From positions 48,371 through 112,370 of IMG/VR virus record IMGVR_UViG_3300042448_000816: a stretch of DNA of 64,000 nucleotides; one strand, given 5' to 3'. Below, one piece after another: positions 1-64,000 of the stretch. The position numbers were made by a program, and so were the translations under genes. The stretch comes from a virus. How positions within the stretch are numbered: the stretch's first letter is position 1; each line of letters begins with the position of its first letter. The notes under the pieces are model-generated. The model made no database searches, was not told the DNA's origin, and saw only the letters and a program-made list of their open reading frames with translations.

Positions 1-112
1 CTGCTGCCCACTGCTCTACGTTTAGATTGACAATAGGCTTTTCTTCATACCTGGCTTTGTGTAGCTTAGCGTACCTGCTAAGTAAAGCCATTCGGTATTT
101 ACGTTCGGCCAT
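1..112 (-). CDS. Hypothetical protein, partial (runs off left edge); MAERKYRMALLSRYAKLHKARYEEKPIVNLNVEQWAA...
   Basis: ATG at 112 overlaps the stop of the upstream ORF (TAATG); open to the window edge; not in ORF track. Confidence 0.7.
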   Translation of the reverse strand, partial: MAERKYRMALLSRYAKLHKARYEEKPIVNLNVEQWAA

Positions 113-327
113 TACTTGCTGTCAATTTCAGAAGAGGCTTCTTTAACCTTTTCTGCTAGCTTGTTTTCTACAAATTCATAGACACGCTCAAAGGCTTCGC
201 CAGTGTTTTCGTTGTCTCGCTTGCTATCTGACACTTCTAGGTCAATCCTTAGTGATTGAAAATTGCCAAGATTAAGCGTGTATCCTAGTCCAACTTTTAC
301 TCTAGTGCTTTCGTTTTCCATACCCAT
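112..327 (-). CDS. Hypothetical phage protein
   Basis: Clean ORF in the minus-strand operon; start may be 321. Confidence 0.75.
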   Translation of the reverse strand: MGMENESTRVKVGLGYTLNLGNFQSLRIDLEVSDSKRDNENTGEAFERVYEFVENKLAEKVKEASSEIDSK

Positions 328-336
328 ATCTTTCTA

Positions 337-879
337 TTAAATGGACTCAGACCAAATAGGAATAAATCTTCCGTCTTCTGTCTTCGTATAAGTCAGTATA
401 CCATCTCCCATACGCCTTGTCAACTCCTGTCGACTAGGGGTTATGTCATTAGTAATTAACTTATCATTTCTTGGTCTACCCATGTGGTAGGTAGCCAGTA
501 TATCACGAATTTCTTTTACTTGTGATTCTGAGTAATAGGATCTAACCTGCCACCCAGTTTCCCCACCTTTTTGAGATCCAGTGGGGTGAGGGATAATTCC
601 ACGCTTCATTAAGCTGGGCATATATTTTTTGTGACGATTTACAAGTTCTGCTGTTTGGCCAACAGTGTAGGCTCTTTGTCTATTTTTCTTAAAGTCTGAA
701 ATTAGGCAGCTTTCAATTCTGTCTTTTACTATATTAAAAACCGACATAATTCCATTAGATTTATTTAGGTGGTGTACTCTTACTAACTCACCGTTTAAGA
801 ACCAAACCTTTTTATTTCCTGGTATAGATGGAAGAGCATTATACTCTGCCATGTCTACCTGGCCGTGTCTCTTGGTCAT
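337..879 (-). CDS. Putative DNA-binding protein with MerR-like HTH
   Basis: YTVGQTAELVNRH...RGIIPHP...RSYYSESQV resembles a MerR/Xis-type winged HTH. Confidence 0.6.
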   Translation of the reverse strand: MTKRHGQVDMAEYNALPSIPGNKKVWFLNGELVRVHHLNKSNGIMSVFNIVKDRIESCLISDFKKNRQRAYTVGQTAELVNRHKKYMPSLMKRGIIPHPTGSQKGGETGWQVRSYYSESQVKEIRDILATYHMGRPRNDKLITNDITPSRQELTRRMGDGILTYTKTEDGRFIPIWSESI

Positions 880-881
880 TG

Positions 882-1325
882 CTAGTTTGGAATACCCACA
901 GCAATAATGTGAACTTTGACAGCTAGCTGTCCTGCTGTATTGAATCGAACAATACCATTTACCCCTGAGTTAGTCACGCTTGAAATAACTACAGAAACAT
1001 CTTTTCCAGAAGACGTTCCTTCAATAAGAACTGGGGTAGCAGTAACAATAGGAGGATATTTGTACTCACCTTTAAAGGAGTATGAAAAAGCTTGATCTGT
1101 TTCTGCCGTCACTGTTGTTAGTGTTGGATAGATGATCTCTTCTCCAGCAACAACCTTAGTGTCTGTTAATAGTGTACTTTGTTTTCCTTCTGCTGTATCT
1201 ATAGATGCATACTTATATCTTGCAGAAGAAATCTGAGAAGACAAATCATTAATCGCTTCAACTATTTGATATACATAGTTTACGTCTAGAGGCTGTCCTC
1301 TATCTGGTGTTGGTATTCTGGCCAT
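882..1325 (-). CDS. Hypothetical virion-associated protein
   Basis: Beta-rich C-terminus (F..PPIVTAT...VHIIAVG); TGGTATAAT 5 nt before the ATG. Confidence 0.6.
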   Translation of the reverse strand: MARIPTPDRGQPLDVNYVYQIVEAINDLSSQISSARYKYASIDTAEGKQSTLLTDTKVVAGEEIIYPTLTTVTAETDQAFSYSFKGEYKYPPIVTATPVLIEGTSSGKDVSVVISSVTNSGVNGIVRFNTAGQLAVKVHIIAVGIPN

Positions 1326-1363
1326 AATTAATTATACCACTTATTCCGCTAAAAATCTACCAC

Positions 1364-1552
1364 TTAAGCTGGTGGGTTTAGCTCTAGGTCTGGGAACTCT
1401 TGTTCTCTTAAAACTTCACAAAAAACAATTGTATATCCGCAAATACCACAGGGGTGTGAGGTACTTGACCTTTCAAACCAAAAAGATGTTGCCTGTTCAA
1501 ATGTAGGGCATTCTGTGTTTGTGCACTTCATGCTTAATAAATATTTAACCAT
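1364..1552 (-). CDS. Small Cys-rich (zinc-ribbon-like) protein
   Basis: C-x4-C...C-x2-C; directly follows the tail collar gene. Confidence 0.55.
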   Translation of the reverse strand: MVKYLLSMKCTNTECPTFEQATSFWFERSSTSHPCGICGYTIVFCEVLREQEFPDLELNPPA

Positions 1553-1559
1553 TTTTTCC

Positions 1560-2372
1560 TTATATCTTAATTATATAGTTTACCACAACGTATGGCTGTA
1601 ATACGTTTACTGGAACTACTCCGCCAAGTCCATCTCCGCCTACAGAACTTGTTGTAAAAGCGTGATCGTGCGATGCACTTCTTCCATTGGTTGTGCCAGA
1701 GTGGCTGTGGGTGTGGACCCAGGCGTCGTATGACGCAGCTCCAGCAATGTTTGAGCCGCCAGAACGGTATGAGCTTCTAAAACCAGAACCAGCACCAGAC
1801 CCAGAGCCTCCAGCAATAACAGAAGCTGAGCCAGCACCATGAATATTTAATATTGCCTGGTCACTGCTTGTACCAAACGTGTGGGTATGCTCCTGAGTTT
1901 CTGCAGCTGTTGTTCCTGTGTGATTGTGAGATGGTATATTTGTAGCTGTTAGAGATACGGCTTTGGCACCACCAGTTTCTCCAAGAACATCGAATTCAGC
2001 ATCTGTTCCCCTACCCACAGGAATTCTGTTTTGCAAATTTGGCAAATTAAAAGTTGTAGTTCCATTTCCAGCACCGTAGGCTATTCCAATAGTAGTGAAC
2101 AAAGAGCTGTATGTTGTTCGTGACACTGCTGCTCCATCACATAAAAGATATCCTGGGGGTGCTGTTGCACCAGCAAATTGAGAAATAATTCCAGGAGCAC
2201 CACCGCCAGTTGCGAGAGAAATCCCCTGAAGACTTGACCACGGAGTAGTTCCAGTTCCCACTTTCAAAATTTGATTTGTGACATCAAACCCCGCTTCGCC
2301 AGCTGCAAGGACTGTGTTTTTTGTAGCCCAATTTGCAGCAGTATCATTTCTAAACTGTATTAAATAGCTCAT
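1560..2372 (-). CDS. Tail fibre protein with Mtd-like N-terminus and phage tail collar domain
   Basis: IQFRNDTAANW..N.VLAAGE.GF; PGIISQFAGATAPPGYLLCDGAAVSRTTYSSLF...TTFNLPNLQ; QPYVVVNYIIK. Confidence 0.85.
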   Translation of the reverse strand: MSYLIQFRNDTAANWATKNTVLAAGEAGFDVTNQILKVGTGTTPWSSLQGISLATGGGAPGIISQFAGATAPPGYLLCDGAAVSRTTYSSLFTTIGIAYGAGNGTTTFNLPNLQNRIPVGRGTDAEFDVLGETGGAKAVSLTATNIPSHNHTGTTAAETQEHTHTFGTSSDQAILNIHGAGSASVIAGGSGSGAGSGFRSSYRSGGSNIAGAASYDAWVHTHSHSGTTNGRSASHDHAFTTSSVGGDGLGGVVPVNVLQPYVVVNYIIKI

Positions 2373-2842
2373 GCACTACCACCGCTAATGCTTGGCTGTA
2401 AAGATTTTTCAGCTGTAGATATTGTGAGGGTAGGGCTCTCAATCTTTTCTGTTCCAGCTAGCTGTATGGCAATTCTTATATCTGTAGCTCCGTAGCCAAT
2501 TGCAGTTAAGCTAAGTGGCTGTAAGAATCCGTATGTGTGTATTGGGGAGGATCCTTTAAAAAAGTAATCCCCCCACGTACCGCCAATTTTATAGCTAACA
2601 AAAATATCATATAATGCTGCCTTGTTTGCATCTCCCCAGGTTACAATGATGTCTGATGGAGTAACCTCAATATTAGAAGTAACAGTTTTAATAAGACTTG
2701 TTGCATTTAGGGTATAAATGGGAGACCAATGAGACGTTCTGTTCCTGTCGTTTGAAATAATCCTATATCTAATTAAGTATTTTCCATCTGGAGTTAATGG
2801 TGGAAGATCCTTTTTTTCGATAGTTACTTTTTTAGCTGGCAT
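2369..2842 (-). CDS. Tail-tip associated protein (FN3-like)
   Basis: YLIRYRIIS.D.NRTSHWSP; start re-assigned to ATG 2842 (MPAKKV). Confidence 0.6.
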   Translation of the reverse strand: MPAKKVTIEKKDLPPLTPDGKYLIRYRIISNDRNRTSHWSPIYTLNATSLIKTVTSNIEVTPSDIIVTWGDANKAALYDIFVSYKIGGTWGDYFFKGSSPIHTYGFLQPLSLTAIGYGATDIRIAIQLAGTEKIESPTLTISTAEKSLQPSISGGSA

Positions 2843-4001
2843 TGTCAATGTCCAAATCAACGTCTAGTGCAAATCGAAATTCTACTAGATTTGAAGTATT
2901 CGAAACTTTTACTACAGGAAGAGAGTCTTGAGACTTCACTACAGAATAACCTGTCATTCCGTATAAAGGGTTGATAGATGATACGTTTTCTAGTCTAATT
3001 GCGTCAAGAGCTACGTAATAGTCTGAGGTCGGTGTTCCGCCAGCCCCCAAAACAGATGCCCAAATTTTTACAACATTAACTGAGTTCCATGTAAAGATTG
3101 TACTTTTTACTAGCTCGTCTAGCCTTTTGGTAGCAACAACATATCTATTGGTTGAAAAGTCGTGCTGACCTTCACCAGTTCCATTAGTTAGATCAACTTG
3201 AAGCTGGGCATAACTTGTTGCTTCGCCAGCGTCGTTGTCTGCAAATTCAACTAGAACTTTTACACGAGATGGGTGAACTTCGTTTGAGGCATCTTTGCTG
3301 ACAACAGAAAATGCAAGCTTTAGCTCGTCCATTGCTGAGTTTTTGTTAAGATCAATACTTGCTGCAAGCAAATGTATGTGATTAGACCCAGAGCTGGCTA
3401 CCATTTTTGATCCTGAAGGAATTGATAATGTTGACTCATCTCCAGATATAAAAATACTGTTATTAAGATATCTGCAGGACTCGTATCTTTCTAGCCTCTG
3501 AATGTCCAGCAAAGTTTTATTATCTGCATTAGTTTGAAAAACTTTAGAGTCCTGAGTAATTATTTCTGGATCTGTAGTAGCTAATGGTACGTTAATTATA
3601 GGAATTGCTGTAGCATTTGTTGCTGTGTGATGTTCCCAATTTTCTGTTGTTGAAAAAGAATATACCATTTTGCTATCATAGGCTCCCGCTGTTGGGTTTG
3701 ATGCAGCAGAGTAAACACCTATTTCTGTAATCTCATATCTTTCAACTGTTGGCAACTCTGCAGTCAAAACAATCTTAGACGCACCGTCTTCATTTACATA
3801 TCCTTTTGAGCTAATGGGAACACGAAACATTTCAAACTCTAGATTTTTCTTTTCTAGTATAGAAGAAATTTCATTATTGTTGGGTTCGTGATCTGCTGAA
3901 TTTGGTTTAGTTCCACAGCCAATAGCAATGTGTGTTGCGTATGCTGGAGCTTGACCAATAAGGTATTTGGCTAGCAAGTTTTTTCCAACGTTTGTAATCA
4001 T
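2832..4001 (-). CDS. Baseplate/tail fibre-attachment-like structural protein
   Basis: MITNVGKNLLAKYL...IAIGCG...ITEIGVY pattern typical of fibre-attachment proteins; tail-tip position. Confidence 0.6.
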   Translation of the reverse strand: MITNVGKNLLAKYLIGQAPAYATHIAIGCGTKPNSADHEPNNNEISSILEKKNLEFEMFRVPISSKGYVNEDGASKIVLTAELPTVERYEITEIGVYSAASNPTAGAYDSKMVYSFSTTENWEHHTATNATAIPIINVPLATTDPEIITQDSKVFQTNADNKTLLDIQRLERYESCRYLNNSIFISGDESTLSIPSGSKMVASSGSNHIHLLAASIDLNKNSAMDELKLAFSVVSKDASNEVHPSRVKVLVEFADNDAGEATSYAQLQVDLTNGTGEGQHDFSTNRYVVATKRLDELVKSTIFTWNSVNVVKIWASVLGAGGTPTSDYYVALDAIRLENVSSINPLYGMTGYSVVKSQDSLPVVKVSNTSNLVEFRFALDVDLDIDNAS

Positions 4002-4966
4002 GAGCTATAGTCCTCCATATATATTGTAGCATCAAAAACTTTTCCAGAAGAGACCATTTGAACCTCTATTTCGTAATCTGCCTTAATGTTAACCACATCA
4101 ATTATAACATTTTCTGTAGCTGAATCAATGTATGCAACCAGGGGCGGTAGTTCATTTGTCGTTTGCTGTATGTGATTTTCTAGCTTGATTGGAAAATTCT
4201 TAAAGTACGAGTCCGCAGAATCTGGCATCTTTACCATATTTTGTGGATTATAATCAATAGCTAACTGAGAAATGTTTTTTATTGGTCTGTAGACTATGTT
4301 CTGTCCATTGACTGTATCATGTCTAACTAGACTAATTAGCTCTAATCCCCCAATTTTTTCTAAAGTTAATTTAAGTATTAGATCAACTGGCAAGTCGTTT
4401 ATATCAATTAAAACATCTGATGGCGTTGCGTACTTAACTGGCTCCCTTGCAGAAACCACTAGGGGTTTAGGCATTCTAGCAATTGCTTCTTGCCTTGCTT
4501 GCTCTGCAGCTGCTGCCGCAGCTTGCCTATCTCTTTCTTCTTGCTCGGCTCTTTTTCTATTTGCTTCGTCTATAGCTGCCTGAGCTGCTGCATTTGCAGC
4601 TGCCTGAGCTGCTGCCTGGGCTGCTGCATTTGCTGCTGCCTGAGCTGCTGCATCTGCTGCTGCCTGAGCTGCTGCCTGGGCTGCTGCATTTGATGATGTT
4701 GTATTTGCTGCTTCCTGAGCTGCTTTGGCTGCTGTTAGCCTATTTTGAGCAGATGTCACAGCCCCGAGATAAAATTTTCTATCGCTAGAATCTTGAGTCT
4801 TTTTTGCAACGTAAGCCGCTTCTGCACGTTCTATGGATCTTTTGTTTTTTGATGCTATGGCACTGTCAAGTGCAGCTTTAAGAGATGATAAAGGGGCGTC
4901 AAATCTTCTTAATTGAGCTTGAGCATTATCAAGCATTTGCTGTGCTGCGGCAACTTCTGCACTCAT
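3998..4966 (-). CDS. Minor tail protein with Ala/Gln-rich N-terminal coiled coil
   Basis: AAAQAAAN repeats followed by a globular C-terminal region. Confidence 0.6.
   Translation of the reverse strand: MSAEVAAAQQMLDNAQAQLRRFDAPLSSLKAALDSAIASKNKRSIERAEAAYVAKKTQDSSDRKFYLGAVTSAQNRLTAAKAAQEAANTTSSNAAAQAAAQAAADAAAQAAANAAAQAAAQAAANAAAQAAIDEANRKRAEQEERDRQAAAAAAEQARQEAIARMPKPLVVSAREPVKYATPSDVLIDINDLPVDLILKLTLEKIGGLELISLVRHDTVNGQNIVYRPIKNISQLAIDYNPQNMVKMPDSADSYFKNFPIKLENHIQQTTNELPPLVAYIDSATENVIIDVVNIKADYEIEVQMVSSGKVFDATIYMEDYSS
4575..4725. repeat. Imperfect 12-bp tandem repeats (gctgcctgagct / gctgcatttgct) encoding AAAQ/AAAN
   Basis: Visible directly in the sequence. Confidence 0.8.
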
Positions 4967-4968
4967 TT

Positions 4969-7900
4969 TTACACCTCACTCAAATATAAACTCATGCTTG
5001 GTCCAGAGCTATCTTTTTTATAATCTATGCTATAAACAACAAATCTTTTTTCTGGATCAAAAGTTACTTCATCAGAACTATCAGAATAGTCTATGGACAC
5101 GATATCTCCTAGCTGTATTGTTGGGTTAGCAAAAATGCTAACGCCTACGGACCTTCTCGGTTTCATAATTTTTGATATTAACCATTTCATTAAGTTGTTA
5201 GCTGCATCAGCACTTTGTATATATATAGAGTCCAACAAAAACTGATTTCTTCCATATGTTATTCTACTAGATTTAATGTCATTATACAATTCTTTTTGTG
5301 TTCCTGGAGACAGGATGGTTAGGTCTTCTTTTAGTTGTGGATTTGAAAAGTTTGAAGTTTTTTCAAAATAATTATCAACAGTTAAATCATAGCGAGAATC
5401 TTGAGTAAATGTTATTCCTTGAATTCTTAAGTAGTTTCCAACTGTTTCATCTAAGAATAAGAATGTGTCTGTAGCGTTAAAGATTAAGAACTCTGCACCA
5501 TATGCTCCAGCAAAGAATCCAGAAACCGTGTATCCACGAAGCTTGTTAAATGTTGGAGATATTGATGCGTATAAGGCTGGATAAGCCTTGTCATACTTTA
5601 CATTAAAGTATGCCATCTCCCTAAAGATACTGCCGAACTCTTCATAAAACATGTTATATTTTGGTGGCTGAGATGGGTCTATTCCAGAAAGGTATGTAGG
5701 TTGAACAATACCATTGATCGAATATTTCCTAAATGCTTCATTAGATGATATGTCAGATTTGTTTGTAAAAATTTCATTTGCAATTGGGCCCAGAGAAACG
5801 TCAGAGTTTTGACTATAGTTGTTAGTTAAAGCATAAACATTTTCAAACATGCAGTGAGACGCTCCACGAACAAACAGTGCCACATTGTTTACATTATTTA
5901 GGGGGAGTGGGTCTGGATCGTCAACTACCGCTATCTGAGTATCATTTAGGTATAAGAAAAATCTTCTAGAATTTCCTACTGGTTGATACTCTATAGCTAG
6001 ATCATAAACAGTTGTCAGCTCTTCAGCCACTACCCTTGACTGGCCAGCAAAGTTTCCATCATCAACAATAATAGAGGATAGACCGCTCCAAAGCTTAACT
6101 GGTATTCCGTCTTCATCTCTTGTCAAAACCCATTTTGAGTTTTCTGATCCTGGCGTTGTTAGCGTATAATATCCATTTTGAGAAGGATCTTTTTGTCCAA
6201 TTAAAGAAACTCTTTGACCAACTTGAACAATGGATGGTGCTATTCCTCCAGACGGCAGGATAAGTTCTCCATCCTGAGAAGCTGTTATAGTAGTAGGCGT
6301 TGCGGCACCAGGCAAGTTATTGTCTAGGGTCAGGCTTGTTGCTGTTGGCGTTGGGTCTTTTGTCGGATCTCTTAGAGGAGTCTGAATGTCATAGCTTGTG
6401 TTTTTTAATATTTTATAGAAAAATACATTAGCCACTCCGTCTAAGTCAAAGGTAGAAGGAAGCAGCGATATGTTTTCGGTCTGATTGATTCCAGTGGTGT
6501 CTTCAACTGTAAATCCAAATCCAGATATGGTTACTGCTGCTGATGTTGCCCCAGTTACGGTCCAGGTTCCGAGTGCATATGTAGGCAGATTTACAGGACT
6601 AGAGCTAGCTGGCTTTCCAGAATCAAGAATAATTTTAGATCCGACTGGGTAGCTTTTACTTGCTGAGCTAACGTACACAACAGCAGAGTTAGAGCTAGTG
6701 GCGTTAAATCGTGTAACATTTTTTCTAACTCTAGAGCTATTTAGCTTATACTTATCTATATTTTTTTCTGATAAAGCTGCTATCTCAAAGTAGTATCCGT
6801 TGTTATTTTCTGGATTTAAAAGTGTCGCAATTCCACCGCTTCCACCAGAAATAGTTTTATTTTCATCTGGGGTTGTGGTTTCCACATTAAAGTATGTTGT
6901 TGCTCCTGAAGCATTCTGAATTGACTTATCATTGTTTTCAATTTTTCCGATAATTCTCATTCTTGTTCCAAAATGTTTAAAAGAATTATTTAATGGTTTA
7001 TTTACGTAAGAAATAAAATCTATTGGAGAATCTTCTGAAGAAAACGATGGTCCATTAAATACCAGGGCTGATGCCTGAACAGTTTCTGATGTAGAGGAAA
7101 GCTGATTCTTGCTAGATAGCTCTTCGTTGTGAGAAAAAGATAGATAGTTTTTTATTACGCTAGACCTTGAAGACTGAGTAGCTAAAGACTTTCCTACTCC
7201 AGCTGATCCTGTGCTAATGTCCCCAGTAAATGCAAAATTTCCAAACAAGTAGTTTGACTTCATTTTACATCCATAAACATTGTCGTTGCTTGTCCACTCA
7301 GGGCTTAGTCCTGCAACGTGAGGCACGATCTTTGTACCAAATTGTTCTCTGCCGTGTTTAGCTACCTCACCGTTGGACATTCTGGTTATGCCATTAAAAG
7401 TTTCGTAGTTTGGCTCTGCATAAATTCTTACACGTCCAGTTGGATAGATTTTTCCATTAAATGATAGCTTAGAGAAATAGTCTTCGTATTCTTGTGGACT
7501 TGTTATCCAAACGTTTCCTCCAGTAAAAGTAGATCCTGTTACGCTTGATGGCAAAACCGAAACGTTATACTCTACTGCATCATACCTTATAACTTCTCCA
7601 GCAGAATAAAAATATCCATTGTATCTTCCGATAAACAAAACTCCATCTCCAAAGTCAATAATGTTATTGACAATTTCATGATTTACGACCCTAGGTATTT
7701 GATCATTCAAATCTGAGTTCAATGGAATAGCTGCTAATGCGTATTTGTTTCCAGTTGCTGTTTGTCCATTTGTAGGCTTTATATTTTCTGTTCCTGAAAC
7801 TTCCCAAAGCAATGCTGGCTTGTATATCCAGGAAATATTTTTATCTGCAACAAAGGCTTGCTTTAGAGACCCCATAGATTTCTGAATGTACCTTGCTATA

Positions 7901-9891
7901 TAACTTATCTTGCCGTCGTTAAAAACATTATTGTCCTCTGAGGCTATATCTATAATATTTTCTTTATCTGGAATGTTTGTATCTTTGTTAGAGCCGAGCA
8001 ACACTATATCCGTAGCTCTTTCCTGTTCCGTTGGCAAAGAGTAGTTTCGACTCATCATAACAAAATTATTATATTCATCAAAGTACATTGCTGTTTGTGT
8101 AGCTATAGCAAGATTGTTTAACACTTCTGCAATAGTCTCTTCTGGGGAAACAAAGAAATACGGAATTATTGGATCACTTTCTCCATCCACTCTTTTGAAG
8201 GAATAGTTGCTAAAACCTATGCTATCAAAAATTGTTGCAAGTGCATAAGACAACGAAACATTTGGAATTAAAAGTTCTGGGGCCAGCTGCGACTCAAAGT
8301 AAAAGAAGAGGTCTCTTAGTGATAATCTAAGCTCTCTTGTTTTAAGATTAGTCTGAGGGAAAGATTCTGAGTATAAAGTTTTTATTGGTACATAAAAACT
8401 TTTCTTAAATCTGTTATTGTTGTTATCTAAGATTTCAACGTCTGAAATTATCTCATAAAACTTTATTTGAATATTTTTATTTATGTATTTTGATACAATA
8501 CTTCCCTTTCCAGTTTTTGGGTTCCAAACGTTGTTTGGGTTAAAGGACTGGTCATAATCGAATAAGGATAAGTCTCCAGTAGATGCTAGTAATTGACCTA
8601 CTGGTAAACCACTTACCCCTAGGTCCGAAGCATTTTTAGTTACTGAGTATGAGATTGTTTTTTCTGTTAGGTCAACGGCAAGTCTTGGGGAAAGTTCTAT
8701 TAGATCAAAGGTTGACCCAAACTTATTCATTGTATCTACGACAAGCCTAATTCCAGAAATAAAAATAAATTCTTCATATCCTAGTACTCCAGCTTGTGCT
8801 GTGCTATATTTTTTAGGAGTCGTAGTGTCAGTTACGAAGTTTGTTAGCTGGTCTACATTTTCATCTACCACATACCACCCATACTCTGGGGTGAATTCAA
8901 GATACCGATCGTTTTCCCAAATATAGTATTTTCCAATATCATTTGAGCTTCTTTTAACCAGGTAAGCCTGGCCGTTTTCATTATTTGGTGGAAGAATAGT
9001 TGTAGAAGCTACAACTCCATTGCTTATAAAGTTTACCCTGAATCTTTCTGGCACAATAAGCCCGTAGCCAACTTCTAGATATCCATCTGTACCGATTATT
9101 GGCTGGCCATTACTTCGAATAGAATTATTATCAAAAGATATTGCGTCTACCCAAACATTATTTTTTAGATACTGAACCTTCCATTTTACTGGAGTTGTTT
9201 TATTCTGTTCTCCAAATAGTGGGTCTGTAAAGAATCCAGCTGGTCCAGAGAATGGCCCTAGGTCAACACTGCCTACCCCAGTTTGCATTTTTACAACAAC
9301 CCTGTTTACTGGAATTTCTTCCTTGTACACAACATAAGGAGCAACGTCTTCTATGTTATGGTTGTTATTAATAGTATTATTTGCAATTCCATACTCTTTT
9401 CCATCTTCAGTTCTATAAGAGGTCCAGTATTTAAAGTTATCGTTTTTGTCTGGCATGTAGTATCTTGGTCTATTAAACATGTCAACATTGCTATGATGAA
9501 GATATTTTCCAGTAATTCCATACCTAAGTTTATTAATTCCAGATCTAGGTCTAAACTTACCAAAGCAATCTTCCAGGGAAAACAAAAGCTTTTCTTTTTC
9601 TTTTTTGGGTTTAAAGATAACTGGTGTTTGCCCGTCCTCTTTAAATCCTCCATCAACTAGTATGTCTGCATCGGTTGCCCCAGTGTAAAAATTTCCTACG
9701 TCTTTAGGGTCGTAGATGTTTGGAATTGATCCGTATTTTTGAGTAACTCCTAGTAGAGGTCGGTAGCGATAGTTTCCAATATCAGCGATGTTTTCAAAAA
9801 AATTCATGTTCCATTCAGCAATGACTGCAGCACGAGATTTGATTGTTGAAGATGTTTTTAAATGATCGCCTAACTCTTTGCTGTCAAACAT
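4969..9891 (-). CDS. Large tail-tip/baseplate hub-like protein
   Basis: 1640 aa; second gene after TMP; C-terminal ANPTIQLGDIVSI motif typical of central tail hub proteins. Confidence 0.65.
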   Translation of the reverse strand: MFDSKELGDHLKTSSTIKSRAAVIAEWNMNFFENIADIGNYRYRPLLGVTQKYGSIPNIYDPKDVGNFYTGATDADILVDGGFKEDGQTPVIFKPKKEKEKLLFSLEDCFGKFRPRSGINKLRYGITGKYLHHSNVDMFNRPRYYMPDKNDNFKYWTSYRTEDGKEYGIANNTINNNHNIEDVAPYVVYKEEIPVNRVVVKMQTGVGSVDLGPFSGPAGFFTDPLFGEQNKTTPVKWKVQYLKNNVWVDAISFDNNSIRSNGQPIIGTDGYLEVGYGLIVPERFRVNFISNGVVASTTILPPNNENGQAYLVKRSSNDIGKYYIWENDRYLEFTPEYGWYVVDENVDQLTNFVTDTTTPKKYSTAQAGVLGYEEFIFISGIRLVVDTMNKFGSTFDLIELSPRLAVDLTEKTISYSVTKNASDLGVSGLPVGQLLASTGDLSLFDYDQSFNPNNVWNPKTGKGSIVSKYINKNIQIKFYEIISDVEILDNNNNRFKKSFYVPIKTLYSESFPQTNLKTRELRLSLRDLFFYFESQLAPELLIPNVSLSYALATIFDSIGFSNYSFKRVDGESDPIIPYFFVSPEETIAEVLNNLAIATQTAMYFDEYNNFVMMSRNYSLPTEQERATDIVLLGSNKDTNIPDKENIIDIASEDNNVFNDGKISYIARYIQKSMGSLKQAFVADKNISWIYKPALLWEVSGTENIKPTNGQTATGNKYALAAIPLNSDLNDQIPRVVNHEIVNNIIDFGDGVLFIGRYNGYFYSAGEVIRYDAVEYNVSVLPSSVTGSTFTGGNVWITSPQEYEDYFSKLSFNGKIYPTGRVRIYAEPNYETFNGITRMSNGEVAKHGREQFGTKIVPHVAGLSPEWTSNDNVYGCKMKSNYLFGNFAFTGDISTGSAGVGKSLATQSSRSSVIKNYLSFSHNEELSSKNQLSSTSETVQASALVFNGPSFSSEDSPIDFISYVNKPLNNSFKHFGTRMRIIGKIENNDKSIQNASGATTYFNVETTTPDENKTISGGSGGIATLLNPENNNGYYFEIAALSEKNIDKYKLNSSRVRKNVTRFNATSSNSAVVYVSSASKSYPVGSKIILDSGKPASSSPVNLPTYALGTWTVTGATSAAVTISGFGFTVEDTTGINQTENISLLPSTFDLDGVANVFFYKILKNTSYDIQTPLRDPTKDPTPTATSLTLDNNLPGAATPTTITASQDGELILPSGGIAPSIVQVGQRVSLIGQKDPSQNGYYTLTTPGSENSKWVLTRDEDGIPVKLWSGLSSIIVDDGNFAGQSRVVAEELTTVYDLAIEYQPVGNSRRFFLYLNDTQIAVVDDPDPLPLNNVNNVALFVRGASHCMFENVYALTNNYSQNSDVSLGPIANEIFTNKSDISSNEAFRKYSINGIVQPTYLSGIDPSQPPKYNMFYEEFGSIFREMAYFNVKYDKAYPALYASISPTFNKLRGYTVSGFFAGAYGAEFLIFNATDTFLFLDETVGNYLRIQGITFTQDSRYDLTVDNYFEKTSNFSNPQLKEDLTILSPGTQKELYNDIKSSRITYGRNQFLLDSIYIQSADAANNLMKWLISKIMKPRRSVGVSIFANPTIQLGDIVSIDYSDSSDEVTFDPEKRFVVYSIDYKKDSSGPSMSLYLSEV

Positions 9892-10659
9892 TTAAACCTC
9901 TTCTAGACTTACGCTAATATTCCATAAATCATGATTAGAGCTACCACGTTTTTCAACTGAGTATGTAAAGCTAGAAATATACATTTCAATAATTTCATTG
10001 TACTGTTTTAATCTAGAATATTTTTCTGGGTCATTATTAGAAAATTCTGTATACTTATCGTAAGCAAGGTATACATAAAAAGACCCTTTGTAAGAATTGT
10101 ACCAGTCTAGTATTTCTAGACCACCTGCTCCGCCGTCAGACGTAAACTGCTGATCTTTGTAGTATGGAGAGCCGCTGAATTGCTCTACAATCTTTTTTGG
10201 TGTTAGGGAATTGTTGTCGTGATCTATTTCTCTAACCAGAAGCTTGTCTGGTGTTGATGGATTCTTATCGTGGTCTACAGATTCTACTAAGCCTTCCGCT
10301 TTTCCAAACTCATTAAATCCTGGAAAGTTTGAAAAAGATCTAGATGGTAGCATAGTCCAGGATGTGGAAAGCTCTATCTTATCTGCAACATGATAAGACC
10401 TCATTCTTCCATTTATCATTCTTTCTCTTTTTTCAATCCTTAATGAATTAAATTGCAAGGAAGATCTGTTGTCATCTGATAATATTAAAAACTCACCAAT
10501 TAGTTCTTCTTCTGTTGCATCTGTAGGTCTAATTTGACCAACTTCAAATCCTGAAGGAATATACAAGCCTTGCTCAGAAATACCTGGATTATTTGCCCAA
10601 AGCATAGCTTGTGGACGACCGTATTTTTTTCTATTAGTCATGTATGCATTAGTTGCCAT
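9892..10659 (-). CDS. Distal tail protein-like
   Basis: Immediately after TMP; RMINGRMRSYHVADK, C-terminal WNISVSLEEV. Confidence 0.6.
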   Translation of the reverse strand: MATNAYMTNRKKYGRPQAMLWANNPGISEQGLYIPSGFEVGQIRPTDATEEELIGEFLILSDDNRSSLQFNSLRIEKRERMINGRMRSYHVADKIELSTSWTMLPSRSFSNFPGFNEFGKAEGLVESVDHDKNPSTPDKLLVREIDHDNNSLTPKKIVEQFSGSPYYKDQQFTSDGGAGGLEILDWYNSYKGSFYVYLAYDKYTEFSNNDPEKYSRLKQYNEIIEMYISSFTYSVEKRGSSNHDLWNISVSLEEV

Positions 10660-13600
10660 CAGAACCTATTGCTCCTTATTCTTTGAGAATCAATGTTGCG
10701 AATCTGCCCCATTACAGTTTGTGCAATTGCGTTAGGGTCTGACTGAGAAGCAACATTTACGCTCAAGTTATAATTATACACTGAACTGGAAGATATTGGG
10801 GTAACTTGACTTGATATTACAGAACCCTGGCTAATTGAAACTGGAGAAACTTGAGTATTAAAGCTTGGAGAGCTAAAGTTTTGTGCAGTAGGCCCCCCTG
10901 AGAATGATCCCGCTGAGAATGAGCCAGAGTTAATACTATCAAACAGCTTGGTTCCAAGTTCTTTGACTCTTTGAGATTTTACAACATATTCTCCTGGAGA
11001 AAGCATTGCTGGAATTGTGTCTGTGCCCCTGCTTACTAGGCCTCCATTAGCAAAGTATCTTGGCATCCATTCTGAACGATTTTGGTAGCCACCAAGGCCA
11101 GGTACGCTTTGACGATATGATGGAGTAAGATCAGGTCTTCCTTCACGAATTAAACCATCTATCATTTCTCTATTGTAGTCTTTACCTTTTAATTGCTGGA
11201 ATCCAGTTTTTGCTCTTATACCTTGACCAATATCAAAGTGATAGATTTTCTGACCCGTTGCTCTATCGGTTGTTACTCTCACAAGCTTCATGTTTTGACC
11301 TCTTGCAAGAAGTCCATCTACTACGTTAGAAGCTGGCGTTGGAAGTATTTTATTTATGTCTTCTACACCTGGAATGTCTGACTTTACGTTAAACTTATAC
11401 AATGGGTAAAGCGGTAATCCATTACCTCCACGTCTTCCTCCAGTTTGAACAGTTCCTTTAGCCATTCCCTCTAAAAACTCTTTACTTGAAGCAGTTGTAA
11501 CTGACATAAACCTATCTAGGGTAACTGACTGACCTGGTTTTAAAAGTTTTAAAATTTCAGCATCTGACTCATTGGCCACTCTAACTAGAGGAGTTCCCTT
11601 TGAAATTCCAAGACTATTAGATTTAATTATATTGTCAATGAAGGCTCTGTTGCGATCATAGCTACCAAACAATGTGTGTGCAGCGTTGCGAACATAGCCA
11701 TCCATTGTTGCTATTTCATCTGGGTCTTTAAGAACTTGGGGATTTGGGTTACGCTTAAAGTTTATAAAGTTTTTTAATGCAGATGTATTCTTGGTTGCTT
11801 GTGTTACAGCTTTAACTCCTGTTGAAACACCCCTTCCTCCAGGAATAAAGTTTAATGCTCCCAGTCCAAGAACCATAGCGTCTGCTGATGTAGCTTTTCC
11901 TTGACCTACATTTATTAGAGATTTTGTAATGTCAATGCCTTCTTTTGCCATTGAAATAAGGGGAGAAATTTTTGCTCCAAAGTCTAAAGCTTTTTCAAAC
12001 ATAGATGGTTTAGGTGTTGCTGCTGGTGGTGGGGTGTCGTAACCTCTGCCTGATGGTTTTGCAGCTAATGCCCTTCTTTCAGCTGCATCTGCTGAAATCC
12101 TACCTACTGGTTTTGCTGGGGTAGACTTAGAAGATCTACCACCATCTCTCATCATTCCACCCATCTTAAATCCTGGAAGCTCTCCAGAGTTAATAGAGTC
12201 TAAGAATCTTTGACCAAATTTGTTTACAGAAGCAGCCTTAATTACGTATTCACCATTAGAAAGCATAGCTGGAATTGAATCGGAAGTTCCCGTTCCTGGT
12301 CCAGAAATAAGACCGCCAGCGGCGTACCTGTTTCCGTAGGGATCAAACATTGCCCCTACTCCTATTTCACCGCCCCAAGGTCCGAAAGATGGGTTCCAAA
12401 CATCGGGAGGAAGGGATGAAACTGAAAGAGCTATAAGTCTGTCAGCTTCAGCTTTTGTTACTTTTGAAAGAAACTGTGCAAGTCTTCTGTCTCTTGCATC
12501 GGCACCGCCGCTATCTGCCCCAGCAGCCTTTAAGGCTCCAGCCATAACTGGGGGATGAATATTCATTTGTGCTCTAAGTCTTCTTCCGTGAGAATTTGGT
12601 TCTGGGAAGGTAATAGTAGGCTTATCAGGAATAATTTCATCTTCTTCTTTGCCACCATCGTTATAGGTAGTTGCGGGAGGAACCGCACCGTCAGTAACAG
12701 TCTGTACTGTTAGGGTAACAACTTTACTTTGAATTCCTGCCCAAGCATCCTTTACGTCTTGAACAACTGCAAGGGCTTTATCCATATCATCTTTGTATCC
12801 AGCACTGCTTATTCTTGCTAGATCAATACCATTTTTTATGTTTTCCCATTCAGCCTTTGTTCTTCCCAAAACTTTTTCTTCTTCGAGTTTTGCTTCTAGC
12901 TCTAGATCAGCCAGCCTGACTCTTTCTGCTGCTGGCTCCAGAGCACTCTCTTCAATTTCAAGTATTTGATTTGTAAGCTGTTCAATTCTTTCTTCTATTT
13001 CAATTCTGGATAGTCCAGCTTTTCCTCTAATTGATTCAAGTAATGATTGTCTACCCTCGTTAAGTGCGTCAGTCTGACCTGTAAAGTATGAAGAAGCTGA
13101 GCTCTCTCTTACATCTTGAACCGCTCTTGCAGCAGCAGCAAGGTCTCCACGAGTAATTGCTTCTGCTACTGAAAGCTTGCCCTTTTCTTGGTCTAGTACT
13201 TGCTGGTTTGCCTTACGAACCCTCTCTAGTGCCTCTAGCTTTTCATCGTAGGTTTTATTAATAGCATTCTCTTGATCTTCAATACCTCTAAGATCTGCAT
13301 CATAGTCATCAAGCTGGTATCTTATTGCATCTATTTGGTTTTGAGCGTTTTCAATAATTGCTTGGTCATTAGCTATCTTGAATTCGTATTCTAGAGTTAG
13401 CTTTCTTTCTCTAACATCAAAAGATTCCATTGCCCTGTTAAAGCCTTCTTCAAATACATCTTGAAGTCCTTCTGGGGTTAGTCTTGCAGCTTCTTCCATA
13501 GCTGCTTTAGCATTTCTAAGCTCAGCAAGCATTGTGTTAAGCTGATCTCTAGTTACGTTTCCAGTTGCCACTGCAGAAGCTACGGCTGCGTCTTCTACGG

Positions 13601-16600
13601 CTTCATAGGCTTCTGCAGCAGAGAATCCAGCAGCTCTTAGTTGATTAAAAGCTAGTACTTGGTTTCTTGATTCCTTTGCAGATTTTTGCTGATTGCTAAC
13701 ATACTGTCCTAAAGCAACTGCAGCCAAAGCCTTGCCAATATTTTGTAGCTGTGCTTTAAATCCTATAATTTCTCCAGTTTGCTTGTCAAAGTTAAACAGG
13801 GTATTCTTTTGTTTTTCAAAGTCTTCTGGGCTCATTCCAGCTATTAGGCTAATTAGATCTTCTTCGGCACCTAGCCTTCTCATGTCGTTTTCAATACCGC
13901 TGAAAAGATTAATTCCAGCTCCGCCACCAAAGAGTTTGTTGATGGCATCAGCCGAAGCCTCAAAGCCCTTTGCTACAGAAATTTGGTTTTTACGAATGTC
14001 TCTTAGCTTCTTTAGAATGTCATCTAGAGAAGACGCTGCTGGCCCACCGCTACCGCCACCAGGATCTAAGTCTTCATCTATAGGAGCTGTAGTATTATCT
14101 TTTTCTGTTTCGGTAGTTATAAAACCACTGTCTAAAGCAAAATCTGTAAATTCTTTATCTTTATTTCCTGGTTCGTTTAGCCACTCTCTATACTGGTCCA
14201 TCATGGCTTCGTCGCCCTGAAGAAGCATTGTTGTAACAAATTGGGTCATAAAGGTTTTTTGAAAATTGTCTGGCAGCCCATTGAAATATTGTTCATATTC
14301 TTTGAAGTTGTCCATATTTTCTTCACCGATAAGATCGGTAATAACATCCATGCCCATTTTACCGTCAACAGAGTCTATGATCTCTTTCATTTCCAACATC
14401 TTGTCGGCGGCACCTTCATTTTCATTTAGGTATGTTAGAACTATTTCTGCATCTAGCACCCTAGATACTGACTCAAACATTTCTAGATATTTTCTAGCTT
14501 CTTCTGGAACATCGGATTTTGCAGCAATATTTGCCACAAAGTTTGTTTGCTGATCTAGAAGTGGCTCACCATTTTCATCTTTAAACATTTTCATTACGTT
14601 AAGGGTTCTGTTGGTATCTGCGTTGCCCAGATTATCCATTAGAGTAAAGGTTTTTGTCATCATGTCTGCGTCTGATCCAAAAACGTTCATAAGTTCTGAA
14701 ATTACTAGAGGGTCTAGGTCACTGGCTAGTCCGACAGTAAGCATGTATTCTTGAGTCTCGTTTAGTCCACTTGCATCAATTACTTGTTGTCTGGCTCCCA
14801 TAGCAAGAGCTAGACCTTCGGGATCGTCTGCAAACCTATTTTCTATACTCTTTTTTGCAGCATCTTGTAGGGCCATTTTTCCAGAAAAGTCTGCACCCTC
14901 AAAAGAGCTGGCTATAGCTGCTCGTGTTTCTGCTCCTTGTTCCAGCAAAGCTGATCTGTCTATCATATACTGGTTTGTAAGACGTTCAGCTTTTGCTAAG
15001 TCTCCTGCAGCTTCTGCTATAGAAATTCTTTTTTCATAGTCTAGGTCTAGTGAGTCCAAAAGTTGCTGCTGTTGCTGTAATGCCATTTTTGAGCTTGCCA
15101 CAACAGCTGCAGAAGCAGTTCCCATGTTGGCAAAAGCACTAACAACTTTTGGTCCAGTGATTGCAAGACCCGCAATGGTTCCTGCAACTCTACCGATAGT
15201 AGCACCTATTGCAGTTCCTGGACCTGGAGCAATTGCTGTTCCTATTGCTGCACCCGCAATAGATCCACCCTGCATCATAGCCCCAGTTGAAAGGGCTGCA
15301 TAGCCCAATTCTTCAAATGGATTTGGAAGTTCTTGTAGTTTTTGTGCTACAATACCTATCTGTTTTTCACTATCTTGAGCAAGATTTAGTCTGATGGTTA
15401 ATGGGTCTTCTAAAAGGTTTTCCCCGTTTATTCCAAGAAGCTGTACGAGCCTTGCATTTACATTTAATCCAAAAGAAGTATCTCCAATTTCTTTTGCTAT
15501 GTTAGAAACAATACTTCTTGCCTGTCCAGCATCTAAAGCTCCAGAAGATACGGCATTAACAAGCTGAGTAACTAGCTGATCCTCTGTAGCAGCTCTTCCA
15601 AGCTTAGAAATGTTTTCTCTAGTTGCAGCTGCCATCCCTTGGCCTTGTTCACTTTGAATAAAAGATTCTCCAAATGTGCTTTTACCTGTTTGAACAGCAA
15701 ACGGCAAAAGAGCATCTGCTCTACGCTTATCCATAATTTCACCAGCAGATGCTTTTCCTGCAAACTCTGCAAAGCTTTCTACGGCACTATCTCCAGTTCC
15801 TAGGGCTTCATTAAGCTTTAGTGTGCTTGTTTGGGCCTGATCAAAAGCACTCTTAAGTGCAAAGGCACCTGCAGCTAGTGCTGTAAGTCCAATAACCACT
15901 GGAGCAAATTTTCCTGCCATTTGAGCCATCATCAATGGCATGGAAGCCATCATAGCAATTTCTGCTCCAGGACCGCCAGTCATTCCGTACATCATGGCTC
16001 CCATACCGACCATCGAAGCACCGCCTGCAACCTTACTACCTATTGCAGAAAAACGTTCTCTACGAGCTGCAGCTCTTTGCTTTTTTTCATCGGCTGCTAT
16101 TGCTGCATTAGCAACCCTTTGTTTTTCGGCGTCTCTTGCGTTAGCTTCTGCTACTACAATTGCTCTAGCTCTTGATTTGTTTAGTTTTCTTTCATGCCTT
16201 AAAGCTTTACGCTGTTCTTCAGACATGGCGTCATATTGTTTTTGATTTATTCCATAACTTTGGGTTATTCCAGCAGCACGTCTGTCTCTTACTTCTTTTC
16301 TTGCTGCTGCACGTTCTCTAGATCTTTCATTAGTTTTATCTAGAGCCATTGTCTTCTTTGCTTCAGCTTCTGAAATTCTCTTGTTTGTATTTCTATCGTA
16401 GAAATGACCCTTTTCAGTTACTCTAACTCTTTCAGTACCGTCGATGTATGCTGATGTTGTAGCTTTACCAGCCTTAGTAACATCCTTTTCTCCGTCTTCA
16501 ATTCCCTTAACTACACCATCTACCATATTTTCTGCTGAAGTTTCTACAAGCAGTTCAGATGGAGAATTTGATCTTGATGCAGTATTTAGCCCTCTTGCAA

Positions 16601-19600
16601 GCAGTGCTTCTGGAGATTCACGAAGAATTCTTGCATAATTTGAGAATCTGTTTGCTCTACCTGTCGTCGTCGACTCTTTATTTTGATTTTTAGCATCAAT
16701 TAGTTGATTGGCAACTCTAGCTTTTTGATCACTAGTAAGGGTTTCTGATTGCATGATCGCATCAGCTTGGTCTTTTAGACTACCTGGAACCATTACGCTA
16801 ACTTGATCTAAGAATCTGCTACCCCTTACTCTAGCAAAATCGTCTCCAAACAATCTTTGCATGAAGTTGGTGGCTTTATCTCTTCCATAAAAAATTTCCC
16901 TGGTTTTCTTTTGGAGATCTCCCCCAAGACTCTTGAGCCACGTCGTAGTTCTGCCACTAGAACTGGCTCCTCCTGGAACGGCTGGAGTCATTTGTAGTCC
17001 AGCTACAAAGTTAGAATCTTTAATAATTCTTCGAATTCTTGGATCTTCTATTTGAAAAACGGAATCCCTAGTTGCTCGACTATAAAATTTATTAGTTTCG
17101 TTTTCAGTAAGTTTTCTGCCAGGGTCGCTGGCTGCTGCAGCCTGTAACTGACTGGCATATGATCTTTCTACATTGCTGATGTATCTGCGGAGCTCGCTGT
17201 CTGGAATACCGTGGTTCTGTGGAAGTCTCGCTAAGATCCCAGATCCAAAAGCTCCTCTAGGCAATCTTGCAAGCTCATCAGCATGTTGCTGGGCGGTCAA
17301 GCCACTGGCTCCTACAGTTGCAGTCGCTACATTGGATTGCTTAGTAATTGTTTCTATAAGATTTGGGTATTGAGTAATCTTAGTAACACCCTTAGCCCTA
17401 AGTTCCTCAATTTCTGTTGTATATTCTCTCCAGAGCTTTTCTGCATCAATGCCTAGTCTGTCAAATGCTCCAGTTCTTACCCCCTTTGTCCACTCTCTAC
17501 GAGCCAGCTCTGTGGCCTGCTCTAGGGTTAAGTTTCTAGTTCCTGAAGCCATGTGGCCAGAATTAACAGCCGTGCTGTGGGGGAAGTCAACTCTTCTATC
17601 TTCACCTGGTGGCTGTACGGGGATTCCACTAGGAACGCTTTGTTGATACCCAGGAATATTCTCAGCAATTATTCCCTTAATTAGGTCTTGATACTTTGCT
17701 GACTGCTTTGCTGGAATTACAGCTTCGCCAGGAGCAAGCATTGATGGAACAACATCCCCTGCACCCTTTGGTCCAGGTACTGAGAAGACTCCATCCTTGT
17801 ACCCTGGAATACCCATTTGTTTAAACAGTCTTGCAGCAAGGTTTAATTTTGGTGGTGGGTCAGCAACTACTGGTCTTCTTATGTATCGCTCTTGCTTAAT
17901 TCCGTAGTTACCATCTTTTTGCGTTACTGGAAGTTCGTTATTTTCATATCGATGGTTTATCCTATTTCCTTTTGCATTAAGAGTGGTTCCATAAAGTCCT
18001 GCGTTAGAAACAATAGACCTTAGTCTTTGAAGCATTGTAAACTTTGGCATTCCTACTGGAATTTTTAATCCTTGCTGACGAAGGGCTTGTTGCAATATTG
18101 GTATTAGTTGTGGCTCAGTTACAACAATTTTCTTAACATCTTTGAGAGTAAACCCGCCCATAATCTGAGCTTCAAAAAAGTCTTTGTCTTTTGATGTATA
18201 GGATCCCTTAATCTCATCTTTATTTCTTGTTCCTAGCTTAGCTGGTGTTCCAAATCTATCCAAAGATCTGTTGTAGCTATCTCCGTAAGTAAAAGTAGTT
18301 CTGTCTTTTATATTACGGTTTTTCAAAATCATTGCAGTATTGCCATACCTAAATGTTTTTGGGTTCATCAATGAAGCGTCTCTGTCCTTAAATATACCTT
18401 GATAAGCAGACCTTGTAAGGCTCCTGTCTTTCTTTCCAGTAAGTCTACTGAACGAGCTTTGCTTGCGTCCTATAAAGCGTTGACCTCTTTCTTCTTTAAA
18501 CATATATCCATATGTTGGACGTTTTGAAGGATCTACATCTTGTGGTAAACCAAATAGTCTTTCTTCTGCATATGCCCTGTCTTTTTCGGTGTCTCCAGCA
18601 TTACTTCTCTTGGTTTCAAATACGCTCTTGTACCTTTTGTCTTTGCTACCGATAAGACTGAGCAAATCTTTATCTTGCATTCTAACTGCAATTTTTGGAT
18701 TAGATCTTATAAATTTGTTAGCAATAGAGTCTTGCCAGAAATTTGGCTCTGAGCCATGTGGTCCTAAACGGTTTCCAGTCATCAGCCTTAGAAGGCCTTC
18801 CCCTATTCCGTAATTACTGCCTTCTGGCTGAACCGCAGACTTAAACTTTGCAAATGGGTTACGGCCGAATCTAAATCCAGGAACGTTGTCTGCAATCATA
18901 GAAGAAATAAATCCACTGTACTTTTGAGCTTGTCTTGCAGGAATAACTGCCTCGCCTGGAGAAAGCATTGCAGGAACTATGTCCCCAGCACCTTTTGGAC
19001 CTGGGACTGACAACACACCAGAGGCGTATCCTATGGCAGGGCCAGCTCCTTTAGGTGGTCTTGTTCTTGTAATAGGGGATCCAGTCATTGCAACTTGAGC
19101 GGCAATTGCTCTTCTGTAAGCCTCAGTTAGACCATTAACTGCTATTGCTTCAGAAGTAAAAGTTTGTCTTAGCTTTTGGTGCACTTGGTCTAGGGATGCT
19201 GCAACGGCAGAAGCTTCTAGCTGTTGCTGAGTCATGTACTCTGTTTGCATACCAAGCTGTGTACTTGCTGTGCCAGCTCTATTCATTGCAGTTTTAAAGA
19301 ATACAAAACCCTTTACTACGTTGGCAACACCGTTAGCAATAAGACCAAAGCCCATCAAGAATACTGGTCCGATTACTCCAGCTATAGCAGTAAGGCCGAC
19401 AACAAAGTTCTTTGCTCCGTCATCTAGCTCATCAAACTTTTTAAGAATCTTTGTTCCAAATTCTAGGATAGGGGTTACAGCTTTTAGGAATGCCTCTCCT
19501 AGTGGAATAAGAGTAACCTTTATATCTTCCAAAGCTTTTTGGAATTTAAACATTGGAGAGTCTTCAATTTTCTTAAGCTCTCTGGCGGATAGAACGGCAA

Positions 19601-21035
19601 GCTCTTCTGTAGTTGCATTAGCAAGACTTAAAACACGGCTTGCCTGATTACCCTCTTTAATAACGTTTTGAAATAATGTAGATAGACGAGAGAATTGGAA
19701 CTTTCCAAATAGCTGTTCAATTGCTCTTGCACGATTTAGCGGGTCTAGGGTGTCAAGTGCAGTAGCAAAATCCATAACAAGACCTTTTACGTCTCCAGCG
19801 TTTGCCTCAACAATGCCTTTAATGTTAATCCCAAATCCTGCAAGCATTTCAGAAGCTCTGCCAGTTGGGTTAATCAAAGCCGCTAGACCAGACTTAAGTG
19901 CGTTTGCACCTTCTGAAGCGTTAATGCCACCTTCACGCATAGCAGTTAGGAAGAATGTTAGATCTTCTACGTCTCCACCTAGTTGCTGAACAACTGGACC
20001 AGCTTTAGGAATAGCAATAGTTAAGTCTTCAATAGATGTAATTGTTTGGTTTTCAACAGCGTTAAGAAAGTCAATTTTTCCTGCTAACTCTTCTGCAGAA
20101 ACTCCAAAAGCATCTGTTAGTGATATTGTTGCTTGTAGTGCTTCTGCTTGCTCTACCCCACCGAGTACCGCTAGCCTTGTTGTTTCAGCAACTTGAGCAT
20201 TAAGCTCTGCACCCATCTTTCCAGTAGCTGCAATGTCTGCGGCAAGCTCCATTGTTTTTGCAGCTGCAATTCCATACTTGGTAAATTCATTTGCAAGATT
20301 TTGGATATCCCTAACAGCTTTATCGGTTTCTTCTGTTGTGGTAAACATTTCACCATAAACACGCTTAAACCTAACAGCCTGCTTTTCCATATCCATGAAT
20401 GTTTTTGCAGCTACGGTACCTAGCATTACAAGTGGAACAGTAAAACCAACCATAAGCTGACGACCAGCCCACTGAGTATTTTTACCAAAGTTTAAAAGAT
20501 TAGTAGAACCCTGCTTAAGTAGCTGATTAAGTAGTGCTTGCCTTTGAGCAGCAATTTGGGTTTTTGTAGAAAGGTTTTCCATGTCAAGAGCAAGTGGTCT
20601 GACTGCGATTGCTCGCATAGCACCGTTTGCATCTCTACCCATCTTAATGTATTGAGTTTGCAAGTCTTTGACACGTTCACGTGCGACTTTGTTAATTGTA
20701 TCAAATTCAGCCCTAAAAAATCTTCCGAAGCTTTTAGTTGCTGCTCCAGAATATCTGAAGTACTCCCCCATAGAGAGTTTATTTTTTTCAAGAGAGCTTG
20801 TAAAGGAATCTGTTGTCGTCTTTACATTTTTTATGGTAGCTGAAAACTGACCAGTTCTATTTATGCTGTTTAGCAGCGACTGCTGCATTTGCATTGAGGA
20901 TGCACTAGCAGCAGCCCCAGATTTTGCCAAAGAGGTATGGAAGGCTGATATCTGTCGCTGAAGATTTTTGATATTGGCCAGAGCTGCGGCCGTATCAATA
21001 TCAACTCTTATTCTGGCGTTGGCATCTTCAGCCAT
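10659..21035 (-). CDS. Tape measure protein (TP901-like core) with inserted DUF3626-like and ADP-ribosyltransferase-like domains
   Basis: 3458 aa after the tail chaperones; helical core (MREGGINASEGANALKSGL..L..P); four PAMLSPGE-type repeats. Confidence 0.9.
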   Translation of the reverse strand: MAEDANARIRVDIDTAAALANIKNLQRQISAFHTSLAKSGAAASASSMQMQQSLLNSINRTGQFSATIKNVKTTTDSFTSSLEKNKLSMGEYFRYSGAATKSFGRFFRAEFDTINKVARERVKDLQTQYIKMGRDANGAMRAIAVRPLALDMENLSTKTQIAAQRQALLNQLLKQGSTNLLNFGKNTQWAGRQLMVGFTVPLVMLGTVAAKTFMDMEKQAVRFKRVYGEMFTTTEETDKAVRDIQNLANEFTKYGIAAAKTMELAADIAATGKMGAELNAQVAETTRLAVLGGVEQAEALQATISLTDAFGVSAEELAGKIDFLNAVENQTITSIEDLTIAIPKAGPVVQQLGGDVEDLTFFLTAMREGGINASEGANALKSGLAALINPTGRASEMLAGFGINIKGIVEANAGDVKGLVMDFATALDTLDPLNRARAIEQLFGKFQFSRLSTLFQNVIKEGNQASRVLSLANATTEELAVLSARELKKIEDSPMFKFQKALEDIKVTLIPLGEAFLKAVTPILEFGTKILKKFDELDDGAKNFVVGLTAIAGVIGPVFLMGFGLIANGVANVVKGFVFFKTAMNRAGTASTQLGMQTEYMTQQQLEASAVAASLDQVHQKLRQTFTSEAIAVNGLTEAYRRAIAAQVAMTGSPITRTRPPKGAGPAIGYASGVLSVPGPKGAGDIVPAMLSPGEAVIPARQAQKYSGFISSMIADNVPGFRFGRNPFAKFKSAVQPEGSNYGIGEGLLRLMTGNRLGPHGSEPNFWQDSIANKFIRSNPKIAVRMQDKDLLSLIGSKDKRYKSVFETKRSNAGDTEKDRAYAEERLFGLPQDVDPSKRPTYGYMFKEERGQRFIGRKQSSFSRLTGKKDRSLTRSAYQGIFKDRDASLMNPKTFRYGNTAMILKNRNIKDRTTFTYGDSYNRSLDRFGTPAKLGTRNKDEIKGSYTSKDKDFFEAQIMGGFTLKDVKKIVVTEPQLIPILQQALRQQGLKIPVGMPKFTMLQRLRSIVSNAGLYGTTLNAKGNRINHRYENNELPVTQKDGNYGIKQERYIRRPVVADPPPKLNLAARLFKQMGIPGYKDGVFSVPGPKGAGDVVPSMLAPGEAVIPAKQSAKYQDLIKGIIAENIPGYQQSVPSGIPVQPPGEDRRVDFPHSTAVNSGHMASGTRNLTLEQATELARREWTKGVRTGAFDRLGIDAEKLWREYTTEIEELRAKGVTKITQYPNLIETITKQSNVATATVGASGLTAQQHADELARLPRGAFGSGILARLPQNHGIPDSELRRYISNVERSYASQLQAAAASDPGRKLTENETNKFYSRATRDSVFQIEDPRIRRIIKDSNFVAGLQMTPAVPGGASSSGRTTTWLKSLGGDLQKKTREIFYGRDKATNFMQRLFGDDFARVRGSRFLDQVSVMVPGSLKDQADAIMQSETLTSDQKARVANQLIDAKNQNKESTTTGRANRFSNYARILRESPEALLARGLNTASRSNSPSELLVETSAENMVDGVVKGIEDGEKDVTKAGKATTSAYIDGTERVRVTEKGHFYDRNTNKRISEAEAKKTMALDKTNERSRERAAARKEVRDRRAAGITQSYGINQKQYDAMSEEQRKALRHERKLNKSRARAIVVAEANARDAEKQRVANAAIAADEKKQRAAARRERFSAIGSKVAGGASMVGMGAMMYGMTGGPGAEIAMMASMPLMMAQMAGKFAPVVIGLTALAAGAFALKSAFDQAQTSTLKLNEALGTGDSAVESFAEFAGKASAGEIMDKRRADALLPFAVQTGKSTFGESFIQSEQGQGMAAATRENISKLGRAATEDQLVTQLVNAVSSGALDAGQARSIVSNIAKEIGDTSFGLNVNARLVQLLGINGENLLEDPLTIRLNLAQDSEKQIGIVAQKLQELPNPFEELGYAALSTGAMMQGGSIAGAAIGTAIAPGPGTAIGATIGRVAGTIAGLAITGPKVVSAFANMGTASAAVVASSKMALQQQQQLLDSLDLDYEKRISIAEAAGDLAKAERLTNQYMIDRSALLEQGAETRAAIASSFEGADFSGKMALQDAAKKSIENRFADDPEGLALAMGARQQVIDASGLNETQEYMLTVGLASDLDPLVISELMNVFGSDADMMTKTFTLMDNLGNADTNRTLNVMKMFKDENGEPLLDQQTNFVANIAAKSDVPEEARKYLEMFESVSRVLDAEIVLTYLNENEGAADKMLEMKEIIDSVDGKMGMDVITDLIGEENMDNFKEYEQYFNGLPDNFQKTFMTQFVTTMLLQGDEAMMDQYREWLNEPGNKDKEFTDFALDSGFITTETEKDNTTAPIDEDLDPGGGSGGPAASSLDDILKKLRDIRKNQISVAKGFEASADAINKLFGGGAGINLFSGIENDMRRLGAEEDLISLIAGMSPEDFEKQKNTLFNFDKQTGEIIGFKAQLQNIGKALAAVALGQYVSNQQKSAKESRNQVLAFNQLRAAGFSAAEAYEAVEDAAVASAVATGNVTRDQLNTMLAELRNAKAAMEEAARLTPEGLQDVFEEGFNRAMESFDVRERKLTLEYEFKIANDQAIIENAQNQIDAIRYQLDDYDADLRGIEDQENAINKTYDEKLEALERVRKANQQVLDQEKGKLSVAEAITRGDLAAAARAVQDVRESSASSYFTGQTDALNEGRQSLLESIRGKAGLSRIEIEERIEQLTNQILEIEESALEPAAERVRLADLELEAKLEEEKVLGRTKAEWENIKNGIDLARISSAGYKDDMDKALAVVQDVKDAWAGIQSKVVTLTVQTVTDGAVPPATTYNDGGKEEDEIIPDKPTITFPEPNSHGRRLRAQMNIHPPVMAGALKAAGADSGGADARDRRLAQFLSKVTKAEADRLIALSVSSLPPDVWNPSFGPWGGEIGVGAMFDPYGNRYAAGGLISGPGTGTSDSIPAMLSNGEYVIKAASVNKFGQRFLDSINSGELPGFKMGGMMRDGGRSSKSTPAKPVGRISADAAERRALAAKPSGRGYDTPPPAATPKPSMFEKALDFGAKISPLISMAKEGIDITKSLINVGQGKATSADAMVLGLGALNFIPGGRGVSTGVKAVTQATKNTSALKNFINFKRNPNPQVLKDPDEIATMDGYVRNAAHTLFGSYDRNRAFIDNIIKSNSLGISKGTPLVRVANESDAEILKLLKPGQSVTLDRFMSVTTASSKEFLEGMAKGTVQTGGRRGGNGLPLYPLYKFNVKSDIPGVEDINKILPTPASNVVDGLLARGQNMKLVRVTTDRATGQKIYHFDIGQGIRAKTGFQQLKGKDYNREMIDGLIREGRPDLTPSYRQSVPGLGGYQNRSEWMPRYFANGGLVSRGTDTIPAMLSPGEYVVKSQRVKELGTKLFDSINSGSFSAGSFSGGPTAQNFSSPSFNTQVSPVSISQGSVISSQVTPISSSSVYNYNLSVNVASQSDPNAIAQTVMGQIRNIDSQRIRSNRF

Positions 21036-21058
21036 CCATTAACACCCTCTTTATTTAG

Positions 21059-21376
21059 CTAGTTCAAGACGTTGAGAGCTGTATCTCCTAGCTTTACGCC
21101 AGAAGCCTCCTCAACAATCTTGTAGACTGTAGGAAGATCTAGATTATCTTCCAAAGCCTTCAAATCTTCAGCCAAGTCGGGCTTGTACTGCTTCATTGCA
21201 ATTTGAACACATTCCATCAGTAGGCTCATCGACTTGTCATTGTCTTCTGCTACATCTGTAATACCCTCAAACTTTTTCATAAAAGGACGCAACAGTGAAA
21301 TCTTTAGTGGTCTCACCTTAACTTCTGTGCCGTCAATTAACTTAATTGTTTTCTCTTCGTATACTTCTGTACTCAT
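21059..21376 (-). CDS. Tail assembly chaperone (short paralogue)
   Basis: Lies between tail tube and TMP; own TGTTATAAT promoter and SD. Confidence 0.7.
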   Translation of the reverse strand: MSTEVYEEKTIKLIDGTEVKVRPLKISLLRPFMKKFEGITDVAEDNDKSMSLLMECVQIAMKQYKPDLAEDLKALEDNLDLPTVYKIVEEASGVKLGDTALNVLN

Positions 21377-21430
21377 ATTTTTTGTATTCCTTCCGCTATG
21401 AGGCTTTAATAATTATAACACAAAAACCTT

Positions 21431-22132
21431 TTATTTTTTAGGCTTTTTGGTTAAATCTTCGTATCCAAGGCCCATTCCAATACCAAACCCAGCTTTTTGA
21501 GCATTCATTCCTTGAAGGGCCAGCACGTCATTTCCGTCCTTGGCTCTTCCACCGCTAAACACTCTAGCCTTCATTTCTTCCCACTTATTGCCAGAAGACT
21601 GTCCACTATTTTTATCTAGGTCTACCCCCTGGATAGCAGCCAAAAACTTTTTTTCCTGATAATCAAGATCTCTTTTTGACTCTAATGTTATTAGCAGTTC
21701 TGGCATAGATAGGTTAATCTCCAGGTCTGCATAGTCTTTCCATATGCCCAGCAAAAAAACTTCTGCTTCTAGCTTGGCTAAGTCTAGGCTCTGCCAAGAA
21801 GATCCACCTTCTTCTGCTTGCTCTTTTACTGGCTCTTCAGATTGCTCGTTAATTTTAATTCCTGCGGCTATTTCTAAGACCTTGTAGATTCCTGGTAAAT
21901 CCATAGAATCTTCTAACTCATAAATTGTTGATATTTCTGGATGATACTGTTGCATAGCAATAGCAGCACAATTTGATAAAAAGATAATAGCTTCTTCGTC
22001 GTTAGTTGCAGTTTTTACAAACTCAAAAGCTTCCATAAACTCTCTTAAGTATTTTAATTTTAGTGGGGATAGTTCAATTTCTGTGCCGTCTACTAAGGAC
22101 ACTTTTCCTGTTTTGTATATTGTTGTTGCCAT
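21431..22132 (-). CDS. Tail assembly chaperone (long paralogue, G+T-like)
   Basis: N-half homologous to 21059..21376; start re-assigned to ATG 22132, 6 nt after TATACT. Confidence 0.7.
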   Translation of the reverse strand: MATTIYKTGKVSLVDGTEIELSPLKLKYLREFMEAFEFVKTATNDEEAIIFLSNCAAIAMQQYHPEISTIYELEDSMDLPGIYKVLEIAAGIKINEQSEEPVKEQAEEGGSSWQSLDLAKLEAEVFLLGIWKDYADLEINLSMPELLITLESKRDLDYQEKKFLAAIQGVDLDKNSGQSSGNKWEEMKARVFSGGRAKDGNDVLALQGMNAQKAGFGIGMGLGYEDLTKKPKK

Positions 22133-22148
22133 TATATAAGTATACCGC

Positions 22149-22186
22149 AAAAACAAAATTACCCAGCCTAAAAAGACTGGGTAACT
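22149..22186 (-). terminator. Intrinsic terminator after the major tail gene
   Basis: ttacccag/ctgggtaa inverted repeat followed by a U-rich tract on the minus strand. Confidence 0.65.
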
Positions 22187-22204
22187 CTGTATTATTAAGT
22201 TATA

Positions 22205-22882
22205 TTATACTGATACTGCTGCTGGGATGGTGCGGTCTACGATCTTACCGTAGGATGCATCATTGTTTGGCAGTAGACGGAACGAAACCTCGTACATTGT
22301 TGGCTCATCACGCTTTGCAGAAACTGTAACACTCTCGATAGAAAGTGCACGGTATGCAACGTAAATACGCTCAACCTGCTCGTCTGGGTCACAGTCACCT
22401 GTACCTGGACCAACAGCCACTAGGCCACGCTCTACTGGACATTCTCCAATGTCACCAGCAGACATGTTTAGTGTCTTAGATCCAGCTTTGATTCCTGTTG
22501 CTCCTGCACTAACGGTTAGATCATCATCTCTACCAGCTAGTGAGAACAGCAAGTTCTCTAGTGTTGCCTCAGCAAAAGCAGTGTTCAGGTTAACCTGCAT
22601 ACCCTGCTTGTATAGCTTTGCAACGTCAAGAACCTGATCAACCTGTACCTCACCAAAATCTGGCTGGAACTGAATCTCAAGACCGTTCATTGTGTAACCA
22701 ACGTTCTCAAAACCGCTGTCGTTCTTTGATAGGGTCTCACGGTATGTTCCTGTTGCGTTTCCGACAGCTCCTTCAACTTCATAAGCTGGAAGATCTGTAT
22801 CTGCGAGTTCTCCGTCATTGTATGTAAACAATGCGGCTGCACCAACGATAATGTTAGTGCTTGTACCTCTTGTATATGCCAT
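22205..22882 (-). CDS. Major tail (tube) protein
   Basis: NIIVGAAALF...VGYT..GLEIQFQPDF.EV.VDQ...AEATLENL; position; downstream terminator. Confidence 0.8.
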   Translation of the reverse strand: MAYTRGTSTNIIVGAAALFTYNDGELADTDLPAYEVEGAVGNATGTYRETLSKNDSGFENVGYTMNGLEIQFQPDFGEVQVDQVLDVAKLYKQGMQVNLNTAFAEATLENLLFSLAGRDDDLTVSAGATGIKAGSKTLNMSAGDIGECPVERGLVAVGPGTGDCDPDEQVERIYVAYRALSIESVTVSAKRDEPTMYEVSFRLLPNNDASYGKIVDRTIPAAVSV

Positions 22883-22947
22883 TTAAGTCACCTCTTCTTT
22901 TTATAGATAATAGGCGTGTTTCCTCAAGCTTAAGTATATCAGCTTAT

Positions 22948-23562
22948 TTAAATAATTTGTTTTACTGGCAAAATTCTTTCTGGAGTCCAGTCATAATTCG
23001 TCATACTTGGCATTTGGTGGTAGTCATAATCAATGATAATCTTGTTACCACCATAGGTTCTGGCGGTTCCAAAGTCTATGATATCCCTAGATTCTTCTAG
23101 CTGATAAACCTTAAAATCATGAAAGTAAAACATGTTATCTACAAGCAATTCTGGGTTTACAACGTTTCCACTGCTATCAATGTTTGCTGCCCCACCTAGG
23201 TTTATCTGCCTATTAGCTGCCCAGTTGTTTACTTCCTGGGCGGTCTCGTCTCCACGGTCCATGAGCCTAAGAACCTGCTCTTGGATTTGAACCATTTTTT
23301 CAATAGGATTCTCGCCATTTGCATAAAAATAGTACATAATCTGCTCGCACTTAATGTGTGGAAAACTCCTCTTATTCATCTTGATTAATCTGTCCCATGT
23401 GGCCATCGTTCCACCAGTAGGGAAGTAAGAATTTAAATCGTTGATCGTAGAAGGCAAGGTAGGGAAAAATGGAGTATCTAGACTAGTGCTATCTAGAATC
23501 TTGCTTTGCAGATACTTGTTTATCCATAAAACTGGTGTATTTAGTAATGAATCGTTAGACAA
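22948..23562 (-). CDS. Putative tail terminator/completion protein
   Basis: Synteny (just before tail tube). Confidence 0.5.
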   Translation of the reverse strand: MSNDSLLNTPVLWINKYLQSKILDSTSLDTPFFPTLPSTINDLNSYFPTGGTMATWDRLIKMNKRSFPHIKCEQIMYYFYANGENPIEKMVQIQEQVLRLMDRGDETAQEVNNWAANRQINLGGAANIDSSGNVVNPELLVDNMFYFHDFKVYQLEESRDIIDFGTARTYGGNKIIIDYDYHQMPSMTNYDWTPERILPVKQII

Positions 23563-24232
23563 TCTTTGCTACCCCCGCATTTGCTACCCAGCGATATCCA
23601 GTAGATACTCCGCCAGGCTTTCCAACTCTTTTGCCTTTAGACAAATTCTTTTTGTAAGAAACTGGGTTTTCTAGGTAAGCACCGATTCCGCTGGCTCTTA
23701 AAAAGGCTTGAGTAAAATACTTGTTAAAGAAGTTATCAAAAACTTGTTCGAATTTTCCTTGGGTATTTCCACCAGGATTTTGAACAGTGACTGGAGACTT
23801 AGTAAAAACTTCTTCCCCATTATCCATAAAGCTTAAAGCTTGTGCCTGTTTTGGAACAATTGTAACAGCTAAACCATTCTCCATGATTCTTGCCTTGTCG
23901 TAGAATGGAGTGTTAGATCCATTTTGAATTGTGCTTGATTGCCTAAATGACGGAATAAAAGAAATTCCTAGATTGCTTACTGTATGTGTTATATCATAAA
24001 GTCTAGCATTTGGGCTTCCAGTCTTATCCCACTCATACACGTGATGTAAGATTGATGGATTTACCTTAGCATTAGAATCTATATAACTCTTTAATACCTC
24101 TATAGTCTTAAATCCAATAGAGTTCATCAAGTCTTGCTTTCCTAGCTGGATGCCGTCTAAAAATCCCACAGAATAATCCATCATATTTTTCATGTCTTTA
24201 TTAAACTGTCTTCCATCAAACTTAATTCTCAT
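23555..24232 (-). CDS. Putative neck/tail completion protein
   Basis: Synteny within the head-tail block. Confidence 0.5.
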   Translation of the reverse strand: MRIKFDGRQFNKDMKNMMDYSVGFLDGIQLGKQDLMNSIGFKTIEVLKSYIDSNAKVNPSILHHVYEWDKTGSPNARLYDITHTVSNLGISFIPSFRQSSTIQNGSNTPFYDKARIMENGLAVTIVPKQAQALSFMDNGEEVFTKSPVTVQNPGGNTQGKFEQVFDNFFNKYFTQAFLRASGIGAYLENPVSYKKNLSKGKRVGKPGGVSTGYRWVANAGVAKIV

Positions 24233-24678
24233 AGGTCTGCCGCCTGATTTTCTGATCTGCGGACAATTACCTTGTAATACTCTACTGATCCAAAAGGTCC
24301 TACGAAAGGCTCTACAGTAGCTACTTCAAACAAGGTGGACTTTCCAGCTCTTGGGCCTGATGTTTCTACATAAATTTCATTAAGATGCTTGTCTTTTATG
24401 TTAGTAACAATAATATTTGTTATTGAGTTTTGAACGTCTTCATTTGAAAATCTAATGTCTGTTCTAACCCTACCCAGCATTACGCTATCCTGGGTAATAT
24501 TAGCATTTGGCTTAATATCTTCTTTCCAGGCAGTGCCAGCAGAATTAAAATTACAAGCGATTGTTCTGTCATGCATCCAGTTTTTCTTGACATTTCCATA
24601 TGGACCTTGATCAACGACTGGGTAGTAAATGTCTGCAAGCATTGGAAAGATAATTGACGTATTCTCGCAGGTAGCCAT
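24229..24678 (-). CDS. Putative head closure protein
   Basis: Size, beta-rich sequence and synteny. Confidence 0.55.
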   Translation of the reverse strand: MATCENTSIIFPMLADIYYPVVDQGPYGNVKKNWMHDRTIACNFNSAGTAWKEDIKPNANITQDSVMLGRVRTDIRFSNEDVQNSITNIIVTNIKDKHLNEIYVETSGPRAGKSTLFEVATVEPFVGPFGSVEYYKVIVRRSENQAADL

Positions 24679-25571
24679 TATAAGACTCCAAGTCTAGTAA
24701 TAGACTTAGCATACTTTGAAAGTATCTTGTCTACTATGATATTTCCTGTTCCCTCAAATACCCTGCTGTCAAACTGTAGTCTAAACTGGTCTGTGTTGTA
24801 TGCAGAAATATATCTTTGGTAGTAGTCATTTCTGCCACACTTGATGTCATCAATCAGCAGAGTTGCTGCTCTAACGATGTCTGAGGGCACTGTAGGATAT
24901 CCCACCTCTAACACAAACTTATAGTCATATCCGTTAGGAAAACCTCGTAGAGGCGGCAGGTTGGCGTCTACAAGGTCTGAGCCAGCAGCTGGCAAAATTA
25001 GAGGAGCCTGTTCGTTTCTATTAACCCTGTCTGCAGCAACCTCTGTGATAGCTGTTTTGTCTCTGGTTATTTCATAGGTTCGGTCTGTAACCAATTCGTT
25101 ATTTTCGTATACAGACAAGATTCTTTTTGCATCCCACCATAAAGGTATATAGTCTGCTCCAAGACCTACAACCTCTAAAGTTTTCTTTTTGTAGTAAAAG
25201 CCTTCTGGAATAACCGAATCGATAACAGCTCTGGCAATTTCTTCATACTTAGTATATTCTGCAATCTCTGAGGCAGTTGTACCTAGAGTGGATGGATCCA
25301 CATAAGGCCTAACAAGCTCAGTCGTATCATCATAGAGTAAAACATCTACCCCATTTACAGCATCAAACTCTACTCTATAGTCTCCATCATATTTTGCAGG
25401 AAGTGTATAAGAAAAGGTGTCTCCAGCCTCACCAGTATGATCCGTAACAACCTCAGACAAGTCGGAAAGGTCTGTGACCCTTATGTAAAAGTCTGTTTCT
25501 TCAGTGTACCACTCTGGTACTACAAAATTTAAAGTTAGGTCATCGTGCGGAGCCAGTCTTAATAATTCCAT
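24678..25571 (-). CDS. Head-tail adaptor/connector
   Basis: GYPTVPSDIVRAATLLI motif typical of gp6/gp15-like adaptors. Confidence 0.7.
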   Translation of the reverse strand: MELLRLAPHDDLTLNFVVPEWYTEETDFYIRVTDLSDLSEVVTDHTGEAGDTFSYTLPAKYDGDYRVEFDAVNGVDVLLYDDTTELVRPYVDPSTLGTTASEIAEYTKYEEIARAVIDSVIPEGFYYKKKTLEVVGLGADYIPLWWDAKRILSVYENNELVTDRTYEITRDKTAITEVAADRVNRNEQAPLILPAAGSDLVDANLPPLRGFPNGYDYKFVLEVGYPTVPSDIVRAATLLIDDIKCGRNDYYQRYISAYNTDQFRLQFDSRVFEGTGNIIVDKILSKYAKSITRLGVL

Positions 25572-25993
25572 TACTTACCGAAATCTCTCGCAACTTCTTC
25601 TGGGGTTGCAATTCTGATGTGGTCACGTGTTGCCCACTTATCTGCAGCCTGCTTTGTCACAATGTTGTAGCCCTTAGAAACCTGACCAACTCCAGACCAG
25701 TTAACATTTCTTGTAGAGTAAATTGCAACTGTGTCTTTTGATTCGGATACTTTTGGCTTGTCTGTTTCTTTCTTTTCTGCACTAGCTGATCCAATCACAT
25801 TTTCTTCATTAGAAGTAACGGACAGATTTGGACTAGTAGCCATCTTGTCTGAAGAAATTACATCGTTACGCTCTTCTTGAGCTTTTACAGCTTCTTTATA
25901 TTTTTCTATAAGTGGATGAGGAATTAAAGCTTCGCCATCTTCTAGTTTGGCAAGTGGTACATCTTTAAATTTTGAATTATTATTTTCGGACAT
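25571..25993 (-). CDS. Hypothetical protein following the capsid gene
   Basis: SD AAGGAG; C-terminal IRIATPEEVA. Confidence 0.7.
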   Translation of the reverse strand: MSENNNSKFKDVPLAKLEDGEALIPHPLIEKYKEAVKAQEERNDVISSDKMATSPNLSVTSNEENVIGSASAEKKETDKPKVSESKDTVAIYSTRNVNWSGVGQVSKGYNIVTKQAADKWATRDHIRIATPEEVARDFGK

Positions 25994-26033
25994 GACTATC
26001 TCCTTCTTTACCTTTAATTATAACAGATATTAG

Positions 26034-26071
26034 AAAAGGGAGCAGGAGATTTTACTCACCTGCCCCCTTTT
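26034..26071 (-). terminator. Intrinsic terminator after the major capsid gene
   Basis: aaaagggagcagg...cctgccccctttt hairpin. Confidence 0.75.
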
Positions 26072-26088
26072 AGTAGGTTGCGTTAGAC

Positions 26089-27201
26089 TTATGAAGCGTC
26101 TACAGCGTCTGCGTCAGCGAACGCAATTGCGTCCTCTTCTTCCCACTGAATACCAAAACGTACGAATACGGTGTACTCAATGGTGTCCTTCTTAGGAACA
26201 TACTGACGGTTAACAGTGATGTCTCTCTGGAAACCCCATACACGGTTCTGTGGGAATGTAAGGTCTACATATCCTGCAGGGTAGTAAGGTACTTCCTGAA
26301 CATCAATGCCTAGAACACGGGTAGTGCGAGCACCACCGAATGTCTGGCCCTGGCCGTCAAGGTAAGCCTGGGTGTTAGCCTGGGTGTTACCGTTGTGGCC
26401 TAGTGCCTCAGCAATTGCATCTGATAGGGTTCCGTTGTTCTTAACGATTCCCTGGAATGCGTCTGTACCAGCGTAGAACTTAAGATTGCTCTTAAGTGCA
26501 CGGTACTTCCTTGGCAATGCAAGAATAATCTTCTGCATTACGTCTGGAGTCCATGAGTTGTCTGCGACTGTTACAACTGCTTCGTGTGCATCTCCTGTTG
26601 TAGCCTTGTGGACAAATCCTTCCATGATAGAAGTAAATGCTGTTCCACCAGCTCCAACACCGTTGATAGCTAGATCTTCGATGTCATTTGCAAATGCATT
26701 TGTCATCAAACGAACTAGGTGGTCCTCTAGGGCACCACCCTCAACGTTGTCTTCTAGTGCTTCAGCTGAAACTTCCCAGTCCAGACGAATCTTCTTGGTA
26801 GAAAGTTCGACCTTTGAGAATGTTGCACCTGTGTTTGTGTACTCTGCATTAGCCTGAGCTGCTGCACGAATAACACGTTCGCCTACGTTAACTTTTTCAA
26901 GTTCCATAGAGTTGGCTCGCATAGTTACACGACGACCATCTTTGGCGAGAATAGTGGCGTCCCATACGTAGTCAATAAAACGACGTGCCTGTTCAGGGCG
27001 TAGGATACCGCTTGCCGCATCACCCGAAGGATTTACGGCATTTGGACCACTTGTTACTCCTAGTGTTGCTGTTGGGATGTTGCCCAGTGTGTCTGCACCT
27101 GGGTTACTTACACCACCAATTCCTCCAGACGCAAAAGCACCTTCGCCATTAACTTCGTTAGCACCAGCACCTGGATAGTTTTTAATAATCTCTTCCGACA
27201 T
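26089..27201 (-). CDS. Major capsid protein (HK97 fold)
   Basis: GILRPEQARRFID, EALEDNVEG, FANDIEDLAING; strong SD AGGAGG before ATG 27201; follows the protease. Confidence 0.9.
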   Translation of the reverse strand: MSEEIIKNYPGAGANEVNGEGAFASGGIGGVSNPGADTLGNIPTATLGVTSGPNAVNPSGDAASGILRPEQARRFIDYVWDATILAKDGRRVTMRANSMELEKVNVGERVIRAAAQANAEYTNTGATFSKVELSTKKIRLDWEVSAEALEDNVEGGALEDHLVRLMTNAFANDIEDLAINGVGAGGTAFTSIMEGFVHKATTGDAHEAVVTVADNSWTPDVMQKIILALPRKYRALKSNLKFYAGTDAFQGIVKNNGTLSDAIAEALGHNGNTQANTQAYLDGQGQTFGGARTTRVLGIDVQEVPYYPAGYVDLTFPQNRVWGFQRDITVNRQYVPKKDTIEYTVFVRFGIQWEEEDAIAFADADAVDAS

Positions 27202-27226
27202 AATTGTCACCTCCTGTGATATTTGT

Positions 27227-27796
27227 TTATTTGAATAGATCGGCAGTTTTGAGGAAACGTCCGCCCCATAGGGATTTCTGAACCTGTTCTGGTTCAGATT
27301 CCTGAACGATCTCGCCTAGATCGCCAGACTTGCGGAAAGCGGTGTCAGCCTCAACAGCGTCTACCCTCTTTCCAAACTCGTTAAACTGTCCCTTGGCTTC
27401 TGTTACCTCATTTTTTACAGAGTCAATTGACTTGCTTAGTGCAGATACCTGCTCGTGTAGAGCTTTTACGGTATTTGCTAGATCGCTAAAGGCTGATGTT
27501 AGAGTACTCTGGATTTCAGTAACTGCATTTACAATTACTTCTTCCGACTTAGATACCCCTTCTTCCTCGGCTACAGCTTCAGACTTCATTTCTTCTTCAG
27601 ACTTCATCTCGTCTTCAGACTTTGTTTCGTCTTCATCTTCCATCTTCTCTTCATCCATAGACTTCTCTTTGTCTTCAGAGTAGGACTTTTCTACTGCATC
27701 TTCGGTTGCGGCATCTGCCTCTGGAGCGACCTGTGATTCTTCTACAACGTCATCAGACTTTTCGACGACGTCTTCAGTGATTGTTGTTTCACTCAT
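27227..27796 (-). CDS. Probable nested in-frame scaffolding protein (MSETTITEDV...)
   Basis: Internal SD AAGGAGGT 7 nt before in-frame ATG 27796; acidic linker plus coiled coil. Confidence 0.55.
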   Translation of the reverse strand: MSETTITEDVVEKSDDVVEESQVAPEADAATEDAVEKSYSEDKEKSMDEEKMEDEDETKSEDEMKSEEEMKSEAVAEEEGVSKSEEVIVNAVTEIQSTLTSAFSDLANTVKALHEQVSALSKSIDSVKNEVTEAKGQFNEFGKRVDAVEADTAFRKSGDLGEIVQESEPEQVQKSLWGGRFLKTADLFK

Positions 27797-28552
27797 AGGA
27801 CTTACCTCCTTGTTAATCTCAGTTTTAATGCCTTTAGCACTATCAACTAAGAACTTTATCATATCTGTTTTTTCGTTATCGTTCTTTTCAACGAAACCTA
27901 TATTTTGCATTGGAGCTCCAGACGTTGGGCTTTGCTCTGATTCATTTTCTGACAACATGACTATGCCAGATTCTGCATCCCAAAAGACATTCTCAATTGG
28001 GGTATCTAAGCTTTCACCCTTAATCATTTCTACTCCGTCAACTTTTTCGACAGATAAAACATTTGCAAACTGGTTTGCTGGATTATCTACCAGAGACAAT
28101 TCTACCAGATCGTAGTCTTTTATGATTCGAATTTTTGAATCCATTTTCTCATCATACCCGTCATCCCACTTATTCATTTTTCCACCAATAGAAAAACCAG
28201 AAAGTGTGCCGTCTAAGACCTTTTCCCAGGTGTTTTGAGCACCCTTTGAAATATATGTTGATACGTAAACGCCAGAATAGAACTTCTTGGCTTCTGGATC
28301 AAAGTACTTGTCTTCTTTAAAAGAGATCATCTTTCCAACTGCTGTTGGTTGATGCATTTCTCTAATGTTACCACGAAACTTTGAGAAAGCCTTTACGCTG
28401 GCTTCTGTTGTGACTATGTCAGCCTGCTTGTCAATATTATCAAGTGTGGCAAAGCCAGAGACAATACGTCTCTCTACGTCCACTTTACTGAACGGCATTG
28501 ATAGGCGAACGTTGTCACCTTCAGTATCCCAATGGGCTTTCTGCATAGTCAT
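27227..28552 (-). CDS. Prohead protease (HK97/U35-type) fused to an acidic scaffold region
   Basis: VSGFATLDNIDKQADIV, REMHQ, GTLSGFSIGG, ELSLVDNPANQ. Confidence 0.9.
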   Translation of the reverse strand: MTMQKAHWDTEGDNVRLSMPFSKVDVERRIVSGFATLDNIDKQADIVTTEASVKAFSKFRGNIREMHQPTAVGKMISFKEDKYFDPEAKKFYSGVYVSTYISKGAQNTWEKVLDGTLSGFSIGGKMNKWDDGYDEKMDSKIRIIKDYDLVELSLVDNPANQFANVLSVEKVDGVEMIKGESLDTPIENVFWDAESGIVMLSENESEQSPTSGAPMQNIGFVEKNDNEKTDMIKFLVDSAKGIKTEINKEVSPMSETTITEDVVEKSDDVVEESQVAPEADAATEDAVEKSYSEDKEKSMDEEKMEDEDETKSEDEMKSEEEMKSEAVAEEEGVSKSEEVIVNAVTEIQSTLTSAFSDLANTVKALHEQVSALSKSIDSVKNEVTEAKGQFNEFGKRVDAVEADTAFRKSGDLGEIVQESEPEQVQKSLWGGRFLKTADLFK

Positions 28553-28599
28553 GTTATCTCAATTATAAGGCTCTTTTATGAAAAGTATCAAAAATGATG

Positions 28600-30231
28600 C
28601 TATTCTGAAGACCTTCCCTCTCCAGCTGGATTTCGTCCAGCTACAGTAGCGGTGCTGTCTGAAGAGTTATTTGCTCTTTCAGAATCTCTTTGTCTGTTCT
28701 GAGCAGTGTTAGCTCTTGCATCTGTGGCTTGTCTAGTTGACATTTCAAATGGCTCATCGCCGTCTGGTCTTTGTGGTAGTCCAAGCTTTTCACGAGCTTC
28801 GTTAGGCACCATAATCTGAGTCTTAACGTATCTCTCAAGAATCTGAGACTGAGCAATTTCATCTGTCAAAGTTAGCTCATTAAACTTAAAGTCTAGGATG
28901 TCTGTCTTTTCTTTAATGACCTTGCTCATCATTTTTTCTAGATTTGCCTGAGCTGGTCTTGCAACCTGCTCTTTAAATGTACGGTCTTGAGCTAGAGCTG
29001 CTGCGATGTTAGCTGCATCCCCTCCACCAATCTTTGAGAGAGGAACTTGGTGGGCAACAAGAATGTCGTCCCTATTTCTAAGCCTGTAGTCGTTAAAGGA
29101 TGCCTCTTGCACTCCAGCCTCAATTGGCTCCATCTTAAATTCTACCTTGTTTGTATCTGTGTCTGCTGGTAGAGGAATGTATAGGGTTCTGTGAGACTGG
29201 CCCTTTAAGCTAGTCTGAAGGAATCTGAACATCTTGTCTTCTGCGTCAGAAGACAGCTTTGCACCCTTTAGAGTTACGATATACCTTGGAACACCCTTGT
29301 TTCCAAAGTAGTCAATGTTATACTGAGAGGCTAGCTGGTCTCCATGCAAAGCTGAGATTGCAGACATGATGTCTGGAACCCCATAGAAAGTATTTAGCGG
29401 AGAGTATTCTTTATAGTGAATGATCTCGTTTGGTCTTGGGTCTCCAGTAATTGGATTCTGGTTCTTTGCCCCGAAGTTTTTGAAGTAAACAACTTTCTGA
29501 CCAATAATCTGAACATATCCGTCACGCAGTCTTCGAACTCTCATAGTTGTAGATGGGATGTGGCCAAGGTAGCCAATTTCTCCAGTAACAGTTCTTCCTA
29601 CCTCAAGATATCCGTTTCCAGTTGCCTGAACGTCTGTATAAAACTTCATCATCGTATTTGAAAAAGAGTCGTCGCTGTTTAGAGTCTCAAGCCACTCACG
29701 CATTTCAACCTTTGCTCTTTCAATACGCTTTCTGGCCTTGTCTGTTGCAGTTTCGCTACTGGATGCTTCAAGCTGCATCATAGTTCTTTTTGAAATGTGG
29801 AAGTCGTATCCTAGACCAACAATGTTTTCAACCTTTGCATCAATAGCTGCGTGGTTAGCAAAAGATGTATCGTAGTAGTTAGCCAGTTCATAAAGGTTCC
29901 ATGGTGGGGTAATTACGTCAAACATTCCATAGCCATTGTGGAATACTGATCCAGGATTAATCTCTTTGGAGGTTGCTCCGTTTTGTCCAGTGCTTCTAGC
30001 TAGGGCACTATCCTGGTACCCTTGCCTAGTTGTATCTACTCCAGTAAAGTCAAGACTTTCATATGCCTTAACAATACGGTCTGATCGTCTTTTAAAATTC
30101 TTTTCTATTCCAGAAAGGCTTTTTAGCTCATCCCATTTTTTATTAAATGGATCCTGCTTTTTAAACAGGTCTTCTGCTAGCTCTTCTTCTGGCACAAAAG
30201 CTTGGATTGGATACTGATACTCATCCGACAT
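28600..30231 (-). CDS. Portal protein
   Basis: TGNGYLEV.R, NEIIH.K.YSP...FYGVPDI, YF.N.GVP, PNEARE.LGLP. Confidence 0.9.
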   Translation of the reverse strand: MSDEYQYPIQAFVPEEELAEDLFKKQDPFNKKWDELKSLSGIEKNFKRRSDRIVKAYESLDFTGVDTTRQGYQDSALARSTGQNGATSKEINPGSVFHNGYGMFDVITPPWNLYELANYYDTSFANHAAIDAKVENIVGLGYDFHISKRTMMQLEASSSETATDKARKRIERAKVEMREWLETLNSDDSFSNTMMKFYTDVQATGNGYLEVGRTVTGEIGYLGHIPSTTMRVRRLRDGYVQIIGQKVVYFKNFGAKNQNPITGDPRPNEIIHYKEYSPLNTFYGVPDIMSAISALHGDQLASQYNIDYFGNKGVPRYIVTLKGAKLSSDAEDKMFRFLQTSLKGQSHRTLYIPLPADTDTNKVEFKMEPIEAGVQEASFNDYRLRNRDDILVAHQVPLSKIGGGDAANIAAALAQDRTFKEQVARPAQANLEKMMSKVIKEKTDILDFKFNELTLTDEIAQSQILERYVKTQIMVPNEAREKLGLPQRPDGDEPFEMSTRQATDARANTAQNRQRDSERANNSSDSTATVAGRNPAGEGRSSE

Positions 30232-30233
30232 TG

Positions 30234-30602
30234 TTACTCATCTCCATAAAGTTCTAAGGTTTTCTTTGCTGCAATAACGGCACCAATGTCGTTTAGAGAT
30301 GGTATTAGGCCTTGCTTCATTCGGTCTACCTGCTCGCTATACTCTTCATCGGTAATTCTTGCTGTTCCTGGGAAAAACACATGGGTTCCATTAGGCTCTC
30401 CGTAGTAGGCAGCTGCCTGTTTTAGCTTTGCAATCTGATTTTCATCGCCCCTATTAGCCTGAACGTTTAGGATATTGCCGTTTCCATCAGTAAACCACTT
30501 GCCATTAGCCTTTTTCCAAACATATACGCCCCAGGAATAACCCGTTTGATCTACAAGAGTTACTTTAGCTTTACCAATTGCTTCTGCAAATTTGTCTTCC
30601 AT
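30234..30602 (-). CDS. Hypothetical protein upstream of portal
   Basis: Leaderless ATG 30602, 7 nt after TGGTATACT. Confidence 0.7.
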   Translation of the reverse strand: MEDKFAEAIGKAKVTLVDQTGYSWGVYVWKKANGKWFTDGNGNILNVQANRGDENQIAKLKQAAAYYGEPNGTHVFFPGTARITDEEYSEQVDRMKQGLIPSLNDIGAVIAAKKTLELYGDE

Positions 30603-30620
30603 GACCACTAGTATACCATA

Positions 30621-33600
30621 CTATACAGCAGGAAGGATACGGCTTTGCCAAGTTATTCCCTGATAGAGATTATATTCATAATCATTTACCCTTAATGGGA
30701 CATTATCGTCAATGATGATCTTGTTTGTTCCAGTGTAGGTCTTATATATCTCTGATGGGTCTACCCCCAAAATGTTTGACTGGCTTAAAATTAAAACACT
30801 GTTCCAGGTATAGCTTTGATTCCAGAAATTCCAGATAGCATTGTCAATACTGGCTAGGAACCAAGACCTTATGGTGTTTCTCTGTATTTCCTGTAGCCCA
30901 GTTGCTTTATACTGAGAAATATTGTTTACTAAAACTGATCCAGTAAATCTAAGGCCTCCAGCGTAGGAGTCAAAATCCAGCACTTTTGGAAACGAAACTC
31001 CAATAGTTCCCCAGTCGTTTAGGGTTATGACTGGTTCCCTAACTATATTACCGTTCCAATAAAAAGTAATACCGTTTTCAAATGTTCCAGTTTTTGCGTT
31101 AATTCCATAAATTCTAGCTCTTTTGCCAGTAATGTCATTAGCAACTAGGTAAAACTTTATATATGTATCTTTGCTTTCAATTTCAAATATTTGTTCTGGG
31201 TCTGATGGAAACCTGTCTTTGCCATACCTAATAAAAGCCTGAAGAGCAATAATCTTATAAGTTTCAGCCAGGTCTTTATTTACTGGAATAGAAAAGCCAC
31301 GATTTACCAATGAATCGTAATCTCCCAATTTTTCTAATCCACTTTTCTTTGTTAAGTATAAATACGGAGTGCTTCCTTTATAAATCCTATATGGATTTCT
31401 AGACTTATAGTCAAAGTAAGATCCGTACTTAATATATGGAAAAACTGGTACCCCAAATCTTGTTCCAACGGGGTTAGAGGATCTTTCGTTAAAAGCTTGA
31501 GAGGCATACTGCATCTTTTTTATAACTAATGGATTTGATACAATTCCTGGAATTGTCCATTCAAGATGAGTTACAAGAGATATATCCGTAAGCTTAATTC
31601 CTTTTGGTGGGTAAATAACTGTTCCATCCACAACCTCATACCTGTATGTTAGCCAGCTGTCGTGTATGTTGTTCCCAGTTTCCAGGTCTACTCCAACAAC
31701 ATAGGTTCCTGGCGAAACTACGTTGTTTTGTGCAGCTGGTATGGTTTTAAAATAAGAGCTTTTTGCAGATGGGTTATTTTTTAAATACTGAAAAGAAACA
31801 TAAGACTTAACCATGTTTTTAGATGTGTCATAGCTACCATTTTCAAAATTTTCTAATGCTGGATAGTCTATATTAAACTGAATAAGATCTAGGTCATAGT
31901 ATTTTTTGTCTTTAATATCCGAAACGTATTGTGAGAAAAAGGTAAGCGGTTGGTAATCTTCCCAATAACCGTCTATAGCAATATCCATTGTTATAGTATT
32001 AAAGTTTATTTTTGGGATTAGTGTGTAACTAGCTATAAAGTCTTTGATTACGCTAAAGGATACCCCGCTAGAATAGTCATCGTACTCTCCAGCGTCTAGG
32101 GATTCTTCGTATTCTGTCTCTGATACTCCTCCAGCATCAAAAGGCGGTGTTAAAGAATGATCATTAAAATAATCTTCATAGTTAAAATAAGTAAGAAGCC
32201 CCTTCTCATCAAATAAAGATGAAATTTTGTCTAGATTTCTTTCACTTGAAAAACCAACCTTGTATATTTTTCCAACGAATGTTTTATTAAAGTCTTGATC
32301 TCCTCCAATAAACATTGAAAGCTGATTTTTGTTATTAAAAAAAGCTGATATTTGTTTTCCAAAGTATCTCGAAAATACTTCTAGGTTAATCCCCACAGAA
32401 AGGTTTTTTCCAGGAACGGCAGCATCTTCTTGATATAAGCTTGTTACAACTCCGTCAAAGGATAATGTATAGTGCAAGATTCCAGACTGGATATATATTT
32501 CTAAATTGTTTGAGCTTGTTTTGTCTTGTATTTTAAAAAGTACTTGTTTGCTTGATGGCAAAGATATTGGTAAATTGAATACCCCGAAGAAAGCTTTTAG
32601 GTCTTGCTTAATAATATTCATGTTTTCAAAAAACAAGTACCCTTGTTTATTTACAAAACTAAGAAAAGGGTCTGTTTGCTGTCCGCTACTTTCATACAGG
32701 CTAGAGTACCAGGAGTCTGTTGTTGAATTATCCTCAAATACAGCAACAGGTAAATTATGATTCGGCACAGAAAGCGAGTCATCTGCTATGGATAAGTTTT
32801 CCATAATTCCCTGGTTCCAACGACCAATGTCTGGATAGCTGTAGTTGCTGGTATAGTCTGCAAAAGCATAGTCTACAAGCACAGATGTTCCTCCGTAAGC
32901 ACTATTTGCACTTTCTGGAAACTCTACTGCCTGGCCATAGGCAAACCTTCTTTTTGCAACAACTGCTGGGACCAAATAAGAGTAAATTGCTACACAATCA
33001 ATATCAAGAGAGGGGACATTTTCTGAGGCATAAAATCCTAGCCAGTCATTGTTTTTTTGAATACCAGACTGAACTATTGTTGCTGGCGGCAAAGAAATAT
33101 CTGGTGTTGAATAGTTTATTTCTATTACCCCTTCTCCATTTATTAATAGAGATGCAGAGTTTTCAAAAATCTTAAAGTCTAGCAACATTGGTCTATACCA
33201 CTCTGTAATTGCATGAGATCCGACAACGTTTCCAATTTTAATTTTTATAAATGGTCCATCCACATAGATTCCATCTGTAGACCCAATTGGTCCGAATATC
33301 CTTGTAGCAGTTGTTGCCTTAGAGTCAATCCTTACCCACATTTCTGCGGTATACTCTCTATACCTTCCAGATTCATTTAAGAAACCCTGTCCAGGAATAA
33401 TTAAAGACGGATTGTTATTTTCATTTGGTAAAATTTTTGTAACATTTGAAGAGCCAAACACAATTGGGACTCCTGAGTTTTTAGCAACAAGGGCACCATT
33501 ATTTACAAAATAATATCCATCTAAATCCTGCAACCCGTAGGATTTTGCTTTAACTGCAAGGTAGTCAAATGGCACTTCTTCTGGCAAGGCTTCTGCAAAA

Positions 33601-34187
33601 ACCCCAGAAGATGTTGCTGAAAAATCTTCTGACCATTGGCCAAAAGTTACACCATTAATGTGAAATTGACTAGAGCTGCTAATGCTAGCGTAAGTAATTC
33701 TTATAACAATTTTTAGTAAACTTGTAGTTGCGGGTATTCTAAAAGTTTCTGAAATTAGTGACCATCTTTTTACAATCCTGGAGTTAAACTTTCTTAAAAC
33801 AGGGGTAGCCAATCCGTCATAAGTGTAGCCAATTTCATAAGATATTACTGAGGCAGACTCTGAAAAAACATATGCTCCTATTGAAAAAGTTTCTAGGTCT
33901 TGGCTCATAAAAAGAGGACTTTGAATCCCTGGGCTTGTCATTGTAACTTGAGCTACCTGAGTTGGCTGAAGTATTGTGTTTATAGTGGTAACTGAGGTGT
34001 CTGGCATTGGTTCGTTTATAATTTCATTATTTTGAACAGCACTACCGCCAGAAACGGTCCAGGAAAAAACATTTCTTTTGTCATTGGGAATTATAGAAAA
34101 ATAATCAGCTTTATCGTCTAAAGCCCACATGGCAATAGGGTGCTCGCTAAAGATCTTTTCAGCGTATAAATTAGATGGGTTGGCCAT
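30621..34187 (-). CDS. Large virion protein with LamG/concanavalin-like domains
   Basis: HPIAMWALDD, YTAEMWVRI, ASLLING, IDCVAIY. Confidence 0.6.
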   Translation of the reverse strand: MANPSNLYAEKIFSEHPIAMWALDDKADYFSIIPNDKRNVFSWTVSGGSAVQNNEIINEPMPDTSVTTINTILQPTQVAQVTMTSPGIQSPLFMSQDLETFSIGAYVFSESASVISYEIGYTYDGLATPVLRKFNSRIVKRWSLISETFRIPATTSLLKIVIRITYASISSSSQFHINGVTFGQWSEDFSATSSGVFAEALPEEVPFDYLAVKAKSYGLQDLDGYYFVNNGALVAKNSGVPIVFGSSNVTKILPNENNNPSLIIPGQGFLNESGRYREYTAEMWVRIDSKATTATRIFGPIGSTDGIYVDGPFIKIKIGNVVGSHAITEWYRPMLLDFKIFENSASLLINGEGVIEINYSTPDISLPPATIVQSGIQKNNDWLGFYASENVPSLDIDCVAIYSYLVPAVVAKRRFAYGQAVEFPESANSAYGGTSVLVDYAFADYTSNYSYPDIGRWNQGIMENLSIADDSLSVPNHNLPVAVFEDNSTTDSWYSSLYESSGQQTDPFLSFVNKQGYLFFENMNIIKQDLKAFFGVFNLPISLPSSKQVLFKIQDKTSSNNLEIYIQSGILHYTLSFDGVVTSLYQEDAAVPGKNLSVGINLEVFSRYFGKQISAFFNNKNQLSMFIGGDQDFNKTFVGKIYKVGFSSERNLDKISSLFDEKGLLTYFNYEDYFNDHSLTPPFDAGGVSETEYEESLDAGEYDDYSSGVSFSVIKDFIASYTLIPKINFNTITMDIAIDGYWEDYQPLTFFSQYVSDIKDKKYYDLDLIQFNIDYPALENFENGSYDTSKNMVKSYVSFQYLKNNPSAKSSYFKTIPAAQNNVVSPGTYVVGVDLETGNNIHDSWLTYRYEVVDGTVIYPPKGIKLTDISLVTHLEWTIPGIVSNPLVIKKMQYASQAFNERSSNPVGTRFGVPVFPYIKYGSYFDYKSRNPYRIYKGSTPYLYLTKKSGLEKLGDYDSLVNRGFSIPVNKDLAETYKIIALQAFIRYGKDRFPSDPEQIFEIESKDTYIKFYLVANDITGKRARIYGINAKTGTFENGITFYWNGNIVREPVITLNDWGTIGVSFPKVLDFDSYAGGLRFTGSVLVNNISQYKATGLQEIQRNTIRSWFLASIDNAIWNFWNQSYTWNSVLILSQSNILGVDPSEIYKTYTGTNKIIIDDNVPLRVNDYEYNLYQGITWQSRILPAV

Positions 34188-34213
34188 TATTCTCCTACCC
34201 TATTTTACCATAC

Positions 34214-34438
34214 TCAGTTGTCTAGCTCAAAGACTTTTTCGTTAGCTTCAAACTTAAACCTACCTGTTTGATACATGTGTTCCTGAACCCTGCCCCAAAA
34301 AGTCTGAGCCTCTTCTTGTTTGGTTTTTTCGGCCATAAAAGCATCAAAAACTTCTTGTGCTACCTGAGACTCTCCGTGACAGGTGGCACATCCTGTATTA
34401 TCTGGTCCCGCACATGCTGGGCAATTAATTTTTATCAC
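34214..34438 (-). CDS. Small zinc-finger protein (DnaJ-like CxxCxG repeats)
   Basis: CPACAG...CATCHG. Confidence 0.6.
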   Translation of the reverse strand: MIKINCPACAGPDNTGCATCHGESQVAQEVFDAFMAEKTKQEEAQTFWGRVQEHMYQTGRFKFEANEKVFELDN

Positions 34439-34455
34439 TATAGCTCCTTCTATTG

Positions 34456-35664
34456 TTATGCAAAGCTTCCTCCAATACGGGCAACACGATTCACTGTTGA
34501 ATTATTAAAAGACGTAAAGCCCCCACTCAGAATAATGTTGGCGTCTGGCTGGCTTACAACTGCATGTACAGTGTTATTTGCACCAGAGCCCGTGTTGGTG
34601 GTAAATCCCACGTCTCTAGTTCCATCAATATTAAGTCTTACAATACGATCAACAGTTGCTCCGTTAAAAGTTGTAAAGGATCCACCTATAACAATCTTTC
34701 CATCTGACTGAATGGCTATTGAGAGTATATTGCCATTTGCCCCAGATCCTGTATTAGTCGTAAAAGCTACATCTCTGGTGCCATCACTATTAAGTCTTAC
34801 AATACGATTAACAGTTGCTCCGTTAAAAGTTGTAAAGCTACCACCTAGCAAAATCCCTTGATTTGACTGGATTGCTATTGAAAGCACGGATCCCGTATTC
34901 GACGTGTTTGAGCCCAGGTTGTTATTAAAGGTGGTATCTTGTGCTCCAGAAGAGTTCATTCGAAAAAATCTATTCTGGATGCTAAAATAATTAAAATCTG
35001 GTCCCTGAACTAAGACTAAAACATTAACAGAGTAACAGATTTTATTATCTGCATGTAGCTTTATTGCATAAATCTGATCGTATGGAGAAAATTCTGCCAC
35101 CTCTGTTCCCGTAAAGCCTGTGTCCCTAGTTCCATCTGTGTTAAGCCTTATAATGCATTTTACGGCTACCCCATTAAAAGTTTTAAAATATCCTGACAAC
35201 AATATTTTTCCATCTGACTGAATTGCTATTTCTGATACTGTGTTGTTTGCACCAGATCCTGTGTTGGTAGTAAATCCTACATCTCTAGTTCCATCACTAT
35301 TAAGTCTTACAATACGATTTACTGTTGCTCCGTTAAAAGTTGTAAAAGCTCCACCTATAATAATCTTTCCATCTGACTGAATTGCTATTGCTGATACTGT
35401 GTTGTCTAAACCAGCTCCCACATTAGTCATAAAGTCTATGTCTGCTTCTCCATTACCATATAATCTTACAATGCGATTTGCCGTTACGTTATGAAAGTTT
35501 GTAAAGCTACCACCTAGGAGTATTCTTCCATCTGACTGAATTGCTATTTCTGATACTGTGTTGTTTGCACCAGATCCAATTTTTGAAATAAAGTTAAGAT
35601 CTGAGACTCCGCCAGATAAAGCTGCCCTTAAAGCTGCAGATAGTCCGCTTAGTGCCCCAGACAT
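34456..35664 (-). CDS. Delta-60 repeat (DUF5122-like) beta-propeller, putative receptor-binding tip
   Basis: About 7 repeats of IAIQSDGKI.IGG.FTTFNG....RIVRLN.DGTRD..F, near-identical at DNA level. Confidence 0.85.
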   Translation of the reverse strand: MSGALSGLSAALRAALSGGVSDLNFISKIGSGANNTVSEIAIQSDGRILLGGSFTNFHNVTANRIVRLYGNGEADIDFMTNVGAGLDNTVSAIAIQSDGKIIIGGAFTTFNGATVNRIVRLNSDGTRDVGFTTNTGSGANNTVSEIAIQSDGKILLSGYFKTFNGVAVKCIIRLNTDGTRDTGFTGTEVAEFSPYDQIYAIKLHADNKICYSVNVLVLVQGPDFNYFSIQNRFFRMNSSGAQDTTFNNNLGSNTSNTGSVLSIAIQSNQGILLGGSFTTFNGATVNRIVRLNSDGTRDVAFTTNTGSGANGNILSIAIQSDGKIVIGGSFTTFNGATVDRIVRLNIDGTRDVGFTTNTGSGANNTVHAVVSQPDANIILSGGFTSFNNSTVNRVARIGGSFA

Positions 35665-36827
35665 TATGTTAGACCATTACCAGATATTACCCAAACATCT
35701 AGGCCTTGCTGTACAGCTGTAGCTATTCCCCAGGGAGCTAGGGTCCTGCTTCCAATAGCCCCAGTTCCAGCTAACCTTAATACTCCTGGACTTTCAACCT
35801 GAATAGTCATCTGATAGACAGGTATAAAAGTAATTGCTGTCCCAATATCAAAACTTAAGTTTTCAAAGCTTGGGATTGTAACTGTTCTGTTGGCTTCGCT
35901 TGTAACAAATTTTCCAGCATCAGCACGTTGAATCGTATATGGCCCAGTGTAGCCTCCAGTTTCATAGACTTTGGGAATACTCTTATACCCAATACCGCTT
36001 GCCCCGCCGTCATTAAGGCCAGCGGCTGGAGTTCCAGTGACTGTTCCAGTAAATGTTGGATTGTTTATTGGTGCCTTGGCTGCTAGGTCAGTAGTAAGAT
36101 TAGTTACTTGAGACTGACCAATTGTTCCCCAAGCAGTCGAATAGTCAGCACTTCCCGATTTAACCAAAACCTGACCATCAGTTCCTCCAACCGCAACACC
36201 AGATCCGTTTGCTCCAGTAGGCCCAGTGGGTCCAGTAACATTAGAGGCGGCACCAGTAGGTCCAGTAGGTCCAGTTGGACCGATTGGTCCAACAATCTGT
36301 CCTGCATCATCAAACGAAACACCATTCCACACGTACAAGTTTCCATCTGCATCAACGATATATGCATCGTTTACAGAGTTACCTACTGTGGGTAAGTTAC
36401 CTACAGTAGCGACAGATCCAGAAAAATGAATGTCTGTACCCTGCGGTCCTGTTGGTCCAGTAGGTCCAGTAGGTCCAGTAACAGTTGAAGCAGGGCCCGT
36501 GGCTCCTGTAGCTCCTGTTTGTCCTGTAGGCCCTGTTGGTCCGCCAGATGGTCCTGTCGCACCTGTAGCTCCTGTAGGACCAGTAGGTCCAACTAGGGAA
36601 AGTAGCCACTGAGTTTCAGTGCCAGTAAAGCCATTAATTTTTGCAACTTCATAAGCTGAGTCACTGCCAATTTGAGATAGGGAGTTCCATGCGGTGATTC
36701 CATCTCCAAGCTTTACGACGTTCTCATTATAAGAAAAGCCAATTTCTCCTAGAGCTAGAACTGGATTTGTTGTTTCCCATTGGGTTTTAGTTCCACGTCT
36801 TTGGAACATTCTATATAATGATGACAT
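35664..36827 (-). CDS. Collagen-like tail fibre with Mtd-like N-terminus
   Basis: QRRGT..QW...[11 protein letters not shown]; (GPT)n; C-terminal WVISGNGLT. Confidence 0.8.
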
Positions 36828-36855
36828 ATGTCTATTTTATCATAATAAAAGAGTT

Positions 36856-37920
36856 TTATTCAGCAAACCTACCCTGCTTGTTATAAAACCCTAAGTTATT
36901 TTTTAGCCTAGTGTCATTTGGATTATGACTAATTGCTAGTACAACTTGATCAATTGCCTCTTGTGTTTTCCCCAAATTCCAGGCAGATATGGAGGCTAGG
37001 TCATGGGGCAAGTCTTTCCAAGCAAAGTCTTCACAAAGGTAGTCTAGAGGCTTTTCTTTTATCGACAGAGCCTTTAAAGATTGTTCATAGCATAAGCTCC
37101 AGTCTTTTGTAAGGTAAGCATGATTTGCAAGCTCTACCCTCGGTTCTCTTCTGTTCGGATCTTCTTCTATAGCTTTCAAAAGATACTCTTTTGCCTTTTC
37201 TGGATTACACTTAGCTAGATAACGATAAGAGGCTGCTCTTTCTGGGGCCCAGGTAGCTTTTGGCAATGATAGGTGACGCTGAAACTCTTTAGCAGCATCG
37301 TCAAACTTTTTATTTAAATAAAGCTCACGTGCATAATAATAAGCATTTCTGTCATCGTTTGGATCTTCTATTGTAGACAGCTTTAACAATGGAAGGTATT
37401 GTCCACGTGATTTTGTAGAGTCTGGGTAATGATGAATTTCTATATTATACCACCCCTGTTTTTCCTGTAATCTATCTGCAGCTATAATTTCATGAACTGG
37501 ATGCTTCCAACGATATCCGTTACGAGCGTGTATTTTGTCTGCACCGTATTGTAATCCTGGTGTACCGTCGGCATTCCAAGACCAAGTATATTTATATCTA
37601 GGACGAGTCACCCTGTCTGTTAAGGCTTGTTCTAATTCTTTACGCCAGCCAGGAAGAATAACCTCATCCATATCAAGAGCAATGCAGTAGTCAATATCTG
37701 AGGGTATAACTGAAAGAGACGCATTACGAGCATCATCAAATCTCCATGGATTAATAGATATCTTTATAACATTTATGCCAAGAGCTTCTGCTTTAGCTAC
37801 CGTTAAATCTGTAGATCCTGTGTCTGCAATTAATAGGTAGTCAGCTTCTTTTGCTGACTCATACCACTTTTCTACAAACTGCTCTTCATTCAAAGCAATG
37901 GTGTATATTGCGACTTTCAT
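36856..37920 (-). CDS. GT2-family glycosyltransferase with TPR repeats
   Basis: IADTGSTD, FDDARNASL, ALDMDE (DxD), WKHPVHE, YYYARE. Confidence 0.85.
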   Translation of the reverse strand: MKVAIYTIALNEEQFVEKWYESAKEADYLLIADTGSTDLTVAKAEALGINVIKISINPWRFDDARNASLSVIPSDIDYCIALDMDEVILPGWRKELEQALTDRVTRPRYKYTWSWNADGTPGLQYGADKIHARNGYRWKHPVHEIIAADRLQEKQGWYNIEIHHYPDSTKSRGQYLPLLKLSTIEDPNDDRNAYYYARELYLNKKFDDAAKEFQRHLSLPKATWAPERAASYRYLAKCNPEKAKEYLLKAIEEDPNRREPRVELANHAYLTKDWSLCYEQSLKALSIKEKPLDYLCEDFAWKDLPHDLASISAWNLGKTQEAIDQVVLAISHNPNDTRLKNNLGFYNKQGRFAE

Positions 37921-37938
37921 TCTACCTCCGCTTGGCCA

Positions 37939-38934
37939 TTATAGCATCTTTGATACTTTTTTAAGATCTCTTAGAAAGCTTTCTTTGCTTCTATCAACGT
38001 TTGGAACAGCTATGTATATATGGTTTTTAAGCACTGAGAATGTTTTATAGAAATTATGAATCTCCCACTCATCTCCACCATCATGACCGCAGGTTCCAAA
38101 TTTTATTGGACAAACAATTTCAATCAGGGTTTGTCCTGGTTTCATAAACATTGAGCTTGTTAGGCCTGACCCAGCATACCCAGCAAAAACACTAACTTGG
38201 TCAAAAAACTCTATTTGTTTTTTAAGACTACCAAAAGACTCCCCATTAACAACTTCAAAACCTATTGACCTAAAAAATTCTTCTGCATCATCTTCATAGA
38301 TGTGCCTGTGATCTGCATTATCTTTGTAAACATCTTTTTTTCTAGATAAAAAAACCTTTTTATTTGGCACAGTGTCGTCTGACAGATTAGCAAAACTTTT
38401 TGCACTGTCGTATATAAAGTCTAAAGAAATTGCAGCATCTTGTTGTTGAATTTTTGTAGAGTTGTTTACTCTGAGATAGCTGTTGCTTGGGGGATTTCCA
38501 GTGTCGCTTTGATTTACCACTATCCAAGAAATTTCAATTCTATCTTTAAACTGGCTCATACAATGCTCAAAGAATGTATAAAACTCTCTTACAGTTTCTT
38601 GATCTTTATCTAGCTCAACCAAAACAAGCTCTACTTTTTTAATGTTGGATTTAATGCAGTTTTCTAAAAAAACAAAAAGTGTTCCAATAAAATCAGGAAA
38701 GTAATGAAAGTAACTATTAGGAATTTGAATCAATCCTTTAAAGTTTTCATTTAGTATTTCTTTAATTGGTGCATTTTCTTTTAAATAATTTTGTGATGAT
38801 TCAACAAAATAAGAGTTTACAACCGTTTTTTCTTTTTTAAAGTTATGCTCTGAAAATAAAATCTTTTCATTTAAATGAACGGCAAAATCTTTTTTGTCGT
38901 GAATGTGAAAGAAGTCATATTGATTACTTGTCAT
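37939..38934 (-). CDS. Glycosyltransferase family 61-like
   Basis: YFHYFPD, KVFLSR, QIEFF, GYAGSGLTSSMFM.PG..LIEI. Confidence 0.8.
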   Translation of the reverse strand: MTSNQYDFFHIHDKKDFAVHLNEKILFSEHNFKKEKTVVNSYFVESSQNYLKENAPIKEILNENFKGLIQIPNSYFHYFPDFIGTLFVFLENCIKSNIKKVELVLVELDKDQETVREFYTFFEHCMSQFKDRIEISWIVVNQSDTGNPPSNSYLRVNNSTKIQQQDAAISLDFIYDSAKSFANLSDDTVPNKKVFLSRKKDVYKDNADHRHIYEDDAEEFFRSIGFEVVNGESFGSLKKQIEFFDQVSVFAGYAGSGLTSSMFMKPGQTLIEIVCPIKFGTCGHDGGDEWEIHNFYKTFSVLKNHIYIAVPNVDRSKESFLRDLKKVSKML

Positions 38935-38958
38935 GTTGGTCTAACTAACTTTTGCTTT

Positions 38959-39114
38959 TTAAGAAAAGCTTGCTCCTTTGTGCTCTGGTCCAAATTTAAT
39001 TAAGCATACGTTACAGGTTTTAGACTTAAACTTTGTTACTGGGCATTGTGCCACAGTGAGCTCGTGTCCTTTTAGTTGGCATATTGCGGATTTTATCATT
39101 TTGATAATTCTCAT
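38959..39114 (-). CDS. 51-aa Cys/His microprotein (MRIIKMIKSAICQLKGHELTVAQCPVTKFKSKTCNVCLIKFGPEHKGASFS)
   Basis: Read by hand; GGTATAAT 6 nt before the ATG; C-x3-GH...C...CxxC. Confidence 0.6.
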   Translation of the reverse strand: MRIIKMIKSAICQLKGHELTVAQCPVTKFKSKTCNVCLIKFGPEHKGASFS

Positions 39115-39153
39115 AATTATATTATACCCCAAAAAAATCCAGGTGTCTATAGG

Positions 39154-39594
39154 CTAATCTGTTATAGTCTTTACGTAGTCGCTGCAAATGCCAAATACTG
39201 TGTCAAGATCTGGTAGTGGCTCTTGGTCTTTAAGAACAATGATAGACCTATCAGTAACAGGCTTTCCTGGATAAGTCCAAATTAAACCATTACTTGTTAG
39301 AGTGTAGCTATCCTCTTCGTGCCAAAAGTATTTAAAGTCTTCTTTTAAATTAACAAAGTATTCCAATGCTGCTAGATTTTTACAGTGAATCCAAAGGTTA
39401 TCTTTATATCTATTTAAAAAAGTTTTAGATGTTAAATATTGAGGCTTGTCATGTCCTAGCCAAAGCTTGTTATCTATTAAGCGAATATCAACCTCTACGT
39501 CAAATCCTGCATAGATTGCTTCTTCAATATAAAATGGGTGATTTTCTTTTGGCGATGGTCCTTTGAGATTTCCCCTATGAGCTATTTTTAACAT
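39154..39594 (-). CDS. Glycerophosphodiester phosphodiesterase-like (PLC-like) protein
   Basis: IAHRGN, EN, GFDVEVDI, LGHD, WIHCKN, GICSDY. Confidence 0.8.
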   Translation of the reverse strand: MLKIAHRGNLKGPSPKENHPFYIEEAIYAGFDVEVDIRLIDNKLWLGHDKPQYLTSKTFLNRYKDNLWIHCKNLAALEYFVNLKEDFKYFWHEEDSYTLTSNGLIWTYPGKPVTDRSIIVLKDQEPLPDLDTVFGICSDYVKTITD

Positions 39595-39601
39595 ATTTTA
39601 A

Positions 39602-40489
39602 CTAAAGTTCTATGTTATCAAGCTTGGCTTTGATTAGCTCTGCTTGTTTTTCTGAGTTTAAAACAGCAAGGTATGTGTGATTTTTTAAAAGTGCCATATA
39701 CTCATAGTGATCGTGGATGCCATAAATAATAGTTTTAGTTTCATCATCAGATATTGTATGGCCAACCATTACTTCTGTTAATATCTCAATAACTTTTTGA
39801 TTTTCTTGCATAAATATTAAACTTGTTAGCCCAGAACCACTTAACGCTACCAAAGTAGAGCAAGAATTAAAAAGCTCAAACTGTTCTTTAAAAGTAGTTA
39901 TATCTTCTGGATATACTATCTGGAATCCTTTTTCTATAAAGTAATTTTCTAAGATCTCTTCATCATCAACTCTTAAGTCAGGACTTGAATAGCTTTTTCT
40001 ACTAATATATATTTTTTTGTTTGGTGTTTCTGTAACTAGATTGTACTTACTTAAAAGATAATTATATAAAAGTGGAACGCCAGTCTCAAGGTCTGCACCA
40101 TTTATTGGAATAAAGTTTTTTGCATTTAGGTATGTAAATTCAGAATTGTCTACTTGTGTGTAGCTGATATTACGTTCTTGTAAAAGCTCTACCAGTAAAT
40201 TGTCAAAATTTTCTTCTCCAGGCCTTACATTGATATTGCACAAAACAAAGTGAAGGCTTTCATGGCTTACTTCTTCTAGCACCATAAGTGCTGGCATCAT
40301 AAGGTTTATAAGGAAATGGTGATAGTTTGACTTAGCGTCCATAATTACATATGTTTTATTATCTTCTAAAAAACTTATAAAGCTAAAACCTTCTGGAGAA
40401 TAGCCTGGCTCAAAATCACAAAATGATCCTAAAGTGTGTAGGTTTATATTGTGAATATCGTTTACTTTTTCTAATCTATCGCAAATCAT
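39602..40489 (-). CDS. Glycosyltransferase family 61-like
   Basis: NYHHFL, KIYISR, EQFELF, SGSGLTSLIFM. Confidence 0.8.
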   Translation of the reverse strand: MICDRLEKVNDIHNINLHTLGSFCDFEPGYSPEGFSFISFLEDNKTYVIMDAKSNYHHFLINLMMPALMVLEEVSHESLHFVLCNINVRPGEENFDNLLVELLQERNISYTQVDNSEFTYLNAKNFIPINGADLETGVPLLYNYLLSKYNLVTETPNKKIYISRKSYSSPDLRVDDEEILENYFIEKGFQIVYPEDITTFKEQFELFNSCSTLVALSGSGLTSLIFMQENQKVIEILTEVMVGHTISDDETKTIIYGIHDHYEYMALLKNHTYLAVLNSEKQAELIKAKLDNIEL

Positions 40490-40573
40490 CGTGTTTTCGC
40501 TAGCTTACCTTCCTGCAAAAATAAAAGGCTATCGTGCCACTTCTAGTTTAATTATACCAGTATTTTCTTGCTT

Positions 40574-41923
40574 TTACGAGATATTGTTAGCTGCTTGTGT
40601 CAAGAATTTTTCTAAATCTTCTGGAGTTCCTAAGCCATACATGGTATCTACAAACATTGGTAAAATTCTTTTATTATCTTGAATTGCTTCGTTGTACACT
40701 GGACAGATATAGAATTCATTATTTACCCTGATATTTTTATCAATCATCTGCTCTGCATATTTTACGTAGTCGGAGCCCTTTGCCCAACCATATATCCCAG
40801 TACTTGCATTATTGCTTATAACCACCTTTTCTGCAACTCCAATAATCCTATTGTTTTGAATTTTTGCATAAGACCACTTATTTTCATTAGCTAAAAACAG
40901 GGCCATGTTTCCGTCACAACCTAGTTCAAGTAGCTGGGACATAAACTCTGAGCTATCCCAATCTAAAATTTGATCGGAGTTTGCGATGATTAATGGTTTA
41001 GAATTATCAATATGTTCTTTTGCAAGAAGTGCCGTTCTTGCTGCACCATCTGTTACTCCATCTATCTGAATAATTTTACAACCAGGAACAAGTTTTGTGA
41101 GAGCAAGCTCAAGACTGTACTTTTCATAATGCTCAGCTTGAACAATAAAAATATATTTTCCAGGAATACCGATGTTTTCAACTACTCTTTGAATCATTGG
41201 TTTGCCATCAACATCAATTAGTGGTTTGGGGTCTTTATATCCAGCATTAAAAAATCTAGAGCCGTTTCCTGCCATTGGTATTAATATATTTGGAAAACTA
41301 TTAGGGGTTAAAAACTCTATTGCTTTAGATATATAAGATAGCGAAATATCTTTTCTTTCTGTTACTGGAAACAGTTTTGCCAAAGACGCTTTAGCTGCTG
41401 CTAGGCCTATTTCGCTGTCTTCAAAGATTATGGTTGTTTCTGCAGAAGATCCTAGCAAAGACATCATTATTTTATAAATTTCTGGATTTGGCTTTGGATT
41501 AGACACATCTTCGTTGCTAAGAGCGTAATCTATAAATTCATAAACCCCCAAACTTTTTAAAGATCCAACAACCGTTTCTCTTATGGCATTACTTGCAACA
41601 CCGATTTTAATATTAAACGATTTTATAAGTTTAAAAATGTTTATCAGGTCTTCATCTTTTTCAAATACCTGAAACATTTTTGATGAGTAAATTTGCTTCT
41701 TTTCCCAAATAACATTATGAAGCTCTTTCGGTAACCCCTTAGAGTATGAAAGAATATCTAGTTTTGCTTTTGTGCTAAGGCCCTCATAGGTCAAAGCCTG
41801 TTCTTCTTTAGATATTGCATATGAGCTATCTATTTCAGATAGAGCAAGATTCAGGGCATCAAAGTGAATCTCTTTACTATCTATCAGCACCCCATCTAAG
41901 TCAAAAATAAAAGCATTATTCAT
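40574..41923 (-). CDS. HAD phosphatase fused to a nucleotidyltransferase
   Basis: FDLDGVL, KPNPEIY, FEDS (HAD); IPMAGNGSRF, PKPLI, LGTPEDL (NTP transferase); start re-assigned to 41923. Confidence 0.85.
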   Translation of the reverse strand: MNNAFIFDLDGVLIDSKEIHFDALNLALSEIDSSYAISKEEQALTYEGLSTKAKLDILSYSKGLPKELHNVIWEKKQIYSSKMFQVFEKDEDLINIFKLIKSFNIKIGVASNAIRETVVGSLKSLGVYEFIDYALSNEDVSNPKPNPEIYKIMMSLLGSSAETTIIFEDSEIGLAAAKASLAKLFPVTERKDISLSYISKAIEFLTPNSFPNILIPMAGNGSRFFNAGYKDPKPLIDVDGKPMIQRVVENIGIPGKYIFIVQAEHYEKYSLELALTKLVPGCKIIQIDGVTDGAARTALLAKEHIDNSKPLIIANSDQILDWDSSEFMSQLLELGCDGNMALFLANENKWSYAKIQNNRIIGVAEKVVISNNASTGIYGWAKGSDYVKYAEQMIDKNIRVNNEFYICPVYNEAIQDNKRILPMFVDTMYGLGTPEDLEKFLTQAANNIS

Positions 41924-43013
41924 CTGACCTGTCCAAAAAAGTTTTAATTCTATGGTCTTTTTCAATTTTGTCTTTCAAAACCTCAAAGCTTCTTTCATTA
42001 TTATGAATTCCAAAATAGGTGTGATCTTTGTAAAATGCTAAATTTTTGTAAAAGTTATGAAGCTCTTGTGTGTAATAGGGATCTGTTATATCTTTTGCAC
42101 GTCCAGGAACCCCAACTGGAACTACTAATGGCGTAATAATTTCAATAAGTGTTTGTCCTGATTGCATAAAAGCCGCATTGGCCAAACCAGATCCAGTTAT
42201 TGACGCTAAAACTTTTGTTTCATAAAAAAGATCTAGCTGTTCTTGAAAAGATCCAAGCTCTTCTGTTTTTACAATTTCGTAACCCATGGACTCAAATAGA
42301 CTGTCTAGTTTTTCGTGGTCATCCATTCTATCGTCGTTAGAATGAGACAGTGTTGGTGCATTATAGTCTCTTCCAGCTGTTAAAGCTCTACTAATAAAAA
42401 CTTTTCTAGTAGGCTTGGCTTTTGGGTTAGAAAGTCGCATCTTAAAAAAATCATAAACTAGGCTTGCTTTTCTAATTGACTCAAGCTCGTATCCTACTAT
42501 CCTAAAATTATTTATATAAATAATGTCGTACTTCTTTAAATTAACAATCCTATATTTTATTTTTTTCATTTTTAGGGTTTCTAAAAAATACAAAAACACA
42601 TTGTGATATAGAAATCCTTTAGAGGGATCTGTTTTAAGAGATTCTTGCGTTTCACTAACATCAATAACTAGTTCGTGTTTTGGATATGACTCTAGTGCAT
42701 AGATAACTTCCGACATGTTGTCTAACAATGAGTGATAAAAACTATTTACCATGGATACAACTAGCTTATTTTTATTGCTTAAGATATTTAAAGTTTTTTT
42801 GGAGCTTGAGTCTATATACCCAGGAATCATGTTTACGTCTGGCAAAAAATAAAAAAGATCATCGCTTGTTTCAGCAACGATGTTTCTTACTGTATAGACT
42901 CCTTCATAATAATCTAGCCTGTCATACTGCTCCATATCGGACATCTCTATGGTTTTAACAATATTATTTCTTTTTCTTAAGAAAAAACTGAAAGGGTATT
43001 TCATTTTAATCAA
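41916..43013 (-). CDS. Glycosyltransferase family 61-like
   Basis: FYHSLLD, KVFISR, EQLDLF, TGSGLANAAFM; start may be 43004. Confidence 0.8.
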   Translation of the reverse strand: MIKMKYPFSFFLRKRNNIVKTIEMSDMEQYDRLDYYEGVYTVRNIVAETSDDLFYFLPDVNMIPGYIDSSSKKTLNILSNKNKLVVSMVNSFYHSLLDNMSEVIYALESYPKHELVIDVSETQESLKTDPSKGFLYHNVFLYFLETLKMKKIKYRIVNLKKYDIIYINNFRIVGYELESIRKASLVYDFFKMRLSNPKAKPTRKVFISRALTAGRDYNAPTLSHSNDDRMDDHEKLDSLFESMGYEIVKTEELGSFQEQLDLFYETKVLASITGSGLANAAFMQSGQTLIEIITPLVVPVGVPGRAKDITDPYYTQELHNFYKNLAFYKDHTYFGIHNNERSFEVLKDKIEKDHRIKTFLDRSDE

Positions 43014-43347
43014 TATTTTCTTTAAGCAATCTGGTCAGGGTTTCTATAAATTCCTGACTTCCTAAACAAAATGGTATACCTTTTGTTTTCCAAAAAACGT
43101 TAATTTTGTTGCCGACGCAAAAGGACAAGAACCAAGACAAAAACTCTGAATCAAATTGTGTATCGTCCATTTCGTTTGCTTGTAAATATCCAAAACCATC
43201 TGCGTCTTCTAGAGAAATAAAGGCTTTGATTAGCGAAGGTTTAAAGTGTTCTGGGACAGCCTGATCTATTTGCCAAAAACAAAAGGTTTTTGGTCCTAGC
43301 TTGCATTCTGGACATTCTCCACAAATTCTTTTTTTCTTTTTTGCCAT
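43006..43347 (-). CDS. Hypothetical Cys-motif protein
   Basis: RICGECPEC; start re-assigned to ATG 43347 (TAATG overlap). Confidence 0.55.
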   Translation of the reverse strand: MAKKKKRICGECPECKLGPKTFCFWQIDQAVPEHFKPSLIKAFISLEDADGFGYLQANEMDDTQFDSEFLSWFLSFCVGNKINVFWKTKGIPFCLGSQEFIETLTRLLKENID

Positions 43348-44000
43348 TAAGAATACTTCTTTCTTGTCCAAAAATGTTTCTTGTAATAGTTAAATGGAGG
43401 ATTGTGCATTGTATGCGTAAAAGATGGACGTTGATAGTTTAAAGAATCTTCTACACTTGAGGACCAGTCTTCTCTTTTAACTGGTATGGCTTGAGCAATT
43501 GGTGTTCCTGCTGGGATAATGCCAACAAAGTCTTTCTTAATTAAAAATGGAAAGTTTACCTCAAGTGGAAAATTGTCAGTATCTACAAGTCCAGAAAAAC
43601 TGTAAAATGGCAAATCAATTCTGTTTATTGGGTGAACAAATAGTGTGCTGTAGCCCTTTGGTGTTTTTAGCACAAAAGAATTTATCCATTTATAAACAGT
43701 ATTGTGATACTCTGGGGTAATTTTTAAATTAGCTATTTGAGGGTCTGCGTGTGATTCAATAACGTGGCTTATGGCTATATCCTGAGCAACCCCTCTGTTA
43801 AAAAATACATCTGCGGCAAGCGTAAGTGTGTATCCTGCGGTCATGGAGTCAAGAAGTGGAACACATTTTTTTAAAGTTTCCATTCCTTCTACAAATGGCT
43901 TAGATGTTCTATACCATTCTGGAATAGCCTTGTACGCTGGAACTGGATGTGGGATGTTTAAGTCTGGATGAACTGACCTAAAGCTAATCTTCTTTTTCAT
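43347..44000 (-). CDS. DUF6065-like / dUTPase-like fold protein
   Basis: P.WY...KKC.P.LD...GY; TP.GYS.LF.HP.NR; GLVDTD; GTPIAQ.IP.KR. Confidence 0.6.
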   Translation of the reverse strand: MKKKISFRSVHPDLNIPHPVPAYKAIPEWYRTSKPFVEGMETLKKCVPLLDSMTAGYTLTLAADVFFNRGVAQDIAISHVIESHADPQIANLKITPEYHNTVYKWINSFVLKTPKGYSTLFVHPINRIDLPFYSFSGLVDTDNFPLEVNFPFLIKKDFVGIIPAGTPIAQAIPVKREDWSSSVEDSLNYQRPSFTHTMHNPPFNYYKKHFWTRKKYS

Positions 44001-44364
44001 TTTGCACCTTTGGATAAAACTTTCTTTTATTGTACCACATACCCTTTTTTACAAGTTGAGCTTTTGGATCATACGGTACTAGCTTTACGTTTTTGCTTAA
44101 AATTTGATCTGCAGTTTCTTTATTAATCCTAATTAGCTCAAGGACAATACCTTCTTTATTAATTAAGGCTATGTATTGCAATGGTAAACCTTTTAATCTA
44201 TCGTCCTCTAGAGTCCAGGTGGCTCCTTCTGGAATTACTGGCTCCTTGCCTCTTTGCAAGTTAAACAACTTTACTCTTAAAATTTCTAACAAAAAACTTT
44301 TAATGGTTGGCCTATGCTCATTTAAAAGATTTTCATAAATTTCTTTTTTAGTTTTTTTTCTCAT
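43984..44364 (-). CDS. Hypothetical protein, possible fibre assembly chaperone
   Basis: YIALI...G.V...LS...V...V..GMWY pattern loosely like 55969..56238. Confidence 0.5.
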   Translation of the reverse strand: MRKKTKKEIYENLLNEHRPTIKSFLLEILRVKLFNLQRGKEPVIPEGATWTLEDDRLKGLPLQYIALINKEGIVLELIRINKETADQILSKNVKLVPYDPKAQLVKKGMWYNKRKFYPKVQNEKED

Positions 44365-44365
44365 T

Positions 44366-45055
44366 TTAATTATAATCTTTTCTTATCCAAAACAACTTTT
44401 TGTAGCTTTTTCCTGGAGTTCTTACAGTGGCACCTTGTAGGGTATCTAGATAAGCAATACCCTGGTCATTCTGAATAGACTTCCAAGATTTTCTTTTTAT
44501 TGGCAATAGTTGTGCAAATGGTGTCCCTGCTGGAACCATTCCCTCAAAATCTTCCCTAACAAAAAATGGAACATTTCCGCTAGTTGAGTATTTGTCTGTA
44601 TCCATTATACCAGAGGTGATAGTCCACGGCAAGTCAAATCTGTTTAGTGGCTGAACCACTAGCATGCTCCACCCTCTAGGAGTTTTCATACCCCAGAATC
44701 CTCTAAATGCTAAATGATTTGGATAATGACCAGCTGGCCTAGGAATTTTTTCCCCTAGATCTTTTCCTCTTTCAGCTATAAAATCTTCCAGGTCTTCTAT
44801 GGAGTTCCATCTAATGTTTAGTGAACCATCTTCGTTTTTTGAAATAAAGATATCTACTGGAGTTACCAACATGTATCCGCTAATCATTGAATCTAAAAAC
44901 GGAATGCATCTTTTAAGCCCAGAGTGCTCTTCTCCATTTTCGTCTATGGTTACTGTCTCAGAATCCTTATACCACTTTGGCAAAAACTTTTTTGCTGGCT
45001 GAGGCTGTCCCAGTCCCATATACTGTTTTTGTGAAAAAAATCTTATAATTTTCAT
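44366..45055 (-). CDS. DUF6065-like / dUTPase-like fold protein (paralogue of 43347..44000)
   Basis: PKWY...KRCIPFLD...GY; GIMDTD; GTPFAQLLPIKR. Confidence 0.6.
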   Translation of the reverse strand: MKIIRFFSQKQYMGLGQPQPAKKFLPKWYKDSETVTIDENGEEHSGLKRCIPFLDSMISGYMLVTPVDIFISKNEDGSLNIRWNSIEDLEDFIAERGKDLGEKIPRPAGHYPNHLAFRGFWGMKTPRGWSMLVVQPLNRFDLPWTITSGIMDTDKYSTSGNVPFFVREDFEGMVPAGTPFAQLLPIKRKSWKSIQNDQGIAYLDTLQGATVRTPGKSYKKLFWIRKDYN

Positions 45056-45056
45056 T

Positions 45057-46631
45057 CTAGTCTCTCTCTATTTTTACAGAGCTTCCAATCTCGCTATTTG
45101 TGTATTCTGCTTTTGATATTGATATTCCGTATCTTGTATTTATTATAACACCTGTGGCATTGTAAATCAAGTCGTCTCCAATTTGAGTAATTGGGGTTAT
45201 GTCTGAAAAGGCTTTAGCCGTAATTTGATTTCCAGAAGTTTGAACAATAATAGATTTAATTGTTTGTGCAGTAGAGACTATTGCGGAAGAAATCTCTGAC
45301 ACAGTATCGCTTACTGACTGAGAGATTCTTAGAATAGCTGAATAGGCAAAACTTTCTGGAACAAAAGTAGAGCTATAAGATATTGCAGAAGTATAGGATG
45401 TTCCAGCTGTATAAGTTGTAAGGCTAGAAAAAACAAGATCTGCAAAATAATTTGTAGAAGAAGAAAAGTTTGAAGCACTTGAATATGGTGTGGCAGAGCT
45501 AAAAGGTGTAGTAGATGAAAATGCAATTGCTGATGAGAATGCCCCACCCTCACTAGTGTAAAATGTATCAGAAAAATAGTTTGGTACACCAGCTGTGTAT
45601 ACTGTTGTTCCTGCAGAATAAGTTGGTGCTGCTGAGGTGTAAACTGTTGTATCTTGGAAATAAGCTATTGCGGAAGTCCAGGATTGAGATGCGGTAACAC
45701 CATTAATAACTGAGGTCCAGGTTTGAGATAAGTTCCAAAAATCCTGTCTAGACCAAACGTTTCCAAGTGCTGAGAACCAAGTCGTGGACTGAGTAAACGG
45801 ACTTGCAGTATATGCTACTGGGCTTGCTCTTCTTGTCCACCTTCTTGTGTAGTTGGTGTTTGCGTTCCATGTGCTAGGACTTCTTGTATAAGGAGACCAC
45901 CTGTTATATGAATTTGCTAAAGTAAAATTAGCAAATGAAGTATAAGCATTATTTTGACTAAAATAATTTGTTACACTTGTATATGGAGTAGCTACAGAAA
46001 AAACTTGAGCACTAGAAAAAGGTTGCAGGCTAGTAAACGGTGTGCTTGATGAAAATGTTGGGGTAGAAGAAAAGTTATCTAAAGAAGATGTATAGTTTGT
46101 AGCTCCAGCACTATAGCTTGTTAATCCAGCAGAGTATTCTGCTGGTAAAGATGAGTAAGTTGGAATTCCTACAGAATACACATCAGCAGCAGTAAAACCT
46201 GCCTCTGAAGAACTATACATGGTTTCCATGGTATAGTTAGCCTGACCGCTAAATGTTGCTGGTGCAGAGGTGTAGTTGGTAGCTGCTGGAATAGTGTTAT
46301 ACGCTGAATCTACAGATACCATCCACCAGTCAGCACTTGTCTGTACCCATAAAGCTACTCCAGAGCCTATTTCTGTATCTTCTAGAGTAATAATATTATT
46401 TTGTGTTGGCATGTTTATAACTGCGATTGGGTATTCGCTACCGTCGTCAGATGGCTGGGGTACGTAGTTAGCCACAGCCTTGCCACTTTGAACTTCAATT
46501 ACTTTTGAGACAGCTTCCCACTGGCTACCGTCGCTAGCTGTGCCCAAAGATCCAGTGGTATTAGATCTAGAAGAAAATATATCTATAAATCTTTTTCTTA
46601 CAGAAGAAAGTGATGAAGAGAATAGACCCAT
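45057..46631 (-). CDS. Putative fibre tip protein with a ~300-aa aromatic/Ser/Thr repeat insert
   Basis: Start re-assigned to ATG 46631 (TAATG overlap); [YFW][ST]x repeats with 6-7 aa period. Confidence 0.75.
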   Translation of the reverse strand: MGLFSSSLSSVRKRFIDIFSSRSNTTGSLGTASDGSQWEAVSKVIEVQSGKAVANYVPQPSDDGSEYPIAVINMPTQNNIITLEDTEIGSGVALWVQTSADWWMVSVDSAYNTIPAATNYTSAPATFSGQANYTMETMYSSSEAGFTAADVYSVGIPTYSSLPAEYSAGLTSYSAGATNYTSSLDNFSSTPTFSSSTPFTSLQPFSSAQVFSVATPYTSVTNYFSQNNAYTSFANFTLANSYNRWSPYTRSPSTWNANTNYTRRWTRRASPVAYTASPFTQSTTWFSALGNVWSRQDFWNLSQTWTSVINGVTASQSWTSAIAYFQDTTVYTSAAPTYSAGTTVYTAGVPNYFSDTFYTSEGGAFSSAIAFSSTTPFSSATPYSSASNFSSSTNYFADLVFSSLTTYTAGTSYTSAISYSSTFVPESFAYSAILRISQSVSDTVSEISSAIVSTAQTIKSIIVQTSGNQITAKAFSDITPITQIGDDLIYNATGVIINTRYGISISKAEYTNSEIGSSVKIERD

Positions 46632-47710
46632 TATGTCAGGTCTCCTACTAGAACCCAAAGGTCTGAAGATCTCTTAATTAGTGACGCAGAAGACCATCTT
46701 GCACGTAGTCTTGGACCTGGGGTAGCGTTTACGGTCACCCCTGAACTACCCTGAATGTCTACATTTCCAACATCAGTTCTTAGTATAGTTATCGTTGTTC
46801 CATTTTGAAAATTTTGAGAACTATCTGTAGGAACAGTTATAACAACTGGAACCGTAGTAGAAGAATTTGAAACTTCGATCAATGAACTTTTGTCTGCAAG
46901 AACCAGTGAATAATTTGCTGTTTTTTGAGAAATTGACACTACTGTTGGGGCATCTGCACCAGCTGCTCCTGTTGGTCCACGATCTCCAGTAATGCTAACT
47001 GGCATTGGAGATGTAATGCTTGCTAGTGTACCGCCAGTATTATCAAATAAAACAGTTATGTCAACGCTTGTTCCAGTGATAGAAAACACTAATCCATCTG
47101 CATAAATCAGTGGGTTTGATGGGGATATAATTCTTATTGGTGATCCAACGACTAGTGCGTCTACTTTGTTTACCGTTCCAGAAGCGGTAGAGGACGAATA
47201 CGAGGAAAGAGTAAAGGTTATACCAGCATACCCTAGTCCAGCTGTTCCTGTGGCTCCTGTGGGGCCCGTAGGGCCTGTGGGACCTGGAACAGTAGAGTCG
47301 TCGCCCCTTACTCCAGTGGGGCCAGTTGGCCCAGTTGGACCCTGAATTTGTCCAACGTTATTCCATTCTGTTCCATCCCAGATGTATAGGTCTCCGCCAA
47401 TAAGGTAAGCATCATTAATGTTTACCCCTGGGTCTGGCAATAAACCAGCATTTGCCAAAGTTCCAAGAATAGAGATACCAGATCCGTCTACACCAGGAGG
47501 GCCCGTTGGTCCTGTTGGTCCCGTAAATCCTGTAGATCCAGTTGGTCCCGTAGGGCCTGGCACTGTTGATGTTGCACCTGTTGGTCCCTGTGGACCACTA
47601 GAAACAGATCCAAAAATTTCCCAAACAACGCCAGTCCATATCCAGGCTTTGCCTGAAATTATAAACTTGTCGCCAATATCTGGGGAATTTGGAAAGTCTA
47701 GTGCTGTCAT
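46631..47710 (-). CDS. Collagen-like tail fibre
   Basis: ALDFP.SP..G...W.WTG..W N-terminus, (GPT)n, C-terminal WVLVGDLT. Confidence 0.8.
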   Translation of the reverse strand: MTALDFPNSPDIGDKFIISGKAWIWTGVVWEIFGSVSSGPQGPTGATSTVPGPTGPTGSTGFTGPTGPTGPPGVDGSGISILGTLANAGLLPDPGVNINDAYLIGGDLYIWDGTEWNNVGQIQGPTGPTGPTGVRGDDSTVPGPTGPTGPTGATGTAGLGYAGITFTLSSYSSSTASGTVNKVDALVVGSPIRIISPSNPLIYADGLVFSITGTSVDITVLFDNTGGTLASITSPMPVSITGDRGPTGAAGADAPTVVSISQKTANYSLVLADKSSLIEVSNSSTTVPVVITVPTDSSQNFQNGTTITILRTDVGNVDIQGSSGVTVNATPGPRLRARWSSASLIKRSSDLWVLVGDLT

Positions 47711-47713
47711 GAT

Positions 47714-50700
47714 TTACGCTTGAGCCTCTGTCCAAGAAATTCTACCAACTAGCGTAGCTGCTTCAGTTCCTACGTTTGATGCAACAATTGTCAAAACATC
47801 TGGACCATCTGGATAAATTTCTGCATTCACTGCATTACTTCCTCCACCAAGAATAGAGTTTCCAAGGTCACGAAGCTGATTAAGATCTAGTGTATTTGTT
47901 CCTTCTACGAAGAATCCAGCAACAACCTCTCCACCAAAAATTGGAATATCTACACCAGAGTAGTCTGCAATTTGTGCTAGAGATGAGTTAGCCTGACCAC
48001 CAACGTTTCCAGTAGCGTCTGTCCAAGTTCTAGTAGTAGCTGGCGTTCCATTTAGAATTGCTCGTATCAAAATTCTTGATGGGACTACTGAGGCAGACAC
48101 ATTTGATCTAGCCAAAATACCTAAGCTTCTAAGAACAAGCTGCATCCTATTAACAATTTCTCTACCTCCAAACTCTGTAATCTGTCCGTTATCTACAGAT
48201 GGGCCAAGCCTAATTGAAAACAAAGCTCTTGAATCATTTATTGGTACTGTTACTGCTTGTCTTTGTCCGTAGGTAAAAACCAAGGATTTGTCATCGTCAA
48301 AACGACCATCCATGATTACAGAAGTTCCCCAGTGAGAAACTGTTGGAGAAAATTCTGGATAGGCTATCTCTACAATTACTGGAGCAGCTGCAGAGTATGT
48401 AAAAGTTTGTGGTGTTGATGCCATAGGGGCAAATACTACGGTTGGATTTGTAGACGTCACAGCTCGGCTAAAGGTTATTTGACTTCCACTTATTCCTGTA
48501 ACAAAAGTTCCATCTTGGAATGATGTAGAAATAACTCTTTGACCTATCTGAACATTAGTTAGGTCTCCAATGTTAGCTACTGTTCCAGTGTTTGAACCAG
48601 ACGCAATCGTCAAAGCAACTGAAGCATTACCACTTTTTGCACGTGTAATTCCTGCAAAAGTTGTTGATGTTTTGCTTGAATAGTTTACAAACTCAATCTT
48701 TGAACCATCTCTAATACACAATGTTCCAGAGCTCTTAAACTTTGAAGTGTCTGCTACTGTAAGTGTGGTTGCGGAATCTGAAAATGTAGCAGTCATTTTT
48801 GTATAAACTGGAATAGTGTTTACTTCATATCTTCCTGGCAAGTTACCAGAACGCATGTAAGCTTCTAGGTTTATATTGTTGTTTTCAACCTTGTGGACAT
48901 AAGTAATGTCTCCATTTGCTCCACGAACACCCCATCGAATAGATCCTGCCCCATACCATGAGTAATCAATGTAGAACATTTGCATTCTATTTAAGTCTAT
49001 ATCATATCCAGAAAATCCTGTTCCATCCATCTTGTCAATATTCCACTCGGACTGAGGGAAGCGACGCTCAAAGGTTTTTGAAACAATTACGCTGCCAGAT
49101 GTGAATCCTCTATAAGATGGGGATATGGTTAGGCTTGTATCGCTTTCAACGCTTAGAACCTTGTATGACTGCCCTCGAATAACTACATAATCACCTGGAT
49201 CTACTTGATTATTAAAGCTGGTTGGGAAGTCTGTACTTGTTTGTGATATTACGTTAGATCCCTTAGTTGCAGTAACTCTTCCAGACAATTGGAAGGTAGA
49301 GTTTCTTATAACAGCAAAAAGAGTAGAACCATCATATTCAAAAAATACACCATTTTGCTCATCAAAGAGGCCTAGCCTAGCTACAGCACCAGACCACTCG
49401 GACACAGTCATATAGAATCTACCAGATGCTTTTGCTGGCAACGGTACCGCTGTGGTTACCTGTATTCTGTTGTAAGACAGTACGGTAGTAACAGTATAAG
49501 TTCCATTATATTCTGCTGGAGTGGCATTAATAATATTTATTTGTGCACCAGGAAGTAGGTTGTGAGACTCTTTTGTTTGAATGGTAATAGTAGAATCATT
49601 ACATGACAGTTCGTCTAGCTGAAAAGATGGCTTTAGCAAACTTCCAGAAGACCACATAAGGCCTTTTCCAGACTGATACCTAAAGTAACGACGTGTCTGT
49701 CTAATAGCTTGCTGATTATTTGAATTACTGTTGGTTGAAAATATCATACCGCCGTCAAATGGTCTGTGGGCAAATGTTCCCTGTGGTCTAGCAAAAATGC
49801 TTGCAGAAGTAGCTGTTACTGTTCCAGTTGGTGCATCATCCACATAACACTTAAAGGATGTAGGGCTAGTAATTGTTGCAACTGTCCAGGCACCATTGGG
49901 GGCATGGGTAGAGGCAGTTGTTCCAGAAATTACAATTTCGTTTCCTAAAGCTAATCCATGAGGAACTGTTGTAGTTACAGTAACCAGTTTTCCAGAATAT
50001 GTTATTGTTGGAGCTAGACCAATTCTAGCACCAGTATATGGTGTTGCTGAGAACATTGTTGTTTTGTTACCATCAAAAATTTGAGTTATGGAACTTTTGT
50101 TTTCTGATTTAGCGTAGTAAGTAAACTGGTTAGTTCCTCCACCTGTCTCAATCGTAAAAGTACCGTCAGCATTTTTTAGCAGGGTGTCAGTGATTGTAAT
50201 AATGCTTCCATTTGGTGGAGCAAAGTTTGAAGTTACGTTTCCAGTTGCATCTGTAACTGTTGACGTGTTTGCATTAATAACTGCAAAAGTATTTGGAGTT
50301 GCTACTTCAACAATTTGATAGCTTCCATTATATGCAGCAGTAAGGTTTGTAATTGTACAATATTCTCCAATACTAAAACCGTGATCTACTGTTGTTGTAT
50401 ATGTTACATATCCTGGGGATGGAGTTGAAACTGTAACGGCATTAATTGACCTAGACGTTGTATTTAAGTTTACAGTAACGATTCTAGAGTCTACTGGCAT
50501 AGAAATATCGTTAAAGTTTTTAAATGGAATTGCAGAGTTAAAAGCAAAAGGTCGGTTGTTTGTCATTGCCAAGTTTTCCCACTTGGTTAGCTGGGCACCA
50601 TACTCAAAGTCGGTATCAATAAGAGACTGAGGCTGAGACACTCTAAGCCTAGCTACTGGATCTGTGAACTCCTCTTTCGGAGAAAACGCCTGATCAAAAT

Positions 50701-50719
50701 TTGACAAAAACTGTGTCAT
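47714..50719 (-). CDS. Large beta-rich virion protein
   Basis: RLRVSQPQSLIDTDFEYG; repeated T...HG...G..I.I....A.YNG.Y modules; RQTRRYFRYQSGKG; start re-assigned to 50719. Confidence 0.7.
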   Translation of the reverse strand: MTQFLSNFDQAFSPKEEFTDPVARLRVSQPQSLIDTDFEYGAQLTKWENLAMTNNRPFAFNSAIPFKNFNDISMPVDSRIVTVNLNTTSRSINAVTVSTPSPGYVTYTTTVDHGFSIGEYCTITNLTAAYNGSYQIVEVATPNTFAVINANTSTVTDATGNVTSNFAPPNGSIITITDTLLKNADGTFTIETGGGTNQFTYYAKSENKSSITQIFDGNKTTMFSATPYTGARIGLAPTITYSGKLVTVTTTVPHGLALGNEIVISGTTASTHAPNGAWTVATITSPTSFKCYVDDAPTGTVTATSASIFARPQGTFAHRPFDGGMIFSTNSNSNNQQAIRQTRRYFRYQSGKGLMWSSGSLLKPSFQLDELSCNDSTITIQTKESHNLLPGAQINIINATPAEYNGTYTVTTVLSYNRIQVTTAVPLPAKASGRFYMTVSEWSGAVARLGLFDEQNGVFFEYDGSTLFAVIRNSTFQLSGRVTATKGSNVISQTSTDFPTSFNNQVDPGDYVVIRGQSYKVLSVESDTSLTISPSYRGFTSGSVIVSKTFERRFPQSEWNIDKMDGTGFSGYDIDLNRMQMFYIDYSWYGAGSIRWGVRGANGDITYVHKVENNNINLEAYMRSGNLPGRYEVNTIPVYTKMTATFSDSATTLTVADTSKFKSSGTLCIRDGSKIEFVNYSSKTSTTFAGITRAKSGNASVALTIASGSNTGTVANIGDLTNVQIGQRVISTSFQDGTFVTGISGSQITFSRAVTSTNPTVVFAPMASTPQTFTYSAAAPVIVEIAYPEFSPTVSHWGTSVIMDGRFDDDKSLVFTYGQRQAVTVPINDSRALFSIRLGPSVDNGQITEFGGREIVNRMQLVLRSLGILARSNVSASVVPSRILIRAILNGTPATTRTWTDATGNVGGQANSSLAQIADYSGVDIPIFGGEVVAGFFVEGTNTLDLNQLRDLGNSILGGGSNAVNAEIYPDGPDVLTIVASNVGTEAATLVGRISWTEAQA

Positions 50720-51948
50720 TATACAACCTTCCAACCATAGGTAGAACCTATGAATCTAAATAAAACCGATGCTCTATCTACGTTTAGTAGTAGATTATCA
50801 GATCTTGCCTCTATTAATTCTATACCGCCAGAAATCGTTAAAGGATTTCTTTTAAACGATTCGTATCCATCAATTATAGCAACACTTTCTCCAACTGCTG
50901 GATTTTCTGGCATAATGAGTGTAAAACTGCCTGCTGAGGTATTTGCAATGTATCCAGTGTTAGCAGTTGCCGTGATATTTGAATTAATTACCTGCCAGTT
51001 TCCATAAGCAGTTCCTCCACCAACTCCAACCCAGTATGAGTCGTAGTATATGTATGTGCTACCAGTTGTAGTATTAAACCAAATATCTCCAGGCTCTGGT
51101 GTGGACGGTTCGGTAGCGGATTCTAAATATTTTCCATCTGCTCCAGTGGGGCCTGTCGGACCAGTAACAGTAGAGTCTGCTCCAGTAGCTCCAGTAGGGC
51201 CAGTAGGGCCAGTATCTCCAACTGCACCTGTTGGTCCTGTGGGTCCTGTTGGCCCAGTAACAGTAGAGTCTGCCCCTGTTGGTCCTGTGGGTCCTGTTGG
51301 CCCAGTAACAGTAGAGTCTGCCCCTGTTGGTCCTGTGGGTCCTGTTGGCCCAGTAACAGTAGAGTCTGCTCCAGTGGGGCCTGTCGGACCAGTGGGTCCA
51401 ATTTCTCCTTGTGGACCAGTGGCTCCTTGCTGTGCAATTAAAGTCCAGAAAGTACCTTCCGATGGGGTGTCCCCCGTGTTTCCACCATTGGCATTGATTC
51501 GGTACCAAGTTTGTCCTTGGTATGTTGCAACGTCGCCAACTGCGTATGATGAGCCAACACCATATGCACCAGTAAAGTTCCATAAAGCATCTGCACCAGT
51601 GGGGCCAGTAGCACCTATAGGTCCTGTAGGTCCTGTTGCTCCATCGCTACCAACAAATCCATCAGCACCCGCTGGGCCAGTGGGTCCTGTTTCGCCTGTT
51701 GGACCTGTGGGACCTACACCAATTGGGGCAGTAGTCCAAGTTTCTGCCTCTAAATCATAAATAAGTGTGTCCCCATCATTGGGGGTTGGAACGTAAACAT
51801 TGGCTAAATCATCTAAAGTAGATGCAGAAGTTAGGACATCGGATGCGGTAGTTAAGACATCATTACCGTTTACGGTAGCAGAATCGCCTTCAACAATAAG
51901 ACCATTTTTAATCTTAAAATCTTTATTTGAAGTTGCCAAAATATTCAC
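50719..51948 (-). CDS. Collagen-like fibre with carbohydrate-binding-like insert
   Basis: [14 protein letters not shown]-terminus; long (GPT)n; [14 protein letters not shown] module. Confidence 0.8.
51227..51369. repeat. Three near-perfect 48-bp tandem repeats (encoding [16 protein letters not shown])
   Basis: Unit cctgttggtcctgtgggtcctgttggcccagtaacagtagagtctgcc starts at 51227, 51275 and 51323. Confidence 0.9.
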
Positions 51949-52013
51949 CTCGATTAATTATAACAGATTATAGTGATAATTATATAAGTAAACTTTGCGA
52001 ATACCGCTTTTTG

Positions 52014-52038
52014 TGGGGGATTTTGAAAGGATCCCCCA
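52014..52038 (-). terminator. Probable terminator hairpin
   Basis: tgggggat...atccccca just downstream of 52052..53995. Confidence 0.5.
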
Positions 52039-52051
52039 AACCTTTAATATA

Positions 52052-53995
52052 TTAAGACAACAAGAGATCTTCTGATAGCAGTGTTCCAAATACTGTAACT
52101 GTTGAGCCATTGTTATTTGGTGTTACCAATAGCTGAACGTTTGAACCACTAATACCAGCTGAAATACCAGAAGCAGATCCATTTGTGGATACTACGGCAA
52201 ACTCAGTAATTGCAATGTTGTCGGATGCGTCTAGTGTTAAAAGCACCTCAGAAACTTCTGTGTGGGTGCTGTATGCAACCTTTACCAAAAACTTTGCAGA
52301 ACGGTAGTCTGCCTTAGCAAAAGCAAAGGCTACAACTGGTACGTCTTCTGTTGCAGCATAAGTTATAGCTGCAACTTGCTTAGCAATTGAATTAACCTCA
52401 ATAGCTGTGAAGTTAGGAACAACTGCTTCTAGAGCATCTACTGCACGAGTATTTGTGAAGTATAGGTTGGTTCCTTCAGCAATTTCGTCGGTAGTCAATG
52501 CGTCAATAACATCTGTTACATTTTCTAGCTGAGTTAATGGAACCTGAGCTCCTGCATCTAGAGTAGCTACTCCATCTGCCTCACCCTTTTGTGTAAGAGG
52601 AACATAATCATCTAGTTCTCCAGGAAGATCGCTAAGCGTTACGAATGTTTCATCTGCGTAAGTTTTTGCATTTGTTTCTGCAGTTGATGCAGAACCTGAT
52701 GCGTCGTACCAAGTATCTACAACTGTGCGGTCTACAGCAATTTCTAGACCATCTACAGAAATTCCTTCGCCAGGAGTTACCGATCCTGAACCAGAAAACT
52801 GTGTCCAGGTTAGACCATCAAAGGTGGTGGCGTAGTGATCTGCCTGAACCCAAGAAGTAGCTCCATACTGAGTTCCTTCCTTAACAAATACTGCGGCACC
52901 GATTAGTTCTGCAACTGTATCTGCATCTTCTGAACGAGTTAGTGTATATGTTGTTCCGTTGTCTGCATAAACATAAATACCATTTTCTGTGTCTGTTGTT
53001 TGGTTTGTAAGTAGCAATCGGTAGCCGTCGTCAGTTCCATCTAGAGCTGCGTGACCATCGATAACTACAGTCTCTGTGTTTCCTGTTAGAGGAACGTTTG
53101 AGGTTGCAAATAGGTTCACAGAATCTTTCCAGCTAAGACCAGAAATTGCATTATCTACATAAGCATGGGTAGCAATTTCATTTCCTGCGGAAACTGAGGT
53201 GATGTATGAAGAACCATCTGCATTAAGAACAATATCTCCGCTGTCTGATGAAATAACCACATCAGCATCTGCTGCCATTGTCTTAAGAGTAAGATCTCCA
53301 TAGTTAGCCTTGATTTCAAAATCATGGCTTCCAGCAAGTACTGCAATCTGACCTTCGTCTGCAATTGTTACACCGTCTGTAAAGTATAGCGTGTCAATAA
53401 TTCTCTTGTTTGAAATGTCTTGTGTGTCAGTTGTTCCTACAACATCCCCAGTTACCCCGTGAACTCCAGTGGTTAGCTCTGAATGTGTGTCTACATAACC
53501 TTGAGCATTAGTTTCGGCACCTGATTTAGCAGTGGCAATTCTGTCTGTAACCGTATCTCCAGATGTGCCGTCAACAGTTTCGTCACCGATTAGGTCGTCG
53601 GTGTATCCCTTGGCATTGGTTTCAGCTGTTGCTGCAGACCCTGCTGCATCGTACCAGGGGTCCGTAGCAGTTCGGTCTACAGAAATTGCACCAGTGGTGT
53701 CGTTATACGAAATACCAGTTCCAACTGAGTTACCGATAGCATCCTGAGCACGTTCATCTGTAAAGTACTTGTTTGTACTACCTTCAGTTAGGTTATCTGT
53801 AGTTGAATCAGCAACACCATTTTCAGCTACAAAGTCTACGACTTTGGTTGTTGGGTTGTATGTTACTGTAATGTTTGTTTGAGTACCGCCAGTAATGGCG
53901 TCTTCTGTAATAATATCTGAGCCGTTAACGGTAGCGTTCGTACCTTCAACGACGAGCCCATGCTTGACCCTAAAGTCTTTGTTTACTGTTGCCAT
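52052..53995 (-). CDS. Tail fibre-like virion protein
   Basis: ATVNKDFRVKHGL; TDNLTEG.TN.YFT..RA repeats; RLLL..Q....ENGIY module; C-terminal YRSAKFLV. Confidence 0.7.
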   Translation of the reverse strand: MATVNKDFRVKHGLVVEGTNATVNGSDIITEDAITGGTQTNITVTYNPTTKVVDFVAENGVADSTTDNLTEGSTNKYFTDERAQDAIGNSVGTGISYNDTTGAISVDRTATDPWYDAAGSAATAETNAKGYTDDLIGDETVDGTSGDTVTDRIATAKSGAETNAQGYVDTHSELTTGVHGVTGDVVGTTDTQDISNKRIIDTLYFTDGVTIADEGQIAVLAGSHDFEIKANYGDLTLKTMAADADVVISSDSGDIVLNADGSSYITSVSAGNEIATHAYVDNAISGLSWKDSVNLFATSNVPLTGNTETVVIDGHAALDGTDDGYRLLLTNQTTDTENGIYVYADNGTTYTLTRSEDADTVAELIGAAVFVKEGTQYGATSWVQADHYATTFDGLTWTQFSGSGSVTPGEGISVDGLEIAVDRTVVDTWYDASGSASTAETNAKTYADETFVTLSDLPGELDDYVPLTQKGEADGVATLDAGAQVPLTQLENVTDVIDALTTDEIAEGTNLYFTNTRAVDALEAVVPNFTAIEVNSIAKQVAAITYAATEDVPVVAFAFAKADYRSAKFLVKVAYSTHTEVSEVLLTLDASDNIAITEFAVVSTNGSASGISAGISGSNVQLLVTPNNNGSTVTVFGTLLSEDLLLS

Positions 53996-54016
53996 TTTTA
54001 TATCTCCTTAATTTGG

Positions 54017-54463
54017 CTATGCCTTAAGACCAGTTCTTAAATACCTTACGGTAATTGGCCTTATGGCAGGGTTTGGGGTAACGCTAAGTGTAATAACGTT
54101 GCCATTTCTTGAGACAGTAACAGTTCCAATATCCCCATCATTGTCTAATACTGCATATTCACTGATAGTGAGACCCTCATCATCAATTAATGCAGAAATT
54201 TCGGTAGTATAGTATTTATTTTGTACACCTACTGTGTGAGAAATAGATACTACGTATTTAACAGATCTCCAAGAAGTTGCACTTATGGTTTCTAAAACTG
54301 TAGTGTTTTCAATTCCGTAAATGATATTCTCATTGTTTCCATCTGATCCAAGATCTGTTGCTTGAGCAGCTAAAGTATCAATAAGATCCAGATAGTCTTG
54401 CCCATTAGGCTTGTCCCCTGATTCAAACTTTGATTTTAGCGTGTTTAAGTTAATCTTGGCCAT
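54017..54463 (-). CDS. Virion protein with C-terminal domain like that of 52052..53995
   Basis: KFESGDKP...DY.DLIDT; WRSVKYVV; leaderless promoter. Confidence 0.65.
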   Translation of the reverse strand: MAKINLNTLKSKFESGDKPNGQDYLDLIDTLAAQATDLGSDGNNENIIYGIENTTVLETISATSWRSVKYVVSISHTVGVQNKYYTTEISALIDDEGLTISEYAVLDNDGDIGTVTVSRNGNVITLSVTPNPAIRPITVRYLRTGLKA

Positions 54464-54490
54464 ATTAGTATTATATCAGTTGTTTATAAA

Positions 54491-54682
54491 TTAAAGGATA
54501 TAGTTGTTTAAACCAATAACAGCAATTCCAATTGCAGCTGGGTTGCTTGGTCCGTACCCTGGAACCATTATGTTGGTAAATCTAATTCTAAATGGAACAA
54601 CGTTATTTATTTTTACAGTTCTTTTACCCTCAGAAATTTTAGCTATAGGATAGCTTTTCTTTGAAATAACTGCAGTAGCCAT
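54491..54682 (-). CDS. Small hypothetical protein
   Basis: Start re-assigned to ATG 54682 (MATAVIS); C-terminal PAAIGIAVIG. Confidence 0.6.
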   Translation of the reverse strand: MATAVISKKSYPIAKISEGKRTVKINNVVPFRIRFTNIMVPGYGPSNPAAIGIAVIGLNNYIL

Positions 54683-54690
54683 GGGGATCT

Positions 54691-55113
54691 CTAGCTTAGC
54701 TCTGGCTCTGTTACATCCTCTAGAACTACAACACTGCCCTGAGCAACAGTCCAAACCGTTGACCTTTGTGCTGTTGATAGCTCAATATCAAAAATATCTC
54801 CAGTTTGTAGGATTCCTGACTCTGTTGCAGTTAAAGATACCGTGAATTCTCCAGCAGCATCGTCTGGGTCTTGTTCTGGGGTAAGAGTTAAAATTAGTGT
54901 TGCTGCATCTGTAATTACTCCAGCATTTGCAGCATTTGTTGGTCTTTTTATTTGCATTTCAATAGACCAGTCATCAAGATTTAGTGGTGCTTTTTCGTCA
55001 TCTGTGACGTATACCTTGAATGCAGCTGTATCACCACGAACAATAGTCCAAGTTACTCTTGGAGGAGTATTGCCCACATTATAAGAGTTAGAAGAACTTC
55101 TGAGCGTAGCCAT
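54691..55113 (-). CDS. BppU-N-like baseplate/fibre adaptor protein
   Basis: WTIVRGDT, DIEL, TVAQG...EDVT. Confidence 0.6.
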   Translation of the reverse strand: MATLRSSSNSYNVGNTPPRVTWTIVRGDTAAFKVYVTDDEKAPLNLDDWSIEMQIKRPTNAANAGVITDAATLILTLTPEQDPDDAAGEFTVSLTATESGILQTGDIFDIELSTAQRSTVWTVAQGSVVVLEDVTEPELS

Positions 55114-55170
55114 AATGAAATTATATCATAGTATATAGCTTTTAGGCATATACTTTGGTATAATTAAGTG

Positions 55171-55728
55171 ATGAATAATACGAAAAAGAAATTTGTCGTT
55201 CCTGGAATTATAGGAATTGTCATTCTTGGTTCCCTGAATTTTTCGGGTAAAAAGACTGAGCCAGTAGTTATAGAACAAAAGCCATTAGACACAGAAGCCT
55301 CAATAGTTCTGCCTTTTGATTTACAGCCAGCATCTATTTCACACCCTATAGAGATTCCAGTATTAGACGAATCTACAATTTTTACTCCAGAAGAAATTAA
55401 GAATGTTCTTGAGCTTGCTGGATTTGAGGGTAAAGGATTAAGAACCGCTTTTGGAATAGTGCTGAAAGAATCTACTGGAAGACCATATGCTCACAATCAA
55501 AATAGTTCTACTGGAGATAACTCTTATGGGTTATTTCAAATTAATATGATTGGATCTTTAGGTCCTGCAAGAAGGTCTGAGTTTGGACTAGCAAATAATG
55601 AAGAACTGTTTAGTCCCCTCAAAAATGCACAGATTGCTTATATTATTTCTGATGGTGGAACTGACTGGGGTCCTTGGGGTGGAGTATCTCGAAAAGTTAT
55701 AAACTTTACTAATGATTTTCCAGAATAA
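55171..55728 (+). CDS. Lytic transglycosylase (SLT/lysozyme-like) with N-terminal membrane anchor
   Basis: Plus strand reads gtg atg aat aat acg aaa...gaa taa (ORF track strand is wrong); KES.G, SYGLFQIN, W.PW; TGGTATAAT 6 nt before ATG 55171. Confidence 0.85.
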   Translation: MNNTKKKFVVPGIIGIVILGSLNFSGKKTEPVVIEQKPLDTEASIVLPFDLQPASISHPIEIPVLDESTIFTPEEIKNVLELAGFEGKGLRTAFGIVLKESTGRPYAHNQNSSTGDNSYGLFQINMIGSLGPARRSEFGLANNEELFSPLKNAQIAYIISDGGTDWGPWGGVSRKVINFTNDFPE

Positions 55729-55729
55729 T

Positions 55730-55969
55730 TTACCAATTACCTACTGGACACTCTGCACCCTTTAGTTTTGTTTTAAGATGCATTATGCAGCCACACTTTT
55801 TACACTGATTCGTTGCTTTGATTAAGAAAGGACAACCTTTACAAATATCCATTCTTCTAGAAGCTTCTTCTTCATCAACATATTCAGTTTTAGGATTTAA
55901 CAGATCCCACGGCCTGGTCGTGCCTAAATTCTTTTTCCACTGCTGGTATGGGGTAAGGTTTTCTTCCAT
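55730..55969 (-). CDS. Small Cys-rich protein (CxxC...CxxCGC...CP..W)
   Basis: RMDICKGCP...QCKKCGCIM.LKT.L..A.CP.G.W. Confidence 0.75.
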   Translation of the reverse strand: MEENLTPYQQWKKNLGTTRPWDLLNPKTEYVDEEEASRRMDICKGCPFLIKATNQCKKCGCIMHLKTKLKGAECPVGNW

Positions 55970-56238
55970 TAACTGACCCCTGAGTTTTCTGGGGGAAGAA
56001 AGTTATCCCCATCCATAGTCCATCCAAAATCAATTTCGTCATAGTTTTTATTAGTAATATCTACAATAATTGGTTGAGACTGAAGGCCATAAATTAATGA
56101 TGCCATATTAGGATCTTCATAATTTTCTTCTACATACCATTTATGAAAAACCTCATTATCTGTAACAAGAGCAAATACTCTTTGAGGTCTTTGAGCTTGT
56201 TCAGCTTCAAAATTTTCTATTGGTTTTATTTCATTCAT
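55969..56238 (-). CDS. Hypothetical protein, possible fibre chaperone
   Basis: FALV.D.EV...LQS.P.IVDIT...GW..DG..F; leaderless promoter. Confidence 0.6.
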   Translation of the reverse strand: MNEIKPIENFEAEQAQRPQRVFALVTDNEVFHKWYVEENYEDPNMASLIYGLQSQPIIVDITNKNYDEIDFGWTMDGDNFLPPENSGVS

Positions 56239-56255
56239 TAAAAAATTATATCATA

Positions 56256-57137
56256 TCAAACTGCAGAACAGGGTACTGATGCTGTTGATTGAGACTTATA
56301 AACCCCACAAACAAATACTTTTGTAGTTTTTGATATTCTGCCGTTTCTACATGTTCCATAAGCGTATGTATAGGTTGTCTTACATCTTTCCTGCTCATTA
56401 AAATATGTAGTTCCATTAGTTCTTTGACAAAGCTGAATTCTTCTTTGCTTAGTAGGATCTGTTAAATGATCCACCCAATCTGTCCAGTCAGCACACGTAG
56501 CTTGCCAACAGGTATAAGATACTGAGTTTGAATATGGATTACAGGCTGAGTCGATTCCAGATGTTGTTTTTGTTTGCGTTCCAGTTGCATATACTAAAAA
56601 TCTTGCAGTGCATGTGCTAAAAGTTGTAGTTGCTGTGGGGGTACATGAAACTGGTGCAACAACATGTCCACACTGACCATTTATGTATTCACTACCCCTA
56701 GGAACAACGGTATCAGCACAACTATAGTCATAAGTAATTGTTGAAGTTCCAGTAACGTTATTTGTTGTGGTTACCGTTTTTCTATTTTTGGTTCTTGTGG
56801 GTCCATAAACATATAGAGTTCCACTACAATAATCTGAATCATTTGCAGGTGTGGTATACCCTTGGCAAGGACTTACTGTTACTGTATCTGCAACAAATTT
56901 TCCAAAATTTACAACAATTGGTGTTTCATAGTCTACTAAAGTTCCTGCAGCTGGAAACTGAGTTAAACCAATTCCACCTTGTGCAGAATTATTTGTTGCA
57001 ACCTCTCCAGAAAGGGGATTAAGAACAAGGCCAGCAGACGCTAGCTGACTATTTGCGGTAGCACTATTAAGTCCAGCAAAATTAGGAACTAAAACCATTC
57101 CCTTTGAAGATCCGAGCCTAGAAATAAAACCTAACAT
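56256..57137 (-). CDS. PASTA-domain protein with Cys-rich C-terminus
   Basis: VPNFAGL....A...L...GL...Q.PAAGT.V (PASTA); 14 Cys downstream. Confidence 0.75.
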   Translation of the reverse strand: MLGFISRLGSSKGMVLVPNFAGLNSATANSQLASAGLVLNPLSGEVATNNSAQGGIGLTQFPAAGTLVDYETPIVVNFGKFVADTVTVSPCQGYTTPANDSDYCSGTLYVYGPTRTKNRKTVTTTNNVTGTSTITYDYSCADTVVPRGSEYINGQCGHVVAPVSCTPTATTTFSTCTARFLVYATGTQTKTTSGIDSACNPYSNSVSYTCWQATCADWTDWVDHLTDPTKQRRIQLCQRTNGTTYFNEQERCKTTYTYAYGTCRNGRISKTTKVFVCGVYKSQSTASVPCSAV

Positions 57138-57145
57138 AAGTTATC

Positions 57146-57817
57146 CTATGCCGTCAAGTCACCGATTAATATCCAGGTATTATTACTTTTATGAATTAAC
57201 GTTGCTGGAGACCATTGTGCGGCAATTTTTCTATTATTATTCTTGCTTCGAAGAGTCACTCCTACGCCTGGGTCAAAATTTACTTGACCAGTGCCAGATC
57301 TAATAAAAGCTATTTGAGTACCTACTAAAAATGTGTTTGCTGCAGTGCCTTCTGGAGCTGGAACGTTTGCTGGTATTGTAACCGTTACGTTAGAGGATGT
57401 GTCAATATCTATAGTTCTTCCAGCATCTGCCAAGGATAATGTGAAATTGGATGATTTTGAGCTAAGCTGAGCATTCTCACCGTAAACTCTCCACTGAGTA
57501 CCCTGAAGATACTGAATTTGATTTAAGGTCTGTCCATCATTTGTTTGTCTGATAAAAACAACAATACCGTTTGGAGTTGTTGGGGTAACTGGAATAGCTA
57601 GGTCCCTGTCTGCTGGGTTCTGAAAGTTATTTATACCAAACTTTGAATTTAGCACAGAATCAAACGTTACGGTGTTTGAGAAGTTATGTGTTCCTGACCA
57701 GGAATATGGTGCTGTTGTGTTTGCATATCCAGCAATTGGGTGCCAGGTACCTCCAGCAGCTGGGGCATTGCTCTTATAGATATAAGCTACTTTTCCTACT
57801 GAACTAATTTCTGACAT
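57146..57817 (-). CDS. Fibre adaptor protein
   Basis: C-terminal domain shared with 46631..47710 and 35664..36827 (ends WILIGDLTA). Confidence 0.7.
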   Translation of the reverse strand: MSEISSVGKVAYIYKSNAPAAGGTWHPIAGYANTTAPYSWSGTHNFSNTVTFDSVLNSKFGINNFQNPADRDLAIPVTPTTPNGIVVFIRQTNDGQTLNQIQYLQGTQWRVYGENAQLSSKSSNFTLSLADAGRTIDIDTSSNVTVTIPANVPAPEGTAANTFLVGTQIAFIRSGTGQVNFDPGVGVTLRSKNNNRKIAAQWSPATLIHKSNNTWILIGDLTA

Positions 57818-58311
57818 TAGCTTAGATCACCGCCAATTTCTCTCCATATACTTAAAGCACTGTCATAAACATACATTGTTAATGGGTCAGAGCCTTTATC
57901 CACCCACAAAGCTCCATTTGGAATTGTTCCAGTGGGGGTTGTTGTTTGATACCTAGCAACCGAAAGTGGTAAAGTTCCATCGGTATTAAATGTTGGAGCA
58001 GCAGAACTTTCATCTACCCAAATATATCCGTCTGGAATAGAAGATGGAGCTGAAGGAACATATTTTGAACCAGTCCCAAGAACCTCTACGCTGATTACAC
58101 GATTAGTTATAGCATCTAGGTATCCAGCAATAGAATTAGAAGCAAGAGATCCATTAGAAACAACAGAGCCTGGTAATGGTGGAGTTTCTGTTCCATAGTG
58201 ATAAATTCTTAAAGCTTTTTGAATGTTTGCATTATCACCCAACAAAGGGATTTTTGTATTGTATGGGCCAGAGCCGTTAGGGGTACCATCAATATTCTCT
58301 GCCATAATCAA
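57817..58311 (-). CDS. Virion fibre-base protein
   Basis: TKIP.L.D.ANIQ.ALR.YHYG; P....G.LWVD repeats. Confidence 0.6.
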   Translation of the reverse strand: MIMAENIDGTPNGSGPYNTKIPLLGDNANIQKALRIYHYGTETPPLPGSVVSNGSLASNSIAGYLDAITNRVISVEVLGTGSKYVPSAPSSIPDGYIWVDESSAAPTFNTDGTLPLSVARYQTTTPTGTIPNGALWVDKGSDPLTMYVYDSALSIWREIGGDLS

Positions 58312-58339
58312 TCACCTTCTTTAATTTTATCATAGTATA

Positions 58340-59248
58340 CTACAGTAGCGGTAAGAATCCAATACCAGCCACCACAACAAAGCTTAGAATCTTTACTCCG
58401 TTTAGCCTTCTCCAAGCTACAGTTTCTTCTGCTGGATTAAAAGGTTCAGCTTCTGTTGCTTGTATGCTAATTGGAAGAAATCTTTCCGAGGTACCAGTTT
58501 CTGGGGTAGTAAGCTCTCCAACAGTCAAACCAGAAGATACGGCACTTTCATTTAAAATCACGTACTGAATGTTAAAACCTTCTCCGTCGCCAAACTCAAT
58601 TTCTTCAGCACTTAGATACTGGCTTATTGGGAAAAGAAGTCCTCTCTCAATTGAAGAAAGAGTTACCCAAGCTCCAGAAGGAGGTACTGCTGGATTGAAT
58701 ACTTTTAACGAAGAAGTTTCTTCAGTTGGGTCAGAACTAATTTCTATCCAGTAAGTTGCAATTAGAGGGTTTGCGTTTGGGGTAGGTGCTGAAGTTCCAA
58801 TAGTAATGTTATCGGAATCTGTCAAAATACTATTTATTGCATCTACTGGTGTTGGGAATGCACCAGCTGCTACCAAACTTCCTATGTAAGCTAGACCCTC
58901 TGCGGTTGGTGTTATTGTACTGATAAAACCGTTAATAAAAACAACTTGAATATTTGCAAGGGCAGTAGACGGAATAAGCCTAAGAACTTTTGACCATCCT
59001 GCAACACCGTTTGTAATACCGTACTCATAAAGAAAAAGGAATTCAAAGTCTGACGGAGATCTATTTATGTAAAGATCTAGTGGCTGTGGAGTTGTTGGAA
59101 AGCTAACAATTGCATCAGTTGGCTTACCAGGTCCAGAAAAAATAAGACTGCCACGGTCTCCTTTGGGACCAAAATCAACATTAACATCTATTGACGCTGG
59201 TCCTCCAAAAATGGATAAATTTTCATTTGATAATATTACTTCTGGCAT
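58340..59248 (-). CDS. Hypothetical virion protein
   Basis: VDFGPKGDRGS.IF.G.GKP. Confidence 0.6.
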   Translation of the reverse strand: MPEVILSNENLSIFGGPASIDVNVDFGPKGDRGSLIFSGPGKPTDAIVSFPTTPQPLDLYINRSPSDFEFLFLYEYGITNGVAGWSKVLRLIPSTALANIQVVFINGFISTITPTAEGLAYIGSLVAAGAFPTPVDAINSILTDSDNITIGTSAPTPNANPLIATYWIEISSDPTEETSSLKVFNPAVPPSGAWVTLSSIERGLLFPISQYLSAEEIEFGDGEGFNIQYVILNESAVSSGLTVGELTTPETGTSERFLPISIQATEAEPFNPAEETVAWRRLNGVKILSFVVVAGIGFLPLL

Positions 59249-59649
59249 TAGCTTAAGAATGCCTCCAAAGCTCCAGTAATCTGTTCTGTAACAGTTATGT
59301 TTCCAGTAAGCAAAGTAATTACAGTTGAATATGGATCTACTCCCTCTACTGCTGCTTTAAAAATTTGAACGTCATAAAAGTAGTTTAAGCTAAAATCCAT
59401 AGCTAATCCGTTTTCAGGTAGTATGGCACAGTCAATATAGGTTCTGTCTGCTGATATCCTAGCGTAACCCTCCAGTTGGTCTGAAATTCCAGCCTCACCA
59501 CGCTCTGTGGACATTGTAAACTTTACTCCATTAGCCAAGTCATAGCCTAGCAATGGAAATGGGTTTCCGCTAGAATCTTTGGGGTAGATCCTAAACTCAT
59601 AGGTGTCACCCCTGTAATATGAAATATTAAAAACTGCTGGAAACGCCAT
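59248..59649 (-). CDS. BppU-N-like protein
   Basis: YYRGDT, YFYDVQI, TLLTG.ITV; start re-assigned to ATG 59649 with SD AGGAG. Confidence 0.65.
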   Translation of the reverse strand: MAFPAVFNISYYRGDTYEFRIYPKDSSGNPFPLLGYDLANGVKFTMSTERGEAGISDQLEGYARISADRTYIDCAILPENGLAMDFSLNYFYDVQIFKAAVEGVDPYSTVITLLTGNITVTEQITGALEAFLS

Positions 59650-59657
59650 GATTCTCC

Positions 59658-59738
59658 TTAAACCTTGTAGACCTTGCCTTGTACTTTGATAACCTTTGGT
59701 AGCTGAGTCTTTACTGTTGAAATTTTTACGATAGCCAT
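59658..59738 (-). CDS. 26-aa basic peptide (MAIVKISTVKTQLPKVIKVQGKVYKV)
   Basis: TAATG coupling to the upstream gene; fills the gap to the next SD. Confidence 0.55.
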   Translation of the reverse strand: MAIVKISTVKTQLPKVIKVQGKVYKV

Positions 59739-60118
59739 TATAGAGTTCCCGCCGTGACATCAGCAGCTACTTTAATTGTTCCAAGAACTGGAGTCCAGAT
59801 TATATCATCAATCTGTACTTCAAGGTCGAAAGCAATTTCAGCAACTGTTCCATTATAGCCAGATCCCCAAAAAGAAGTAATCTCTGGAGGAGCTATGATA
59901 TTTACATAGCCATCTTCAACCTCAACGGTCAAGGAATCCAGGACATCTCCCCTATTGTCATATGTAGTAGAAGCAAAGTTCCACTCTTCTATGTCAAAAG
60001 TAGTTGTTTCATCATTTTCAAGAAAGTCTACACGCAATCTAGCAGTATCACCACGAACAACGTTCCATTTAACTATTGCTGGTGTATTGCCAAATGATTC
60101 AGGTATAGACATAGTCAT
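59738..60118 (-). CDS. BppU-N-like protein (paralogue of 54691..55113)
   Basis: GNTP..V.W.VVRGDTA; start re-assigned to ATG 60118 after TGATATAAT. Confidence 0.65.
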   Translation of the reverse strand: MTMSIPESFGNTPAIVKWNVVRGDTARLRVDFLENDETTTFDIEEWNFASTTYDNRGDVLDSLTVEVEDGYVNIIAPPEITSFWGSGYNGTVAEIAFDLEVQIDDIIWTPVLGTIKVAADVTAGTL

Positions 60119-60362
60119 AATATTGATTATATCACAGAAAACGTTAAAAAGACTAATACTCAAGTTGGTGGGTATGAGAGACAAACCTGAGTATTAGCCT
60201 TATAGATTATAACATAACAAACGTTATAATATCGTTATAAAGTATTTGCACTTAAAAATAAAAAGTGTGGTATATTGTTATAATTAGGTTTTAAGATATA
60301 TATAATATAAAGTATATAAGATATTAAATATATAGTATAGTTTTATATATTATATATAATAA

Positions 60363-60614
60363 TCACTTTTTGGGTTTCGCAACTTTTACTGGTTTTGTTT
60401 GTTCTAGCAAAATATCATAAATTTTATCAACTTTTGATTCCAGCTTTTCATGTTGGTGTTCTAGTCTGTTAACCTGGTCTTTTAAAGAAGATCCCCCGTT
60501 TGGCTTTAATTCAGCAAAATAGTGCTTAACTAGCCATTTGATTACAAAAGCCAGGGAACCTAAAATCGAGATAATACCTACAGCAATAGCTACTAGGGAT
60601 TCAAGCATAGTCAT
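60363..60614 (-). CDS. Putative holin-like membrane protein
   Basis: One N-terminal TM helix, ELKPNGGSSLKDQV.RLE coiled coil, basic tail. Confidence 0.55.
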   Translation of the reverse strand: MTMLESLVAIAVGIISILGSLAFVIKWLVKHYFAELKPNGGSSLKDQVNRLEHQHEKLESKVDKIYDILLEQTKPVKVAKPKK

Positions 60615-60778
60615 GATGGTTTAATTATAATAGCGTTTATGAAACATAAGAGCTCGGCGTAAAAAAGTCTTTAAATTTCGACGATTTTAAGTACGGCGAT
60701 AATAGAGAGACAAAACACATCCCTACAACATATGCATCTAACGATGCCCTATGTAGGAATAAGTGTTATAATTAGCAT

Positions 60779-60979
60779 ATGGCTAAAGACGTTAAATTCA
60801 CTGATCTATTTGATCCTAACCAGCCTAGAAGCGACAAAGAGCTTATTGAGCAAAGACTAGCAATTTGCAACGTATGCCCAGCATTCAAAAAGAACACACA
60901 GAGATGCAAATACTGTGGCTGCTTTATGCAATTAAAGAGTACTCTCCAACAAGCTAAATGCCCTATTGGCAAATGGTAG
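60779..60979 (+). CDS. Small Cys-rich protein, paralogue of 55730..55969
   Basis: RLAICNVCP...RCKYCGCFM.LKS.L..AKCPIGKW; TGTTATAAT 6 nt before the ATG. Confidence 0.8.
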   Translation: MAKDVKFTDLFDPNQPRSDKELIEQRLAICNVCPAFKKNTQRCKYCGCFMQLKSTLQQAKCPIGKW

Positions 60980-61221
60980 AAAAGCTCTGTACGCCTCTAT
61001 AAGGGCTTCAAATATAAAATACGTCTTCCAGTATCCCACATGTGTCAAAAGTCCCCAGAGGAAGCTTGTATGGCTTTATAGGGTTATATGAGTTATATTT
61101 GATAATGGGGTTTTTGACTACCAAGAGAAAAGTCTTGGTTTGTACCCCGAAAAATTTATATGTCAAATAGGGAGATAGGCCTTTGGCCTATTATTTATCA
61201 ATTCGTTACCAAATTGTTATA

Positions 61222-61269
61222 TTAGATCTTCTTACCACATTTGCATGTATCGCACTTGCAATCATTCAT
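61222..61269 (-). CDS. 15-aa CxC-x2-CxC micropeptide (MNDCKCDTCKCGKKI)
   Basis: Starts 2 nt after the upstream stop; SD-like AGGGA. Confidence 0.35.
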   Translation of the reverse strand: MNDCKCDTCKCGKKI

Positions 61270-61271
61270 GG

Positions 61272-61352
61272 CTAGTCCCTGTCTCTGTATTTGATCAATA
61301 TGGCAATAAGAAATACCATCAAGAAGATTAAGGTGCCTTCTATGAGTGCCAT
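61272..61352 (-). CDS. 26-aa single-TM peptide (MALIEGTLIFLMVFLIAILIKYRDRD)
   Basis: GGTATAAT 6 nt before ATG 61352. Confidence 0.5.
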   Translation of the reverse strand: MALIEGTLIFLMVFLIAILIKYRDRD

Positions 61353-61536
61353 GGATCTATTATACCCCCGAAATCTGAAAAATATTTCAAATTGGAGAAA
61401 ATCTGAATATTTGTTAGTTATGTATGATGCAAAAAAAATACAAAAAAAAAGAATAAGACTAGTGAGCACACACCACAGCAAAAAAAAATACACTAACATT
61501 CTTTTTACCGAATGCTAATGCTTCTTTTTTTATTTT

Positions 61537-61620
61537 TTAGTAATCGCAACCGATTTCTGGATGCTCACTTGGGTAAACATCTTGTCCACATCGTGGGCAG
61601 TCAAACATTTCATCTTCCAT
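61537..61620 (-). CDS. 27-aa zinc-finger-like microprotein (MEDEMFDCPRCGQDVYPSEHPEIGCDY)
   Basis: Strong SD AGGAGGTG; CxxC...H...C. Confidence 0.6.
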   Translation of the reverse strand: MEDEMFDCPRCGQDVYPSEHPEIGCDY

Positions 61621-61682
61621 TCTTCACACCTCCTAACCCGTACGACTTTTTTTATAGACACTAGTGCCACTGTTTTTATAAA

Positions 61683-61829
61683 CTAGTCTGACCCATAGTG
61701 ACTAGTAGCCACTACCCAGTAATGACCAACGCAATAACTTTCATCAACATCTTTGCCGTCTAGTGTTATCCTAATTGACTTAGTAGCATCACCATCGCAA
61801 TTGTAATACTGGCATTTAGTTTCTTTCAT
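61683..61829 (-). CDS. 48-aa zinc-finger-like microprotein (MKETKCQYYNC...YCVGH...)
   Basis: C-x4-C...C-x2-H; within the operon. Confidence 0.6.
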   Translation of the reverse strand: MKETKCQYYNCDGDATKSIRITLDGKDVDESYCVGHYWVVATSHYGSD

Positions 61830-61841
61830 TTTTTCTTCTTT

Positions 61842-62054
61842 CTATTTGTTTATTGTTAGGTTAGATAGTGAGTTTAGACTTTCATCAAACATTTTGTCGA
61901 AAGCATTTTGTGAACGCCTAAGCTCCCAACAAGCGTCTACATCGTGACCCTTAGCCCAAGCCTTAGCGTGTTTATAGTAGCTAGTGTAATCTTCTTGAGT
62001 ATACCCGCATACTTTACAGGTCATTTTTCTTGGCATAACAGTTGATTTTCTCAT
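61842..62054 (-). CDS. Small zinc-finger-like protein
   Basis: CKVCG...H...C; ATGA overlap with the upstream ORF. Confidence 0.65.
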   Translation of the reverse strand: MRKSTVMPRKMTCKVCGYTQEDYTSYYKHAKAWAKGHDVDACWELRRSQNAFDKMFDESLNSLSNLTINK

Positions 62055-62149
62055 TTATCTTCACTTTCATTTATTGCTATTGTTAGGGTTGTAATGTTGC
62101 TAATGGCTTGGTCAAACTCTTCCCAAGTGTCAAAGGTTAGTGTTATCAT
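62051..62149 (-). CDS. 32-aa microprotein (MITLTFDTWEEFDQAISNITTLTIAINESEDK)
   Basis: SD GGAG; abuts both neighbours. Confidence 0.55.
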   Translation of the reverse strand: MITLTFDTWEEFDQAISNITTLTIAINESEDK

Positions 62150-62287
62150 TTAGAACTCCATCAATTCTACGCCGTAAGCGTTGTAGCAATTTTCGCAACC
62201 AAACTCTTTGGCTTCTTCTACCCAGATTTGAGTAGTGTAGTTATCGCATAGTTGGCAGATACCTAGTTTTTGTTCTTGTATTTTCAT
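62150..62287 (-). CDS. 45-aa zinc-finger-like microprotein (..CQLC...GCENC..)
   Basis: CxxC-x16-CxxC; tight operon packing. Confidence 0.6.
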   Translation of the reverse strand: MKIQEQKLGICQLCDNYTTQIWVEEAKEFGCENCYNAYGVELMEF

Positions 62288-62290
62288 TTT

Positions 62291-62524
62291 CTATTTCTCA
62301 TTTCTTTTTTTGTAATCTTCATTCATCTTAGCAATCATAGCGTCCCAACGAGTGTTAGCTTCATCGGTGATTTGCTTATCGGTAAAGTAGTGTTGGCTAG
62401 CTAGAGCCTTTTCATAACGCCATTCTTCACGGCTAACGGCAGAGCCATCGTCACTACTTTCGGCAGTGTAGCAATTCTTTTTTAGGCTAACTAATGCCTC
62501 GAACATTTCTTCTAATTTTTTCAT
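62291..62524 (-). CDS. Hypothetical protein, first gene of the leftward small-gene operon
   Basis: SD GAAAGGA; preceded by the TGTCGG-N10-TAGGCT promoter. Confidence 0.75.
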   Translation of the reverse strand: MKKLEEMFEALVSLKKNCYTAESSDDGSAVSREEWRYEKALASQHYFTDKQITDEANTRWDAMIAKMNEDYKKRNEK

Positions 62525-62548
62525 TTTGTATCCTTTCTTTATGCTTTT

Positions 62549-62570
62549 AGCCTATCACTAGCTACCGACA
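62549..62570 (-). promoter_or_regulatory. PafBC/RecA-NDp-like promoter TGTCGG-N10-TAGGCT
   Basis: Exact match to TGTCGG-N10-TA-N3-T. Confidence 0.7.
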
Positions 62571-62673
62571 ATTGTGACCCTTTTTCAACTGATTTTCATA
62601 CAAACTTTTACCCTCTTTTTTGTAGGGTATCTACAACTGTTACCAAATTGTTATAATTATTTTTAGTTTTATC

Positions 62674-62699
62674 GGCGTGTCGACTTGACACGACACGCC
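62674..62699. repeat. Inverted repeat GGCGTGTCG-N8-CGACACGCC (two WhiA-like GACAC boxes)
   Basis: Perfect 9-bp arms. Confidence 0.75.
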
Positions 62700-62714
62700 C
62701 GACGGGGGCGGCCC

Positions 62715-62735
62715 TGTGTATAACTATGTGGATAA
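62715..62735 (-). promoter_or_regulatory. Two tandem DnaA boxes (TTATACACA, TTATCCACA on the minus strand)
   Basis: tgtgtataa at 62715-23 and tgtggataa at 62727-35. Confidence 0.65.
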
Positions 62736-62792
62736 CCTTGTTATGAAGATGTTATAAAATCCTCCTAAAATTACGGCGTGTCGATTTGATAA

Positions 62793-62814
62793 TGTCGTAG
62801 GTCTATGTTAGGTT
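62793..62814 (+). promoter_or_regulatory. PafBC/RecA-NDp-like promoter TGTCGT-N10-TAGGTT (1 mismatch)
   Basis: Also TTGATA-N17-TAGGTT, with GTGTC upstream. Confidence 0.6.
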
Positions 62815-62839
62815 ATAAGTAATTAGAAAGGATAAGTAA

Positions 62840-63022
62840 ATGAACGAAATAGTAATTGAAGGCTTCAAGTGTGTTGAGTGTGAGGACACTTACTACCACA
62901 TGCCAAGTTTTGGCTACTGTGATAACACTCTTGAGTGTGCGATTTCTGATGGTGATAGCGTCAAGCCTCACTCTTGGATTGCTAATGAGGGTGATGTTAG
63001 ATACCTTGTTAGGAGTATCTAA
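62840..63022 (+). CDS. Small Cys-motif protein
   Basis: SD GAAAGGA; CVEC...C...C. Confidence 0.7.
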   Translation: MNEIVIEGFKCVECEDTYYHMPSFGYCDNTLECAISDGDSVKPHSWIANEGDVRYLVRSI

Positions 63023-63141
63023 TGAACATCGTGGTAGAGGTTTTGGGTGTTGAGATCCCTGCCCTTGTAGTAGTGTGGGGATTTGGTATGTTGTTCTTGG
63101 TTGCTTTGTTTGTAGCAATTCACCTTGACACTAAAGACTAG
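63022..63141 (+). CDS. 39-aa membrane peptide (MNIVVEVLGVEIPALVVVWGFGMLFLVALFVAIHLDTKD)
   Basis: SD AGGAG; TAATG coupling; hydrophobic. Confidence 0.6.
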   Translation: MNIVVEVLGVEIPALVVVWGFGMLFLVALFVAIHLDTKD

Positions 63142-63273
63142 GCGTGTTGATTTGACATCCCCTAAAAAAATGGGGCGGCCCCCGTTTCCGATTTGTCAAG
63201 TTAGACACGCTTATGAAGTATACAAAAAATCCCCCGAAAGTTTGTAGCAAAACCTGTTGCTTTTGTCTACCAA

Positions 63274-63295
63274 TGTCAGTGGTGTGTGATAGTGT
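63274..63295 (+). promoter_or_regulatory. PafBC/RecA-NDp-like promoter TGTCAG-N10-TAGTGT
   Basis: Matches TGTCRgtg-N8-TAnnnT. Confidence 0.7.
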
Positions 63296-63320
63296 AATAG
63301 TAGATAGAAAGGAGTCAGAA

Positions 63321-63542
63321 ATGACAATAAACAAAATAGAAAACGGTTCCGTAGTAGAGCTTACCCTTAGCCACAAGTTGGACGGTGGTTGCCCTTGTGG
63401 TGCTACAGTTGCGATGTCCTACAGCAAGGACGGCTCTGGTTATGCCAGATACAACTACAGCAAGGTCTACACTCACAAAAGTGTAAACTTTACTGACAGC
63501 TTTTTTGCTGAGTTCGCTAAAAGATTTCCAGGCGAAATCTAA
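63321..63542 (+). CDS. Hypothetical 73-aa protein (MTINKIENGS...)
   Basis: SD GAAAGGAG before ATG 63321; the track start at 63213 is over-extended. Confidence 0.7.
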   Translation: MTINKIENGSVVELTLSHKLDGGCPCGATVAMSYSKDGSGYARYNYSKVYTHKSVNFTDSFFAEFAKRFPGEI

Positions 63543-63657
63543 AATAGTGGGGGTGTCGATTTGACATTCCCACAAAAATGCGGCGGCCCCCAAACCTATG
63601 CTTGTCAAGTATCAATTACGTTGAGTCTAAAAAATCCCCCAAAAAGTATTTGACAAA

Positions 63658-63679
63658 TGTCGGTCGTCTGTGATAAGTT
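63658..63679 (+). promoter_or_regulatory. PafBC/RecA-NDp-like promoter TGTCGG-N10-TAAGTT
   Basis: Exact match; TTGACA 18 nt upstream of the -10. Confidence 0.7.
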
Positions 63680-63703
63680 TTTGGTATAACGAAAGGATAC
63701 TAA

Positions 63704-63784
63704 ATGGAAGAGTTTTGGGAAGAGCGTTGCTTCGTTTGCCAATCGGCAGACGAGTGCCCTTGCGACGAGGGGACGGGATACTAA
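63704..63784 (+). CDS. 26-aa Cys microprotein (MEEFWEERCFVCQSADECPCDEGTGY)
   Basis: SD GAAAGGA; CxxC...CxC. Confidence 0.6.
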   Translation: MEEFWEERCFVCQSADECPCDEGTGY

Positions 63785-63861
63785 TGGAGGGGTTCGAGAC
63801 TGGCTACTGGACTCCAGAGTCATTAGACGAGTTTGCTTCCGACCTTCTTGAGGAGGCTTGA
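63784..63861 (+). CDS. 25-aa acidic microprotein (MEGFETGYWTPESLDEFASDLLEEA)
   Basis: TAATG coupling; ends at the next cassette junction. Confidence 0.5.
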   Translation: MEGFETGYWTPESLDEFASDLLEEA

Positions 63862-63889
63862 CAAGTCCCCTTCGGGGGGGGCGGCCCCC

Positions 63890-63898
63890 TGTGGATAA
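63890..63898 (-). promoter_or_regulatory. DnaA box TTATCCACA
   Basis: tgtggataa directly after the GGCGGCC core. Confidence 0.6.
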
Positions 63899-63955
63899 CC
63901 TGTGCAGATCTTTGTTATGAAGTTGTTATGAAACCCCCCGAAAATCTGCCACAAA

Positions 63956-63977
63956 TGTCGGTAGGGTGTGATAGGGT
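63956..63977 (+). promoter_or_regulatory. PafBC/RecA-NDp-like promoter TGTCGG-N10-TAGGGT
   Basis: Exact match, followed by SD GAAAGGA at the window end. Confidence 0.7.
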
Positions 63978-64000
63978 TTTAGTAATCAGATGAAAGGAAA

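Follow-up and report, generated by a model that had tools for sequence, protein, structure and literature searches.

A 112-kb lake phage of actinobacteria, and many of its relatives, carry in front of a block of small genes predicted promoters that are built like the host promoters read by the DNA-damage activator PafBC, and the phage may therefore use this host sensor as a switch. Seventeen copies of the element aaTGTCGGTrGG-N6-TAnnnT lie in one ~11-kb block of small genes and none is found elsewhere in the genome. At least 68 related IMG/VR contigs carry 5-18 co-oriented copies each. The reading that we favour, with moderate confidence and on sequence evidence alone, is that these are PafBC-type sigma-adaptation promoters read by the PafBC of the host. 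Literature searches for PafBC together with phage, mycobacteriophage or RecA-NDp, which did not cover subscription-only papers, found no description of phage promoters of this type.

Promoter boxes in the small-gene module

The window, a stretch of 64,000 nucleotides, is the last 64 kb of a circularly assembled virus record of 112,370 bp (IMGVR_UViG_3300042448_000816) whose two ends overlap by 218 bp. A sequence-only reading had proposed that five promoters in this window match the PafBC-dependent (RecA-NDp) promoter, that each is followed within about 10-15 nt by a GAAAGGA Shine-Dalgarno sequence, and had not seen the element at the late promoters. This observation is confirmed, and the set of sites is larger than had been described. 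All five sites are present, with GAAAGGA following the -10 hexamer after 11, 11, 11, 11 and 14 nt and a start codon following 6-7 nt after that. The features of the region are as follows.

62549-62570, minus strand: box promoter (TGTCGG; TGTCGGTAGC-N6-TAGGCT, with a TGn extended -10), the single divergent copy, predicted to drive the minus-strand small genes starting at 62524
62291-62524, minus strand: 77-aa ORF of no known family, with GAAAGGA 11 nt after the -10 hexamer
62683-62708, no strand assigned: perfect 9-bp inverted repeat (GGCGTGTCG...CGACACGCC) followed by a GGGGGCGGCCC hairpin (z -2.4), lying between the two divergent promoters, probably a terminator or insulator
62793-62814, plus strand: box promoter (TGTCGT; TGTCGTAGGT-N6-TAGGTT), with TTGATA at the -35 position, 18 nt from the -10
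62840-63022, plus strand: 60-aa Cys-rich ORF whose end overlaps the start codon of the next ORF
63022-63141, plus strand: 39-aa hydrophobic ORF, a likely membrane microprotein
63139-63213, plus strand: long inverted repeat enclosing a GGGGCGGCCCC hairpin (-31.1 kcal/mol, z -4.2, 0 of 200 shuffles fold as well), the junction or terminator element between gene cassettes
63274-63295, plus strand: box promoter (TGTCAG; TGTCAGTGGT-N6-TAGTGT, with TGn)
63321-63542, plus strand: 73-aa ORF starting at the ATG that the Shine-Dalgarno sequence supports
63658-63679, plus strand: box promoter (TGTCGG; TGTCGGTCGT-N6-TAAGTT, with TGn), with TTGACA 18 nt upstream of the -10
63704-63861, plus strand: two overlapping micro-ORFs of 26 aa (with CxxC motifs) and 25 aa, read directly from the sequence
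63956-63977, plus strand: box promoter (TGTCGG; TGTCGGTAGG-N6-TAGGGT, with TGn), the same copy as genome position 175-196 because the record ends overlap; its gene starts just beyond the window end

In the window alone the relaxed pattern TGTCRK-N10-TANNNT gives 6 matches against 2.5 expected, and 4 of 100 shuffles reach 6, which is weak by count, although five of the six lie within 1.45 kb. The first 20 kb of the record, by contrast, hold 15 more matches against 0.76 expected, and 0 of 200 shuffles reach 15. In all, the genome has 17 good copies, 16 on one strand and one divergent, in a single block that continues across the junction of the record ends, whereas the reversed-pattern control gives 0. 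TGTCGG occurs in 14 of the sites, TGTCGT in 2 and TGTCAG in 1. The earlier remark that the other promoters lack the element also holds, as the rest of the genome uses box-less TG(T/G)TATAAT promoters. The block is a run of small genes with their own predicted promoters and hairpin junctions, each promoter preceding one or a few genes. Some flanking junction sequences are repeated, yet several copies abut stop codons with no repeated flank at all.

The spacing of the element is rigid. Of 623 boxes in related contigs, defined without reference to a -10, 93.6% have TAnnnT at exactly N10, 0% at N9 and 0.3% at N11. In 68 related contigs 689 sites keep the box and the -10 while the flanks and the N6 spacer vary. 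All multi-copy contigs found belong to one phage lineage, and this conservation is therefore not independent evidence from unrelated phages. Eleven of the 17 sites have no -35 element, six have TTGACA or TTGATA 17-18 nt from the -10, and in relatives roughly 10% of sites have a TTGA-type hexamer at that position. Twelve of the 17 have a TGn extended -10.

Correspondence with actinobacterial PafBC-type boxes

The published PafBC consensus is tGTCgg(N10)tA(N3)T, with the box at -23 to -28 and an invariant GTC triplet read by PafB R46/R50 (PMC8635444), and all 17 phage sites fit it in register. The sequence match is closer than the sequence-only reading had stated, as the positions after the core agree as well. 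The phage has TGTCGG-TRG-G, and in five high-GC Actinomycetota genomes TGTCGG-N10-TANNNT occurs 124 times against 18 for the reversed control, with most copies continuing TGG. The extended pattern TGTCGGTRGG-N6-TANNNT occurs 139 times in 74 of 401 Actinomycetota genomes against 15 for the control; TGTCGGTGG is the commonest genomic form. The phage clade has a second box class, TGTCAG-ACC(C), at 110 of 766 sites. This class, TGTCAGACCC, resembles the TGTC..ACCCC type found upstream of recA in PafC-bearing genomes, for example TGTCAGACCCC and TGTCGTACCCC.

In bacterial genomes the box tracks PafC. A TGTC-N12-TANNNT box lies within 300 nt upstream of recA in 21 of 26 genomes with a PF19187 match and in 3 of 3 small low-GC genomes with a match, but in 0 of 26 small genomes with no match or only a sub-threshold match. 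The recA boxes of the three small low-GC PafC-bearing genomes examined first read TGTCGCAG or TGTCGGAT, not the TGTCGGTGG of the phage. A search of five small low-GC genomes for a genome-wide excess of TGTCGS-N10-TANNNT found none over the reversed control, and a looser pattern gave 46 matches against 26, which is too weak to define a regulon. The genes downstream of four Georgenia boxes are not obviously repair genes.

The phage itself is an actinophage. It encodes WhiB (E 4e-13), and its nearest cultured relatives are Streptomyces and Rhodococcus phages, its DnaE being 56% and its portal 47% identical to Streptomyces phages of the Stanwilliamsviridae. It encodes no WYL domain and no sigma-70 region 2, so that a host factor would be needed, and ten module proteins searched against Pfam and PHROG returned no function. 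One module gene has its ATG 6 nt after the -10, consistent with a leaderless start. The cultured relatives, whose Streptomyces and Rhodococcus hosts bear PafBC, do not use the box and have -35/-10 promoters instead.

Attempts to identify the host failed by every route tried. A megablast search with 14 kb of the phage against cultured phages found no match, two conserved module proteins likewise have no match in cultured phages, and a blastn search with phage positions 19-39 kb against the 401 Actinomycetota genomes found only tRNA-level hits. A scan of species genomes with NrdJ returned hits of 80-86% that are phage contigs mis-binned into MAGs of unrelated phyla, whereas true bacterial hits reach only 55-57%, the nearest being Micrococcales. 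An acI-specific 16S probe sequence matched 0 of 72 small genomes, which is uninformative. The only lead to the host is that the DNA occurs in lake-water metagenomes.

PafBC as the candidate reader

The five sites belong to a set of 17 predicted promoters in a module that spans the ends of the assembled genome of a virulent, siphovirus-like lake actinophage. Each is bipartite; a SigA-type -10 hexamer (TAnnnT), usually preceded by TGn, lies exactly 10 nt downstream of a 9-12-bp element (aaTGTCGGTrGG), which places the element at about -23 to -28 as inferred from the -10. In the mechanism we propose, the host PafB-PafC heterodimer would be switched on by single-stranded DNA, the PafB HTH would bind the GTC-containing box and the PafC HTH would contact SigA domain 4, which is sigma adaptation. 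Host RNA polymerase would then start 6-8 nt after the -10. In this way the module would be tied to the LexA-independent ssDNA/damage signal of the host, which the infection itself may generate. Control by LexA is unlikely, as no actinobacterial SOS box lies near the promoters. The weak, G-rich -10 hexamers in the window (TAGGGT, TAGGCT, TAGTGT) in a 39% GC genome, where the other promoters of the phage are perfect TGnTATAAT, fit dependence on an activator.

What the analysis establishes is the sites, their number, the rigid spacing, their conservation across a broad phage clade, their sequence identity with genomic actinobacterial boxes and the absence of a phage WYL protein or sigma factor. 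That PafBC binds and reads these boxes, that the host has PafBC, that transcription starts where the -10 predicts and responds to ssDNA or DNA damage, when the module is expressed and what triggers it are all inferred, in the absence of transcription-start, expression or binding data. The sequence-only interpretation, that the phage wires accessory or early genes to the host LexA-independent damage response, possibly triggered by its own DNA, is therefore supported only in part. The host is not a mycobacterium, and calling the genes early is an inference from their layout. In the sample of 401 Actinomycetota genomes, PF19187 scores above its cut-off in 273, including low-GC ones, but 128 lack such a match, and most of the small low-GC genomes checked lack both PafC and the recA box. 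If the host belongs to one of these lineages, PafBC cannot be the reader.

Could the same architecture be read by a factor other than PafBC? A phage-encoded adaptor without a WYL domain, possibly delivered with the virion, or another host DNA-binding protein sitting between the DNA and SigA domain 4 remains possible although less likely; T4 MotA/AsiA works this way at MotA boxes. In favour of such a reader, the lack of the box in cultured relatives on PafBC-bearing hosts makes it look like an invention of this lineage, the module encodes dozens of proteins with no known family, many small low-GC actinobacterial genomes lack PafC, and PMC8635444 itself proposes that other factors may use sigma adaptation. 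Yet it would be a coincidence for an unrelated reader to need the same core, the same N10 spacing and both extended sub-types (TGG and ACCC) seen in actinobacterial genomic boxes. No HTH, WYL or sigma family was detected in the module proteins tested, and the three most conserved module proteins do not look like DNA binders by eye.

It is also conceivable, though we consider it somewhat less likely still, that the promoters run on their extended -10 alone and that the box is an operator for a phage or host repressor that shuts the module off, or a decoy that soaks up PafBC and weakens the damage and anti-phage response of the host. Twelve sites have TGn and those without it have near-consensus -10 hexamers, and together with the -35-like hexamers of six sites this means that they may fire without any activator. 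Moreover, the box overlaps the core promoter, where repressors act, 17 copies per genome could titrate a low-copy factor, and a 2025 paper cited in PMC12848934 links PafBC to phage resistance. However, an operator or decoy would not need spacing to the -10 that is exact to the base in 93.6% of boxes, the sequence between box and -10 varies freely, so that the spacing is not simply inherited through duplication, and the weak -10 hexamers in the window argue for a need for activation. That the sites are chance matches or a by-product of duplicated intergenic cassettes, as the modest count in the window and the repeated junctions might suggest, is in practice refuted by the counts in the first 20 kb and in the related contigs, and by the copies with no repeated flank.

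PafBC is known as the main DNA-damage activator of actinobacteria and, more recently, as a factor in phage resistance. If phages carry dozens of PafBC-type promoters, the damage sensor is also a route of attack; infection could be timed by the ssDNA that the phage itself makes, or PafBC could be drawn away from host defence genes. A bolder reading, which remains tentative and rather unlikely on present evidence, is that a whole clade of virulent freshwater actinophages has replaced the -35 element of its takeover-module promoters with the PafBC box of the host, so that the ssDNA sensor meant to trigger DNA repair would be tripped by incoming or replicating phage DNA and serve as the master switch of the phage. 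This would be the first case of a phage promoter class built for a host WYL-domain activator and for sigma adaptation. Regardless, the finding gives a natural set of about 700 sequence variants of the box with fixed geometry, useful for defining what PafB reads, and it shows a promoter-class switch, from a -35 element to a -26 box, between related phage lineages. It may also help assign hosts to abundant uncultured lake phages, because their hosts should encode pafBC if this reading is correct. Because the box is conserved across the phylum, the core claim is open to study in model actinobacteria.

Comparison with known promoter systems

The closest system is that of the PafBC-dependent (RecA-NDp) promoters of mycobacteria and other Actinobacteria (Gamulin 2004; Muller 2018; PMC8635444). 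The phage sites share with them the bipartite tGTCgg-N10-tA-N3-T layout, a box at about -26 as inferred from the -10, a SigA-type -10 and the extended TGG and ACCC positions of genomic boxes, and 11 of the 17 have no -35 element. They differ in that they sit on a virulent phage with a 39% GC genome, at 17 per genome, in front of small genes of unknown function rather than DNA-repair genes. In addition, an A-rich run precedes the box, most copies add a TGn extended -10, a third add a -35-like hexamer, and their dependence on PafBC is inferred from sequence.

T4 middle promoters (MotA box at -30 with AsiA; sigma appropriation) are likewise a phage promoter class in which a box upstream of a normal -10 replaces the -35 and an adaptor bridges the DNA and sigma domain 4, as is proposed for the phage sites here. 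T4, however, brings its own adaptor proteins and remodels sigma, whereas this phage encodes no recognisable adaptor and its box matches that of a host activator. The stoperators of mycobacteriophage L5 (cluster A), 13-bp asymmetric repressor sites, also occur as many co-oriented copies of a short asymmetric site in one phage genome, and the L5 site contains TGTC and GGTGG. Stoperators are spread through the genome without fixed spacing to a -10 and act by repression, while here the spacing to the -10 is fixed and the sites are confined to one module.

The terminal-repeat small-gene modules of Streptomyces phages (Stanwilliamsviridae, e.g. Bmoc) belong to related phages (DnaE 53-56%, portal 47%). 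Both have a ~10-kb run of small genes, each preceded by a GC-rich hairpin with a GGCCGCCCC-type element and its own promoter; as to the terminal repeat, the present record shows only the 218-bp end overlap. The Bmoc promoters read cTTGta-N17-TGnTAGACT, a normal -35/-10 pair, and TGTCGG-N10-TAnnnT occurs at most once in each of three such genomes.

Distribution and layout of the box promoters

We find that the five sites described by the sequence-only reading are real and lie where it placed them, each followed after 11-14 nt by GAAAGGA and then by a start codon:
62549-62570, minus strand, box promoter
62793, plus strand, box promoter
63274, plus strand, box promoter
63658, plus strand, box promoter
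63956, plus strand, box promoter

Within the window alone the relaxed pattern is only mildly over-represented, with 6 matches against 2.5 expected and 4 of 100 shuffles reaching 6. However, the window is the last 64 kb of a 112,370-bp IMG/VR virus record whose ends overlap by 218 bp (genome 1-218 = 112153-112370; window 63783-64000), indicating that the assembly is circular, although IMG/VR labels it linear, and the element continues across this junction. The first 20 kb of the record hold 15 matches against 0.76 expected, and 0 of 200 shuffles reach 15. We count 17 good copies in all, confined to an ~11-kb block of small genes (genome 110.9 kb through the junction to 8.5 kb), of which sixteen are co-oriented with the genes and one is divergent at the left edge, whereas the reversed-pattern control gives zero. 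The module spans the junction of the record ends and may correspond to the ~10-kb terminal repeat of related Streptomyces phages.

The consensus in this genome is aaTGTCGGTrGG-N3-(TGn)-TAnnnT. Several copies abut the stop codon of the preceding gene and have no other upstream sequence in common, and the unit is therefore compact, consisting of the box plus the -10. Twelve of the 17 copies have a TGn extended -10, while the five without it have near-consensus -10 hexamers (TATAAT, TACAAT, TAAAAT), a trade-off typical of real promoters. Six of the 17 also have TTGACA or TTGATA 17-18 nt from the -10. The 130-aa ORF at genome 6940 has its ATG 6 nt after the TATAAT and no SD (genome 6912-6942); its mRNA is probably leaderless, a common arrangement in actinobacteria that fits an actinobacterial host. 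The module genes in the window (62840-63141 and 63704-63861) are microproteins of 25-77 aa, several with CxxC pairs and one a likely single-pass membrane peptide, and none has a known family. Between the gene cassettes lie junction elements (window 62683-62720, 63139-63213, 63547-63600 and 63860-63890), each an inverted repeat containing GTGTCGATTTGACA and a GGGGCGGCCCC-type hairpin, one of which folds at -31 kcal/mol (z -4.2); these may be terminators or binding sites.

The rest of the genome, almost all on the other strand, uses a different promoter type without a box. These are near-perfect extended -10 elements of the form TG(T/G)TATAAT(TA), mostly on the minus strand, for example at window 25900-26000, 40400-40500, 51950-52050 and 60180-60360. 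The genome therefore has two distinct promoter classes, and the remark of the sequence-only reading that the other promoters lack the element is correct.

The phage and its relatives

The phage has a GC content of 39%. The window encodes a portal, a prohead protease, an HK97-type capsid protein and a 3,458-aa tape-measure-sized ORF, whereas the rest of the genome encodes DnaE, DnaB, a primase, RecA, a class II ribonucleotide reductase, four tRNAs and a WhiB-family protein (PF02467, E 4e-13), the usual marker of actinophages. The tRNA genes (Thr-TGT, Asp-GTC, Gly-GCC, Asn-GTT; genome about 26.07-27.24 kb, positions 7074-8238 of the genome stretch L010) are 75-88% identical to tRNAs of many Actinomycetota and give no clue to the host. 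The nearest cultured phages are Streptomyces phages of the Stanwilliamsviridae (DnaE 53-56%, portal 47%), followed by large Rhodococcus phages. The DNA is present in lake-water metagenome runs from 17 studies. Contigs 80-86% identical to this phage's NrdJ (L133-L137, L144, L147, L148, L150) sit in public MAGs labelled Chitinophagaceae, Flavobacterium, Luteolibacter, Gammaproteobacteria, Beijerinckiaceae, Bifidobacterium and Acidimicrobiaceae, and look like phage contigs mis-binned into unrelated genomes. Searches of the phage found no WYL domain and no sigma-70 region 2. The module proteins have no assigned function, their only family hits being DUF7178 and DUF932.

An exact-pattern scan of IMG/VR returned at least 116 contigs, and 68 of the stretches retrieved hold 5-18 co-oriented boxes within 10-14 kb, at 36-43% GC. 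All 68 share module proteins with this phage, so that they represent one phage lineage and not independent families. The lineage is broad, however, as one member whose portal is only 47% identical, as distant as the Streptomyces phages, also has five co-oriented boxes. The logo of 689 sites reads AAA-TGTC-(A/G)-G-T-G-G-n3-T-G-n-TAtAAT. Boxes defined without reference to a -10 are followed by TAnnnT at exactly N10 in 93.6% of 623 cases, at N9 in 0% and at N11 in 0.3%. Two box classes occur, TGTCGG-TGG (317 of 766) and TGTCAG-ACC(C) (110 of 766).

PafBC-type boxes in actinobacterial genomes

To examine whether the phage-specific extensions are also found in bacterial genomes, we used as the centre a Georgenia genome reached through the NrdJ search. 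In five high-GC Actinomycetota genomes TGTCGG-N10-TANNNT occurs 124 times against 18 for the reversed control; in Georgenia it is 33 against 1, and of those 33, 21 have T at position 7 and 12 continue TGG. The full phage-type pattern TGTCGGTRGG-N6-TANNNT occurs 139 times in 74 of 401 sampled Actinomycetota genomes against 15 for the control; 6 of the 139 matches come from genomes flagged as unpublished (G227, G149, G083, G344 and G089 of the sample). Within 300 nt upstream of recA, a TGTC-N12-TANNNT box is present in 21 of 26 genomes that have the PafC HTH domain PF19187 (19 of 24 without the unpublished genomes G002 and G337), and in 3 of 3 small low-GC genomes that have it. Conversely, the box is present in 0 of 26 small genomes with no PF19187 match or only a sub-threshold one; 13 unpublished genomes are included in one of the tallies behind this count. 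Taken together, 24 of 29 genomes with PafC have the box, against 0 of 26 without. The recA boxes mostly read TGTC(A/G)(G/T/C)ACCCC, which resembles the second class of the phage clade. Both flavours of the phage box therefore have counterparts in actinobacterial genomes, and the box tracks PafC. A sizeable group of small (1.2-1.6 Mb) low-GC Actinomycetota appears to lack both, which suggests that the PafBC pathway was lost in streamlined lineages.

Proposed mechanism and relation to known promoters

In our view, the module promoters most likely are SigA promoters whose upstream contact is made by a factor bound at -26 rather than by sigma domain 4 at a -35. Given the sequence identity, the most economical candidate is the host's PafBC, which is active only when it binds single-stranded DNA (PMC8635444; PMC11804915). 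This would tie the module to ssDNA in the cell, which could come from processing of the entering DNA ends, from phage replication or recombination (the phage has its own RecA), or from pre-existing host damage. The sequence-only reading, in which the phage wires accessory or early genes to the host PafBC response, is partly supported: the sites, their numbers, their spacing and their counterparts in bacterial genomes are seen in the sequences, whereas binding by PafBC, transcription from these promoters, the source of the ssDNA and the timing of the module are inferred. That the module is early is inferred from its resemblance to the terminal-repeat small-gene modules of related phages. The box-less TGnTATAAT promoters elsewhere would be expected to be strong without any activator, and the module could therefore instead be a conditional set that is switched on later.

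A question remains, does the host encode PafBC? Every attempt to identify the host failed. Low GC is not itself a problem, as related Streptomyces phages are far below the GC content of their high-GC hosts (the Bmoc region is 54% GC), and low-GC Actinomycetota with PafC and with boxes such as TGTCAGTGG and TGTCAYACCC also exist. Yet many small low-GC genomes lack PafC and the recA box, and if the host is among them another reader is needed. An unrelated adaptor, phage-encoded or host-encoded, could use the same geometry, although we consider this unlikely. Relatives on PafBC-bearing hosts do not use the box. Most copies carry an extended -10 and could be active alone; it is conceivable, though somewhat less likely still, that the box is a repressor operator or a PafBC decoy on promoters that run on their extended -10. 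The base-exact spacing and the shared sub-types argue against the operator and decoy readings and against a reader unrelated to PafBC. Chance is very improbable.

The published in vivo consensus of PafBC promoters is tGTCgg(N10)tA(N3)T, with the box at -23 to -28, the GTC triplet read by PafB R46/R50 and no -35; PafBC is inserted between the DNA and SigA domain 4, which is called sigma adaptation (PMC8635444). The phage sites match the consensus in register. We found no paper describing phage promoters of the PafBC type, whereas a 2025 paper cited in PMC12848934 reportedly links PafBC to mycobacteriophage resistance. What would be new is the appearance of a known promoter class in a phage, in a new role and in unusual numbers. 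The cultured relatives do not have the box: TGTCGG-N10-TAnnnT occurs 0-1 times in each of three Streptomyces phage genomes, and three Rhodococcus phages show no excess of the looser TGTC-N12-TANNNT over the control. The equivalent small-gene region of Streptomyces phage Bmoc has the same cassette layout, including a GC-rich hairpin with a GGCCGCCCC-type element, and a GGCCGCCCCGGCC element similar to that of the lake phage junctions precedes its promoters (locus L170), indicating conservation across family-level divergence. The Bmoc promoters, however, read cTTGta-N17-TGnTAGACT, and the lake lineage therefore appears to have exchanged a -35 element for a -26 box.

Follow-up and report, generated by a model that had tools for sequence, protein, structure and literature searches.

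Stem-loops paired with early promoters are known as PeSLs, mobile regulatory cassettes of the T4-type phages RB49/phi1, T4/PST and KVP40/nt-1 (PMC2839356, PMC4122927). In PeSLs, a stop codon is followed by a stem-loop of a G-run and a C-run, a host-type early promoter and an SD, all within ORFan-rich regions, and both terminator activity and recombination between copies, with cassette mini-circles as a product, have been described (PMC2839356, PMC4122927). The locus described here is reminiscent of this arrangement in that small ORFans of a hyperplastic early region are preceded by an SD and an early promoter that relies on the host, cassettes are gained, lost and reordered, a stable stem-loop of G-runs and C-runs separates the promoter from the preceding stop codon, and the stem-loop can directly follow a -35 box. 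It differs in that the phage is a siphovirus, most likely of actinobacteria, rather than a T4-like myovirus, in that its promoters have the -26 and -10 elements of the PafBC type and in many cases no -35 box, and in that the stem-loop forms a separate palindrome of ~48 nt with conserved -35-like arms, 95-120 nt 5´ of the promoter.

PafBC-dependent (RecA-NDp) promoters are mycobacterial promoters of the DNA-damage type (PMC8635444, PMC6789036, PMC11804915). The promoters found here have the same tGTCgg-N10-tAnnnT pattern with correct spacing, and several likewise lack a -35 box; unlike the mycobacterial ones, they are tandem phage early promoters, some of which pair the -10 element with a perfect TTGACA at a distance of 17 nt. 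Work on the early region of phiC31 by Ingham, Wilson, Smith and co-workers (1993-1995) reportedly revealed conserved early promoters and intergenic CIR operator repeats. The same work is reported to have found rho-independent terminators that lack poly-U tails. phiC31 is temperate, and its CIRs, 17 bp long, are operators bound by a known repressor. Both loci are actinophage early regions with highly conserved, repeated intergenic inverted repeats near early promoters and hairpins without a U-tract, but here no repressor or integrase was seen and the element is ~48 nt long with a variable centre. Integron attC sites share with it the imperfect inverted repeats, the variable centre, the position at cassette boundaries and an array of small unrelated ORFs. 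In contrast to integrons, this locus has no IntI and no conserved GTTRRRY, every cassette has its own promoter, and the conserved parts of the element are -35-like hexamers.

The window, a stretch of 64,000 nt, ends where the viral record of 112,370 bp ends. The terminal ~219 bp of the record duplicate its initial ~219 bp; it is a circular 112-kb siphovirus genome, so that the array carries on at the genome start. The virus is most likely a lake-water phage of actinobacteria, because a WhiB protein is among its products (genome 23,135-23,470) and the portals most similar to its own are those of Streptomyces phages. A cyanophage was considered on account of a fibre protein resembling cyanomyovirus fibres, but this is outweighed by WhiB, the affinities of the portal and the PafBC-type promoters. 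The phage further encodes RecA, a PD-(D/E)XK/Cas4-like protein and a giant protein of 3458 aa, the tape measure (PF10145). Tyrosine and serine recombinases (PF00589, PF00239) are absent from the complete genome in searches with positive controls, and these searches together with Pfam scans of the larger ORFs gave no recombinase or transposase. Neither an RNA polymerase or sigma factor nor a WYL protein was found in the phage, and no HTH regulator was seen among the early proteins scanned, most of which are unannotatable. The array region had no blastn match among GenBank phages. Rfam at a permissive E-value returned only two chance sRNA matches for positions 60000-64000, both outside the junctions, and scanning bacterial genomes for the junction gave scattered single matches in unrelated taxa that we take to be chance.

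The initial annotation described four units, each opening with a junction of TTGACA and GGCGGCC. Its coordinates are correct (TTGACA at 62685, 63152, 63561 and 63858; GGCGGCC at 62707, 63174, 63582 and 63880), as are the gaps of 16, 16, 15 and 16 nt in units 1-4. TTGACA-N15/16-GGCGGCC matches four times in the window and 0.00 times in 100 shuffles. GGCGGCC itself occurs four times on the two strands of the 64-kb window, always in a junction (0.97 expected), and the rest of the genome holds a single further occurrence, on the minus strand at 21221 within coding sequence. All exact junctions are on the plus strand and in the early region. As had been supposed, the array continues past the window edge: unit 4 corresponds to genome position 76 and more copies lie downstream of it, at genome positions 1062 (core GGCGGCA) and 4104; those at 3019, 5600 and 9950 are variants or have the core inverted.

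The junction element, hereafter J, is an imperfect palindrome of ~48 nt with TTGACA and TGTCAA arms 36 nt apart flanking one or two GC-rich hairpins, and folds into the arms and a central GC hairpin. It is placed just 3´ of a stop codon; the GGGG-CGG-CCCC and CCCC-loop-GGGG hairpins begin 0-18 nt past stop codons. Between J and the promoter are short boxes (TTAAGA or GTTAT repeats, TTACGA, CCCC-AAAA). All four units have the previously noted A-rich/CCCC tract, promoter and SD (GAAAGGA). The GGGG-CGG-CCCC triloop led us to consider a hairpin promoter for an N4-type virion RNA polymerase, characterised by a stem of 5-7 bp with a 3-nt loop at -12, which was rejected since the giant ORF is the tape measure and no RNA polymerase was found.

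Upstream of the array, a divergent PafBC-type promoter that matches the pattern as ATTGTCGG-N10-TAGGCT (62549-62572, minus strand) serves leftward small genes; situated at genome position 110942, it is the one place in the genome where the promoter pattern is matched on the minus strand. All further features are on the plus strand. A candidate promoter of canonical host type, TCTACA-16-TATAAT with a TG (62630-62657), matches the consensus and its extended -10 is kept in the relative L069; lying upstream of unit 1, it would place the first junction in a 5´ leader. No ORF precedes this junction. Junction 1 (62674-62755) is of a type, designated ii, in which a 9-bp hairpin of GGCGTGTCG and CGACACGCC surrounds TTGACA. 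Its core (62707-62713) is followed by two DnaA-box-like sites (62715-62724 and 62727-62736) and GTTAT-N6-GTTAT (62740-62755), a layout also conserved in G001, G004, L099 and L100. Promoter 1 and its SD (62775-62832) comprise GGCGTGTCGA, TTTGAT, the -26 element TGTCGT (62793-62798), the -10 element TAGGTT (62809-62814) and GAAAGGA (62826-62832). Cassette 1 (62840-63141) encodes a Cys-rich ORF of 60 aa (62840-63022) and a membrane-like ORF of 39 aa (63022-63141).

Junctions 2 and 3 are palindromes of type i, in which the inverted TGTCAA 36 nt after TTGACA was confirmed. Junction 2 (63141-63210) reads GGCGTGTTGA, TTGACA (63152), CCCC...GGGG-CGG-CCCC, TGTCAA (63194-63199) and ACACGC, and folds with an MFE of -12.7 to -16.6 kcal/mol. 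An A-tract/CCCCC element, promoter 2 (TGTCAG 63274-63279, -10 TAGTGT 63290-63295) and the SD follow (63224-63314), and then cassette 2, an ORFan of 73 aa (63321-63542). Junction 3 (63550-63608) consists of GGGGTGTCGA, TTGACA (63561), the core (63582-63588) and TGTCAA (63603-63608), and has the weakest central hairpin. Units 2 and 3 appear more terminator-like on the opposite strand. Downstream of junction 3 are an A-tract/CCCCC element and promoter 3 with both a -35 TTGACA (63650) and a -26 TGTCGG (63658-63663), the -10 TAAGTT (63674-63679) and an SD (63630-63697 in all). Each unit was said to hold one or two tiny ORFs, which stands; the ORF list of unit 3 had to be corrected, since cassette 3 (63704-63861) has a second ORF of 25 aa (63784-63861) after the Cys-rich ORF of 26 aa (63704-63784). 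The stop codon TGA of this second ORF overlaps TTGACA of junction 4. Junction 4 (63858-63929), again of type ii, has TTGACA, a CCCC-TTCG-GGGG tetraloop hairpin, the core (63880-63886), the DnaA-box-like TGTGGATAAC (63890-63899) and GTTAT-N6-GTTAT (63914-63929), so that units 1 and 4 do share a right half of TGTGGATAAC-type boxes and paired GTTAT. The window closes with a CCCCCC/A-tract, promoter 4 (TGTCGG 63956-63961, -10 TAGGGT 63972-63977) and the SD (63992-63998), together 63930-64000; the genes of unit 4, at genome 224-447, encode 27 aa and then a conserved, Zn-ribbon-like protein of 46 aa (fam2). The proteins of cassettes 1 and 2 are without a Pfam or PHROG match.

The PafBC 'sigma adaptation' consensus, which is mycobacterial (PMC8635444) whereas the present host is uncultured, is matched in units 1-4. 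Across the genome, the pattern has 15 plus-strand matches, all within genome 111161..8478; an SD and small ORFs that lack family matches come after every one of them. In 69 related loci it occurs 473 times on the plus strand against 37 times on the minus strand. These matches suggest that the cassette promoters may depend on host PafBC. Neither arm of J can itself be taken for a PafBC or sigma-70 promoter, for there is no TAnnnT at the correct distance.

The junction motif recurs well beyond the four copies first noted: 45 distinct copies are spread over more than 20 contigs of related viruses, and pairs of arms are found 34 times against ~4.6 in shuffles (1.07 Mb). J occupies orthologous positions in genomes that are only ~70% identical. 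The GGCGGCC core had been called invariant, a description that fails among relatives: GC cores differ from lineage to lineage and are homogenised among the copies of one genome, and orthologous junctions of the closest relatives have other GC cores. Across copies, the arms and their spacing persist, as does a GNRA/UUCG hairpin of the sense strand, which is maintained by compensatory changes. Read in the sense orientation, the hairpins carry GAAA or UUCG loops, and among the hairpins 5´ of promoters GAAA is the commonest loop (16 of 104); at orthologous units the loop alternates among CGG, CCG and TCG. Stems change in a compensatory manner at flank-anchored orthologous sites, e.g. CCCCA/TGGGG, CTCC/GGAG, CCGCA/TGCGG and CCGA/TCGG. 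For the helix in fixed register, covariation is 0.140 compared with 0.097 in shuffles, a value reached by 2 of 500 shuffles, and 58% is paired compared with at most 44% when the register is slid. The extensions flanking the arms contain 38 G.U and 7 A.C in the sense orientation. RNAalifold on the 45 copies recovers only the arms, which were the selection criterion, so that it is uninformative on arm covariation; the inner hairpins of the copies are mutually out of register.

Judged as a canonical intrinsic terminator, J has the GC hairpin but not the U-tract. None of the copies in the window has such a tract or is flagged by the terminator scan, and 3´ of the core on the sense strand T is not enriched over the 45 copies (0.35 against A 0.31, not significant). 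In some relatives a hairpin with T5-7 is present.

The content of the array is not constant among relatives. The microproteins of the window are distributed patchily, the homologues of each lying in another relative, and the order of genes varies as well. Homologues of the 60-aa ORF of cassette 1 occur only in L094/L089 and of the 39-aa ORF only in L088, the 73-aa ORF of cassette 2 has a single homologue, in L112, and the 25-aa ORF of cassette 3 is at the same place in L069. The proposal of self-contained promoter and gene cassettes bounded by a real, recurrent dyad element is supported, and the two halves do occur in different combinations on either side of the core: at the orthologous site preceding fam2, the right half carries a DnaA box in G000 and TGTCAA in L069, and the left half of junction 3 is common to the J that follows the L112 homologue of cassette 2. 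Qualitatively, indels and replacements between relatives seem to be bounded by the units. Junctions with a unit are variable more often than those without (84% vs 71%, odds ratio 2.2, p ~1e-8), although any spacer of at least 40 nt behaves alike; with data points that are phylogenetically non-independent, those with J and a promoter do not differ significantly from those with a promoter only (88% vs 80%, p=0.11). Homologous recombination between units is possible because they are repeated in direct orientation, and short mosaic patches inside units together with the genome-specific homogenisation of cores point to recombination between copies. Cassette shuffling would then be a by-product of homologous recombination.

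We favour, at roughly an even chance, the interpretation that the junctions are the stem-loop halves of stem-loop and promoter units, and that the locus is a PeSL-like regulatory cassette array of the phage early region. Each unit would run from the stop codon of the previous mini-gene through J, the short boxes, the PafBC-type promoter and a strong SD to one or two ORFan microproteins. J would act mainly in the sense-strand transcript, where its stable hairpin would weaken or stop transcription running on from the cassette upstream, or shield the 3´ end of that cassette, such that each cassette is separately controlled. RecA and the Cas4-like nuclease may provide the recombination that exchanges, deletes and duplicates cassettes and homogenises their copies. 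On this reading, J would function at the RNA level, in termination or insulation.

One possible but rather unlikely alternative is that J is a protein site in double-stranded DNA, serving as a decoy, roadblock or reservoir for RNA polymerase or as the operator of a phage regulator. In one version, the perfect -35 hexamers on the two strands, neither of them paired with a usable -10, would retain host polymerase carrying sigma-A, and the phage WhiB, whose family binds sigma region 4, might modulate this; in the other, J would be bound by a phage regulator, much as the CIR operators of phiC31 or cluster A mycobacteriophage stoperators are. Both arm hexamers, TTGACA and its inverse, are indeed invariant across lineages, and arms and spacing from TTGACA to the core (13-17 nt) are conserved in sequence even when no hairpin lies between. 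Furthermore, the left side of J (GGCGTGTCGA and TTGACA) is identical to the upstream half of real promoters, the cores of each lineage could co-evolve with a phage factor, WhiB is encoded, and J has no U-tract. However, GNRA/UUCG loops on the sense strand and compensatory stem changes are hard to explain in duplex DNA, the scanned and mostly unannotatable early proteins include no HTH regulator, and the arms may stem from the search patterns used.

The hairpin could instead be an RNA-processing signal, e.g. an RNase III site at which polycistronic early RNA is cut into stable monocistronic pieces. In T7, RNase III sites (R0.3-R1.3) separate the early genes, and the processing hairpins have a lower stem, internal loops and an upper stem. 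With the arms as lower stem, internal loops and an upper GC stem within ~48 nt, J is T7-like, and it lies between cistrons without a U-tract. We nevertheless regard this as quite unlikely, because with its own promoter no cassette needs processing for separate expression, and because an upstream GC hairpin is found at only about a quarter (104/406) of the promoters of the family. Decidedly improbable is a tripartite element in which universal -35-like arms for sigma-A polymerase, perhaps via WhiB, are combined with a lineage-specific GC core in co-evolution with some phage factor. Polymerase could then be parked or handed over by J before each PafBC-type promoter, or the palindromes of J could extrude as ssDNA hairpins that help to switch on PafBC; if the latter were true, the phage would trigger its own early promoters via the ssDNA-sensing PafBC.

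A small mobile palindromic element (REP/MITE-like) spreading within each phage lineage would account for cores that are identical within a genome and different between genomes, as well as for terminal inverted arms, cores in both orientations between the arms and several near-identical copies per genome. This is very unlikely given the orthologous positions in such divergent genomes, the restriction of copies to the early region at a constant place within the regulatory unit and the failure of the PF00589, PF00239 and larger-ORF Pfam scans to give a recombinase or transposase; no target-site duplication was noted, although not searched for systematically. The initial annotation proposed a dedicated site-specific exchange of cassettes, integron-like in its logic, with cutting or crossover at GGCGGCC. 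This is suggested by the differently combined halves, including those before fam2, and by homology with L112 that stops near the core downstream of cassette 2, but is highly improbable and already largely contradicted: no part of J varies more among relatives than the core, the complete genome lacks a tyrosine or serine recombinase such as the initial annotation advised looking for, no cassette is without a promoter, the right arm is followed by GTTRRRY in just one of the four units (GTTAGAC in unit 2), and J is no hotter than promoter-only junctions.

In conclusion, rather than an integron-like cut site, J most likely supplies the hairpin half of a hairpin and promoter control unit. What is new is the combination of a PafBC-type promoter and -35-like arms with a PeSL-type arrangement; no new recombination system is revealed. 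The ~45 natural J variants and ~470 promoter copies are a resource for studies of sigma adaptation and of hairpins without a U-tract in actinobacteria. On the reading favoured here, the PeSL principle, in which units of hairpin and promoter regulate and shuffle early ORFans, would extend from T4-type myoviruses to a large family of freshwater actinobacterial siphoviruses.

The four units whose junctions open with TTGACA at 62685, 63152, 63561 and 63858 belong to a longer array of early cassettes, each preceded by a junction element, J. The coordinates in the initial annotation all proved right on re-checking. TTGACA-N15/16-GGCGGCC occurs four times in the window against 0.00 in shuffled sequence, units 2 and 3 have TGTCAA 36 nt 3´ of TTGACA, units 1 and 4 have DnaA-box-like sites and GTTAT repeats, and the CCCC/A tract, promoter and SD are all present. 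GGCGGCC is absent from the window outside the four junctions. The array was also suspected to run past the window edge, and further junctions were found at the genome start. The window forms the final 64 kb of an IMG/VR virus record of 112,370 bp. The terminal ~219 bp of this record are a copy of the first ~219 bp, and the record is therefore a circular assembly of ~112,152 bp. Because of this circularity the array continues, with unit 4 at genome position 76, a junction with the core GGCGGCA at 1062, another junction at 4104, and J copies with a variant or inverted core at 3019, 5600 and 9950.

Each unit has the same order: the stop codon of the upstream mini-gene, J, short boxes (TTAAGA or GTTAT direct repeats, TTACGA and CCCC-AAAA), the promoter, the SD GAAAGGA, and one or two ORFans. 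The stop codon lies 0-18 nt 5´ of J, and that of unit 4, a TGA, overlaps TTGACA. One mini-gene, a 25-aa acidic ORF (MEGFETGYW..., window 63784-63861), is 64% identical to an ORF at the same position in the related locus L069, where the counterpart directly precedes the J ahead of the 46-aa gene fam2; this conservation suggests a real microprotein. J itself is an imperfect palindrome of ~48 nt with arms (C)TTGACA(A) and (T)TGTCAA(G) 36±2 nt apart and GC-rich hairpins between them. Units 1 and 4 have a second type with DnaA-box-like sites in place of the right arm, an arrangement that relatives share both where the early region begins and ahead of the conserved gene fam2. Pattern scans and a protein-anchored search (DUF932 gene, fam13) gathered ~75 related contigs, more than 20 of which yielded 45 distinct palindromic copies. 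Arm pairs number 34 in 1.07 Mb against ~4.6 in shuffles, and J is found at orthologous junctions even between genomes only ~70% identical. In many lineages GATC, often as TGATC or GATCC, is seen 6-12 nt 5´ of the right arm (right inner loop, alignment A1).

Besides J, the unit has a second conserved element, its promoter. The motif A(A/T)TGTC(G/A/T)(G/T)-N10-TAnnnT occurs 15 times on the plus strand, always within genome 111,161 to 8,478, and in 69 related loci it lies 473 times on the gene strand versus 37 times on the other. With its spacing verified, it fits the actinobacterial PafBC consensus tGTCgg(N10)tA(N3)T, a hybrid promoter in which a -26 element replaces the -35 (PMC8635444). The sole minus-strand promoter of this type in the genome (window 62549-62572) heads the divergent leftward genes and faces a block of small Cys-rich ORFs (62524 downwards), which makes the 62,530-62,680 gap a divergent early control region. 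Three findings indicate that the host is an actinobacterium: these early promoters, a portal 46-47% identical to portals of Streptomyces phages (~130 kb), and a WhiB-family gene (PF02467; genome 23,135-23,470, L138, minus strand; E=4e-13), a family present among 14 control genomes in Corynebacterium only. The complete genome holds no WYL protein or sigma factor. Its gene set is that of a siphovirus (3458-aa tape measure protein, portal, protease, many fibre proteins) and includes Pol III alpha, DnaB, DnaG, RecA, a Cas4-like nuclease and a class II RNR; similarity of one fibre protein to cyanomyovirus proteins is taken as module exchange.

As judged from sequence comparison, J most likely functions as an RNA hairpin by which each early cassette is insulated or stabilised. 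With early transcription as the reading direction, many copies carry a stem of 4-6 bp with a GAAA or UUCG loop, GAAA being the most frequent loop among promoter-upstream hairpins. At two sites, anchored by flanking sequence alone, the stem shows compensatory changes (CCCCA/TGGGG, CTCC/GGAG, GCCCC/GGGGC, CCGCA/TGCGG, CCGA/TCGG, CCCTC/GAGGG). In the 45-copy alignment the fixed-register helix outscores 498 of 500 shuffles and every slid control, and in sense orientation the arm extensions hold 38 G.U against 7 A.C pairs. Several observations speak against a classical terminator, although some relatives do have a hairpin followed by T5-7. A terminator scan flagged no J copy in the window, the sense orientation shows no T enrichment 3´ of the core, the T-run of units 2 and 3 is on the opposite strand, and J1 is probably part of a 5´ leader downstream of a canonical extended -10 promoter. 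The RNA hairpin has a serious rival in a DNA-level role for the -35-like arms; the phage WhiB could act on sigma region 4, by which the -35 is read.

A non-coding stretch of ~0.8 kb that separates the last rightward early gene from the first leftward one (genome 9,950-10,750, L057, outside the window) is a candidate replication origin. It carries repeated iteron-like units (TATTACGATC.CC-AAATA...TTTCCCA), AT-rich runs, GTTAT repeats and DnaA boxes, with two or three perfect TTATCCACA boxes, and shares TTACGA/CCCC-AAA boxes with the regions upstream of cassette promoters. A second conserved motif, pseudoknot-like and located in 3´-UTRs, ACAC-CT-GAGCA-A-GTGT-CAAAAC-TGCTC, directly follows stop codons 5´ of J-type hairpins (genome 3,365-3,400, 3,965-3,995, 5,584-5,612 and 6,790-6,817, L057) and recurs in the relatives G001 and G003. 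The same two contigs have a structured-looking insert of ~100 nt, containing CTTGTAAG...CTTACAAG, between the stop of fam9 and J (E_G001 6,300-6,420; E_G003 7,170-7,280), absent from G004 and from the phage under study, G000.

The array follows the logic of the PeSLs of T4-type phages, in which an upstream stop, an AT-rich stretch, a sigma-70-like promoter, a stem-loop (in many cases a poly-G run followed by poly-C) and an SD are clustered ahead of ORFans in hyperplastic regions; terminator and promoter activity has been demonstrated, and PeSLs recombine to give cassette shuffling and mini-circles (PMC2839356, PMC4122927). It differs from them in virus type, host phylum and its PafBC-type promoter class, and its long palindrome with -35-like arms is a separate element. 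A second analogue is the early region of phiC31. That region has CIR operators and terminators without poly-U.

Cassette content and order are not constant, in keeping with the shuffling initially proposed. Gene order differs among G000, G001, G003 and G004, with fam4, fam12 and fam3 at different positions, and a fam23 cassette between two J units is present or absent by genome. The five window microproteins and the first ORF of unit 4 (genome start) are each, if found, in a different relative; fam2, the neighbour of that ORF, is present in 28 loci. In a family-wide adjacency analysis, whose points are phylogenetically non-independent, all spacers of at least 40 nt were about equally variable, and hairpin-plus-promoter junctions did not differ significantly from promoter-only junctions (88% versus 80% variable, p=0.11). 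GGCGGCC as a conserved crossover core is not borne out. The closest relative, L069 (80-88% nucleotide identity), has GGCCCAGGGCC or CCTGGGGCC at orthologous junctions, and other lineages have GGTCGCC, GGGCCGGGCC, GGCGCGCGCC or GGGGCCCC, each recurring several times inside its own genome. The loop at orthologous units of the DnaA-box type is CGG, CCG or TCG; the change from CGG to CCG is an inversion of the loop, as is typical for hairpin-forming DNA. Given these lineage-specific cores and loop flips, the core forms the tip of a GC hairpin homogenised per genome. In L069 a long G-rich tract (4420-4465, G7-8 runs) stands where unit 1 has GGCGGCC, and a complementary C-rich tract 450 nt downstream (4885-4920) completes a pair bracketing one cassette.

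Site-specific recombination at a core is not the picture: the cassette array stands, and the integron-like cut site lacks support, as the core varies and both tyrosine and serine recombinases are absent from the complete genome. Cassettes would instead move by homologous exchange and gene conversion among the repeated regulatory units, with the phage RecA at hand, so that these units may double as substrates for homologous recombination.
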